64,000 nucleotides of DNA from Isurus oxyrinchus. Lineage: Eukaryota. Shown piece after piece: positions 1 to 64,000 of this stretch (position 1 is the first letter of the stretch; each line of letters opens with the position of its first letter). The stretch is taken from NCBI GenBank assembly GCA_026770705.1, contig JANJGN010000011.1, positions 73,656,001 through 73,720,000 of the forward strand, given 5' to 3'. The notes beneath the pieces are model-generated. The model was given only the letters and a program-made list of their open reading frames with translations. It was not told where the DNA came from and did no database searches. The translations under genes were made by a program, and so were the position numbers.

Positions 1-433
1 TCTCGCTATATTGTCTGCTCAAGCCCCCGAACACACCCAACGCCAATGGGCATGGACAATTCCACCCTATATTTCAGCTACTTTTTGATTCAACTCCAAA
101 TATTCCTGGAATAAAGATTATAAAAATTGTATTTGCGCTACTTTTTTACTTGAGCACTGAAATTCAGTTGCAATTTTCAGAAAGGTCAAAACCTCTAGAT
201 ACCCATTTTGGTGAGGAGCTGCCTGGTAGCATCTTAATGAAGCCTAAACATTAAAAAGGACTGGACCTACTGCTGTCTGGTGAGCGCTACCTACAGCAGT
301 CTGGTGAATGGCCCATGTACCTGGGAGCTAATATTCCCCCTGTTCCCCCATTTATTGTTTTAGTTACCTGCCATTACCCTCTTCACAGTTGGTCTGCTGA
401 TGCACGGGTTTAACTACACATCATAACAACTAT

Positions 434-1757
434 TGTTAGGAATGAGAGATAATTTAAATAAGGTATGTTTGTATAGTGGGTGCTAGGAATGAGTTTTAGC
501 TTTAAGTTTAATTTGTATTTCTGTATTGGTGTGTTAAGAAAAGGGGAACTTTAAAAGATATCTGCATTCCGATGAGGTTTTATGACTCTTGAAGGGCATT
601 TAAAACAAATGCAAGGTTGAAAAAACTGCAGTTGTCTAGCAACAGGGGTTCAGAGAGAGGGACCCACAGAGACAGAGAAACTGAAAGGAATTTGAGTTCA
701 GTTGGTGATTATGCTCTAAGGTGGAGGAAGCAGTTTAAGTCTCTCTCTAGCTGGATATACTAGCACATTGTTGAAGAAAATAAGTCTAAGAATCTTAGAT
801 GAGTTGCTCTAAAGTTGAAATAATAGTGAATGTTAAGTGAGTTCTGGATCTCAAGGGTGATACCAAGCTGTCAGCAGTCTCCTAGAGAGGGAACTGCAGG
901 GAGCAGGTCCTAAAGGAAAAGGAGAAAAGTCCCAAGAAGACCTTTAAGCTAAATCAAGGAAAAGAACAGGAATCTGAAAAAGATCCTGTTAAGTGAAGTC
1001 AAGAGTGAGGAGCAGAGGAAGGCTTCAAATTTAGGAGAGAAAGCTGCAGAAAGCAGACTTAAAGCAAAATAGGCTTGCGAGAAGCCAGAAGATCCAAGTA
1101 GATATCCAAAGGTCTGTAACTCTTCACCATGAGCCTGTGAAGCAGTAGTGTTCTGTTGGTATGGCTGAGTATCTGAGAAATTGCGTGGAAGGTAAAGCTT
1201 GAATACACATGTTGATCTAAGGGAGAAGGACATCAGAGGCAGAGGTCGAAACCCTGGAGATGGATCCTTGGTGAAGACATCTAAGTAAAAGCTTCATTTG
1301 GGAGGAAGTTCCAAGGCTAGTTCTTCAAGAGTGGAAATCGGACCAATTGGCTCAGAGTATGACAAGCGCCTTGAGGGACTTGATGAGAGATCCATAGAAG
1401 TTGCTTTGGGTGGCATCTGTCACTTAACTTCCAAGTGTGGGGTCTGACCCCAGGTCGCCTATTGGTTACATGGACTGTATACTTACTGTGGACATTACGA
1501 CATAAGATAGATTTTGTTACTTGCATTAGCCTTACGAATCTGTCTATATATGCAGAGGTATAGTTGTGGGTGAAGGAGTGTTGTAATATAGTTCATATAG
1601 TTTAATATTTGTTAAAAGTTCATCAGCTGACTCCAGTGACTCTGTTTAGCAGCCGCCCTCCATGTTTCTGAACAAAAAATAAAAGTTAAGATCTATCAAG
1701 CCAGGTTCCACCTGGAATCTGACTTGTCCAGTAGTAACATCAGCTGGGACCATAACA
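434..1757 (+). mobile_element. Solo LTR-like element, family A copy 1 (~1.3 kb)
   Basis: Termini TGTTAGG...CATAACA, near-TSD ctat/ctgt, AATAAA near 1678, colinear similarity along its length with 5560-6864. Confidence 0.75.
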
Positions 1758-2869
1758 CTGTGAAGACATTTCAACTTTTTTGCATTATTTACAAAGGAGA
1801 ACATGCCCTGCAACATTATGGAGAGATTAGCCAACCTTAGGCCTGAAGTGGTACAGAGTAGATGCAATAAAGGGACAAAAGTTGGAGGACATCTGCTTTT
1901 CTTCCTCCTTATGCCTGCAGCAAAATATATGTATAGGACCACACACTAAGTGCATCACAAAACCTTTATTTGATTAAAAGGAACATGTGTACCTTGTAAA
2001 CCATTGTAATCTATCTTATTCTTCCTTGGATGTCACACAGAAACAAGAAACAATGGAGGGAAGCACTTGATTTGCAAAGTTTCTTTGTTTCAGGCCCTGA
2101 CAATGCTCCATTGCAAAAGCTGTCCTTCACCCTCTATCAGCTGCTTCAACCTCCAATCTCACTGGCCCTGCTTATAAAGGAAGGATGCTTGAAGAACGTG
2201 CAGCAGAATGCAGGGCCTGGGTATGTGGCAGGTGCAGGCTGATCTGAAGTATAGTTCCACTGCAGAAGCCCTAAAGACTGTTGTAGGTTCTGGTATGAAA
2301 GCACAGGCTATCATTATAGAAACCAGATTGGGAAGGTTTGTGGGGTGGGTGGAGGATGGAGAAAGAGGGATGCAGACATGGGGATAAGACCTGTAAAAAT
2401 TGGGGGGATGTGTCTGATGGCCTTTTCTTGAATATATAAAATATGTAACAGCTGACCAAGGGAACAGTATGTCGAAGCAAGAGGGGTTTTGCCTACTGAC
2501 AGGCTACTGTTCATGGAAACAATCCCCACTTTCAAATGTGAATTATTTTTATAAATAATTAAAAGTTTTGATCAGAAAATAATGGTATCAATTGAATTCA
2601 ATAATTGTAAGATATCTTATAGTTTGCACAATAATTTGAATAAAAATCCTTTTGTTCTCGAGGACCAAGCTAAACCCCTGCCTGTGATAAGTGTTTTCGC
2701 CTTTACAGTTTGCTTGACGTTATTGCATTAATCTCATTTGATTTGTATGGAGGTGCTGGTTGAAGCATGTCCTTTTTCTAGTTTAGCCTCATCTAATACC
2801 AGAGATTAAGAACATGTGAAGAAAATGCCATCTACAAACTTGCATTCTATCACACTGTTGAACAACATG

Positions 2870-3553
2870 GGCCTGAATTTTGTGCTCGTTGGGTGCGGGC
2901 AATTAACGGGCCCAGGAGCGGATGGGAAACAGTCCTTCAATCGCGATTGGCCCCCCGACCACGATTTCACGCTGACAGGCCAACTAACAGCCAGCCAGCG
3001 TGAAACCGGCCCTGAGAAAGACTCAACACTGCCAGTGGGGGCAGGAAGAGGGCGGGCGCCGATGTCACCACGGGTGCGGGTGAGCACTTCCACTGAGCTT
3101 CCTGGAGGCAGACAGCTGCTTTAGAAAGCTGCAGACCTCCAAATAATAAAAGGAAGCACAAAAATGCTGCACAAAAATGTCCATGTAGCACAAACAAGTG
3201 CCTGAAAGTATACCTCATAAAAGTGCTGTCCCCAGATATTTCTTTTTATTTTATATCTAATGGAGATTGCACCCAGTCTTGGGTGAGGTTTCATCAAAAA
3301 TATAAAACCCGCCTGGCTGATTGGCCCATTCCCCAACCATAAGGTTGAATAGGCCAAGAAAAATTGCTTACAATTGGGCTGTTAATGAACTTAATTGCCC
3401 GCATAATTTTTCGACGGGCGCTTTTCTGACTTTTGCCCGCCAAACGAAATATCGCACGAGTGCGCAATGATGTCAGGATGCTTGTCTGACGTCACCTCGC
3501 GCAATTTTATACCTGTTCGTGGGTACCCACCCACGGGATGTAAAATTCTGGCT
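2870..3553. mobile_element. Non-autonomous PIF/Harbinger-like DNA transposon (MITE-like)
   Basis: Imperfect TIRs gcctgaatttt / aaaattctggc and a GC/CpG-rich interior. The same terminal motif recurs in several elements in the window. Confidence 0.6.
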
Positions 3554-4259
3554 AGTCTTTTTACTACATGTGACATTGTGATCCTCACAAATAAATGAAT
3601 ATGCCAAATGGATCATAAGTTTGGCCTTGATGGATATTGAGGAGGTAGATAAAGTGGAGAAAACGTTTTATCTTACCCAAAAGCATGATGCACATAGCAA
3701 TGGAATAATTCTGCTTCAGTGAGTCATAGTTAACTCTGTATTTAAACTTCTGCATACAAGGGAAAGCTTTCCAAGGAAAGTACCTATTGGGTCTAAAATT
3801 CTCAGAAAGAGAAGTGTTCTGTGAAGCATTGCCATGAACACTGCAGATGAAGTTCTTGATTTTGAAGCACAAGCATGAGAATCACTGAACAGACTTACAC
3901 TTAATCTTTACAAATAATTAAAAATTAAAAACTAAGCCTATTAATAATTTGGGTTTCTGTTCATGCAATATTTTTCAATTTCCTCTTGCACTTTTTGAAA
4001 ATTACATGAGTAAAATTAGAGAATGCAAGAGAAATGAGATGTCCTGTGATATCAATGTTTGGAATACCTTTTTGTTTATCATGTTAATAATTAGATGGTG
4101 CGATTTAATTTAAGACAACTCCTCAAGTGGTGCTTTACACAGTGAGTCACCCTTCTTGCCAGTGCAAAAACAGAGGCTTTTGTTGCAATAACACAATGCA
4201 AATAACTGACACAGGAGGCAAATTTAGAAGAAATTTCGGCAATTGTTTTGAACCGTTTT

Positions 4260-4420
4260 ACTTTCATTCCTCATGGAATCTGACTGTGGCTGACAAGGGC
4301 AGCATTTGCTCACCATCCTTAATTGCTTTTGAGGTGGTGCTGGTGAACCCCCTTTTCAAACTGCTGCTGTCCATGTACCCAAGGTACTGTTAGGAAGGGA
4401 ATTCCAGGTTTTTGACTCAG
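4260..4420 (-). mobile_element. 3' tail fragment of the LINE family seen at 8190-9640
   Basis: The reverse complement resembles the ctcaagggcaa..gggatgggcaataaatgctg..gaatgaa tail also seen at 9590-9630 and 32840-32910. Confidence 0.5.
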
Positions 4421-4454
4421 GATGCTTGCATGCATCCTGCATCCACGATCCTTG

Positions 4455-5550
4455 GCTTACTGATATCACACTTGTCTCTGAATCACAAAGTCTGGGTTCA
4501 AGTTCCACTCTAGGCATTTCAGCACATAATATTGGCCAACATTTTAGTGTAGTATTGAGGGAATGTTACGCTGTTGGAGGCTCCAAATTTTGGATGTGAT
4601 GTTAAACTGAGGTCCTACCTGCCCTCTCAGGTAGCTGGAAAAGATCCCATAGCATTACATAAAGAAGGGTTGGGGAGTTATCCTGTTTTCCTGACCAATA
4701 TTTATACTGCAACTAACTATTAAAATAGATTAACTGGCTATTTATCTCACTGCTGTTTGTGGAATCTTGTTGTGCGCAAATGAACTAACCATTTTCTCAA
4801 CATTGTAAAGTGACAGCACTTCAAAATCATGGAATCATACAACACAGGAGATGACCATTTGGCCCATTGTGCCTTTTCTGGCTCTTTGAAAGATCTATTT
4901 GGCTCACTATCCTGCACTATCCCCATAGCCCTGCAAATATTTCCTTTTCAAGTATATGTTCAATTCCTTTTTGAAAATTACTATTGAATCTGTTTTCTTT
5001 ATCCTTTTAGGCAGTGTATTCTGTTAAATGCCTTTAAGGGATAACAGCATGCAACCCTGGAAGGGAAGTATGTCATGTGATCCAGTCTTAGTTTCACTTT
5101 GGCTTGTGAACAGAGCACAGCACACATGGCTTGGCTGCTGATGTCTTCAAGTTTTATGCACACGTATATCTGTTCCCATTAGCCTCGTCTTATTAAGTGA
5201 ATCCATTGAGTGATTGGTGCCTTTATATCATAATATAAACATGGTGTGATGTTCTTTCTACATGACATGGTGCATAGCGGTGGTAAAACAGTGTGGCAGC
5301 ACGATTAAGTACAGGTACGACATGGTGAACAGCCTTAAATTGTACTACATGACATGGTGTGCAGCCGTGGTTCCTTCTACATGACATATTCCAGATCATA
5401 ATAACTCAACGTGTAAAAAAAATTCTTATCCCTCCATTGTGCCCACCCCCACCCCACTACCTCCACCCCCAAGTTCTTTTGCAAAGGTTGGCTGTGAAGT
5501 ATTTTGGAATGTCTGATGATATGAAAGGTATTACATAGATGTGAGTTCAT
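4455..5550 (+). mobile_element. DeuSINE (SacSINE1-like), interrupted by a CR1 3' fragment (about 4830-5430) that itself carries a solo LTR
   Basis: tRNA-like head (gggttcaagttccactc) and Deu domain (ggggagtta..cctgaccaatatttat..ctgtttgtggaatcttgttgtgcgcaaat). The tail resumes at about 5490 (gtgaagtattttgg..gaaaggtattacatagatg). Confidence 0.7.
5022..5386 (+). mobile_element. Solo LTR (365 bp) with repeated LTR-end/PBS-like units at its 3' end
   Basis: TGTTA...TGACA termini with a perfect 5-bp TSD tattc (5017-5021 and 5387-5391). It splits a CR1 fragment. Confidence 0.7.
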
Positions 5551-5559
5551 ATGATTTTT

Positions 5560-6864
5560 TGTTAGGAAATAGAGATAGTTTTAACTAAGTTATATTTATA
5601 TTTGTGGGTGTTAGGAATGTGTTTTAGCTTTAAAGTTTAAGTTTGGTTTGTATTTCTGTATGTGTGTGTTAAGAAAAGGTCAAGTTGAGTTTTAGTTTCA
5701 GTTTAAAAGGTGAAATCTGGGATTTAGTTTCACTTTTGAGGGAGACAGCACATCTGAAGCTCTTGTATACCTGCATTTCTAATGAGATTTTTACAACTCC
5801 TGAAGAGAAATTAAAGCAAACACAAGGGTATAAAAGACTCTACTATTGCCAAGCAACAGGGATCCAGAGAGGGACCCTCACTCACCCACATACAGAGACA
5901 GAGAAAAAAAGCAGCAGTTTGAGTTCAGTTGGAAGAAGGTGCCAGGACAGGCAGGACGTGAAAAAGGACAGATAGTAGGTTCCAATCGAAAGAAGAAAGT
6001 CCCCAAAATCCAGGTGGGGGGGTGGAGCAGGAAAAAGTCCAAAGCAGACCTCCTAGTCTAAGGACGGACAGGAACTTGGGAAAGGTTCTGTTAAGTGAAG
6101 TTAAGAGTGAGGAGCAGAGGAAGACCCCAAGTGTCAAGTTTAAAGGAAGAAAAGCTGCAGGAAGCAGATTTAAAGTGAGGTGCCAGAAGGTCCAAAGAGA
6201 CAGCTGAAGGTCTGTAACTCTTTGCTATGGGCATGTGAAGTAGTGGTGCACTGGTGACAGCTGAGTCAGTGAGAGGAAGTGCGTGGAAGACAGCTTGAAT
6301 GTATGTGGTGGCCCAGGGAAGTGGAACATCAGAAGGTTAGTTTGAAAGCTTGGAGAAGGTTTGGGAGAAGATTAAAAAGTGAGTTCTTGGAGAGTGGAGA
6401 TTGGAAGCCCTCTTGTGAAAGTCAGAGTTCATTGAGACTGATTGGCTCACAATGTGACAAGCCTCTGGGCAGGAAGTTGATGAGAGATCCACAGCATCTG
6501 TTTGGGGTGGCATCTAGCACTTGTGGTGTGTCTGACCACAGGTTGGCAATTGATTTACATGGACTGTGTACTTAATGTGAACATTAGAGTATAAGAAGCT
6601 TTTGTAACTTGTGTTATCCTTACAAATATGTATATATCTGTGAAGGTATAGTTATGGATTAAGGAATATTGTAATATAATTCAGCCTTTCTTGTTTAATA
6701 GATGTTTTATTCTTTTGTTCTGAGTTCATCAGCTGGCTCCTGTGACTCTGTTCTGTAACCACTCTCCACGTATCTAAACAATAAGTAAAAGTTAGGATCT
6801 ATCAAGCTGGGTTCCACCCTGGGATCTGACTTGTCCAGTGGCAACCTCAGCTGGGATCATAACA
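5560..6864 (+). mobile_element. Solo LTR-like element, family A copy 2
   Basis: TGTTAGG...CATAACA termini, near-TSD tttt/cttt, colinear with 434-1757. Confidence 0.75.
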
Positions 6865-8189
6865 CTTTAAAGAAAGATGGAAAATTTGCTGTTAAGGCAA
6901 TCAAACTTCATCGCAGCTCCACTAATGTTGATAGTGCATTAATTATTACTTGCAATGTCTGGCATGAAAATCTATTTTTCTGTGCTAGATCAAAATGATC
7001 AGACAGGGTTGGGCTCTCAATGGAGTTAATTAATGCCATAGGGCTGCTAAAAATTGCAGGTATAAATATTTTTCGAATATTAGGGCTTGTTATTTAAGTT
7101 TTGACTTTTTATTTGAACTGGTACTCCCCTTCTTGCAATACCCCTTACTAATTAATTTGCCCAGTGTGTAGTTTTGTTGTGCAGTGCATTTCATATGAAA
7201 ACATTGTGAAGACGATCTAGTTGAATCATAAATAATAAAAGTACATTATCCTGAACCTTAAGTAGCAAACAGGGAAATGCATTCTGCTTACTATTTTCAG
7301 GGCTAACTGCCTTCCGTTTTGAAAGTTTTCAGACAGAAAATAAGCTTCAGCTTCACGCCTCGTATTTTCAGAACATCCATGAGATGTCAGTATCCTCCGC
7401 ATATCTTCTCTAGTACCAGTTAGAAATTCTACTTTACTTTCAATTCACAGCTCTCAGCCTGAGTGCTGCCCTGAGGGTAATTCCAGTCTGTGCTTTGGAT
7501 CTAAGATGGCCTTAGGCTGATTACAGTCTTTCTAAAAGTGCCAGAAGCCATAAGTGACCAAGAAACACCACCAACAACCTCTGTCTCTGTGATTTCTTGG
7601 CAAATCAACCAATGTTTATGTATGACAATTCCTGTCTGCTTTAATCAGAAAACTTGTATGATCTCACAGTTACTTTTGTCTGGTGATTTGTAAACATAGT
7701 GATCATGTAGATGTAAATATTTAATTATTTATAGATATTTAAGATTTTATTATTAAACTAATTGGTATATCAGGCCACTTGTTTACACACAAAAAGTTAA
7801 AGTTAAAAAACTTCCAGATACCCAGCTTCTTAGCAATATCCATCTCACATTTGTGACTATATCATCAACATGATAAGAATTATTTCTTGCAAACACAACA
7901 CATTTCTAATATCCTAAATATACACAAATAAGCTCTTACAGTATTGTAATGGGGTTTGCTTTAATGTATTAGCTAAAGACACCAGGGTTATTTTTGATAC
8001 TGTAACAGAGAAAAGCATTGGCCCACATTTTGCAGTCTTTGGTGAACAAATGTTCCTTACCGTTCAGTAGGCTAATCCTCAGTCAGAGAATTTCTTTGGG
8101 TTTTTACACTGTGGTTTGAGGTAATCAGACAGTTAAAACAGTGTGGCGCTATGCACAGGGAATCTGCACTTGTAACTGGACGAGGAAAC

Positions 8190-9640
8190 TGCAGACCACC
8201 GATCAGTGTACTCCTGAATTAACTACGCTTCTGTCCAAGCTGTTTCAGTACAGCTACAACACTGGCATTTAGCTGATAATGTGGAAAATTGCCCAGGTGC
8301 ATCCTGTCCACCTAAAGCAGGATGAATCTAGTTTAACCAAATACCACCCCAGTCTACCCTCAATCAGTCCACAAAAAGCAGCACAAATTTAACTAAGTTG
8401 CTTAACGTCCTATTAGTCTACTCTCGATCATCAGCAAGCATGGAGGGAGTCATCAACAGTATTCTCAATTGGCAGTTATTCACCTATAGCCTGCTCACTG
8501 ATGCACAGTTTAGGTTCTGTCAGGACATTTGGCTCTGGACCTCATTACAGCCTTGTCAAAATATGAATTCCAGAGGAGAGGGGAGAGTGACTGCCTTTGG
8601 CGTCAAAGCAACATTTGACTGAGTGTGGCACCAAAGAGCCTTAGCAAAACTGAAGTTGATGGAAATCAGGAGGAAAGTTCTCTAGAAGCTGGAGTCATAT
8701 CTGGCACAAAGGGCAATGGTTACGGTTGTTGGAGGCTAGTTTTATGAGCCCCAGGACTTCCACAGGGCACATCATTGGCACCAACCTTTTCATCAATTAA
8801 CCTCTCTCCATTATAATGTCAGAAGTGGGGCTTTTTGTTGAAGTCTGCACAGTATTCAGTTCTATTTACAATTCTTCAGTAAAGGAAACAAACATGCTCT
8901 CATGCAGCAAGACCCGGACAACATTCAGGCTTCGGCTGATAAGTGACAAGTAGCGAATGTGCCACACAAGGGTCAGGAAAAGGTCCTTTCCAACAAGATA
9001 GGGTCTAACCATCTCTCCATGGGATTCAATGGCTTTAACATTACCAAGTTGCCAAGCATCAACATCTTGGCTGTCACTATTGTTTGCACCAGCCTTACAA
9101 ATCCTGTGGATCAATAGGTCGTCAGAAATTGGGCATTCTGTTGGGAGTGGCTTACCTCCTGATGTATTAAATCCTCTCCATTACCTACAAACCACAAGTC
9201 AGGAGTGTGATGGAATAATTTACCCTTTGCCTGGATGGATGCAGCTGCAACAACACAGGACAAAGCAGTCCACATGATCAAAAGCCCATTCACTTCCTCA
9301 AACATCCACTCCCTTCACCATGGCTGAAATGTGTACTATTTGTAGGTTGCACAGCAGCAACTCACCAAGAATTCCTTAACAGTATCTCCCAACCTCTACC
9401 ACTGTGAAAGAGAAGAATAGCAGGCGCATGGGAACCCTGTGACCTCAAGTCACATGCCATCTCCATTTGGACATATATCACCGCTCCTTCACTGTGGGCT
9501 CACAATCCTAGGATTCCATACCCAACAGCATTGTGGGAGAATCTTCACCCAAAAGGATTGGAATGGCTCAAGAAGGTCTTCAGCACTTTCTCAAGGGTAA
9601 CAAGGGATGGGCAATAGATACTTGTGATGCTTGTAGCCTC
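8190..9640 (+). mobile_element. Degenerate LINE (CR1/L2 group), RT region and 3' tail
   Basis: Broken frames give KLFQYSYNTGI, MWKIAQVHPVH, SLLSIISKHG, VKATFD*VWHQRALAKL and LESYLAQR, which are non-LTR RT motifs. Confidence 0.75.
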
Positions 9641-9659
9641 ATTACCACCACAAAATCCA

Positions 9660-9830
9660 GGGTGATTTAAAGTAAACATTCTCCACAGCTCCTAGTCTCT
9701 GATCATTAAGCAAATATTCCAATTTACCTTTCTTGAATCCAAAGTGGATGACCTTACACATTTCCAAGCTGAACTCCATCTGCCATAGTTTTGCCCAGTC
9801 ACTTAATTTGGCCATGCATGCCCCTTTGTA
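9660..9830 (-). mobile_element. CR1 RT fragment
   Basis: ORF 9642-9926 contains LSDWAKLWQMEFSLEMCKVIHFG...YLLNDQRL. Confidence 0.75.
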
Positions 9831-11240
9831 ACTCTGGGGGAGTAAGCAGTGGAATGGGTTAAAGTTAGGTAACCCACCTAGAGAGAAATACCTGAGTATC
9901 TTGGGATGATCCAAGCAGAAATTCAAATGAATTATTTTACCTGCAACACAACTCCTTGAATCTTCGATCCATATGAATAATTTATATTGCTAATTGAGAC
10001 AATTGCCTTCTCACTAAATTCCCTGGCTCAATTACAAACTTAGAAAAGGATCATTCGTTGTTCAAGCTTTTTTCAATATTGACTCTGAGCTTGCACAAAA
10101 AGCACAGGTTAGCTTTTCAGATTAATAAACCCAGGCTTGTTTGAATGCAAGCTTAATGAGTTGAATGGTCTTGTTCCAAGTTGTAAAATTCTGAACTAAA
10201 AATGCCCAGAGGTGTCCTCCACATTAGGCTTTTCAGCAATCCTGCTGAACTCTAGAAAACAGAATCATCGTCATTTCCAAAACAGCACTGGAATAACAAA
10301 AGTTCTTTCAGAATTAGTTAAGTACATCTTTGTCTGTGGATGATATTACCAAGGGGTAGCAATCTATATAAGGAAGAGGAAAAGAAACATGCTAAAGTGA
10401 ATGCATGGTCAAAGACTCCATGCCGAGACATATTCCCACTAATGTAATGCTTCACAACATTTCGGGTTTTGCTTTTTTCTGGGAGTAGTCTAGGAAAATA
10501 CTAACAAGTCTGCTCCACCTTTGACCTATTATTTTATTCTTTTAGCAATTCTTGTGACCATATGTATCAAAATGTACCTTTGATTTAAGCTGGACATTAG
10601 CAGTTGACTATATACTGAAGAAAACTTGAAGGTATTGTTGGGCACTTTGTTGCAACAATCTAATTCGTGGTTTATATGTTTTAGGAGTTTTAACTGTAGA
10701 TAATTGGGGGCATATGATTGAGAAACTGATAAGCAGCTCTTGTAAATGCAACTCAAACAAGCCTGAGTTTATTACACTTAAAGGCCAGCCTGTGTTTGTC
10801 GTGCAAGGTCAGAGTTGATAGTAAAAAAAACTTGAACAATGAATTATCAATTTCTAAGCTTATATTTGAGCCAGGGGTCTGGAGAGAGGGCAGCTATGTC
10901 CATTAGCAATATAAATTATTCATATGGGTTGCAGATTCAAAGAGTTGCGCTGAAGATAAAATAATTCTTTTGAATTTCTGTTTGGATCATTCCAAAGCAT
11001 GCCATGTTGCCATAAAGATAATGATTCAGGATGGAGCCTTAGTTAGATGATTCTTTTTTCTAACTTATTGGTGTGTGTTTCTTCACAGAAACAGGCAGCT
11101 CAATTCAGTTCAGTTTGAGTTTCATGAGGGAAAAGCATCTGGAAGAAATCTATAGTGCTCCTCACAGATTCTCGAAGCAGAAAGCAATTCACTTGAAAAG
11201 AACTGTGCAGAAGCTGTGGGAGAAGACTTAGAAAAAATTC

Positions 11241-12269
11241 AAAACAAAAACAGAATTACCTGGAAAAACTCAGCAGGTCTGGCAGCATCGGCAGAGAAGA
11301 ACAAAGTTGACGTTTCGAGTCCTCATGACCCTTCAACAGAACTAAGTAAAAATAGGAGAGGGGTGAAATATAAGCTGGTTTAAGGTGGGGGGAGAGAAGT
11401 TGGGGGGAGGAGATGGTTGTAGGGACAAGCAAGCAGTGATAGGAGCAGATAATCAAAAGATGTCACAGACAAAAGAACAAAGAGGTGTTGAAGGTGGTGA
11501 TATTATCTAAAAGAATGTGCTAATTAAGAATGGATAGCAGGACAAGCAAGGTACAGCTCCAGTGGGGGTGGGGTGAAATAAGACTAAAATGGCATAAAAG
11601 GTATAGATTTAAAGATAATGGAAATAGGTGGAAAAGAAAAATCTATATAAATTATTGGAAAAAACAAAAGGAAGGGGGAAGAAACAGAAAGGGGGTGGGG
11701 ATGGAGGAGGGAGTTCAAGATCTAAGTTGTTGAATTCAATATTCAGTCCGGAAGGCTGTAAGGTGCCTAGTCGGAAGATGAGGTGCTGTTCCTCCAGTTT
11801 GTGTTGAGCTTCACTGGAAAAATGCAGCAAGCCAAGGACAGACATGTGGGCAAGAGAGCAGGGTGGGGTGTTAAAATGGCAAGCGACAGGGAGGTTTGGG
11901 TCTTTCTTGTGGATGGACTGAAGGTGTTCTGCAAAGCGATCACCCAGTCTGCGTTTGGTCTCTCCAATGTAGAGGAGACCGCATTGGGAGCAACAAATGC
12001 AGTAGACTAAGTTGGGGGAAATGCAAGTGAAATACTGCTTCACTTGAAAGGAGTATTTGGGACAATGGACGGGGAGGAGAGAGGAAGTGAAGGGGCAGGT
12101 GTTGCATCTTTTGCATATGCATGGGGAGGTGCCATAGGTGGGGATTGAGGAGTAGGAGTGATGGAGGAGTGGACCAGGGTGTCCTGGAGGAAATGATCCC
12201 TATGGAATGCCACCAGGGGTGTGAAGGGAAGATGTATTTGGTGGTGGCATCATGCTGGAGTTGGCGGAA
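11241..12269 (-). mobile_element. Penelope-like element, 5'-truncated, with GIY-YIG endonuclease and 3' pseudo-LTR
   Basis: ORF 11609-12043 reads NLVYCICCSQCGLLYIGETKRRLGDRFAEH...EEQHLIFRLGTLQPSGLNIEF. An 11-bp direct repeat agaaaaaattc flanks it at 11230-11240 and 12270-12280. Confidence 0.9.
11305..11343 (-). ncRNA. Minimal type I hammerhead ribozyme in the Penelope tail
   Basis: Minus strand AGTT-CTGTTGA-A-GGGTC-ATGAG-GACTC-GAAAC-GTC-AACT. Stem I is AGTT/AACT, stem II is GGGTC/GACTC, with GAAA and a GUC cleavage triplet. The core is CUGUUGA rather than CUGANGA. Confidence 0.7.
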
Positions 12270-14159
12270 AGAAAAAATTCATTCTGTGTACGTCCAAAGC
12301 CAGGAAAAAGAACTGAAGTGTCCACAATTGTGGTGTCTTTAGAAAAAATTGGAGGATCACTTAGCCAAAAGCTAATGAAAGAATCCCCATGTAATTTGTA
12401 CCTTGAAGAATAGCTGAAATACTAAGGAGAATTGAAGTAAATTCTGGAGGGCTGTGATATACTTTTTGGCTTGGTCCCAGGGAAGGTGAATGAACCAAAG
12501 TAAAAAGTAAAATTGAGTTTATAACAAGTTTTTATAAGCTACAGTGTTAAGTTAGTGGAGCTTACTTTGTTTAATTTCTCTTTACATATACAATAAAGTT
12601 TGTTTTTGTTAAAAACGTGAAATGTTATGGTGCAGTTGTCGATGAATTGCTGGATGTTTGGATTTCTTCTTTAAATGTTAATGATCCCTAACAGGACTTA
12701 ATCTACACTGGAGTAATTCTTCCATTGGATAACAGACGACTTTTCTCCCTGATTTATCTCTGAATCCCCTCTATTAGACACCAAATATGGTTTCAGCTCC
12801 CTCTTTAATACAGTAATGCTTCCTGCTGATTTCTCCCTTTGTGTGACATAGATTGAGGAAATGCAACGAGGAAACAAGGCTCCACTGCACTTTGATCAAC
12901 TGTCAGTAGTAACCTAATCTCACCTGCACTCAATGCACCACAGGCTCTGATGTGCTATGAAAAGAGTTGGCCATTGATTAAATTTGTTCGGGAATATTAA
13001 AACAAGGCCATGCCACCTACTCATTAAACACTGCAGGTAAGATAGGTGCTCAGCTAATAAAACCTGTCTAAAGAGTATAGAGTCAGAAGAATATAGTGAG
13101 CCCGAGTATGTTCTAGAAGTGTCACTTATCCACTCTTCGCTCTGAATAATTAATGATACAGTAACAGTAAATGGAGAGCAGATAAACATCAGCTTATATA
13201 CTTATCCCCTAGAGGACTGCTGGTTAACTAGATTTTGCTGTCATGTGGAATCTTATATTATCTCACTTCAGATGCTGTACAATAAATTTTCTCTTAGCAT
13301 AATGGCCTAGTTTACTAATGAAGCCTTTCTGCTTATCGTTAACAGCAGACACAGATGGAAAAATGTCCTCTACAGATTGGAAACATAATATAAAAATTAA
13401 ACAGAAAGTCCAATAGGAATGGGCAGTAATCATTTGGAAGATCAATGTGGTTCCCATAACCCACTGAGCCTGAAGCTTGGATGATAATGTAGGATTTAAT
13501 AAAAAGTGCTTAGTATTGAAGAAATCACAGTGACTGAGATCACACTGTTATTAATAAACATGACTGTTACTTAATCTACACTGCTTTAAATTGGTCTGAT
13601 TGCCAATTGCCTTATATTGGTAAATATGGCTGGCCGGGAAGTTCCAGGTGTCAGCTCTGCTTGCCTGTGTCGTTTCACAGAAGAATATTGTTATCTTGGA
13701 TTTACCAGTTAAGCAATGGGCATATTTCAGGAAGTTTATAACAGGCTCAAAAAGGCAGGCCAGCTGACCCAGCAGTTAAAGCCAATTGCTCAGTCAATGG
13801 ACTGATTTTTCTGTCTCAAACATATCATATGCACAGACATAGGATAAAGGGATGCAGATCTGAAATGCCTGCTCTCTTTCTCTATCACACATTTTGCGTG
13901 GCCAAACAGGTGGATCAAGAAGCTCCTCTTGGAACAAGCATGAACTTGCAGATTAAATGCAAGTAACATGAGATTGTTGTAAATGCATCTCCAATGTCAT
14001 TTTCTGACCTTTATATCATTTCGCCTCACTGTTCATTATAACCAGGGCTGCTTGCACAAGAGATAGCGAGAAGTAAACTTAATTGGTAGAAATAAAATTC
14101 ATGCACAGTTCTGATTAGTTTTTCATATTTTTTTAACGTTCCTAAAATTTAGCAGGTTG

Positions 14160-14465
14160 AAAGCACAGTTGAGAAAACAACTGGGATCCTGGGCTTCATA
14201 AAGAGAGGTACAGAGTACAAAAGCAAGGAAGATATAATGAAAGTGTATAAAAACTTGGTTCAGCCTCAACAAGGTATTATGTTCAATTCTGGGCATCACA
14301 CTTTCGGAAGGACATGAAGGCTCTAGACAGCCTGCAGAAAGGATTTATAAAGATACTCCCAGGGATGAGACACTCTAGTTATGTGGTGCAGTTCTCTTTA
14401 GAGGAGAGAGGGTTAAGAGGAGATTTGATAGTTGTGTTCAAAATTATGAGGAGTCTGGAGAGAGG
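14160..14465 (+). mobile_element. Old CR1 RT C-terminal fragment
   Basis: Reads ..YKNLVQPQ..QFWASHFRKDMKALDSLQKGFIKILPGMR..FSLEERGLRGDLIVVFKIM. Confidence 0.8.
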
Positions 14466-14685
14466 AGGTAATCACATTGAAATATTCTCATACAAGAAAC
14501 CAGGAACTTAAACATACTTAATATCCTTACTTTGAATTTAAAGTTTCAGATAGTGGAATAAACGGTGATAAGATAAAAGCTAAAATAAAGATAAACTTTG
14601 AAAAAAAGCATCTTTTTGAAAATGTGATTTTTAAAATCATTACAGAGAAGCTTTGCAGTAGGGGTGTTTAATTCCGTCAGAAGGA

Positions 14686-16008
14686 AAATGTTAGAAGCTA
14701 TTATTAAAGACGTTATAGCAGGGCACTTGGAAAAATTCAGGGTTATCAGGCAGAGTTAACATGGTTTGTGAAAGGCAAATCATGCTTACCAATTTATTGG
14801 AGTTCTTTGAGGAAGTAACATGTGCTGTGGATAAAGGGGAACTGGTGGATGTACTGTACTTAGATTTCCAGAAGGCATTTGATGAAGTGTTACATCAATA
14901 GTTTTGCAGAAAATAAAAGCTCATGGTTTAGGGAGTAACTTATTGGCATGGATAGAAGATTGGCTGGCTAACAGGAGGCAGACAGTAGGCATAAATGGGT
15001 CTTTTTCAGGTTGGTAATATGTAATGAGTGGCATGCCACAGGGATCAGTGCTGGGACTGCAACTTTTTATAAATTATATAAATGACTTGGATGAAGGAAT
15101 GGTTTCCGAATTTGCTGATGACACAAAGATAGGTAGGAATGTAAGTTGTGAGGAGGACATAAGGAGGCTACAAATAGATATAGATAGGTTACGTGAATGG
15201 GCAAAGATCTGGCAAATGGAGTGTACTGTGGGAAAATGTGAAACTATCCATTTTAGAAGGTAGGATAAAAGAAGCATATTATCTAAATGGTGAGAGATTG
15301 CAGAGCTCTGAGGTTCAGAGGGACCTAGGGGTCCTGCTGTATGAATCGCAAAAGGTTAGTATGCAGATGCAGCAAATATTAGGAAAACTATTAGTATGTT
15401 ATCGTTTATTGCAAGGGGAATTGAATACAAAAATAGGGAGGTTACGCTTCAGTTATACAGGGCATTGCTGAGACCACATCTGGAGCACTGTGTACAGTAT
15501 TGGTCTCCTTATTTAAGGAAGGCTGTAAATACATTGGAAGCAGTTCGGATTGTCTAATGCGGAAAGATTGGACAGGCTAGGCTTGCATCCACTGGAATTT
15601 AAGAAGAGTAAGAGGTAGCTTGACTGAAACATTAGATCCTGAGGGATCTTGATAGGGTCGAAGTGGAGAGGATGTGGAGACAATGTTTCCTCTGATGAGA
15701 GAATCAAGAACAAGGGGCCAATATCTAAAAATAAGAGGTTGCCTATTTAGAGTAGAGATGAGGAGAATTTTTTTCTCAGAGGGTTGCAAGTCTTTGGAAT
15801 TCTTCCTCAAAGACAGTGGAACCAGAGTCTGAATATTTTTAAGGCAGAGCTAGGTAGATTCTTGATAAGCAAGGGGGTGACAGGTTATCAGGGTTAGGCG
15901 GGAATGTGGAGTTGAGGTTACAATCAGTTCAGCCATGATCTGATTGAATGGAGGATCAGGCTCGAGGGGCCGAATGGCCTACTCCTGCTCCCAATTTGTA
16001 TGTTTATT
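14686..16008 (+). mobile_element. CR1 LINE, 5'-truncated (RT to 3' UTR)
   Basis: Contains YLDFQKAFD, SGMPQGSVLGLQLFINYINDLD and FADDTKIG, and the tail ggccgaatggcctactcctgctcc. Confidence 0.93.
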
Positions 16009-16032
16009 TCTCTTTCTGTGTTGTAAATTCTA

Positions 16033-16620
16033 TGGGCTGAATTTTCAGCCCCTGCTTGGGCTGTGATTGGAGCTGGATGGGGCCAAAAAATAGCTTTGTT
16101 GACTGGCGTGCTGTTTCATCCTGACTCCAGACAATTTTACTGGAGACAGGATCAGGGTTGGCAGGGCTACCCACCCACATGTGATGCGAAGCTGATCAGG
16201 CTCAATAAGGGCATTTAAATAAGGCTGACTGGATTTTTCTGGTTACCTTCTAGTTTCCCACAGCAACCATGGGAGGCCAGTTTAGATACCTGGCGGACAT
16301 CCAACAGCAATCTTTGCTGGGGGTGGGGGGGGTGGGTGATGCAGTGCTTCAGGCAAGCCTGGAAGCCCTCCCTGCCTGTCTGGTTGAGAGATCAGCAAAG
16401 GTCACCCTTTAGAGGGGATTTCACCCAATACACCTCTTCTCCACGGCCCCAACCTTCCCATACTGCCAACCTGGCTGCTGAATCTATTGTTTTTTAGTTA
16501 AAGATTTTGAAGGGTTGAGAAAAGGGTGCCTGCATGTTGAAGTACCCTCTCTCTTACTTACCTTCCAATGCAGCCTCTAATTGGCCCTCCAGTGTCAAGA
16601 GCCTAACCAGCTATCCCAGT
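16033..16620. mobile_element. Harbinger-like non-autonomous element, truncated
   Basis: Starts gggctgaattttc. The interior is related to 26396-27059 (ccctct..cttacttacc, attggccctcca). Confidence 0.45.
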
Positions 16621-16624
16621 AGAG

Positions 16625-17620
16625 ATGATGGCATAGTGGTATTGTCACTGGCCCAAGCTAATGCCCAAGGGGCACAGGTTCAAATTGCACCATGACAAAT
16701 TCAATTAATAAATACATTAAATTAACTAATGAAAAAAATTTAGAATTGAAAGTTAGTCTGTAATTATGCCATGAAACTATAATCGATTATTGAAAAATAT
16801 CCCATCTGGTTCATTAATGTCCTTCAGAGAAAGTAATTTGCCATCCTTACCTGGTCTGGCCTACATGCGACCTTAGACCCACACAATGCGGTTGGCTTTT
16901 AACTGCCCTCTGAAATGGCTTAGCAAGCCTCTCAGTTGTAGCAAACTGCTACAGAAAAGTCAAGAAGGAACAAAACCGGATGGATCCACTGGCATCGTCT
17001 TGGGCACTGGAAACGACAATGGCATAATGTGCTCCTTTCTAACATCTGGAGGCTTGTGCCAAAATTGGGAGAACTGTCCCACAGGCTAGTCAAGCAACAG
17101 ACTGACATAGTCATACTCATCAAATCATACCTACACCCAGTCCCAGAAGCCATCACCAACCCTCGCATACTCAGCAGCAGCAATGGTATACAGTTGTGAA
17201 GAACTTGGCCTGGGAGTCCTCGACATTAACTCCAGACCCCATGGTCTCATGGTATCAGATCAATCAAGGGCAAGGAAACCTCCTGCTTATTACCACCTAC
17301 TGCCCTCAGTTAGCTGATGAATCAGTACTTCTCTATGTTGAAGATCACTTGGAGGAAGCAGTGATAGTGACAAGGGCTCAGAATGTACCTGGGCAGAGAA
17401 CTTCAAGATCCACCACCAAGGGTGGCTTAGTAGTAGGACTACTAACCTGTTGTAAATGCATCTGTCCATGACAATATAGATAGGAGTGACCACGGAACAG
17501 TCCTTGTGAAAATGAAGTTCCATGTTCACACTGAACACACCCTCCATTGTTGTGTGGCACTACCACTGTGCTAAATGTGATCAATTCAGAACAGGCCTAG
17601 CAACTCAAAACTGGGCCACG
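16625..17620 (+). mobile_element. LINE 5' end: tRNA-like head followed by a degenerate APE endonuclease
   Basis: A box TGGCATAGTGG and B-box-like GGTTCAAAT, then FLTSGGL/NIWRLVPKLGELSHRLVKQQTDIVIL, VSWYQINQGQGNLLLITTYCP and VWHYHCAKCDQFRTGLATQNW. Confidence 0.65.
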
Positions 17621-17764
17621 AAACTGGAGTGTCTCACCCCTGGGACTATCCTTATAAATCTTTTCTGCAGGCTTTCTAAAGCCTTCCCGTCCTTCCTAAA
17701 GTGTGATGCCCAGAATTGGACATAATACCCAGTTGAGGTTGAACCAGCTTTTTATACACCTTCA
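17621..17764 (-). mobile_element. CR1 fragment abutting the truncated Gypsy 5' LTR
   Basis: The reverse complement closely matches 14240-14380. Confidence 0.7.
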
Positions 17765-17765
17765 C

Positions 17766-20700
17766 CTAGGAGAGAGCTCTTCTTTAGTTATAGAGTTTGA
17801 TGCACACATGTAGTTGCTGCTGCTGTCTTGTAAATAAATTTAAATGTGTCTACCAAGAAAAGTTGCCTGGAAAATCACCTCTGTAACAAACTGGCGATGA
17901 GGATAAATCAGAACCGGTACTGTCCCTCACCCAGCGATTTTGAGTACCTAAGATAATTAAAAAGAAAGGAAGATATACTCATCTGTTTGGCAGAATTGAT
18001 CCATCTGAGCCAGCCACAGATGACTAGTCTCAATATATAGAATGTCTTGCCTTTCAACTTTCAAGCCAACAAAATCATGGGGGAAGAAAAGAGGAGTGAT
18101 ACTCCTGAGTATTTGTGGGAGCAAGACCTATAGTTTAATTTGAAGCTTGATGGCCCCCGAGTGCCCCAGATTCTAAGACTTTCAGTGAATTAGTAGACCT
18201 TGTTGAGCAACAATTTCAATCCAAGCCTTCAGTCACAATGCAGAGGTTCAGGTTCAATTCACGGGATAAAGCCCTGGGAGAGACCATTGCTACTTATGTG
18301 GTGAAATTAAAACAACTAATGGAATATCCGGTGAAACCCTGAATGATATGCTCAGGGATCGTTTGGTCTGTGGTGTGCAAGAGGATTGCTGGCTGAAGTA
18401 GATTTGATTTTAAGAAAGCGTCAGAAATAGCACTTACGAGGGAAAGCACCAAGGGATTCACAAACAATTCAAGGACTGCAAAATAGCACAGTTCTCCTAG
18501 TTGGGGGTAACAGTTAGTTGAAAGTGGTGTGAAAAGCCAGGACTCTGCTGTGAAGTGGGATACAGACCCCGCTAACCAAAAATTGAGAGGAAACAGCTTA
18601 GCAGCAAAGTCGAAAACTAATTTTTATTGACATGGAAACAATCATGCTGCTAACGATTGGTAATTTAAAAAGGTGGAGCGTATTTTTGTCACAGAAGTGG
18701 ATACCTATGGAAATGTTGCAAAGTGAGATTTAAAAAGGCTTCCAGGCAACAATCGAAGTCCAATGAAGTATATAGTGTAGAAGAGCCAGAAACAAGCAAT
18801 TCTGACATTTATTCATTATTCAACATGAAAGTTGGGAAGGCAGGGCCAATTATTGTCACAGTGGAAGTGAACGGTAAACCATTAAAAATGGAAGTAGGCA
18901 CAGGTGCTTCTACCACTGAACTAGGAGAACACACTTTCAGATATTTAAATAAAGGTGATCAACAATAAAATTTGGAACAAACATCTGCCAAGTTGAAAAC
19001 ATACCTTTTAATTGGATTTTTTCGCCTGTGTATCACCAGAGTATCTGTTCATTATAGACATCAATCGGCACAACTACCAGTGATGGTATTAGAAGGTAGA
19101 GGACCAAATTTTCTAGGTCGAAATTGGCTGAGAGAAAATAACCTTGATTGGCCAGTGAGATTTCCAAAAGAAGCAAGAGTGTGCCCGAAGGAGGAAATTT
19201 GCACTTTTCAGGCAAATAAATTCATTTATGTATGCCACCGGGTAGATGCCCAAGGGTTACACCCTGTTGACGAGAAGGTTAAAACAATCAGAGAGGCACC
19301 TGCACCTAAGAACGCTCTGAACCTAAATCATTTTAAGGGATGGTTGTTATTATGGCCAATTTTTACCAAATTTATCAACAGTTCTAGCCCCTCTACATTC
19401 AATGCTAAAGAATAACCAGCATTGGGTTTGGGAGTCATCCCAAGAAGAAGCTGTCATTAAAGTAAAATAGCTCTTGCACTCTTCAAATTTGCTAGTGCAT
19501 TATGACCTGGCAAAGGAATTGGTACTCACTTGCAATCCCCCTATGGGGTGGGAGCAGTACTATCTCACAAGATGGATGACTGCAGAGAGAGGCCGATAAG
19601 CTACGTATCCAGGACACTTACCGCAGCTGAAAAAGGATATTCTCAGATCGAAAAGGAAGATCTATCGCTTATTTTTGTTGTAACAAAATTCCACCAATGC
19701 GTGCATAGGCGACATTTCAGAAAAGTATCAGACCACAAACCACTTTTGGGTCTGTTTAGCAAGGAAAAGGCTATACCTCCCATAGCTTCTGCATAAATAC
19801 AAAGATGGGCCCTAATTTTGGCAGCATATGCATACACCTTTGTACATAGACCAGTGATTTATATAGCAAATGCTGATGCCCGAAGTTGCCTTCCTTTGCA
19901 AGAGAACAGTGAGTGATGAATTTCCTAGATTCCTCACCAGTCTGTGCCAGGCTGATAAGAAACTGGATGAGTCATGATCCAGTCCTGCCTTGAGTGAGAG
20001 ACCAAGTGTTACATGGTTGGTTCCTGGAACCAGTCTCTGATGAATTGAAGCCATTTTTCAACCAAAAACACGAGATGAGCGGTCAAGATGATATTCTATT
20101 ATGGGGTACACAAGTAGTAGTTCCTTCACAAGGAAGGGAACCACTCTTAGTAGAGCTACGCAATGCCCTTCCAAGGATCTCATGAATGAAAACGATAGCG
20201 TGAAGTTATCTTTGGTGGCTGGGGATGGACAGCGATATTGAAAAGGTGGTAAATCGCTGTGTGCAATGTCACCAGCTACAAAAGTAGTCGGTGGCAGCCC
20301 CATTACACCCATGGGAGTGGCCTGGTGGACCTTGGGTGAGATTACACACAGATCACATTGGTCCTTCTCTTGGAACCATGTTTCTACTGCGTATAGATGC
20401 TCATTCCAAGTGGTTAGATTCTTATGAGGTAAAGTCACCAATGTCAGGCGCTGCTATGAAAAAACTATGCCAAAGCTTCGTCATTGATGGATTGCTGGGG
20501 GTAATTGTCTCAGATAACGGCACTGCATTTACGAGTGCTGAGTTTCAACAATTTGTCAGGATCAATGGTATCAGCGTACCATCCATCGTCTAACGGACTG
20601 TCGGAAAGAGCAGTACAAACTTTTAAAGATGGGAACAAAAAAGTTAACAGGTAAATCATTGGAAACTAAGCTTGCTTTTTTCCTATTTCACTAGAGAACA

Positions 20701-21532
20701 ACCCCCAACACTACAACAGGAGCACCACCTGCAGAATTACTGTTGAGGCACCATCTTCGAACAAGACTAAGCCTGATACTTCCCAATTTGGAGTGGAAGG
20801 TGGAGAAAAGTAAAGTGAACCAAAAAGTGACTCATGATTTGCATAAGTAAGGAATTTCAGCGGAGGACTAGTAAAGTAAGCTCTGTGAGCGGACCATTGT
20901 CATACCAGGATGGAAGTGAAGGGTTGGGTCATCCATAAGCATGTGGATCATTTAAGAAAAGGGGAGATACTCCAACAAAATGATGTTCTTCTTGTAACCA
21001 CTGATGAACCTGTGGTTCCTGTTGAAGTTGCTCAGCCAAGGATAGACATGCCTGATGTCTCTGTTGGAGTGGATGACACTTAACTGCATGTGCCTAATGA
21101 AGTACCTAATGTTAATGTGGTTCCAGAAACTGTGTTTCCTGCAAAGGAATCTGAAGTCGTGGAGCTATGATGGTCTACATGGATCAGGAAACCACCTGAA
21201 AGACTGAGCTTATAATTTGATGACATGTGTAAATATGGTAATGTCAAGACATAAATATGCTTGTAAATACAAAATGTACAGAAAAGTTAAAGGGGGAGGA
21301 ATGTAGTAATTATAGTTTTGATAAACGTAGGATGGTAGCTTTAAGAATAATCCTGTGTTGTAAGATCACATGATCTGTATAAACCAATGAGTTAGCAGTG
21401 TGGGGGCCTCTAGGAGAGAGTTGTTCTTTAGTTATAGCATTTGATGCAAACATGTAGTTGCTGCTGCTGTCTTGTAAATAAAGTGAAATATGTTCACCAA
21501 GAAAAGTTGCCTGGAAAATCAACTCTATAACA
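17766..21532 (+). mobile_element. Degenerate Ty3/Gypsy LTR retrotransposon copy 1 (gag, protease, RT core deleted, RNase H, integrase)
   Basis: Truncated 5' LTR to 17888 and PBS TGGCGATGAGGAT (17892-17904, tRNA-Ser(GCT)-like). Protease PLKMEVGTGAS, RNase H SPYGVGAVLSH..YSQIEKE..SDHKPL, integrase WVRLHTDHIGP..IDAHSKW..VSDNGTAF. PPT aaagggggaggaa, then the 3' LTR 21302-21532 (TGT...ACA). Confidence 0.93.
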
Positions 21533-22214
21533 CACTGCTTCCCAAGTCTGACTTCTATCCTAATGAACCATTTCAAACATTTTCAGTTTTTCACAGTTTA
21601 TTGCATTCGTTATCTGTGAGCTGTCCCACTCTCTTCATAGTATAATCTTAGCTGAACATCAGGAGCTTTTCATCTTTCTACATAGTTTAATAGATGGAAC
21701 AGAATTGTACCCAAGTACTTCAAATTACATTATGAAAAACCTGAGACTCCCCATTGACTTTGACACGGTGAATTTTGGGATAGGCCCAAACAGAAATCCT
21801 TCTTTCTGCTCACACAGAACCACAGATGACACACATCATGAAAAGTGTTCACCTTCAAAAAAATCTGCCAGCAAAAACAAACAGAGCTGCCTGGAGAACC
21901 TGCCAACAGAACAGCTGGTCTGCCACTTAGGTATCAGGAGAGACGTGCTGCTGGCTCTGGGAGCAGGAATATTCAGGGTTGCTGCTTGAGAATCACCCCT
22001 CTTAGATATCACTTTACCAATATTCTGCTGCTGATGGTCACCACTGATACTGGGACCAAAATGAGGTTTTGTCAGTCAAAGCAGCTGTGTTCTCATGAAT
22101 TTTTTCTGAAATGTGATTGGTCAATACATAACCAGTCAGTGAAAAAAACCTAAGGCTTTAGATAATGATTTTATTTCATTCTTGAGTGCTAGTTCCAAAC
22201 GTCTCCAGCAAACA

Positions 22215-22300
22215 GCCTTGTTCTGAAGTCTCAAGAACAAGATCTTATTCTTCTCTTGGGAACACACAGCCTGAACATTGACTTCATTAACTTCAAGCCC
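22215..22300 (+). mobile_element. Very old Penelope GIY-YIG C-terminal remnant
   Basis: Translates EQDLILLLGTHSLNIDFINF, comparable to EQHLIFRLGTLQPSGLNIEFNNL at 11609-12043. Confidence 0.4.
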
Positions 22301-23555
22301 TGTGGAAAGAATTGGACAATATAGCTGAGGCCTGTAATTGATGTGGGGTAAATCTAGCAGTATTTGAAGGGAGGGGTAAGGGAGAAATCCTTCATCAGAA
22401 CATAATGCTGCAAGGGAGAGGAAGGAGGATGAAGAGTTGCATCCATGGTGATAATCTGTTGTTTTTGGGGTTGATGGACCTATGGTACTTTGCCAGCATT
22501 GTGTATTTTAATTTCAAACCTAATCCACAATCTGTGTGCTCCCTTTTGCTTGTCTTTTCCTGGAATAAATGTCTCACTCCATTATGTATTTACATAATCT
22601 CTTTGCCTTTAACAGTCGAAATTACTGCTACTTTTCATTGCTTTACAGAAATGAACTGTACATCAGCTAATGATCACGCCACCGCTATTTTCTCTGTTAG
22701 AAGTTTGTTTTTCACCTTCGTTTCCTTTAATAAATACACTTGTTCATCTTTTATTTCCTCGTTCTCAAAAAGAAGCTAACCTGAAAAGTAAACTTGTTTG
22801 TTCTCTCTACAGCTGCCGGCTGAGCTTCTGTGGTTTAACTGGAGTAATCTGCTTAACTGATCTATAGATAGTAAAACCAGACAGGTTATCTTGGCTTGAC
22901 GTTATGCGGAATTGTTATATGCTTGCAGTTGGTGTTATGTTTGTGATTCAACTGTAATGCAAGAAAAGAAAGTATCTTAAAAATGTTAAAATAACACACA
23001 GAAGTCATGATTTTGACTCTGGGACGACTGGAGTGCACCATTGAAGAGAACCCTGTGATTTTTGAGAGCCCAGCCTCAATTAACTTTGGCAATCAAGCTG
23101 CAAGGCACAAAACAGGCATCCCAATGCAACCCACTGGACTGAGGATGCAATATGCATTATTGGATGAGATCAGTTTAGTGGTATGAAAGAATATGCAGCA
23201 CCCAAAAGTCCTTGCAATGCTTTGCTGGGACTGCAAGATCTGTCCGAATTTATATTAGAAATTTCCAGAGAATGCAACAAAATATTTAACATTAATTTAG
23301 ATGATACGTTAAAAGTTATGATTTTGGATCAATGACTGAACAAAGAGGTATGTGGGGGGCGTGTGGGGGAAGGATCTTCATGCCATGGAGTTGCTATTAT
23401 ATGCAGAGAAACTCTATAGACAGGGTGAACAATTTCATGAACCCTGGCATGAAAGAGTTATGCGGGTTTATCCAGTTATGGAGGGATTATAAAGTTAAAG
23501 GTATAACTGGCTGCTTCCAAGAGAGTATGTGGTTTTTTTTTAAAAAGATATTTAG

Positions 23556-24612
23556 AGCTGGGTTTTGGCTACCAAGGCGGGTAGCATGAGTTGGGAAATT
23601 TCCTGACTTTCCAGGCCTGTCTCAATAAAGAGCACTCTAAAACATGTGATTTTTGTTCTGATGTGGTAAGGAGGGGTGATGCAGGACAGGAGTTGGACCC
23701 ACCAACTCAGAACAAGTGTTGGTGGCTGCATGGGTAGGCGAGTGCACAGATGGACTGATTAGAAGGCCTGCTACCCCCCACAATGGCCCCTCATACCCTC
23801 TATGCCAACTCATGACCCCACATGACCCCTCATTCACTCCATGCCAACTCACCCAGTATCTGCCATGGACAGACATCATAAACCATGTGAAGATGAAAAA
23901 AAAACTTCTAATAATCTAATACAGATCCAACACCTGCATACTTGAAAGTAAAAAAAAAACTCCCAGTCATAAAACTCATTCAAAGCTTTTAAATCTCAAG
24001 TGGTTCATGTCTTATAAAAAAACAACTTCTATTCAGACTACATCGAAGATGGCTAATCTTTTAATAGACTCTTTAAACTGTAATTATACTGTAAACTCAA
24101 AACCCCCTGTGGGGATTATGTAGCTTCTGTAGCTTGGCCAAGCATTCATAATGACGTAATGAAAGCCCTTGGGGAAATGTCAACAAAGAACTCTATTGAA
24201 ACTACATGACCAAATGTCACTGTTTTTTTATTTCTCTGCAGCGGATGGCTGGTCAATCAAAATAGTACAGCAGGTCTTTTTTATAAACTCTCAGTGACAG
24301 CTGCAGCCTGTTTGTTTTAAAGTTTAAAGAGCAGGCGATTTAAAAAAACTTAAAAGCATGACAGTTATATAGACCTTATCCACCTTTCGAGAGCCTTTAT
24401 GTCTACTCCATCAATTTATGCCAACTACTGTGCGCGTTAAGGCCCTTGGAATAGCTAAAATGGGTTCTGTTTGAACGGCCCTGCTGAGCTCAGCTTTCCG
24501 TCTGGTGTGAATCATGCCCCACCCTATTTCCCCTACCAGCAAAAATAGCATCCGGACCCCCATCATTTTTAAAAGTCTGCGGAGTTGGGAAGGCTCTGTG
24601 AAAGCCCAGCCC
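23556..24612. mobile_element. Harbinger-like non-autonomous element
   Basis: Imperfect termini gagctgggtttt / aaagcccagccc with internal ccatgccaactc-type repeats. Confidence 0.45.
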
Positions 24613-26395
24613 AAACTCTCAACTTTCTCATCCATGAATTCATCCTGGGCTGACATCACTGAATTTTGCAGTTGGTTCATTAATTACACATAGTAAATTG
24701 TTAGCTCAAATTGGGCCTGCTAGCAAGACTGTGTGAGTGGGAGAAGCAAGCAATAGCATACAACTTCAGCCCCAAATGCTGCAGCTGGCATTTAAAAGGC
24801 ATCCAAACCTTTGAGTAACTGTGGCTTCTTTTTGTTTTAGTGTCCCTGGAGCATACAGTTTTTTTTTGCAATATATTTCAGGTGGCTTTTAACCTGTTAA
24901 TCTGAGGTGGTAGTCTCTAAGAATTATTTTAGTTAGTTTATTATCCCAAATCTGCCCCAGATTGCGCAGTAACTGGGAGGAAAACCCATTTAACATAATC
25001 TTATCGTGTCGTGATTAACAATTTTGTGAGAATTTCCTTTGTATATAATTTAAAGCAACTGTTAAACTGTTTTAGGTAAATGAGTAAACAACTGCATTGA
25101 AAAGAGTCTTGAGTAACTTTATGCAAATACATTAACTCACACATAAAAAGGAAATGAAATCCAAAGTTTGGAAAAAAAAATAAACCTATCAATTCAATCT
25201 TCCAACTTTAGTTTCAGAAAACATTTAAAGATAAACCCAAAGGCCTGTGAAGTTATAACATCAAGATATATCAAGATCAACAGTAGCTTTACAGGATATT
25301 TTTAGAATGTCTTTCTGTACCAAAGGCCATTATTGTTCTGCACACCAAAATGTGCATTATAAATGTATCATATTAGTTGATACACAGCCTGATGAGACTT
25401 TGCTCTTTGAAAAATATGATTTTTCCAAAAATAATTTTATTAACAATATTTTAAAAGCAGCAACATTAATTTAACATTATAGGAAATCAAAATTGTGCTC
25501 TCTCATTATGCCTCTTTGAAATAATATACACTGATTAACTAAGAATTCACACACTCCACAGCTCATTACTTCTGGTATTGTTAAAGGAAAACCCAATGAA
25601 GGGCACATAAAACTTTTATTTGGCAGATGGAATCAGCCAGTGCCTTGTGATAAAAGATGACCAAGACTGCCTAGAGCACCAGGAGGTCTGCTACCAGGAG
25701 GCTGCCTCTAGGCAGCTATATGGGTCTGTGGCCACATTCCTACCTTTTATCTTTATAATTAATGAGTAGCTGTGCACCCTAAGGGAATGACTGTCTACTT
25801 TAAACTCTTCTAGTGCTTGCTTGCACAATAGTTAAAAATGCTCTTTCCCTTCTTTCAGCCTTTGAGCTCAAAGTGAGGGATGTTGCTGCTGAGGAATGGG
25901 ACATATTCCTTGATTAGGCATGCAGTATGAGCTGCTGAGTCTTCTACTGTTCCCTTACATACTACCTATGTTTCAAGCTCAAAAGGAATGATAGTAACAT
26001 TTCCATTTCCTACATCAACAATTCTTCCAGCTGCTTGAAGCAAAATTAACATTAATTGGGACCAAACTGATATGAATCCACAAGCACATGGAAATGAGTT
26101 GATTTTGTTCCTTTCCAGTCAGATTTGGACTGAATTCAAATTAGGCCTCAGGGATCATACGATAGGCTACTGCTTCACCCAGTTGCTGGGTACTCAAAAA
26201 TAATGTTGGATGATCTGAAGAAGCTGAATGGCTAATTACCTGGAAGAAAATATTGCCTGAATATATGCTCTCGTACAGTGGACGGCACATTTACATATTT
26301 CACCTCAATTTTATTCTGAGTTCTTCCTGCAGTACTAATCACCTTGGATGCAATGTTTGGTTGTGGTTTGCTTATTAACAGACTTCTGATCAAGA

Positions 26396-27059
26396 GGGCT
26401 GAATTTTTAGACCAAATTTGGGCATGTATGGAGGCAGGCAAATGAGCACGTATGTTTGCGCTGTTGCCTGATATTCCTATTCCCTGGTATTCCTATTCCC
26501 TGGCTCTATCCCGCCCTGGGCCATTTTCCCAGAGGTGAGATGGATGAGCAGCAGTTATCCACTTGGCAAGTGAAAGATAGCTAATTGCCCTCATTAAAAG
26601 CTATTAAAGCCTATTGTTAGATTTTCCAGTTGGCCAATAGGTCCCTGGAGGCATCAGGGAAGATTGCAGCTATCTGGAGGTAGCCATTTGGTGGAAGACC
26701 AAAGGGCAGTGCTCCAAGCAGACTTAGAGGCCCTCCCTGTCTGCCTTATTTCAGCTGTAGGCCACTCTGTGGAGGTGGCCTGGCTGCTGAGGACATTACT
26801 TAATTTAAAAAGTTGCAGAGAGGGCACCCTTCATTTTGGGGGGTCCTCTTCCTTACTTACCTGTAAGGGCAAGCTTCTGCTCCTTCAGTGCCAGAGCACC
26901 TATCATTGGCTCTCTAATTTTGAGAGCTTATCCACCACTCTTAATTGGATGGTGAGCCCACCCTCTGGCCACGTGACTGTTTCCCCACACGGTGCGGGCT
27001 TCTAATCCCTCTTTGAGCTTGAGGTCAGGATCCTGAAGCCCATGGGGAAAGTCTTGCCC
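26396..27059. mobile_element. Harbinger-like non-autonomous element
   Basis: Termini gggctgaatttt / gaaagtcttgccc, with an internal 16-bp tandem duplication tattcctattccctgg. Confidence 0.5.
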
Positions 27060-28074
27060 AAGATGTCGGAGTGAAATGTCCAATGTTTATGATTTTTGTA
27101 AACTTGTAAACAATGTTGGGTTCCTACATCGTGCAAAAAAAACCACCACTATAAATTTAAAAACTTAATCCTTATTGCTATTTATTTTTAAAACTGGACT
27201 TTTTCTGCTAAACAAATAAAATTAAGATAGCTGCTACAAGTCACCTGATGATAGGGTTGGTCCTCTGCCTGGGGGCTATGCCCAGGAGTTAAGGACAAAA
27301 TAATTCTTTCCTCAGTTTCTGGAATATCACGCTTTGTTGTGCCTAAACAGATACTTTCAGACTCACGCCATACCTGGGACTGTTCAGACCAATTTCAAAG
27401 AGAACTACAGAGATGTAATTTTCACTTGATAAGCCAACCTTGCTAGTGGAGTCAATGGATCTGCTTGAGACAATGGCTTTCCAAATGCCACACCCTCAAC
27501 ATAGATGGCATCCCTTTCAACAACAAATGGCTGAGACATTATGAGTCCTGAAATCAAATTCAATTCCAGACATGTAGAAACATCCCTTCTGAAGTCATTG
27601 TGGAGCAGGAAGGTAACATGACCCAAGCCTCCAGTCTTTTGGATAGTTTGATATCACATCTCTGGTCTGCACAGCCAGTCTGTCGTTTTAACACCAACTA
27701 GAAAGAACTCCAGCAGCCAGGCTGGGTAAGCAGTCTCAACTCCACAAAGCCTGCTCGAGTCTAAAAGTCTCTGCTTAAGGCTTGCCAAGTGGTTTAAAAA
27801 CAGGAAAGCCCCTCGTGCAGCAGCATGATTCAATTCAAGTGCTTTTATTTCATTTAACCAGCCAGAAACACATCGGAATGGAACCCCACCAGGAAGGAAA
27901 CACCCTCTGGACAGATTCTTTGGACTCTGGAACTCAGGTGAATTAATATTCATTTTCTGTGGTCCTTGCGCTGCAGAACTCATTTCCTCTATCTCCCCAC
28001 CTTTACTGTATGTTTAGAGCGGAGCGTTGCAAACGCTCTTTTTTTCCAGGGTTGAATGTGTGAAATGAACTTAC

Positions 28075-28138
28075 CTTCTGAGTTAATCCTAACCGGGGTT
28101 TGCTGTGGATTATTAGTAAAATTGGGAAAACACGCCAT
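28075..28138 (-). CDS. Candidate alternative internal first coding exon of GAB2 (MACFPNFTNNPQQTPVRINSE+G)
   Basis: Strong Kozak context gctATGG, 21 codons plus 1 nt, then a consensus donor AAG|GTAAGT. Phase 1 equals the phase of the PH exon donor. There is an in-frame TAA upstream, and it sits in a TE-free island that retains CpGs. Confidence 0.4.
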
Positions 28139-28519
28139 AGCCTACTCTTTTAAAAATTAGTTCAAAACACCTGCTTACAGACAGGTGGTAAGAGGAAATC
28201 AGCACAGGTTGAACTGTTCCTCTCCCGTCCGTAACAACAAATTCTTCATATACATGAATTATGATTTTGTGACAGCACCCCTATAACTGATTTACTATTA
28301 TCTGCACTCTTTTTGGTTCTTTCATGAAAGAACATTTGCATAAAACAGCTGATTTAAGCATAAATGACTCCAGCTCAAAGTGCAATTCAGGTGGCTGCCA
28401 TCATAAAAGCAAATTAGCAATATAAATTTAAAATATATTTACGCTCACAAGTCAGTGCCATGGAAGATGTCTGCCAACCACACTGCGTGCTGCAGTTTTA
28501 TGGAGAACAATTAAGATAC

Positions 28520-31484
28520 TGTTATAGAGTTGATTTTCCAGGCAACTTTTCTTGGTGGACACATTTAACTTTATTTACATGGCAGCAGCAGCAACTACAC
28601 GTGTGCATCACACTCTATAACTAAAGAAGAACTCACTCCTAGAGGTTTCCTGTGATGCTAGCCTATTGGGCTATACAGATCATGTGATCTTACAGCACAG
28701 GATTATTCTTAAAGCTACAGTCTTATGTTTATCAGAACTCTAATTACTACGTTCCTCCCCCTTTAACTTTTCTCTACACTTTGTATTTATAAGAATATTT
28801 ATCTCAAGACATTACAATATTTACACAGGTCATAAAATTACAGGTTTGCTCTTTCAGGTGGTTTCCTGCTCCATGTGGAACTTCATAGCTCCACGCCAAT
28901 TCTTTTGCAGGAATCACATTCTCTGGAACCGCATTATCAGATACCTCATTACAGACATGCAGTTCAGTGTCTTCCACTCTGACAGAGACAGAGGTTGGGC
29001 ATGCCTATCCTTGTTTGAGAAACTTCAACAGGAACCACAGGTTCAACAATGGTTACAGGCAGAACATCATTTTGTTGGGGGTATCTCCCCACTTCTTAAA
29101 TGATCCACATGCCTACAGGTGGATCCAGCCCTCCACTTCCATGTGGCATCACAATGGTCCAGTCACAGAGCTTACTTTACTAGGTAACCATTTCAGTTGT
29201 CTGCCAAAATTCCTTACATATGCTGCTTCTTCAACAGTAAATTGTCACTCCCGAATACACAAAATCATGAGTCGCCTTTTGGTTCCCTTGACTGTTCTCC
29301 ACCTTCCCCTCTAAATTGGGAAGTATTAAGCTTCGTCTTATTCGAAGATGGTGCCTCATCAGTAATTCTGCATCCTCTTTCTATGTGTCACCATCTTTTT
29401 AACACAGAATTTAGTCTCAGCCTTCTTTTTGACTTCTTTTTGTCAGCCAGACTTTGCTCAGATGCAATCTCAACTTGTCTTAGTTCAGTAGTTGAGCTAC
29501 CCATGACTTCATTATCTATTCACATCTTGGAAAGTTCTACAACTTTTCCTTTCAAGGACTCTTTAGCTTCATTCAGCTGATTCTTCAGCTCTTCTGTCTC
29601 ATTCTTGTATCTGTTGGCTTCCTCCTGGAACCTTGAGTGACTGTTTCTCTTCATAATTTTCCAGAGGTACAAACTTTGACTGGAGGGATCCTTGTAGTGT
29701 GTGAAGGTCTTTCAACAGGTTTTCCTTTTCTTTGCGAAGCTCACTTGCTTCAAATTGAATTCTGCCATTCAGCAGAGTCTCCTTGGGTTTCTTCTGCTGT
29801 TCTTCCATGTCGTTGTTTAAGACAGTCTTCATTTCTTCAGGTTGCTGAATGCTTACACAATTCCTTTTCATCCTGTTGTGGTTCTTGGACACTCCAGGCT
29901 CTTTCTGAAGTACCTTTGTTCCTTTTTCAACTCAGGAACTCTTCCAGCTTCCTTTTGAAATCTCACTAGCCAATCAAGGTTAATTTCTCTCAACCAGTTT
30001 TGACCTAGAAGGCTTTGTCCTCTGCCTTCTAATACCATCACTGGTTGCTATGACTATGGGTGTCTATAATGAACAGTTACTCTGGTGATACCTTTCACCT
30101 GGATTTCATCACCGGTGTGTGTTTTCAACTTGGCAGATGTTTGTTCCAAATGTTATTGTTGATCACTTTTATTTATTTGAAAGTGTGTTTTCCTATTACA
30201 GTGGTAGAAGCACCCGTGCCTACTTCCATTTTTAATGGTTTACCATTCACTTGCACTGTGACAATAATTGGCTCTGTCTTCCCAACTTTCAAGCTGAATA
30301 ATGAATAAATGTCAGAAGTGGTTGTTTCTAGCTCTTCTACACTATATACTTCATTGGATTTTGATTGCTGCCTGGAAGCAACCTCACTTTGCAACGTTTC
30401 AATATGTGTCCACTTCTATGACAAAAATAACACCCTATCTTTTTAAATTGCCAATCATTAGGAGTGTGATTGTTTCTAGTTCAATGAAAATAAGTTTTCA
30501 ACTTTGCTGCTAAGCTGTTTCCTCTAAGTTTTTGGTTAGCGGGGGCTGTTTCCCACTTCGTGGTGGAGCCCTGGCTTTTTGTGCCACTTTTGGCTGACTA
30601 CTACCTCCAGCTAGGAGAATGGTGTCATTTGAATCTCTTGTGGATCCCTTACAGCACTTTCCATCATAAGCACTATTTCTAACGCTTTCTTAAAATCAAG
30701 ATCCACTTTAGCGAACAATCTTCGCAGAATAGCATCCTCCTGCATGCCACATACCAAATGATCCTTGAGCATATCATTCAGGGATTAACCAAAATTACAA
30801 TATTCCATTAACATTAGTTGTTTTAATTTCACCATGTAGATAACAATGGTCTCCCCCGGGGCTCTATTCCGTGAATTGAACCCGAACCTCTGCATTATGA
30901 CCAAGGGCTTGGGTTGGAACTGTCCCTTAATGAGGTCTACTAATTCACTGAAAGTCTTTAAATCTGGGGCACTGGGGGTTGTTAAGCTTTGAATTAAATT
31001 GTGGGTCTTGCTCCCACAAATACTCAGGAGAATCACTTTCCTCTTTTCCTTCCACATGATTTTGTTGGCTTGAAAGTGGAATTCAAGATGTTCTACATAT
31101 TGAGACCAGTCATCTGTGGTTGGCTCAAATGGATTGATTCTGCCAAACTGTGGCATCTCAGATGACTATACCTTCCTTTCTTTTTAATTATCTTAGATTC
31201 TCACAATCACTGGGTGAGGTACAGCACCAGAACTGATTTATCCTCATCACCAGTTTGATATTGAGTTGGTTTTCCAGGCAACTTTTCTTGGTGGGCACAT
31301 TTAACTTTATTTAAAAGACAGCAGCAGCCATTACATGTGTGCATCCAACTCTATAAGTAAAGAAGAACTCTCCCCTGGAGGCTCCCTGTGCTGCTAATCC
31401 ATTGGTTTGCAAAGGTCATGTGATTTTACAGCACAGGATTATTCTTAAAGCTGCAATCCTACATTTATCAGAACTATAATTACA
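28520..31484 (-). mobile_element. Degenerate Gypsy LTR element copy 2 (same family as 17766-21532), non-autonomous, with a foreign insert
   Basis: LTRs 28520-28751 and 31256-31484, TSD gatac/ggtac, PBS TGGTGATGAGGAT (31240-31252), PPT 28752-28771. Gag MPQFGRINPFEPTTDDWSQYVEHLEFHFQAN, protease PLKMEVGTGAS, and only the integrase C-terminus. Confidence 0.93.
29372..29945 (-). pseudogene. Captured coiled-coil coding fragment (UACA/RAI14/ANKRD24/ANKRD35-like) inside Gypsy copy 2
   Basis: Reads CVSIQQPEEMKTVLNNDMEEQQKK...ELRKEKENLLKDLHTLQGSLQSKFVPLENYEEKQ, then after a frameshift FQEEANRYKNETEELKNQLNEAKESLKGKVVELSK. It is absent from sister copy 1. Confidence 0.55.
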
Positions 31485-32104
31485 GGTACAGACAGTCATT
31501 TTCAACACTGGACTAGGTAATGGATTTGGAGGCACAATAAGGAGTACAGCCATACAAATTAGTTATTTTTACAATTGATAATCAGAGTTAATACAAAACA
31601 CCCTGATGGAAGGAAATTCAAGCAAGAAAAACAAAGCAATTATTGTTTTTTATCGTATAGTAAAACGCTTTTAAGGGCAGACTCTATTGAAACTGCATTC
31701 CTTGCATTAATAGCTGTGCTCCATAACAAGATACACCATTTTGTGTTGTGGCAGAATGTTTTTAATGATAGGGAATAAACTGGGATAAATTACATTAAAA
31801 CAGTAAGCAGAACATTCAGGATAATTATATTAATGGCAAAAACTATAAAGCGAAGTCCAGCATTCTATACACTGCTCTGTGCAACATGCTTTCTGCTAGC
31901 TCCTAATACACAGCGTAGATCTACTTCACAGATTTCCACCTCCGTGTGACTGCTCAGATATCTCAATTAGATTGTTAAAAGTTTCCTTCTGTGTGCGTGC
32001 ATTGCTCTGTTAATGTGACATCCTTCTGATTGGTCAGATTGCATAACCGGAGAGAAAACAGACCTCCACGGTGTAATTCTTGATTGGGAATGATCAAATC
32101 AGAG

Positions 32105-32260
32105 CAATAGCACTCTTGGCTCTTAATAGGAAGCTCATGGATTCAAGCAGCAGTATAGAGATCTGGATAATCTAGTACACACCTCAGTGCAGTACTGAAG
32201 GAGTGCTGTGCTGTCAGAGATGTTATCTTTAGACTGAGACAGCGAACAAGTCTACCCACT
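32105..32260 (+). mobile_element. DeuSINE 5' fragment
   Basis: tagcactcttggctct..gtgcagtactgaaggagtgctgtgctgtcagag matches the heads at 4455 and 61050. Confidence 0.55.
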
Positions 32261-32539
32261 CACTGGGCGAGTTTTCAATTCCAGGGTCAGAACCCCGATG
32301 TCGCAATGGTCTCCATGTCCTGACCCCATATCGAAGCAGAAATGAGCATGCGTCTCTCTCTTAATTTGAAAATTCCTCATTCAACTGGCCAGCAGTCATG
32401 TTTGCCTCCCGATTCGCAGTGGCAGATTAGGGAAAGAGGTGGGACTAATCCAGCAGCGGGCCGAATTTAAAGGGCCGGAGGCAGCTGTTGCTGAAGTTGT
32501 CATTCACCTGGAAAATAGCATCAATCAGAGCAGACGTAG

Positions 32540-32912
32540 GAAGGTGGTGGCATTGTGGTAATGTTACTGGACTAGTAATCCAGAGGCCCAGGCTGATGAT
32601 CTGGGGACACAGGTTGAAATCCCACTATGGTAGCTTGTGGAATTTAAGTTCAATTAACATATCTGGAACTAAAAACTAGTCTTGGTAATGGTGACCATGA
32701 AACCATTGTTGATTGCTGTAACAACTGTCTGGTTCACTAATGCCTTTTAAGGAAGGAAATCTGCTGTCCTTACTTGGTCTGGCCTACATGTGACTCCAGT
32801 CCATCAGCAATGTGGTTGACTCTTAAATGCCATCTGAACAAGGGCAACTAGGGAGGGGTAATAATTGCTGGCCTAGCAGTGATGCCCACATTCCATGAAT
32901 GAATAAAAAAAA
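32540..32912 (+). mobile_element. tRNA-headed SINE or internally deleted LINE derivative
   Basis: The head and body match 16625-16920 (ggtctggcctacatg.gac..). The tail agggcaactagggagggg..atgaatgaataaaaaaaa matches the LINE tail at 9590-9630. Confidence 0.7.
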
Positions 32913-33039
32913 TGATCAGTCGGGCTTGCAGTTTGGCTCACTTTAGCATGCTAGAAGCAACATATATTCACACACAGGACCCTGTTCTTTGCAAACAAAA
33001 AACATTTCCATGCATTGCACCTTTTTCAACTAAACAAAA

Positions 33040-33310
33040 GCTTGGGGAACAGCCATTCCCTGGTTCATTCTCCATGTCAATGCCTTGACCAGAGTCCACC
33101 TGCCTGGTTTGAATTTAAACAAAATCTTGGCAGTTAACTGTTCACTGGTGCATTCTCCATGGCAACACCTCTACCAATCAGAGTCCACTTGCTAACCAAT
33201 CATCACTCTTTTTTTATGCAGCATAAATTGTTGTTCCCTTTACCATTGGTATTCTTGTACATCTGTTCTGATGAGTGCAAGACAAAAAACTTTGAAAGCA
33301 TGTCTCTTTA
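33040..33310 (+). mobile_element. Penelope-type pseudo-LTR or retrozyme-like remnant with a decayed hammerhead
   Basis: Duplicated ccatg.caa..cc..acc(aatc)agagtccac motifs and two CCAAT boxes, then CTGATGA-GT-GCAAG-AC-AAAA (GAAA expected) at 33268-33287. Confidence 0.5.
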
Positions 33311-33638
33311 TTAAGCTCCGTATTAGCAAACGGCTACTGTATATTCTTCACCCCTCGATTCCATATCTGACTATCCCCACCCAGCCAGTTGGTTCGCTAC
33401 ACACAAGGTCGTTATGTATGGTTCCAATATGATTAAACAAATGTGGAGGAATCTGTTCTCTGATGTAAAAACACAATTTCCAGGAGCCAACTCATACATA
33501 AAGCGACGTGCTTCTTCTTCAGAAATCCAAGTATTATTCTGATATGGGTATGGAGAGCAAATTTTTTTCTAGTGAATGAATTCTTAATATTGTGCATTTA
33601 GTTTTAGCCCAGTGAACAGGAGATAAGACAAACACCTA

Positions 33639-34330
33639 GGCCAGAATTTTCTTGGCTGGGGTTAAGTCCTGAAGTTGGGACCATATGTGGATTCAGAGCC
33701 AGCGCAGGCAGTCAGTGGGACTGTGGTGGCAATCTTTCTGGTGGCAGTCTTTTAACTGGCTGCCACCAAATCCATGGTCCAATTAATGAGGACAAGCTGG
33801 CTGCCCATGCTGCCAGCATAACCTGAGGGCCAGTAGTTCTGCAGCCCTGTGCCACCGTGAGAGGTGGCCACTGCTAAGTCTGCAATGTGGTCTCGCAAGA
33901 GAGGAAGACAATTCATTTTTCAGTCAGGGCCAAGCAGGCAGGCCCCAGCATTTGGAAAGGGAGCATTCCAGTGGCAATGTTGGGCTGCCGATGACCTTCT
34001 CCTCAGGCCTTGGAACCTCCAACTCAAATGAACCCTCCAGGAGGTTGCAGGAAGGCTTCCTCCATGCAACTGGTGGTCTCCCCAGGCAGCAGGGAGCCAG
34101 TCTGCCACCTGAAAAATGGCATTGGCCTCAGAAGATAGCCCTCCATTAGACTTTTGATTGGCTAAATTGGCCGTCTGCTTCTGGTTGGTGGGCGGTTGAG
34201 CCCCTGTTTCGGGAAACTTCCCCTGCAGTGGGACCGCATCAGAGAACTATTGCAATACAACTCCCCAGCAATACAACTCCGCCCTCCTAATCTCCAAGCC
34301 TGCCACTCAGGGCTTGGTTAAATCTAGCCC
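33639..34330. mobile_element. Harbinger-like non-autonomous element
   Basis: Termini ggccagaatttt / taaatctagccc with a GC-rich interior. Confidence 0.5.
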
Positions 34331-36152
34331 ATACTGTTGAAATGGTATTAGAAGAAAAACTGCCTTGAGGGAGAAGAAAGGAGAAAGAGAGAGAGGGAGG
34401 GAGCATGGCAGAAAGTGTTGCAAGATTCTTGAAAAAGATCCACATGAGGTAGGGGCGGGGGTGTGTCAGGAAGAAACTCTTAAGGGAGAGAGAAAGAAAT
34501 TTTGTTCACTTGGATGGGGAAAGGGAGAAAGGGAGAAAGATGGGTTTTACTGAAAACAGGTGGGGTGGTTGCTATTGGAGATGGCGAGCCCCATGTTCAA
34601 ATAACAGCATACCCTTAAACTGACAGTGATCATCATCAGGGAAGATTCACCAGCCATAATTTTTAAGAGTCTGAGGGAATTAAAATTCACATTGGGCTTC
34701 TTTGATTAGGGAGGGGAGAGAAAGATCATACAGGATTCCTGCTTTTGATTATGATCCGGAATGCACTCCTGGAAAAAGCCACATTTGTGGACATTAAGTC
34801 ACAGACAATCAAAGTGCCTTCTCAAAATCTATCTTTTAACATAAAACAGGAGACTGCCATTTTGTCTTCCATAACCAACTAACAAAATTGCATCGTCAGA
34901 AATTGTGCACTTTAAACTGCACATTCCCACAATTTCAGTAGAGGGTCAGTAATTTAGAAGGAAAAAAGCATTCTCCTGTGTTTTGTGTGTTATAAAAAGA
35001 GCTTTGGGACCTTGCTATCATGACTCACACATGAAGAATGACCACCTGGAAGCAGTACCAGAGGACTGCTGGCACCTGTGGGTCTCTAACAAAAGGCATT
35101 GTTTTTCACAGGGGAGGGCAAATTAAACAGAAAGTCAGACAAATGCTGAACATGTAAATATGAGCTCTGGAGGTTATGTTTTAATCTCTTCCAACAAAAT
35201 CAGCCTTACTTTAAAATGTTTTTTTCTTAATATAATTATCAGAAAAACTGGAAAAGTCCATGCCCAAGGGAAAATTCAATTCTTTTATGCTTATGTCACA
35301 TGTCTGGTGAAAAATAATTTCCTCTGCAGATTCCTTATAGATGTATGAAAACATAATTGTCTATTTAAAAAAAGCTGTTAAGAAAATGAAATATTCACCT
35401 GATCTGAATAGATTTGCCTTATAATAATTATTAAAAATACAACAATATTGTTAAAAGCTTAGGAATCCGATAACTGCTTATGCTCAGGAATCAAAATAAA
35501 CATTCTCTTTCTCTCATATATGTTGTCACAATATTCAGTAATTCTTCAATTTAAATTACCTAGGTAAATATTTCTAATGTGAATTTCCCATGCAAAAGCT
35601 CAATGCAGTTGGAGGCTGCATTTGACTGACTGATTCCCCATTTTGATCTGCCAGCTCTTCTGCTTTCACCTTCTTAACCTTCAGCCCCATTCCTTGGCCA
35701 GCTGCCTGATCTCTGAGCTGCTGCTTCCATCTCAACCCTTTCTAGGCATTCTTCCAGATCCCCTGCTGCTTTGCTCTTAAATTTAAAAAGGTATTATGCA
35801 TGTTCCCAACACAGCTGAAACTCTAGGCTGCTCTTCTGACCCAATACTGACTCGCCCAGTCTTCAGCTGGCCCTTCCAGCCTCCTATCCCCCTTTAACTA
35901 TTCCAGCCCTTGCATGGGAGACCCATAAATGTAATAGAAAGAAAACAGAAAATCAAGAATGATTAAAAGTCAGTAATCACATTGGAGGATTCAAATGATG
36001 CCGGAAACTGGGGAAAAATGTTAAAGCACCTTCTAAACATCATCTAACCCCACCTGATGAGATTACAGCTTTAGAGTCACTTGCATGTCTCTACTATTTT
36101 TACAATGCATAATATGGAGATGGAGAGAACGATTCTAATGTATCTTGAGGGA

Positions 36153-36565
36153 TTAAGACCATAAGACATAGGAGCAGAAATTAGGCCATTCGACCCATCG
36201 AGTCTGCTCCGCCATTCAATCATGGCTGATAAGTTTCTCAACCCCGTTCTCCCGTCTTCTCCCCGTAACCTTTGATTCCCTTACCAATCAAGAACCTATC
36301 TATCTCGGTCTTAAATACACTCAATGACCTGGCCTCCACAGCCTTCTGTGGCAATGAATTCCATTGATTCACCACTCTCTGGCTAAAGAAGTTTCTCCTC
36401 ATCTCTGTTCTAAAAGGTCTTCCCTTTACTCTGAGGCTGTGCCCTCGGGTCCTAGGCTCTCCTACTAATGGAAACATCTTCCCCACGTCCACTCTATCCA
36501 GGCCTTTCAGTATTCTGTAAGTTTCAATCAGATCCCTCCTTATCCTTCTAAACTCCATCGAGTAT
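36153..36565 (-). mobile_element. Young CR1 3' fragment
   Basis: Reads LYSMEFRRIRRDLIETYRILKGLDRVD...FFSQRVVNQWNSLP and is nearly identical to 61170-61583. Confidence 0.93.
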
Positions 36566-36733
36566 AAACGAAGAGTAACAGGAGTAACAACAACCATCAT
36601 GCTCATCAATAATGGCTCTGTAGTTAATGAGTCTACTGAAAGATTATTGATTTTAAAATTATTACCTTAAATCTTCCAAATTAATGATCTATGTTTAATT
36701 CATTTTAAACAATAGCATGAAACAATTGGTTAA

Positions 36734-38110
36734 GGCTGGAAATTGCGTGCGGGATCGCAATGGATGATTGACCCATGCCCGTTTGTTACGATGCAGGCAG
36801 TATGCAAACTGCATGCAGCCTCCTAATTTTAATGGCATTGACGTTCTGTTCGACACCAAATGTGCCACTGAGTGGCTGTACAGCGTAGCAGGGCGCCCAA
36901 GCATATTTAAGCATCACTTAAAGGGGCAGTGCTTTCTGGTCACAACATTATTGGAAGTGGTTGGAGAAGGCTGCCTGGTCTGTATGAAAAGTGAATATGG
37001 TACAACAGAACAGAATGTGCACTCTGAAGTTCTCTGAAGACCTTGGTGCAGCAAGCGTACAGGTGAAGGGACAGGATGTCCTCCAAGAAGGCAGTGGGAG
37101 CAGATAGTTTTGATGGTCATGGTCATGGTCATGCCAGTAGTGTAGCCTCAAAGACCAGGAGGCAGTGCCACAAGATGTTCAGTTACCTCACACAAGCAGT
37201 CAAGGTGGGTGAATATTTAAATGTCATATTCCACCAGCTTAACAACTAGTGTCACACACTCATGCTTCCAATTCATACTTCATGCTTATAAGTTCATCTG
37301 ACCCTCACATAAATAACAATGCTGCCACCAGCTATTTAACCATGACAAAACACATTACGCCACACTCCCTCTCTCTTGCAGGATAAGGTGGTATACTACC
37401 TCAGGCAGCAACCCCTGACTGGTAAGTATTGATGTACATTCTCACCCTGATGGAGTAGATGGTGCTAATCAGCAGCGGAATAGAAATGACTGAGGTCATG
37501 GTCATTGGCAGAGCTGAAACCGTTGAAAGTGACAGCACATTTAGATCATCAATATAAGATAGTCCAAATGGGAATTCAGAAGAAAATTCTTTACCAAAGA
37601 GCAGTGAGAATGTGGAAATCACTACCCCAGGGTATGGATGAAGTAAATATTATGGATGCATTTACAGAGTAACAAGATATGAATGAAAAGGGACTAGAGG
37701 GTTAGAATGTTAGATTTAGATGAGGGAAGATGGGATGAGGCTCAAGTGGAGCATAAATACTGGCATGGACTAGTTGGGTCAAATGGCCTGTTCTGTACCC
37801 TATATTCTATGCAATCCAATGACCTTGTCTACCCTTTCACATCTCTCTTCGCCCTCATCCCATAATCTCTTCTGATCTACAAGCTGCAGATTGTGTAAGT
37901 ATGCACCTCTTGCTTTCCCTTACCACAACCCTATCCTTGTGCCTTTCTCTATACAGGTATCCAAGAACAGCCATCTGGCCAGGCACTGGAGCACAATCAA
38001 GAACTGGAAGTGGAAGAGGGGAATGATGATGATGAAACAACGCCGCTCGATCTCACATTCACAGTCATTAGCTCAGATACGGGCACTGCATGTTTAGCTG
38101 TAGTCGTGAG
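36734..38110 (+). mobile_element. Harbinger remnant with an intron-containing Myb/SANT (NAIF1/MSANTD-like) accessory gene
   Basis: Reads RRQWEQIV..ASSVASKTRRQCHKMFSYLTQAVK|gt, then acceptor ctctcttgcag|DKVVYYLRQQPLTG..ILTLME*MVLI, and later DDETTPLDLTFTVISSDTGT. It starts with a ggctggaaatt terminus. Confidence 0.6.
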
Positions 38111-39072
38111 ATTGAAAATAGCAGCACTGATATCAAATCAGCAATACCCACTGACAGGGTATTGACATGATCTGCCTGCTCTCCATAATTCCAATGCATG
38201 CTCCTGACACCTTCATCAAGGTGGTGCCCGGCACAAGCTATGTTGGAAGTGTGTGTGTGTGCAGTGCGGACACTATCTTGGAGGCACAACGGCTCTTGTA
38301 GCACTGGAACTATGGGTGCTACATTGCCAAATTTTCCATTTCAAATGTTTTGGATGTTACTGGATAAAATTAGCAACTCCCTGGCATTTGTTGGAATCTA
38401 ATGAAAGGAACTGTAATTAACCATCTGCTTTGACTGTGATATTATTTCTTGGCAATTCTTTTGATTATTTCACTGCTGTCAGCTCAATAGCTCATCGCTC
38501 AAAATCTCACACTCAGGCTTTGTTAACTAAGCTTTACAGTGTGCCTTACACTAATTCTTTATCTATCATCAGGAATGGTATTTGTTCCTTGCTTTATGTC
38601 TACGATGTTTTTATTGGATAATTCAATAATTGAAAGAACAAGAAACAGACTATTGAATAATCTGGAACAGAATACTGTTTATACAAGGCTGTCTAATGTT
38701 TTGAGTGTTAAATAGTCAGCTGTGGAGGCTATTTTCCCCAGAGGAAATGAGCCATTGCTCTTTGAACAGATGAGAGCTGTAGTTAAGGTGCCTGCAGTGC
38801 CAACCTCTCCAGGGCTGATGCCTTAACATGTGGGAGGCTAAATAACAGAAACAGTGTGCACTTATTTTAAAAAAGCTTTTTTAACAAATGCAATTGTAAG
38901 TAAAAGCAGAATAAGTAAAGTAAATGGAATCCAAGATTTTAGAAACAGAAAAAGAAAACAAACCCCAATAACCTTATCTCAATCCTTGCACCACCCCAAA
39001 CCCTCCTCCACGGACATTGTGATGGCACAGTCCTCAATCCTTTCTCTCTCTCCAGGAACACATCTAGCTGCC

Positions 39073-39172
39073 TTCTGAAGAAGAGTCGTATTGCACTTGA
39101 AATGTTAACTCTATTTCTCTCTCCACAGATGCTGCCAGACCTGCTGAATTTTGAGAATTTTCTGTTTTTATT
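39073..39172 (+). mobile_element. Penelope tail fragment with a degenerate hammerhead
   Basis: TT-CTGAAGA-AGAGTCGTATTGCACTT-GAAATGTT-AAC followed by cacagatgctgccagacctgctga, the reverse complement of 11250-11345. Confidence 0.7.
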
Positions 39173-40097
39173 AAAGTCGCCTTGTTCACTGCAATGGCTT
39201 GACCTGGAAATATTTTCTATAAAGTTGTTACTATTTGCAGAAGTTCTGTATGACATTCCTGTGTACTCCTAATATCCTAAATTTCAGCTAAGGTTTCCTG
39301 GTTTTTGAACTTTGGCATGAACTGATGTTCTTCAAACTGATTCATTTTGAAAATTATGGTCACCTCAAGTTTCTTTTCCAAAGCAAAGAAACCAAACTCT
39401 TTGAAGAACAAATTCCAGATGCATGGATTAACTTTTAACCCTGGTCTCTGGACTCTCTCAATGATACTGAATTGTCCTTTAACATTTTACGTTTCCCCAA
39501 GTGTTCATCCATTAGATTGCTAAAAACCATTCCAAAGATTTGCCCCACAAATTATGTTAGAATTTATAGGCAACACCATTTCTAAATGGATAGCTTGACA
39601 TTTGAACATAATTTTCATTAAACCCTGTTTACCTAGGTCATCACTTGAGTTTTCTAATCTGATGTTAACTTTTTTTTTAGTTTGTTTTCTACCCTTGAAG
39701 AGTGACTGTATTGAGATAGGACTAGTTTTTGACTATAGGATGGCTGACTGTTAAAGTCAATCGGCCTCATTACTGTACTCCTACAAGCTCTGGGTGGAAA
39801 ACAGGGCCCTGGGGAAGCCCACTGGCTCTGGGCCTGCATGATACTGGTCTGTCTTGAAACTGGATCAGTCGAGAAAGGGATAAGTTGGATTTGAGGGACA
39901 CGGTCCAGCAGCAGCACAGGTTATTTATGGTGCAGCTAAGGGGAACATATACATAAACACCAAATATAATTTTAGCACAGAATTGCATATCTTCTGTCCA
40001 CTTTTGCCCTAAAATGAAAATTGGAATCCTATACTCATCATTTGCACCCAACTGAAATTTCTTGGGTATTTTGGTTGCCCAGTGGGAAGCCACTTTG

Positions 40098-42000
40098 AGG
40101 ATGTAGAAACAGTTTGGGTAGAGTTGAGAAATAACAAAGATAAGAAGTCACTTATGGGAGTCACGTATAGGCCCCCTAACAGCAACTAAACAGAAGGACA
40201 GGGTATACAGGAAAAAATAATGGGGACTTGTAAGAAAGGCATGGCAATAATCATGGGTGATTTTAATCTGCACATGGGTTGGACGAATCAGATTGGCAAA
40301 GGTAGCCTGGAAGATGAGTCATAGAGTGTTTTCGGGAAAATTTCTTAGAGGAACATATTCCAGGGGCAACCAGAGAGTAGGCTATTCTAGACTCGGTAGT
40401 ATGCAATGAGGCAAGTTTAATTAATGACGTTATAGTAAAGGAGCTTCCAGGTAAAAGTGATCATAACATGTTTGAATTTCACATTCAGTTTGTGGGAGAG
40501 AAATGTGAGAAGTCTGGGTCTAAAAAAAGCGACTTGAACTTAAATAAAGACAATTACAAAGGTATGAGAACAGAGTTAGCTAAAGTGAACTGGGAAAAAT
40601 GGTTAAAAGATAGGACAGTAGAGAAACAGTGGCAGGCATTTAAGGAGATATTCCTTAGCTCTCAGTCAATATATATTCGAGAGAGAAAGAAACACTCTAG
40701 TGCCAGAATTTTTTAGATGACAGGGTTTCCCTTCCTGTCACCTGAGGAGTCAGCGGCAAATGAATCAGCTGGCAGAAAGTCCCACCTCAGAGTTGCTGGC
40801 CAATCTGTTTGGCTGGCAGCTCTTTAGTCCCAGCAGCACCAGCAGCTGCAGTTGACAGGACTGGCGCAAGCAGTCTCAGAGTCTAAGTCCAGGGGCTTTT
40901 CGGCCAGGAAGGGAAGATGAAACCGGGTTGTGGGCAGAGGAGGGATGGGGAAGTTGGAGGAGAGGCCAGGATGGGAGGGAGCAGCTGCAGGGGCCAGACC
41001 TTTTGACGGGGGTTGAGGACGGGGATTGAAAGGAAGCTGTTGATGGAGGTACCCCACTCCTCTTCCTGCCTGAGCCCTGAGCATGGTCATTTTTCAGGTT
41101 TCCCCCCTGCCCCTGAACTCCTCCCGCCAGCCTGAAAATTGAGGCCGAGTGGGAAACAGCCCTTAAGTAGTCATTAACTGGCCACTTAAGGGCCTCAACT
41201 GGGGCAAGAGCTGGGTGCCGGCCTACCCAGAAGGAGAAAACAATTCGGATCAGTACTCTTATTTCACAGTTTTTACTGTTTTTTTGTTCTGGGAAGGCTT
41301 CGCCTGTCCCAACATAAAATGGCGGAGAGGTTAGGGAGGATGAGAGCCCAGTGGGAAAAATTCTATGGCCAACCCTGCCGGTAAACCTACTGGCTGGGGA
41401 ATGTAGAATTCTGCCCTAGGAGAAGTACGCATCATCTGTGGCTAACTAAAGAAGTTAAACATAGCATCAAATTGAAAGAAAAAAAAGCATACATCACTGC
41501 AAATATTAATGACAGGTCAGAAGGTTGGACAGACTTTAGAAATCAACAAAAAATGACAGAAAAATGAGGGAGAAATTAGAGGGAGAAAGCGAACTAGAAA
41601 TAGAAAAACAGATAGTTCCTATAAATATTTAAAAAGAAAAAGAGCAACTAAAATGAGTGTTGGTCCTTTAGACAATGAGACTGGAGAATTAATAATGGGA
41701 AAAAAGGAAATGGAAGAAGCTTTGAACAGGTATTTTGCATCTATCTTCACTGTACAAGACACAAAAACCATCCCAAGAATACTTGAAAATCAAGAGGTAA
41801 AAGGGAGGGTGGTATTTAAAACAATCACAATCCACAGGGAGATGGTATTAGGAAAACTATTAAAACTAAAGGCTGACAAGTTCCCTGGACTTGATGACTT
41901 TCATCCTCGGGTCTTAAAAGTAGTAGCTGTAGAGATAATAGATGCATTGATTGTGATCTTCCAAAGTTCCCAAGATTCTGGAAAGGTCCCAGCGGATTGG
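40098..42000 (+). mobile_element. CR1 ORF2 (endonuclease to start of RT), split by a DNA transposon at 40701-41416
   Basis: Contains VWVELRN..YRPPN..IIMGDFN..SDHNM, then SVGPLDNETGELI..FASIFT..PGLDDFHPRVLK. Confidence 0.88.
40701..41416. mobile_element. Harbinger-like non-autonomous element with a 3-bp TSD
   Basis: TIRs tgccagaatt / aattctgccc with TAG duplicated at 40698-40700 and 41417-41419. The CR1 host is continuous across the site. Confidence 0.75.
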
Positions 42001-42060
42001 ATCTTTAAAAGTGTGGAGTATGGGGTTCCACATTTGGATTAAAATCAGGTAACTAGACAT

Positions 42061-42806
42061 GAGTCTGAATTTCTTGGATGCCAGGGTCTCCCTTCCTGCT
42101 ATCTGAGGAGTCAGCAGGGAACACATCCCCATCGACTCCAAGTGCCATGCTGCCATTTCACACTCAAATGAAATTGGTTGCTGGCGGGATTTCCACTGCT
42201 CACTCGGGAGGAAACCCCGCCTTAGAGAGCTACTGGCCAATCTAATTGGCCCCCAGCTCCCCAGTCCCTGCAGCGACAAGAGCTGCAATGGATTGAAGAG
42301 GGAGTGCATCAACATGCTTGAGCCGAAGTCCCGGGAGCAGATGGCAAGGTAAGTTTAAGGTGCCCCAGGGCAGAGAGGGTAGGAAAGGCCATGGGTGTGC
42401 ACAAGGGGTGACTGGGGTGTTGCAGGAGAGGCCAGGGATGGAGGGAGGGAGGGAGGTCCAGTGGCTACTAGACCTAAGTGAGGGAGGGGTGTCACACACA
42501 GTCAGAAAGGGACTTCTGATGAAGCCCCCCTCATCCCCTTTCCACCCGAGATCTAAGTCCGTTCTTTTTCAGTCCTCCCCACACCATGTAAGCCCTCTCA
42601 CTAGCCTAAAAATTAAGGCAGTAAGTGGCCAATTAAGGACCCCAATTGGAACAAGAGTAGGCTTCGTGTCTGAGGCCTGCCCAACCCAGCATAAAATCAC
42701 TTCAATGTTGGGGTGGGTGCGAACCTAAAGGGAATCCTGTTCATTCAATTTCACGCTCACCTCCCTGACCTAAAAACCAGCTTGTAGAGCGCATGAAATT
42801 CAGGCT
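42061..42806. mobile_element. Harbinger-like element related to 40701-41416
   Basis: Shares cagggt.tcccttcctg..a.ctgaggagtcagc and gctggccaatct motifs. Termini gagtctgaattt / aaattcaggc. Confidence 0.65.
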
Positions 42807-43267
42807 ATAGGCTAGAACTGAACATACTGTGCAATTCATTTCTTCGTTGCCTGATTTGGACTTGCCTCATTAAGAATAACTACTTTTTATAACAACATGA
42901 CTTGCAGTGCTCAAATCAATTCCAAAATTTATTAGCCAATGTCAATCAGTTTCTTAGGAGTGCACAACATTTCATGTATCATACAATCACATTTATATAT
43001 GTACATAGATTCACAAAATTCTCTCTTTCAAAGTGTTCTTGTTCATCACAGAATTCTTTAGCTCACACAAAGCAGAGACCAATATTACGGCAGGATATTT
43101 TTCACAGGTCACAATATCACAACACTGTAATCAGTAGCCAAGTGGAACAGTCATAGCTACTAATTATAATGCTCACTCTTAATGATTTTAACACAAAAAT
43201 GTAATCAATCATTGGATGAGTAGGAATCCTTCCATGCATTTCATTTATTCCACAAGCCTACCTTCTA

Positions 43268-46200
43268 AAAGTACTAGGCAGTTAGTGCAGGAGTCGCCTG
43301 CATCCATCTCCCTCTCCAACAGATTTTCCGTTTTGGATTCTGTTAGGGGATGCAGCAAGAGCCAGGTCGGTGGCACCACGAGTGGCTTAGATGTGGGGGA
43401 GTGAAGAATGGGATAGTAATAGTGATAGGGGATTCTATTGTAAGGGGAACAGATAGATATTTCTGTGGCTGCAAATGTGACACAAGGATGGCTGAATGGG
43501 ATGTTGCCTCCCTGGTGCCAGGGTCAAGGATGTCACTGAGTGGCTGCAGGACATTCTGAAGGGGGAGTGTGAACTGCCAGAGGCTGTGGTCCATATCAGT
43601 ATTAACAACATAGATAAAAAGAGGGATGAGATCCTGAAAGCAGAATATAGGGAGCTAAGAAATAAATTTAAAAGCAAGACCTCAAAGGTAATAATCTCAG
43701 GTTCACTTCCAGTGCCACGTGCTAGCGAGATCAGGGATAGAAGAATAGACCAGATGAATGCGTGGTTGGAGAGATGCTGCAGGAGGGAGGGATTTAGATT
43801 CCTGAGGCATTGGGACTGATTCTGGGGAAGATGGGACCTGTATAAGCTGGACGGCTTGCACCCCAGCAGGACTGGGACCAATATCCTCACAGGGGTATTT
43901 TCTAGTACTGTGAGGGTTGGTTCAAACTAGAGTGGCAGGGGAATGGGAACCTGAGCAAGGAGACATGAGAAAGGGAAACAAAGATAGGAATGAAAGACAG
44001 AAAAGTGGAAAACAAAAGTGGAAGGCAGAGGAAACAAGAGCTAGCAGCAAACAGGGCCACAGTACAAAGAAAACTTGTAAAAATATTAAAAAGACATGTC
44101 TAAAGGCACTGTCTGACAGCATCTGTGGAGAGAAAGATAAGGTTAATGTTTCGAGCTCTGAGTCATATGGACTCAAAACGTTAACTCTGTCCTTCTCTCA
44201 TAAATGCTGTCAGGCTTGCTGAGTTTTTCCAGCGATTTTTTGTCATTTCCAGCATCCGCAGTATTTTGCCTTTACCTAAAGGCATTGTATTTGAATGCAC
44301 TGAGCATTTGCAATAAGGTAGACGAATTAATAGTGCAAATTATTGTAAACGAGTGCGTTATGATTGTGATTAAGGCGACATAGCTGCAGGGTAACCAAGG
44401 CTGGGAACTGAATATCCAAGTGTACTCGATATTTAGGGCGGACAGGCAAAAAGGAAATGGAGGTGGCATGGTGTTGTCAGTTAAGGATGAAATCAGTGCA
44501 ATAGTGAGAGAGGATGTTGGCTCAGAAAATCTAGATATAGAATCAGTCTGGGTGGAGCTAAGAAGCAAAAAGGGGCAGAAAACATTAGTGGGAGTGGTCT
44601 ATAGACCTCCAAACAGTAGTGCTAAGGTAGGGGATGGCATAAAACAGGAAATTAGAGATGCATATTACAAGGGTGCTACAGTAATCATGGGTGACTTTAA
44701 TCTACATATAGACTGGGCAAACCAAATTAGCAATAATACAATGGCAGATGGAATTCTTTTAGTGTATATGAGCTGGTTTTTTTAGACCAGTATGTTGTGG
44801 AACTATCTAGGGAACAGGCTATCCTAGGTTTGGTATTGTGCAACGAGAAGGGTTTAATTAACAATCTTGTTGTGCGGGGTCCTTTAAGAAACAGTGACCA
44901 TAACATGATAGAATTCTTCATTAGGATGGAAAGTGAAGTAGCCCAATCTGAAACTAGGTTCCTAAATCTTAACAATATGAAGGTATGAGGCGTGAGTTGG
45001 CTAAGACAGCTTGGAGCACTTCATTAAAGGCATTAAAGCCATCCATAAAGGTGGATGGACAATGACTAATGTATGCACTGCAACAGTTATATATTCCTTC
45101 TGGCACAAAAACACAACAGGCCCAACAATGGCTAACAAAAGAAATTAAGGATACTATTAGATCAAAAGAGGAGTCACATAAAGTTGGTGGAAAAAGTCAC
45201 AAGCCTGAGGATTGGGAGGAGATTAGAATTCAGCAAAGGAGGGCCAAGAGATTGATTTAGAGGGAAAAATAGAGTATGAGTGTAAACTTGCAGGGAAGAT
45301 AAAAGCGGACTATAAAAGCTTCTATAAGTATGTAAAAAGAAACTGATTAGTGAAGACAAATGTAGGTCCCTTACAGTCTGAAACAGAGAATTTATAATAG
45401 AGAACAAGGAAATGCCACAGCAATTAAAGACCTACTTTAGTTATGTCTTCACAGAGAAAGACACAAATAACTTCCCAGAAATACTAGGGAAACAAAGGTC
45501 TAGTGAGGAGGAGGAATTGAAGAAAATTATTACTAAAACAATGGTGCTGGAGAAACTAACAGGACTGAGCCAATAAATCCCCAGGGCCTAATTATCTACA
45601 TCCCAGGGTACTAAAGGAAGTGGCCATGGAAATAGTGGATGCATTATTGTGATCTTCCAAAATTCTGTAGATTCTGGAACAGTCCAGGCAGATTGGAGAG
45701 TGGAAATTGTAACCCCACTATTTAAAAAAGGGAGGGAGAAAACAATGAATTGCAGACCAGTTAGCCTAACATCAGTAGTATGGAAAATGCTAAAGTCTGT
45801 TATAAAGGATGTGATAACAGGACATTTAGAACATATCAGTGGGATGAGACAAAGTCAACATGGATTTATGGAAGGGAAGTAATGTTTGACAAACCTACTG
45901 GGGTTTTTTTGAGGACGTAACTAGCAGATAGATAAGGGAGAACCAGTGGATGTGGTGTATTTGGATTTTCAGAAAGCCTTTGATAAAGCCCCACATAAGA
46001 GGTAAGTGTATAAAATTAAAGCACATGGGATTGGGGTAATATATTGGCATGGATTTAGAATTGGTTAGCAGACAAGAAACAGAGAGTAGGAATAAATGGG
46101 TCTTTTTTGGAGTGCTAGGCTGATGAAGTACCACAGTGTTCAGTGCTTGGGCCGCAGCTATTTACAATTTATATCAATGATTTGGCTGAGGGAACCAAAT

Positions 46201-47134
46201 ATAATATTTCCAAGTTTGCTGACGACATGAAACTTGGTGGAAATGTGAGTGATGAGGTCAGTGTTAAGAGGCTTCAAAGTGATTTAGACCAGTTGAGTGT
46301 GTGGGCAGATGCAGTATAGCATGGATAAGTGTGAAGTTATTCACTTTGGTAGGAAAAACTAGAATGACAGAGTATTATTTAAACGGCAATAGATTGGGAA
46401 ATGTTGATGTACAAAGGGATCTGGGTGTCCTTGTACACCAATCACTGAAAGCAAGCATGCAGGTGCAGCAAGCAGTTAAGAAGGCAAATGGTATGCTGGC
46501 CTTCAATGTGGGAGGACTTGAGTACAGGAGCAAGGATGTCTTACTGCAGCTGCACAGGGTCTTGGTGAGGCCACACCTGGAGTAGTGTGTGCAGCTTTGG
46601 TCTCCTTACCTAAGAAAGGATATACTTGCCATTGAGGGAATGCAGTGAAGGTTCACCAGACTGATTCCTGAGATGGCAGTATTGTCATATGAGAAATTGA
46701 GCCGACTAGGCCTGTATTCACTGGAGTTTAGAAGAAAGGAGGTCTCATTGAAACATATAAAATTCTGACAGGGATGGACAGACTGGATGCAGGGATGATA
46801 TTTTCTCTGGCTGGGGGGTCTAAACAAGGGGTCATCATTTCAGGATATGGGGCAGATCTTTTAGGACTGAGATGAGGAGAAACTTCTTCACTCAGAAGGT
46901 GGTGAACTTATTGAATTCTTGACTACAGAAGGCTGTAGAGACCAAATCACTGAATATATTTAAGAAGGAAATAGATAGATTTTGGGACTCTAAAGGCATC
47001 AAGGGGTACGGGGAGAGAGCGGGAGTGTGGCGTTGAGATAGAGGATCAGTCATGATCATATTGAATGGCAAAGCAGGCTCAAAGGGTTGAATGACCTACT
47101 CCTGCTCCTATTTTCAATGTTTCTATATTTCTAT
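43268..47134 (+). mobile_element. Near full-length degenerate CR1 LINE (ORF1 SGNH esterase plus ORF2 EN-RT)
   Basis: ORF1 reads ISLSNRFSVL..VIVIGDSIVRGTDR..CCLPGARVKDV..DGLHP. ORF2 contains YRPPN, GDFN, SDHN, LDFQKAFD and FADD. The 3' tail is (ttcta/tgt)n. Confidence 0.95.
44109..44275. mobile_element. Inverted pair of Penelope tail fragments inserted into the CR1
   Basis: A 9-bp TSD ctaaaggca (44100-44108 and 44276-44284). The first part is antisense and the second sense to the PLE tail. Confidence 0.75.
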
Positions 47135-47546
47135 AGTGAACACATTATTTTTCTCATGGAATAAATATGATACTTGGAGTAGATTATAATTGAGGAAGAT
47201 ATATTTTGTGGTGACTTTTATCTGATGTATTATTTTTCCATTCAGTGTTGCCAAATTCTCCAGTTGCTAGGAAATGGGCTGCTGTCAGGTACAGCCAATT
47301 CAACAAGGCTTGATAAATAATGGATTTTGAACCAAACCTGGACTTTCAGTACTCCACACTCCCAAAGATTTCATCAACATATGATACAGGAATAAACATT
47401 TGATATGCATAATTTTCATTCTTTTCATTTTTAAAAATTATATTTACTTTTCATAGATTGCTCCTAAAATGTGTGTGCAATATTTAAGGAAGTGAATAAA
47501 GAAATTCCAAACACAGGTACACAATTTATCTCCCCAAAATTGAATG

Positions 47547-48600
47547 GAACATAAATAGGAGCTGGACTAGGTCATTGACCTTTGAGTTTGTTCTGCCATT
47601 CACTAACACCATGGCTGATCATTGAATTTAAATCCATCTTCTTGCACTATCTCCATTATCTCTTCATTCCTTTAGTACCCAGGTTTATCCAACACTATCT
47701 TGAGTACACTCAATGACTGAGCATCCACAACTCTATGAGGTAGAGAATTCTAATGATTCACAACCTTTTCAGTGAAGATATTTCTTCATATGCCAGTCCT
47801 AACTACCTGACTCTTTATTCTGAGATTGGCCCTGTGTTCTAGATTACCCAGCATTTTCTCAGCATCTATCCCATCAAGCCCCTTAAGAATTTTATGTTTC
47901 CATTAGATCACCTCTCACTCTTCTAAACCCACAGAATATAGGCCTAGTCTACACATTCTCTCATCACAGGGCAATCCCTTCATCCCAGGAACCAGTCTAC
48001 TGAACTTTTATGCACTCCCTCTAGGGCAAGTATGTCCTTCCTTAGATAGCAAGGCCAAAAATGTACATAGTACTCTAGATGTGACCTCACCAATGCACTG
48101 TACAATTATAACAAGACTTGTTTATTCTTCTACTCTTGTCTAATCTCTTGGAAACAAAAGCCACCATATCATTTACCTTCCTACTTACTTGTTGTGCCTG
48201 CATGTGAACTTTCTGTGATTCATGTACAAGGACACCCAGATCTCTCTGTCACCATTCATAAAACATATGCTGCTTTTTAAATTTCACTACAAAGTGGATA
48301 ATTCCACACTTTGGCGCATTGTATTCCAACTGCCGTGTGCTGGCCAATTCACCCAACATCTGCAGCCTCTTTGCATCCTCCTCACCGCTTACTTTCCCAC
48401 CTAACTTTATATAGTCCGAATAACTGGATATGTTAGTCAGTCCCCTCTTCAAAGTCATTGATATATATTGTAAATAGGAAGCCCAACTAGTGGTGGCCCT
48501 GCTAACTCAAACTGTTCCATTTATTCCTACTGTTTTCTGTCCATTAACCAACCCTCAACCCATGCTAGTATATTACCACAATCCCATGAGTTCTAATAAC
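47547..48600 (-). mobile_element. Old CR1 3' portion
   Basis: Reads IKLGGKVSGEEDAKRLQ..QLEYNAPKCGIIHF, with a CR1 3' UTR near 47550-47720. Confidence 0.8.
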
Positions 48601-48754
48601 ATATACGACTGCAGTCCTTGGGCTACATTGTTGATTAAGGAGTAAAAATAACTGGCTTATTAATGTTTACTGCAGGATTTATATTCCAGGACTGCATCAA
48701 GAAATATCATCAATCCACTTAATAAATAGATATATATTTATTGAATATACATTG

Positions 48755-49265
48755 ACTATTCCAATCTCCTGCTGGCCAACCTCCCATCTTTCTCCCTCCA
48801 TAAACTAGAGCTCATCCAAATTGGTGCTTTCTATATTCTAACTCATACCAAGTCCCATTTACCTTCCTGCTCACTGATCAACATTGGCCCCTGGTTCAGC
48901 AATGCTTTGAATTTAAGTTCTCATCCTTGTGTTCCAACCCTTCCACAGCCTAGCTGCTCCCTATCTCTCTATTTTCCTCCAGACCCACTGAACTCCAAGA
49001 ACTCTGGATTCCTCCATTTCTAGCCTTTTGTGCATCCCTGATTAGTTTTCACCCCATTTATGGTTAGCTGCCTAGGACCAAACTTCTAAAATCCCCTCCC
49101 TAACCCTCTCCACCTGTCTACTTCTCTCTCCTCCTTAAAACCTAACTCTATGATCAAGCTTTTTGTCATCTTTCCCTATATCTGCTTATGTGAATTGGTG
49201 AATTTGGTAATGATCCTCTGAAGTTCTCTGTGATATTCTACTTCATTAAAGGTGGTACATAATGG
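48755..49265 (+). mobile_element. L2 LINE 3' end
   Basis: Translates SNLLLANLPSFSLHKLELIQ..TKS..QHWPLVQQCFEF..HSLAAPYL, the L2 LHWLP-region motif. Confidence 0.75.
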
Positions 49266-49269
49266 AAAT

Positions 49270-49375
49270 TGACTTGAAACATTAACTCTATTTTTTGCTT
49301 CACAGATGCTGCCAGACCTGCTGAGTTTTCTGTTTTTATTTTGAATTTCCAGCATTCACAGTATTTTGCTTTTAT
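49270..49375 (+). mobile_element. Penelope tail fragment
   Basis: gacttgaaacattaac..cacagatgctgccagacctgctgagttttc..ttccagcattcacagtattttgcttt. Confidence 0.7.
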
Positions 49376-49645
49376 ACAAATGCATGTCTTTGTTATTATT
49401 TGTATAATTGGGTAGTTTCTACAGCAATGGAAAAACATATAAGTATCTGCATTTCTAATGTCTCCATTCAGCTAGCTTTTTAGTTGCTGTCAGTACTTTC
49501 TCCAATGGCTAAGGATGATTCTCTTATGCCAACAACTGAAAAACAACTTGATGGCTTGGGGGGGATGGTGGGCATGAGGACTTCAGTTGGGAACCAAAAA
49601 TCATTGCTCTGAATATAAAACTGCTCGTGGTATTTTTGTAATCAG

Positions 49646-51635
49646 AGACATACAAGCATACAAACAAGGAGCAGGAATAGGCCATTCAGCCCCTGATGCC
49701 TGCTCCGCCATTTAATAAGATCGTGGCTGATCTGATAGTAACCAGAAAACTGCATCCCACCTACCCCAAATAATCTATTACCCCCTTGCTTACCAAGAAT
49801 CTATCCACCTCTGCCTTAAAAATATTCAAATACTCTGCTTCCACCACCTTTTCAGGAAGAGAGTTCCAAAAACTCACGATCCTCTGAGTGAAAAAAATTC
49901 TCCTCATCTTTGTTTTAAATGGATGATCCCTTATTTTTAAACAGTGGCCCCTAGTTCTAGATTCTCCCACAGGAGGAAACATCCTCTCCAATCCACCATG
50001 TCAAGGTCCCTCGGGATCTTATATGTTTCAATCAAGTTGCCTCTTATTCTTCTAAACTCCAGTGGATAGAAGCCTAGTCTGTCGAACATTTCCTCGTAAG
50101 ACACCCCCCCACCCCCCCCCCATTCCAGGTATTAGTCTGGTGAATCTTCTCTGAACTGCTTCCAACACATTTACATCCTTCCTTAAATAAGGTGACCAAT
50201 ACTGTGCACAGTACTCCATATGTGGTCTCACTAGTGCTCTGTACAACTGAAGCATAACCTCCCTACTTTTGTATTCAATTCCCCTCGCAATAAATGATAA
50301 CATTTTACTAGCTTTTCTAATTAATTGTTGTACTAGCATACTAGCCTTTTATGATTCATGCACAAGGACACCCAGATCCCTCTGCACCTCAGAGTTCTGC
50401 AATCTCTCACCATTCAGATAATATGCTTCTCCTCTATTCTTTCTGCCAAAATGGACAATTTCACATTTTCCCACATTATACTCCATTTGCCAGATCCCGC
50501 CCTTAACCTATCTGTATCTTTTTGCAGCCTCCTTACGTTCTCTTCACAACTTACTTTTCTATCTATCTTTGTGTCATCAGCAAATTTGGCAACCATCCCA
50601 TCTATCCCTTAATCCAAATCATTTATATAAATTATAAACAGTTGAGGTCCCAGCAATGATCCCTGTGGCACACCACTTGTTACATCTTGCCAACTCTCTG
50701 CTTCCTGTTAGCCAGCCAATCTTCTATCCATGCCAATACGTTACTCCCTATACCATAAGCTTTTATTCTCCACAATAACCTTTGATGTGGCACTTTATCA
50801 AATGCCTTCTGGAAATCTAGATACAGTGACTGGTTCCCCTTTATCCACAGCACATGTTACTTCCTCAAAGAACTCCAATAAGTTGGTTAAATATAATTTC
50901 CCTTTCTCAAAACCATGTTGACTCTGCTGATGACCTTGAGCTTATCCAAGTGCCCTGCTACAGTTCCTTTAATAATAGCTTCTAACATTTTCCCTACGAC
51001 AGATGTTAAGCTAACTGGCCTGTAGTTTCCTACTTTCTGTCTCCCTCCCTTTTTGAATAATGAAGTTGCATTTGCTATCTTCCAATCTAATGGGACCTTC
51101 TCCGAATCTAGGGCATTTTGGAAAATTAAAACCAATGCATCAACTACCTCACTAGACACTTCTTTTAAGACCCTAGGATGAAGTCCATCAGGACCCAGGC
51201 TCGTCAGCTCACAGCTCCAACAGTTTACTCAGTACGACTTCTTTGGTGACTGTGATTTTCCTGAGTTCCTCCCGCCCTTCTATTTCCTGTTTATAGCTGC
51301 TTCTGGGATGTTACTTGTATCCTCTATAGAGAAAACTAATGCAAAATACCTATTCAATTCACCTGCCATCTCCTTGTTTTCCATTATCACTTCTCCAGAC
51401 TCACTTGGGACCAACGCTCACTTTGTTAGCTCTTTTCTTTTTTAAATATTTATAAAAACTCGGTTTTTATATTTCTGGCTAGCTTTCTCTCATACTCTAA
51501 GTTTTACCCTCCTGATCAGTCTTTATATTCCTTACATTCTGTCCAATCTTTTGACCTGCCACATGTCTTTGCACAATTATGTCCTTTATCTTTAAGTTTG
51601 ATACTATCTTTAACTATTTTCGTTAACCACGGATG
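49646..51635 (-). mobile_element. CR1 LINE, 5'-truncated (~2 kb)
   Basis: Contains GNYRPVSLTSVVGKMLE, KFADDTKI, LVRPHMEYCAQYWSP and FFTQRIVSFWNSLP. Confidence 0.93.
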
Positions 51636-52601
51636 GTGTGTCTGTCCCTTAGACATTTTCTGATAGCATTGCCTATAGAGGCACCAGTGTAAACCAATTA
51701 GATTAGCAGTGGTTATAAATTCCATTGCATTAAATCAGCAACACAAATGCAACATTAATTAACTTATTGTCTCTAATGTATCTGACCAGTGGAGGTCACT
51801 GATGAAGTTCAAAAAAGATTGGGTGAATTTTTTCTTCACGAAAGTGAAAGAAGTCAATGCTTGGAATCAAAAACTCCAACCAATTGTTTCACCTCATCTA
51901 ATCGTTAGTCACATCAGGGTCAGGTAAAGTACAATTGGCAGAACAAAAGTCCTTGTACTTAATTAATAGCATGCTTTAGTTTCGAGCTCAGAAAATTAAA
52001 GAGATTTTTTTTGGTTCTACTTTAAGACTTCTGAGCCAGTCAATGCTTGTTTAAAATTGTTCTCCCACACCCCCTTTAAACTGGGTTGAGGGGTCTGGAT
52101 TCATAGTTACATCCCAGAGGTGAACAAGCTGTGTGTAAACCCAAAATGCCACCCAGTTCCCTACTCATGAAGAGAAAACTGAAAATGTTGCCCCATTGGC
52201 ATCTGATAAGAGAAAATACATTCGAGGTTTCAACCCAAAATGCTGTCTTCTTCTCAGGCCTGCAATGTGTTTCCACCATGTTCTGTTTTAGATTTTCAGT
52301 TGGCATAGTTGTTCTGTTCATAACATTTGCTAAATCCTCCTTGTGCATTTTAAGTGAAATGGAAATCCTCTCAGAATTAACTTTACTTTGTAATTAACTA
52401 TTACGATAATTGTCCAGGAACTATTGGAAACATAATTGTACTCTCATAAAAATAAATAATTTTGCTGCTCTGATGCATTTGTTGCTACCTGACGTGTTAA
52501 AACCAAGAAGCAAAAACGTAACTGCCAAATGGAAAACAGAGGCAATGCTATACAGCTAGAAAGTCTACATTGAAAGATTTTAATATTGTGTATTTTGTTA
52601 C

Positions 52602-52902
52602 CTGCATTCTCATCAGATTGATTGAATCCACAGATCTGGCAGATTGATCGGACCCACTTGTTCATTTCTTCCTCAGTCTCTGCCACCAGATAAAATGTAC
52701 GGTCAATTGTCTTGATGTCAAACACAAAGCTGTCTTGAAATTCTTTCTTTTTGAATGTTAGTCCTGCATCAACTTGTTCACAGAAATGAAGATCAATCAC
52801 ACGGATTGGTTTTTTGGAATGATCATTCTTGTAGTACTCCAGGACATCAGGGTCTCCACTCATCCGTCCACTACGCAGAATGAACCAACGCTTCTTCCAG
52901 GT
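52602..52902 (-). CDS. GAB2: GAB2-like (GRB2-associated binding protein 2) coding exon 2, PH domain
   Basis: Minus strand reads tttcttag|ACC TGG AAG AAG CGT TGG... = [100 protein letters not shown](G), then G|gtaac donor. It is 301 bp, phase 0 to phase 1. The residues [25 protein letters not shown] and ICQICGFNQ match GAB2 better than GAB1 or GAB3, by recall. Confidence 0.93.
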
Positions 52903-53399
52903 CTAAGAAATGAATTTGATACGGGAACAGTTAAGGAGGTACACATTGCAATATGATTTCTATTCATTTCCATCATCGGCTTCTTTAATCTAGTTAGGTT
53001 TCTCATTACACATTGTTCAAAACATTCCAAGGCGTTTTCAGTTCTTTTTATATTATGGCAATGTGTTTTTGAAACCAGATTAAAACTGCTTAACTGATGT
53101 GCAAACCAAAGATGGAACTCTGATCCATAATGTCATGTGATGGGAGATCAGAGGTTTGATTTTCCACTGAGCCATATTCTATAAATTAGGTACCAAGTAA
53201 AGTGGTGATACCTTTCTATTGGGTAACTGAAAATTGGAAGGGATGATCTGGTCATTATCTTGTCCTGTACCTTCTGGTGACCAACCAGAGCGGGGTAGGT
53301 ATTGGTTCAGAAACTGGCCACTACATAGGCACAGGTTTGAGAAAGGATTTGTTCAAGGAACAAAAGCAAAGGATACATGGCATGGGGAGATTGTATTAA

Positions 53400-54215
53400 A
53401 AGAAAGAGTTATGGTGAATGATTGTTCCTCAGACAGGAGGAACGTATATAGTGTGGTTCTCCAGAAGTCAGTATTAGGACAACTGCTTTTCTTGACCCAT
53501 ATTAATGACCTTGACTTGGGTCTGCAGGGCACAGTTTCAAAATTTGTGGATGACACAAAACTTGGAAGAATTGTGAACTGAGAGGATAGACTTCAACAAG
53601 ACAGACAGACTGATGGAATGGGCGGACACATGTCAAATTAAATTTAATACACAGAAGCGCGCAATGATACATTTTGGTAGGAATGGCGAGGAGGGGTAAC
53701 ATAAAATAAAGGCTACAATTCTAAAGGGGATGCACAGGCAGAAGGGCCTGGGAGATATACAAGCACAATTCATTGAAGTGGCAGGGCAGCTTGAGAAAAT
53801 GATTAATAAGACATACGGGACCCTGGGTTTTATAAATAGTCAAGAGTATAAAAGCAAGAAAGTTCTGATGAATCTCTCTCAAACACTGATTCAGCCCCCT
53901 TTGGAACTTTTGTGGTAGGAAGGATGGGAATGCATTAGACAGGGTACAAAAAAAGTTACGAGAATGATGAAGAACCTCGGCTATGTAGACAAATTGATGA
54001 AGCTGGAAGTGTTCTTGGAGAAGGTTGAAAGGACATTTGATATAGGTGTTCAAAATGATGAGGGGTGTAACAGAGTAGATAGTGAGAGACTGCAGTCATT
54101 AGCAGAAAGGTTGAGAACCAGAGGACACCAATTAGGGAGAAACCAAGGTGACACAAGGAAAAACTTTTTTATGTGGTGAGTGTTTAGTATCTGAAATGCA
54201 TTGCCTGAGAATGAG
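53400..54215 (+). mobile_element. Old CR1 RT fragment
   Basis: Reads VLQKSVLGQLLFLTHINDLDLG..KFVDDTKLG. Confidence 0.8.
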
Positions 54216-55024
54216 GTGGAATCATGACCATTGGCAAAAATATTTTCACATTTCTAGAATAAAATAAAAAGTATCTTCTCTGGGAATTATACTGTCCAAA
54301 TATTGAAGACATTCACAAAGTCTTAAAAGCGCCCACAATTACCCTTAAAGTGTGTTTGATTCATTATATAATGTGGACATGATTAGAGGTAGCATATTCA
54401 TATTTAATGAACCTACTTTAGCACTGTAGAAGTTTACAGAACCAAAATCCTATTGTTGCTGTGCCAGCTTTTTGCTTGGCCAAGTCAAAACAAATGCTAT
54501 TCCTCTGCTTTTTCCCTGTTGTCCTGTATCTTCTTTTGCTTCAAATATTTATCTGTTTATCTCTTTAAAAAAAACACTAGTTTGACCGTCAACTACTTCC
54601 ATGTGGCAAGGTATTCTATATTTTAATAACGTTTCCAATCCTTTGCATAAAGACATTTCTCCCAACCTTTCTCCGCACTACCTTGGTGACAATTATGAAT
54701 TGATGAACTCATAACTAACTCACTCCCAGTTGCCCATAAATGGACAATGTGGCAGCATTGGCTAGGTGAAGTTATGCATAATTTCCCATGAAAATATCAT
54801 TAGTATGAGCCCAAATGTAAAATCTCCCATTAATCAGGCAGTGTAATCGATATGTGACTGCAGCAGGGCATTCTCCAGTGGGATTGGCAGGAAACGAGCA
54901 ATCAACTAAGTGATCAATTCTCCTGGTCTTACTTGTTATCTCCAATTGGCTATTTTGATCTGCCCTTGGTACATTAGACTTTTGACTAATAACCGATTGT
55001 GTTATAAGATCCCATCTCAGATCA

Positions 55025-58000
55025 CGTTGTATGTTGATTGTGACTGGCTGAGGAATGATTGTGGAGACATAGATATGTCTGAAAAATAACTAGTTTATTG
55101 GATGAATGTAACTATATATAGATCTACAGACTACAGGTGTTACTGAGTCTAAGCCATGAGCTCTCCTCTCAACTCTTAGTTATCTGTCTGTATCTTACAT
55201 CATCATGTGGGCGGTACTGTTTCTCCAGTCCCATACATTAATCCTTTCAACCCTGAACACACTCTAATATTATATATCCCTCCCTAGTCTTTGTCCAAAT
55301 ATATTTTATTTACTGCCCCATCTCCCCCATGTCTCTAACTTCATAGATTCAAGCAGTCTGGAAGTTTCACGACTTTCCCAGAGCTGTTCTCATCACACTT
55401 GGAAGATCGGTAGTCTCCCTTTGACTTGGTTGGTCTTTGTTAAGAGTTGCAGTATCTGGTGCATTGTCAGTTTGTCTCTTCACATCTGGTTTTTCCAAAA
55501 TAATGGATGGTTCTCTTAGCTGGATCTAGATGTGATCCTCTTTTTCCTCTCCTTACTGGTATACCTATCGATCTGATGTTTCTCTCTCATGATTGGATTT
55601 TGAGAGTGCTTCCCTCTCTTTTTGTTTCCTATGTTCCTTAACCTTGTCTGTTGAGTTGACTCAGGTTCCTTTTGACATTTTAGTCCGTCTTTCTTTATTT
55701 TTAGAGTGATACCTCCTTGTAGCCTCTTGTTCATGAACTGTTGGGTAGTCCTGGATGACTGCCTCTGGAAATAATTGTTTATGCAGGACAGGAAGCTCTG
55801 AGGAAGGCATTTAATCAACACCTTGCCTTCCCTCAAATTCCAGTAAGCCTGGTGTAGCCGTAAGGTTAGTATCTTCCAATGTGGAAGAAGTGGATATTGT
55901 TAGGTTCGGTTCTGTCTCCAGTTCTGGACTTGTTTGACTGCTTGCATCCTGGACTACTGCTTTTGCTGGATGCACTTTAATCCACCATTGGATTAATGTG
56001 ATTTTGTACCAGTGTATTGTATCGCCCGAGTTTCACCTTCCACTTGCTCAGCAAGTCAGAGTAAGGAAGGATCCTGGTCATACTCAGGTGCTCATTGGTC
56101 CAATTGGTTCATCACCTCTTTGGTAATAACAAATATATTCTCTGTCTCCTGGACATCTTCCTCGAAAAGGGCTGGACTATTGACCCCTATGAAGAGTGTC
56201 AAAAAATCAGCACTGAAATCCCAATCTTCAATGCATTTGGACAGTTTGAGAGGCCCAGGTTTGGTATGAACAATGACTGTCTGTTGATTGCCATCCTCTG
56301 TTGTCTTGATGAGGTTGAGGTCCACAAAGGCGTTTAAGCTCAGAAGAGAAATCTCCTGATTGTGAATAACATATAACGTTTCCAGTACCTGTTTGTTCTT
56401 GTATTGGAGCGATGTTTGCAACATGCCTATGACTTGCAGCTTGATCCCTCTTGGACCATATGACTGGTTTTCCTTTTTCCTCAGCCAATGCATTATTAGC
56501 CATGTTTTGTTGTCGGACAAGACTTGCTCCTGTGTCCAATTTAAAATTAATGGAATGACCATTGACAAAAATATCAGCATTCGAGAATATGTGTCTGGGG
56601 TCTTTATCTCACCTAGGAGACACTGTTGTTCCTTTTGTTGTTGGGATTCCTCAATTTCCTTAATACCTTGTGTGCAAAGATTCTTTGTTATCCTTTTGTG
56701 TTTCTAGAGTTTTTAGTTCTGCGCATCTTTCCAAAGTGTCCAACCGTCTTACAATGAAAGCATTCTGCACTGGAGCTTTTTGGTGCCACAGCACTGGTAT
56801 GGTTTAATGGGTCTTTTCTTGAACTTTTATTCCTTATGGTGTCTCCTTCCCGAGAGTGTCTTAGAAATTCTTTTGTCTAATAAGCTGTACCATCATTGGG
56901 GGTTTTCTGAGCCATGGTTTGTCTTCTCCTCTGAGTATAGCTCTATTTTGTTTATGGACCTTTGTTTGTCTCACCAACTGTATTGCCTTCTCCAAAGTTA
57001 AGTCTTTTTTGGATTGCAGTAGGTCAGATAGGGTGCCATCGGTAACCCCAACTACAATGCGGTCTCATATCAACTCAGTTTTAAGATTATCATATTTGCA
57101 GCCGGTTGATATAGGTTATTGATAAAGGCATCCACTGGCTCACTAGTTTCTGGACACTTTTGTTAAATTTGGCTTTTTCCAATATCTTTGCTACTCCATA
57201 AATTAAACTAACTATCAAAGACTTTTAAGACTTCTTTAAATTTGTCTGATGTTTCATTAATGCTTTGTCTTGCTATTTCATTAGCAATTGCCCCAGTATA
57301 GTACAAAAGGGCATTGACTTGTTCAGCCTCAGACTTATTGTCCAATCTGGATGTGATTCCGAATCTTACAATTAGGCACGCTGGAGGGAGAGATTTTGTG
57401 TTTGATCTGATGCTTCCATATGCCCAAATTGGACTGGAAAGGTGGATTGGAGTACTTAGCTGTTTTAAGCTTTCAGGAGGTTTACCTTGATTTTTTTAAA
57501 CTTTGGTTGCAGTAAAGGAGTTTTCCCACGCTGATCAGCCTTTCATTGATACCCTTTGCGGTCACCTACCCTTTTTTGGTAATTGTTTCTAAACTTCCCA
57601 GTTTTAAAACTAATCGCTGGAAGTTACTATTAAGCTCTGTTCACTGTTTTCAATCTGCTGGAGAATTGTGTTTAAAGAGCTGAATTTTTTTCAAAAATTG
57701 CTGCCTTGCAGTTGCCACGTGTAATGGTGCTGACCTCCGACCCAGACTGCAGGGAGTCTGGAAACCTGTGCTCACTAGAAAAGGACTTTGCCCAGTGCTG
57801 CCTGCTTATTGTGCTTTTAATTTGAAGATTTTGAGCCTTATTCAAGGTTTGCTCACCCTTCCTCGATCATTACTAGGTTCTTTGGCTCTGCTGCTGGATC
57901 GGGATTTTTCACAGACCACCATGTGCTATGGTGTAACCCTTAGTGAGGTAAACAGTTGATTTTTTTCTGCCTCTCTGCCTTCATGTCTTCTCTGGAGCTC

Positions 58001-58366
58001 TTTTGGATATTTTCAACTGTCTCACCGAAGTCTTCAATTTTTGGCACCTTTATCCAGGTCAGACTTGCAAAGTTTTTTTTTTAAAAAGTTGATTTTCGAA
58101 GATTTCAGGGCCCTTCACAGCTGCCACCATATTGTATGTTGGTTGTAACTGGCTAAGGAATGATTGAAGAGTCATAGATATTTCTGAACAATAACTGGTT
58201 TATTGGATGAATATTTGGATATACAGACTACAGGTATTGCTCAGTCTAAGCCATAAGCTTTCTTCTTGACTTTTAGTCATGTGTCTCCTCTTAAATTATC
58301 TTGCCGGTGGTACTATTTCTATAGTCCCACACATTAACTCTTTCAACTGAACACCCTAATAGTACA
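55025..58366 (-). mobile_element. Degenerate Gypsy LTR element (second family), gag-protease only
   Basis: Direct LTRs about 55025-55274 and 58130-58366, PBS TGGTGGCAGCTG (58118-58129, tRNA-Leu-like), PPT near 55277. Zinc knuckle ECFHCKTVGHFGKMR, protease FKLDTGAS, and a pol-end motif SGKVVKLPDCLNL*. Confidence 0.85.
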
Positions 58367-59039
58367 AAATGAAGCCACTGGGGTATGTTCTGTGTAGCTG
58401 TAATTGACTAAATTCAGTTTAAATTAGTCGAAATTCAAAGTAATTGCAGCGGCAGCAGGAGAAATGAACTTGGGCCAGGCTTCACTTAACTTCTGTTCAC
58501 GGAAGGTAAGGTGATTAATGCAGGATTTACATGATCATTGGTGTCTGTGCACCAAGTCCTGGGTGCAATGTGGTGAACGCCCCCAATGGGTGTAATTGAT
58601 GGAAACTTGCCTTTCTGACATGGGGATGTGGACTGCTTCGGACAAATGGGCTTTGGTGCACAAGTTTGTGGATACTCAGATGTAAAGTAGCTATGAGTGC
58701 AACTCAGTTCTGTTTAAAATTCCAAAACCACTAGTTCATGCACCCAGATTTGTAGCTTGCTGGTTATGGGAACTACATTGAAATGAGGTGGAGATTGACA
58801 AAGCCCCAAATTTACTCTACTTTAATTGTATTTCCTGCAGATTAGACAGAGGTCATAAAAATCTCAGGCTCGCCTGTGTAACATACCTTTAATACCTCTA
58901 CTTCAGGGGCGGTTGAGGGAGAAATGGGCTGGCTGCATAATAGCCTACAAAGAATATCTGGATCAGAGATTCCTCATTCTTATAGTACAGAGGCTAACCA
59001 CAAGAAAGCTTTCATGTTGTAGGGTGCTTTCATTCCAGG

Positions 59040-59500
59040 AGATACCTAACAAATCAAAAAGTCTCTCTATCAGTCAAATGACAAATGCTATGTTTGCAAT
59101 GGGCAATGCCTTCATCACTTGTTTTATGGAAAGGGGTCATCAAATGGACAGACCAAGTTGCTTTTGCAGAGTGGAAGGGGGTTGCACTAAATGTCCCTTC
59201 GAAGCTGGGTGATTGCACAAAAGTTCTTACACAGGCTTCATGCAAGTCAGCCCATTTAAGCAGTTCTGCAAAAATATTAAAGGGGCCACCACTTAAACAA
59301 ATTGTATGTGCCACCCAAAAAGAATTCAGATGGTATATTGATTTATCCAGTTCAGAATGTTAAATGTGGCACCCATTAGGGCTTTTTCTAAGGCCACCAG
59401 GGGTTCTTAAGAATGGAAAGAGTTTGAACAGAATTATTATTCAAGTGGTATCTGACCATAGAGACATAATTTTGCATGGCAGTGAACAATATGCAATGTA
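59040..59500 (+). mobile_element. Decayed Harbinger (HARBI1-like) DDE transposase fragment
   Basis: Reads SISQMTNAMFAMGNAFITCFMERGHQMDRPSCFCRVEG, DCTKV (cf. IDCTHV) and IIIQVVSDHRDIILH (cf. NVQLVCDH..IL). Confidence 0.6.
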
Positions 59501-61169
59501 TTTGCAGGGTGACATTCCATAGTGCTCACAACATTTGAAGGTGAAGTAAACTCAGTGGATGTATTTTAGTAGAGCAGGGCTAGCTTCTGCATTTATGGCT
59601 GTTGATCCACCTGAAATGTCCCCCATCAGATGAGTCCCATGGCTTAGATACCACCACCTCCACCTTCCAGAAAAAGCACACCAGACTAAGGCACAATTGA
59701 CAGTGAGTACACCACAAAAGCACTTTATTGGTTATAAAGCTCTTTGGGACCTCCTGAGATTGTGAAAGGTACTATTTAAATCAAAGGCTTTTTGAAAGGG
59801 GCAATTATTGTGTACAATGCTACAAACAGTATCACCCAGAGAGTGCAGCAGCACCCAGCTTAGGCTCATAGTTGATGGGAAAGACAAGATATACGTGTAA
59901 AAGTAATAAGCACGTTTACCTTATTTGATAGCAGCAAACTTAACCTGTTATCAGAGACCTGTGTAACAGCACTGACATAAATCAGTGACCTTCCTTCGTG
60001 CAAGTGACAACCTGTGCTTTTCTTGGGAAGTGGCCTTCAGCCCCTAAAAGGAACATCCTTGTCTGGTGCACTACCTGCAGTAGTACCTTCAATTCTTCAG
60101 CAATAAATGGAAGAGTGTTGCCCACATGCCTCCATTATTGCACTGAAAATATCCTTGTGCAAGACTAAAGTGTATACTCATGCATTGCAAGCTTCCCCCC
60201 AGGAGCACAAAATTTCCGACTAATGTCTTTAAAATGTGGATCTACTTTGGGACAGTGGGGAATGCTGAATTTACACTTACATGTCTCCTTTAACATTTAC
60301 ATGCATTCAATGCTGGACTGATTACTGAAAAATGCCAATTTGATTTTGGTGACATCATAGAATTTAAAACGATTGAATAAATCAAATATGACATATTTGC
60401 ACCTCAGATTCTCAATTGGTTTCAAAAGAATTCCAGTTGCCCATGTATGAATTTCATGAGATTCTAAGAGTCCTAAACTCCCATTAGAGTGTAGATCTCC
60501 AAAAACTACAGGTGCTCACAGGGCTCGTGGACAATTGGGAAGATTATAGCTCCTTGTTAATGTATTTGTGAAATTCCACAGAAATTTATCAATGGTACAT
60601 ATATGCAGGCAAAAAGCAATGAGAGAGACAACAGTACAAATATAGTGCCATAAAAGCATTTTGTTCTGTCATATTCAAATGACCATTGAGTGTGACAAGA
60701 CTGTTTTAAAGTCATTTATCATAGCAGGCATAGAAAACATTTTCCACTTTACTGGCAGACACATTCCTGCAATAAATACTATGCAACACAGTACAGGTAT
60801 TGTTGAGGATCCCTTTCAATTACACTGGTAAAGTATATCAGTTCCAATTTCATGTGAGCAACTATCTTAGAGGTATTTGCTCATGTGGAACGTAAATTCT
60901 GACATCAATGAGATGGACCAAATGGCCTGTTTTATCTTAACTTCTACATGTGTCATTCACTTGTATGATATTATTGTGATATACTGGAGATAAGCCATAT
61001 AAAATCTCTGGATCTTGCTCCACCACAAGTGGGGTCAGAAGACAAAACTACCATAGCTCAGTGCTAGCACTCTTGTCTGAGTCAGTAGGTTGTGGGTTCA
61101 AATCCCACTCCAGAGACTTGAGAATAAAGTCTAGGTTGGCAGTGATGTATTGAGGGAGTGCTATAATAT

Positions 61170-63062
61170 CATAAGACCATAGACATAGGAGCAGAAATTA
61201 GGCCAATCGGCCCATCGAGTCTGCTCCACCATTCAATCATGGCTAATAAGTTTCTCAACCCCATTCTCCTGCATTCTCCCCGTAACCTTTGATCCCCTTA
61301 CCAATCAAGAACCTATCTATCTCGGTCTTAAATACACTCAATGACCTGGCCTCCACAGCTTTCTGTAGCAATGAATTCCATAGATTCACCACTCTCTGGC
61401 TAAAGAAGTTTCTCCTCATCTCTGATCTAAAAGGTCTTCCCTTTACTCTGAGGCTGTGCCCTCGGGTCCTAGTCTCTCCTACTAATGGAAACATCTTCCC
61501 CACGTCCACTCTATCCAGATCTTTCAGTATTCTGTAAGTTTCAATCAGATCCCCCCTCATCATTCTAAACTCCATCGAGTATAGACCCAGAGTCCTCATA
61601 TTTTAAGCCTTTCATTCCTGGGATCATTCTCGTGAACCTCCTCTGGGCCCTCTCCAGGGCCAGCACATCCTTCCTGAGATACCGGGCCCAAAATTGCTCA
61701 CAATATTCTAAATGTAGTCTGACTAGAGTCTTATAAAGCCTCAGCAGCACATCCCTGCTTTTATATTCTAGTCCTCTTGAAATAAATGCCAACATTGCAT
61801 TTGCCTACCTAACTACCGACTCAACCTGCAAGTTAACCTTAAGAGAATACTGGACTAGGACTCCCAAGTCCCTTTGCATTCCAGATTTCTGAATTCTCTC
61901 CCCATTTAGAAAATAGTCCATGCCTCTATTCTTCCTACCAAAGTGCATGACCTCACACTCCCCCACATTGTATTCCATCTGCCACTTCTTTGCCCATTCT
62001 CCTAACCTGTCTAAATCCTTCTGCAGCCTCCCTGCCTCCACAATACTACCTGTCCCTCCACCTACCTTTGTATCATCTGCAAACTTAGCCAGGATGCCCT
62101 CAGTTCCTTCATCTAGATCATTAATGTATAAAATGAAAAGCTGTGGTCCCAACACTGACCCATGCAGAACTTCACTAGTCACCGGTCACCATCCTGAGAA
62201 GGACCCCCTTATCCCCATTCTCTGCCTCCTGCCAGACAACCAATCTTCTATCCATGCTAATACCTTGCCTCTAACACCATGGGCTCTTACCTTACTGAGC
62301 AGCCTCCTGTGCAGCACCTTGTCAAAGGCCTTCTGGAAGTCCAAGTAGATAACATCCATTGGCTCTCCTTTATCTAAGCTACTCGTTATCTCCTCAAAGA
62401 ATTCTAACAGATTTGTCAGGCATGACCTTCCCTTGATGAAACCATGCTGACTTTGCCCGAATTTACCATGCACTTCCAAGTATTCGGAAATCACATCCTT
62501 AACAATGGACTCTAAAATCTTACCAACGACCGAGGTCAGGCTAATCGGCCTGTAATTTCCCATCTTTGGCCTCACTCCCTTCTTAAACCCGGGGGGGGGG
62601 GGGGGGGGAGAGATTACATTAGCGATTTTCCAGTCCTCTGGGACACTGACCCTCCCTGACAGATCACCACTAATGCTTCCACTATCTCTTCAGCTATCTC
62701 CTTCAGAGCTCTGGGGTGTAATCCATCTGGTCCAGGTGATTTATTCACCTTCAGACCTTTCAGTTTTCCTAGCACCTTCTCCTTGGTAACGGCCACCGTA
62801 CTCACCTCTGCCCCCCGACTCTCTTGAACTTCGGGGATGTCACTCGCGTGTTCCACTGTGAAGATTGATGCAAAATGTCTATTCAGTTCCTCCGCCATTT
62901 CTTTGTTCCCCACTACTACTTCTCCAGCGTCATTTTCCAGCAGCCCAACGTCCACTTTTTCCTCTCTCTTACCCTTAATATATCTAAAAAAACTCTTGCG
63001 ATCTTCTTTTATATTACTGGCTAGTTTATCCTCATATTTAATCTTCTCCCTCCTTATTTCTT
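61170..63062 (-). mobile_element. Young CR1 LINE, 5'-truncated (~1.9 kb)
   Basis: Long ORF pieces KSPGPDGLHPR, GNYRPISLTS..YLDFQKAFDKV, FADDTKVGG and LEYCEQFW, with few disablements. Confidence 0.95.
62591..62608 (+). repeat. Poly-G run (18 nt) inside the CR1
   Basis: Direct reading of the sequence. Confidence 0.9.
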
Positions 63063-63849
63063 ATCAGAAATATATCAGAGGTATTGGTCTCTTGGCTAAC
63101 TCAAGACCCTGTTGGTTCAGTCAGGGGAGTTCTCCACTGTGTCCTGGCCAAAATCTATCCTTCAACCAACATCACTAAAACAGAATATTTTGTCAACATT
63201 GTCTTGCTGTTTGTGGGAGTTTGCTGTGCACAAATTGGCTGCTGTGTTTCCCATATTATGACAGTGACTACGCTTTCAAAAGCAATTCATTGACTGTAAA
63301 GCATTTGAGATGTCCTGAGGACACATGACTACAAGTGGGACCAAACATTGGGAATCATGAAGCCTAGTTGGGCCATTATTGTATAGGACAGGTTTAAGGG
63401 ATCATATGGTATTTTCCTGTCCTCTTCATTTGTTTGTATGAGTGTGAGACCACCTACAGTGACTGTATAAATACATAATCAGGGGAACCAGCTTATTTAT
63501 ATCAGAGCTGCCAATACTTAATCCTGGTGTGAGACTTTCAGTTTGTTGATTGTATCTGAAATAGTATTCATTTTCAGGATTTGCACCACTTGTTGGACCT
63601 CAACTGTTAGCAGTGCATATCAAATGTGCTGCACTGATCTTCCAACAATTTATCGTTTATAAATAGCAAATAGCATGTACCTAGAGGGGTCTTGCTGCTG
63701 GGTGTGGCTCTCTGTTGTTTTATTGGAAATTTGTGCAAAAATTTGTATAAAAATAGAACATGGCTAAAACAGCCAAATAGTCAGTGTCTGTCATGTACAA
63801 CAAAGATCCACCAGTGGCATTAATATAGTCATCCTTTCTCTTTTTAATC

Positions 63850-64000
63850 AGAGACACAACCAATTCCTATTCACCACCACCCTCCTCACCCTGCCCTCCT
63901 CCACCTGGCTGAACTTGTTCTCACCTTGAACAACTGCTCTTTCAACTCCATTCACTATGGTCCACTGATTCCTACAGCTACCTTGAACTTCAATGAACTC
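63850..64000 (+). mobile_element. Penelope RT fragment (internally deleted)
   Basis: Reads LLHLAELVLTLNNCSFNSIH followed by PTDSHSYL-like ccactgattcctacagctacctt. Confidence 0.65.

Follow-up and report, generated by a model that had tools for sequence, protein, structure and literature searches.

The window analysed here, a 64,000-nucleotide stretch of Isurus oxyrinchus DNA, holds an LTR retrotransposon that belongs to a non-autonomous Gypsy subfamily (henceforth subfamily A), in which part of pol has been replaced by a cassette containing pieces of the host gene UACA. The window copy itself is dead. We think it probable that the cassette of this dead copy came by template switching from another LTR family (family B), that the element was copied by helpers, and that the captured sequence has been a near-neutral passenger.

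Structure of the window element

Comparison of the window with itself revealed two copies of one LTR element, inverted relative to each other. Copy 2 (positions 28520-31484, minus strand) aligns to copy 1 with 81% identity over 31376-29938 and 79% over 29372-28520, and the sequence in between is unrelated. This bears out the first-pass annotation, made from the letters of the DNA, which described a copy that tracks its neighbour, departs into unrelated sequence and rejoins it. Also as described there, the insert lies in sense orientation in place of pol and contains the quoted coiled-coil peptides, and both LTRs, the primer-binding site (PBS), the polypurine tract (PPT) and an approximate target-site duplication (TSD) of copy 2 could all be located (Table 1).

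Table 1. Features of the window element (copy 2) and of copy 1, in window positions
Feature	Position	Strand	Remarks
Target-site duplication, 5' side	31485..31489	-	4 of 5 bases agree with 3' side
5' LTR (TG...CA)	31256..31484	-	K2P distance 0.174 to 3' LTR
Primer-binding site, complementary to tRNA-Ser(GCT) 3' end	31240..31252	-	tRNA-Ser(GCT) gene in genome
gag, broken in window copy	30280..31156	-	ATG at 31156; gag/protease border approximate
Aspartic protease, broken in window copy	29980..30279	-	Pfam on sister copy L006
Diverged protease-RT linker, moves with cassette; 5' joint at linker end	29874..29979	-	
UACA piece 1, ~residues 909/914-1026 of P0001	29581..29873	-	80-90% DNA identity to G000:C25 exon
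UACA piece 2, residues 1173-1209	29482..29589	-	
Family-B tail, non-UACA	29373..29481	-	family-wide reading frame stops about at joint
Integrase C-terminal tail of parent Gypsy family	28765..29372	-	
Polypurine tract	28752..28764	-	
3' LTR	28520..28751	-	
Target-site duplication, 3' side	28515..28519	-	
Copy 1, same Gypsy family, without cassette	17766..21537	+	5' LTR truncated, ~660 bp RT missing

The extent of the foreign sequence needed revision. All of 29372-29945 had been taken as foreign, which holds for most of the insert; its first ~70 nt (29874-29945), however, are a diverged form of the protease-RT linker, in which 49-53 of 97 positions agree, without gaps, with three RT-bearing relatives, and the 5' joint is therefore placed near 29875-29885. 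The start of the linker in copy 1 is of the chimera type. Nor is the insert a single piece of one host gene: the UACA pieces stand, but the last ~110 nt (29373-29481) are family-B sequence. The overlap of the two UACA pieces at 29581-29589 corresponds to an in-exon deletion common with family B. The amount of pol lost, put at about 1.5 kb with copy 1 as the parent, was underestimated, since copy 1 is itself short of ~660 bp of RT; against full relatives, ~2.1 kb of RT-RNaseH-integrase is missing from the chimera. Neither a poly(A) nor a TSD flanks the insert itself, and a secondary insertion with its own TSD, which had been named as a refuting case, is excluded by the missing ~2.1 kb of pol and by joints common to many copies.

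Gag and protease were assigned with the help of sister copies, in which the Pfam matches were both below cut-off: a weak one to Retrotrans_gag (E 0.021, copy L002) and one to PF13975 (E 3.4e-5, below the curated cut-off, copy L006). The Pfam scan covered these two regions, and RT, RNase H and integrase were recognised by their motifs. Translations of relatives L062-L072 gave the order gag, protease-RT-RNase H-integrase for the parent family. Families A and B presumably resemble the Mag clade of Gypsy. An exact 5-bp TSD was present in one (L114) of the four sister copies in which it was measurable. The joint between the window 5' LTR and its flank was spanned, by 42-52 letters, in contigs from two organisms, one of which (run X1) is possibly the assembly's own sample. 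At the opposite end the contig overlap reached just 26 letters inside the element and was discounted. The cassette of the window copy has further lost ~60 nt near 29635, a deletion private to this copy, which also contains many stops.

Identification of the donor gene

The cassette matched nothing in Pfam or PDB. Queried with an uninterrupted natural stretch of 191 aa from a sister copy, a protein search gave four matches among longer proteins, all of them UACA (best E 4.8e-32), one of the donor families that had been proposed. The UACA gene lies at G000:C25 of the same genome, where a 2,715-nt exon (G000:C25:4881198-4883912), 99% identical to the Carcharodon protein, encodes approximately residues 410-1314. 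Against this exon the window insert gave E values of 1e-53, 3e-22 and 4e-15, over approximately residues 914-1026 and 1173-1209, at 79-90% DNA identity (about 80% overall). A coiled coil born within transposable elements, either a LINE ORF1 or a native extra ORF, had been raised as an origin that would overturn the host-gene reading; it was rejected, as all four of the longer-protein matches are UACA and no Pfam family was found.

Exon-exon junctions of the donor had been proposed as a further check. They are uninformative for UACA because everything captured, in all carriers, lies inside the one 2,715-nt exon and crosses no splice junction, but the check succeeded for TPR, a second gene carried by the source family. 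The RNA route for UACA is accordingly argued by analogy with TPR.

Copies, joints and reading frame of subfamily A

A DNA search returned 4,982 first-look candidates, the best 40 of which were scored. Among the 29 other loci examined, gag-protease lay upstream of the cassette in 28 and the integrase tail downstream in 28. A 29-mer from the linker had 225 exact matches in the genome (control 0), and all 30 sampled loci of those 225 contained the UACA cassette, so that the suggestion of a propagated, gene-carrying subfamily is upheld. As the exact 29-mer occurs in 6 of the first 30 loci, extrapolation from these counts gives ~1,100 copies (95% range 580-2,900), a figure that is probably low because the first 30 loci are the best preserved. 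Subfamily A thus likely numbers about a thousand copies. LTR pairs could be compared in 20 of 60 A copies (median K2P 0.157, range 0.086-0.212). There are three main 3' joints (35, 13 and 9 of 60 copies). Microhomology is unreadable at the joints of A, the 5' joint included, after so much divergence and is visible at the deletions inside the cargo.

When codons are read from the ATG of gag, a common frame runs through gag, protease and cassette across the 60 aligned A copies. A stop is the commonest codon in 2 of 624 columns in this frame, against 51 and 48 in the other two, and both are CpG-decay columns with no majority codon. The frame ends about at the 3' joint. The offset from protease to UACA preserves the frame in 37 of 59 copies (P 4e-6), and one copy (L006) has a natural open stretch of 328 aa over the protease-UACA joint. 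From this shared open frame, active progenitors of A likely encoded Gag, protease and cassette as one protein. The first-pass annotation had missed this in-frame fusion.

Relatives that bear RT exist in the genome. In a gag-protease tree of 24 chimeras (out of 48) and 10 RT-bearing relatives, the two kinds interleave, with four changes forced.

Family B and the descent of the cassette

With UACA as a DNA query we obtained 32,503 candidates, of which the best 33 were scored; besides the gene, many were repeats with longer UACA pieces. The 20 loci of this second family that were examined carry UACA residues 694-1210 with nested deletions, and at least 11 of them have direct terminal repeats of their own. 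No tblastx similarity was found between copy 1 and these 20 loci. The PBS of several B copies fits tRNA-Leu, and several have a 5' stretch that looks gag-like. In the ESM Atlas, this stretch fell at 0.90-0.95 with unnamed, DUF7041 and DUF1759 clusters, which is a lead only.

Subfamily A and part of B share the deletion between residues 1026 and 1173 as well as a 3' end near residue 1210, and A aligns to B for more than 100 nt beyond the end of UACA, into the non-UACA tail. In a tree of the cassette rooted with the UACA gene (26 B copies, including 9 further loci added from a search with the B tail, and 22 of 52 A copies), A forms one clade (100/94), sister to B copy L055 (97/90), within the deletion-bearing B group (99/98). 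From the shared deletion, 3' end and tail and this nested position, the cassette of A appears to descend from B and not from direct capture. B copies with and without the 1026/1173 deletion are otherwise mixed in the tree, which suggests recombination within B. The donor of the B tail was not found among the best 40 scored matches, which span nearly the whole query, as repeat copies would.

TPR cargo, a third family and other sharks

Downstream of the non-UACA tail, family B carries a piece of a second host gene, that of the nucleoprotein TPR (gene at G000:C16). Exons 4-11 of TPR are joined in the carriers without their introns (0.1-8.5 kb), and the seven joins are in phase in 27/27, 29/32, 30/33, 32/36, 33/36, 30/33 and 30/30 cases (one B locus being counted twice). 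TPR was therefore captured via RNA. The TPR stretch of B had no match in PDB, its ESM Atlas scores were all <0.9, and a word-based search of proteins of up to 2,000 residues missed TPR. One B copy, L055, has lost nearly all of TPR.

Eight of the 14 TPR-bearing loci examined are without UACA, and in these TPR follows a different gag-protease (family C). The C gag contains a SCAN domain (PF02023, E 2.1e-6, over the cut-off, in one of six stretches scanned), and we take C to be a SCAN-gag Gypsy family, putatively Gmr1-like. Two TPR deletions in exons 9-11 are identical in B and C, and C is longer at both ends, so that the simplest order is from TPR to C to B; that C gave to B, and not the reverse, is likely on the strength of its greater length at both ends.

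Two database proteins extend these observations to other sharks, both judged from the protein alone. The predicted basking shark protein XP_078401457 (168 aa) has the deletion and the basic tail of A, and GCB67842 of Scyliorhinus torazame has both TPR deletions, from which we infer that B or C occurs in catsharks. The orders of mackerel sharks and catsharks split more than 100 million years ago. The literature searched, including the sections of PMC11886822 consulted, yielded neither a substitution rate nor a divergence date from which to derive an age in years.

Selection on the element and its cargo

Among shared variants, defined as those present in at least 15% of A copies, omega in gag, with the beginning of protease counted in, was 0.32 (60 N, 68 S); it was 0.26 in protease (12 N, 18 S) and 0.44 in the integrase tail (23 N, 21 S), compared with 1.1 in UACA (23 N, 8 S; Fisher P 4e-4 versus gag and protease) and 1.2 in the B-derived tail (11 N, 3 S). 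The shared gag-protease variants are thus under purifying selection, a signal that may have been inherited from helpers, because chimeras interleave with RT-bearing relatives. We rejected the low gag-protease omega as proof of selection on the chimera itself, since the untranslated integrase tail also stands at 0.44 and chimeras mix with helpers. The omega above 1 seen for rare variants is artefactual, arising because alleles were counted by class.

The captured coiled coil is probably a passenger, as omega is 0.7-1.2 with no purifying selection seen: element-to-element paths over the A cassette gave 0.66-1.22, none significant, and TPR in C versus B gave 0.77, also not significant. Comparison of the gene with long B forms over the whole captured span gave 0.58 (P 0.02), with the host gene branch included; host-versus-element values for TPR (0.24, 0.28) were set aside for including that conserved branch. 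Counts on the element-only paths are small (4-45 changes), and weak constraint may therefore remain. Between the gene and A the cassette fixed no stops against 2.4 expected, and its sole fixed indel is of 3 nt, whereas of the 58 indels confined to one copy 46 are frameshifts; this weakly suggests that an open frame was selected for, and the 0.58 for the gene versus long B forms is likewise a weak hint of constraint. In the few copies available, the offset from gag to UACA in B is in frame in 9 of 20 and that from protease to TPR in C in 3 of 8. Adenine makes up 38-41% of the cargo versus 31% of parent pol.

Proposed mechanism and alternatives

The account that we judge best supported, and hold with fair confidence, is serial template switching between co-packaged RNAs followed by amplification in trans, with the cargo carried on Gag as an extension that stays open yet is under no constraint. 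A Gypsy reverse transcriptase would have switched to a co-packaged TPR mRNA and back, giving rise to C; B would then have acquired TPR from C and UACA from host RNA, and successive deletions at microhomologies would have trimmed the cargo. Co-packaging of a B RNA in a particle of the window family, with a double switch, would have produced A, which kept its LTRs, PBS and PPT, may have been mobilised in trans, and may have swapped gag-protease and integrase-tail sequence with helpers. Long coiled-coil exons might recur as cargo because adenine and in-frame microhomologies abound in them and because Gag tolerates them as an open extension. The chain from TPR to C to B, from UACA to B and from B to A by template switching is likely, as is the passing of host gene fragments between unrelated elements.

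An alternative that we consider unlikely is that the coiled coil was kept because a Gag-fused or protease-released peptide aided the non-autonomous element, through co-assembly with helper Gag, through a basic tail that serves as a nuclear signal or holds on to RNA or, in the case of TPR, through a decoy of the nuclear basket leading to export of unspliced element RNA. TPR acts in the retention of unspliced RNA. Both identified donors are long coiled-coil proteins, the A frame is open over 624 columns, and the basking shark copy is annotated as a protein of 168 aa, all of which would fit a function; but element-only paths show no constraint on the amino acids, and the cargo has shrunk repeatedly, to the point that L055 is without nearly all of TPR. 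Offsets in B are in frame from UACA to the tail (25/27) and from TPR to the pol tail (24/29), yet the reading frame for the UACA-to-tail offset was set by a copy open at that point, which makes that count partly circular, and 39-52% of the words common to element and host coding sequence are in frame anyway. Four shared UACA deletions (282, 102, 450 and 126 nt) and two in TPR keep the frame. A microhomology control on the donor exon led us to reject these as proof of selection: 73-100% of its 7-10-nt direct repeats are in frame, so that in-frame deletions are expected without selection. Equally improbable in our estimation is a broader form, in which shark Gypsy families traded coiled-coil modules (UACA, TPR and a third piece) as Gag fusions, for advantage, before the split of mackerel sharks and catsharks; if true, the advantage could be, for example, release of unspliced element RNA from the nuclear basket by a TPR decoy, or co-assembly with helpers through a coiled-coil handle.

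The transfer from B to A could instead have taken place at the DNA level, by ectopic recombination, gene conversion or nested insertion with deletions, and been followed by retrotransposition. Old joints cannot reveal the enzyme responsible, A and B are both abundant, and nested insertions are frequent in the loci examined. We doubt this, however: the LTR, PBS and TSD of B are all absent from A, the cassette reads in sense and in frame and cleanly takes the place of pol, the lack of tblastx similarity between copy 1 and the 20 B loci means that there is no long homology, and the helper-chimera mosaics suggest that template switching is routine. Direct uptake of UACA mRNA by the window family with no part played by B, as was first supposed, fits the about 80% identity of the insert to the exon but is very improbable given the deletion, 3' end and non-UACA tail in common with B and the nested tree position, while the longer B span of UACA (residues 694-1210) opposes the variant in which B took its cassette from A.

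Comparison with known systems

Gene capture by LTR elements is already known, and it is the copy number, age and three-family relay described here that are unusual and did not turn up in our literature searches. We found no literature report of families A, B or C; Repbase and Dfam lay outside the search, and the repeats may be catalogued there without the captured genes being annotated. The main texts of the VGP preprint (PMC13320880) and the Greenland shark preprint (10.1101/2024.09.09.611499), as consulted in part, make no mention of UACA or TPR; the latter describes single retrogenes near LINEs or LTRs.

Capture of mRNA by animal LTR elements is mostly known from young, low-copy loci, and this is an old, high-copy vertebrate case in which both donor genes have been placed in the genome and nested deletions preserve the sequence of events. 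It provides evidence for exchange of cargo among unrelated LTR families with differing primer tRNAs and gag types, most simply by co-packaging, and makes it testable whether captured LTR cargo is selected or merely carried along. In practical terms, hundreds to thousands of UACA and TPR fragments may pass as false paralogues or 'uncharacterized' shark genes (e.g. XP_078401457, GCB67842), and small RNAs directed at the elements could conceivably target two host genes.

The plant TR-GAG elements are non-autonomous LTR elements with LTRs and gag or gag-protease but no RT, RNase H or integrase core; the host here, unlike theirs, is an animal, and a host-gene cassette lengthens the ORF. In the sections of Tan et al. 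2016 drawn on here (PMC5131818), LTR-mediated retroposition in metazoans yields multi-gene chimeras and further rounds of copying, and maize Bs1 is given at 1-5 copies. As in those cases, part of the internal ORF between the LTRs has given way to host sequence, in sense, as partial mRNA, with several genes per chimera and further non-autonomous rounds. The animal cases there are young and low-copy, whereas the shark element has ~10^3 copies and its cargo, common to shark lineages, has been passed along three families that differ in primer or gag type. Also comparable are CrocERV29, carrying KIT-ligand (9 copies), and CrocERV31, carrying nectin3 (6 copies), both under purifying selection according to the parts of that article used (PMC4299795). 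These too are old vertebrate LTR elements with host mRNA that spread as sublineages and are common to several species, but they are retroviral with stand-alone ORFs, in contrast to the Gypsy Gag-protease fusion without detectable constraint in sharks. Finally, retroelements of bdelloid rotifers share extra ORFs across types (PMC5408684, in the portion consulted), and there, as here, an accessory ORF was swapped among types of retroelement and not captured anew. The bdelloid elements are complete and carry ORF3 enzymes or env-like proteins with distant cellular homologues, whereas in sharks the carriers are without RT and the donor genes and exons can be identified at about 80% DNA identity.

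Chimeras of the Gypsy subfamily across helper lineages

The UACA cassette is present in several helper sublineages, since the chimeras L091, L102, L108 and L088, L089, L111 have gag-protease or integrase tails that are clearly more divergent, with internal branches of 0.10–0.24. In the gag-protease tree the window chimera and its cassette-free neighbour, copy 1, are sisters (98/90). Copy 1 begins the diverged protease-RT linker in the manner of the chimeras and then jumps to mid-RT, a structure found in none of the 30 sampled loci that match the linker pattern exactly. It may be a recombinant between a chimera and a helper, or may have arisen by local conversion with the window chimera, its inverted neighbour.

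Other repeats and duplicates

At 94.6% identity, the direct repeat of the window is far younger than its other LINE-like repeats, whose identity is 65–77%. Two 3.8-kb loci on contig G000:C3 (L036 and L037), separated by 0.9 Mb and 99.6% identical, result either from a recent segmental duplication or from duplication in the assembly. The tRNA-Leu 3'-end pattern gave 63 matches, most of them clustered on a few small contigs (G000:C26, C38, C42 and C49).

Internal structure of families B and C

In family B, a second LTR family with UACA, tail and spliced TPR, the coiled-coil-like stretch of L042 matches TPR exon 3 at its 3' end in some copies; no donor was identified for the part outside this match. 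Four of the 20 B loci share a reordered UACA, which is an internal duplication or permutation. Copies L050, L053, L059 and L060 represent a B sublineage with a variable tandem-repeat linker of RERATKDP-like units, located upstream of UACA and after the gag-like stretch. The RT-like frame of L049 belongs to a different, apparently young retroelement, and similar sequence flanks L014.

In family C, spliced TPR comes after a SCAN-gag and protease, and UACA is absent. Two kinds of 5' joint occur, one at exon 1 of TPR and the other at its exon 2. The LTRs of L150 are about 1 kb long.

Coordinates of the elements and features discussed
Feature	Location	Remark
Copy 1	window 17766-21537 (+)	
Direct repeat	window 36154-36576 and 61172-61593	423 bp
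RT-like open frame	L049:2-2080 (reverse complement 7422-9500)	693 aa; adjoins B copy
Coiled-coil-like coding sequence	L042:5235-5620	~390 nt; between UACA and TPR
B copies with reordered UACA	L041:3901-5074, L043:3757-5115, L046:4340-6093, L051:4156-5317	UACA 1184-1210 and tail ahead of residue 715
Family C loci	L150, L151, L152, L153, L155, L157, L159, L161
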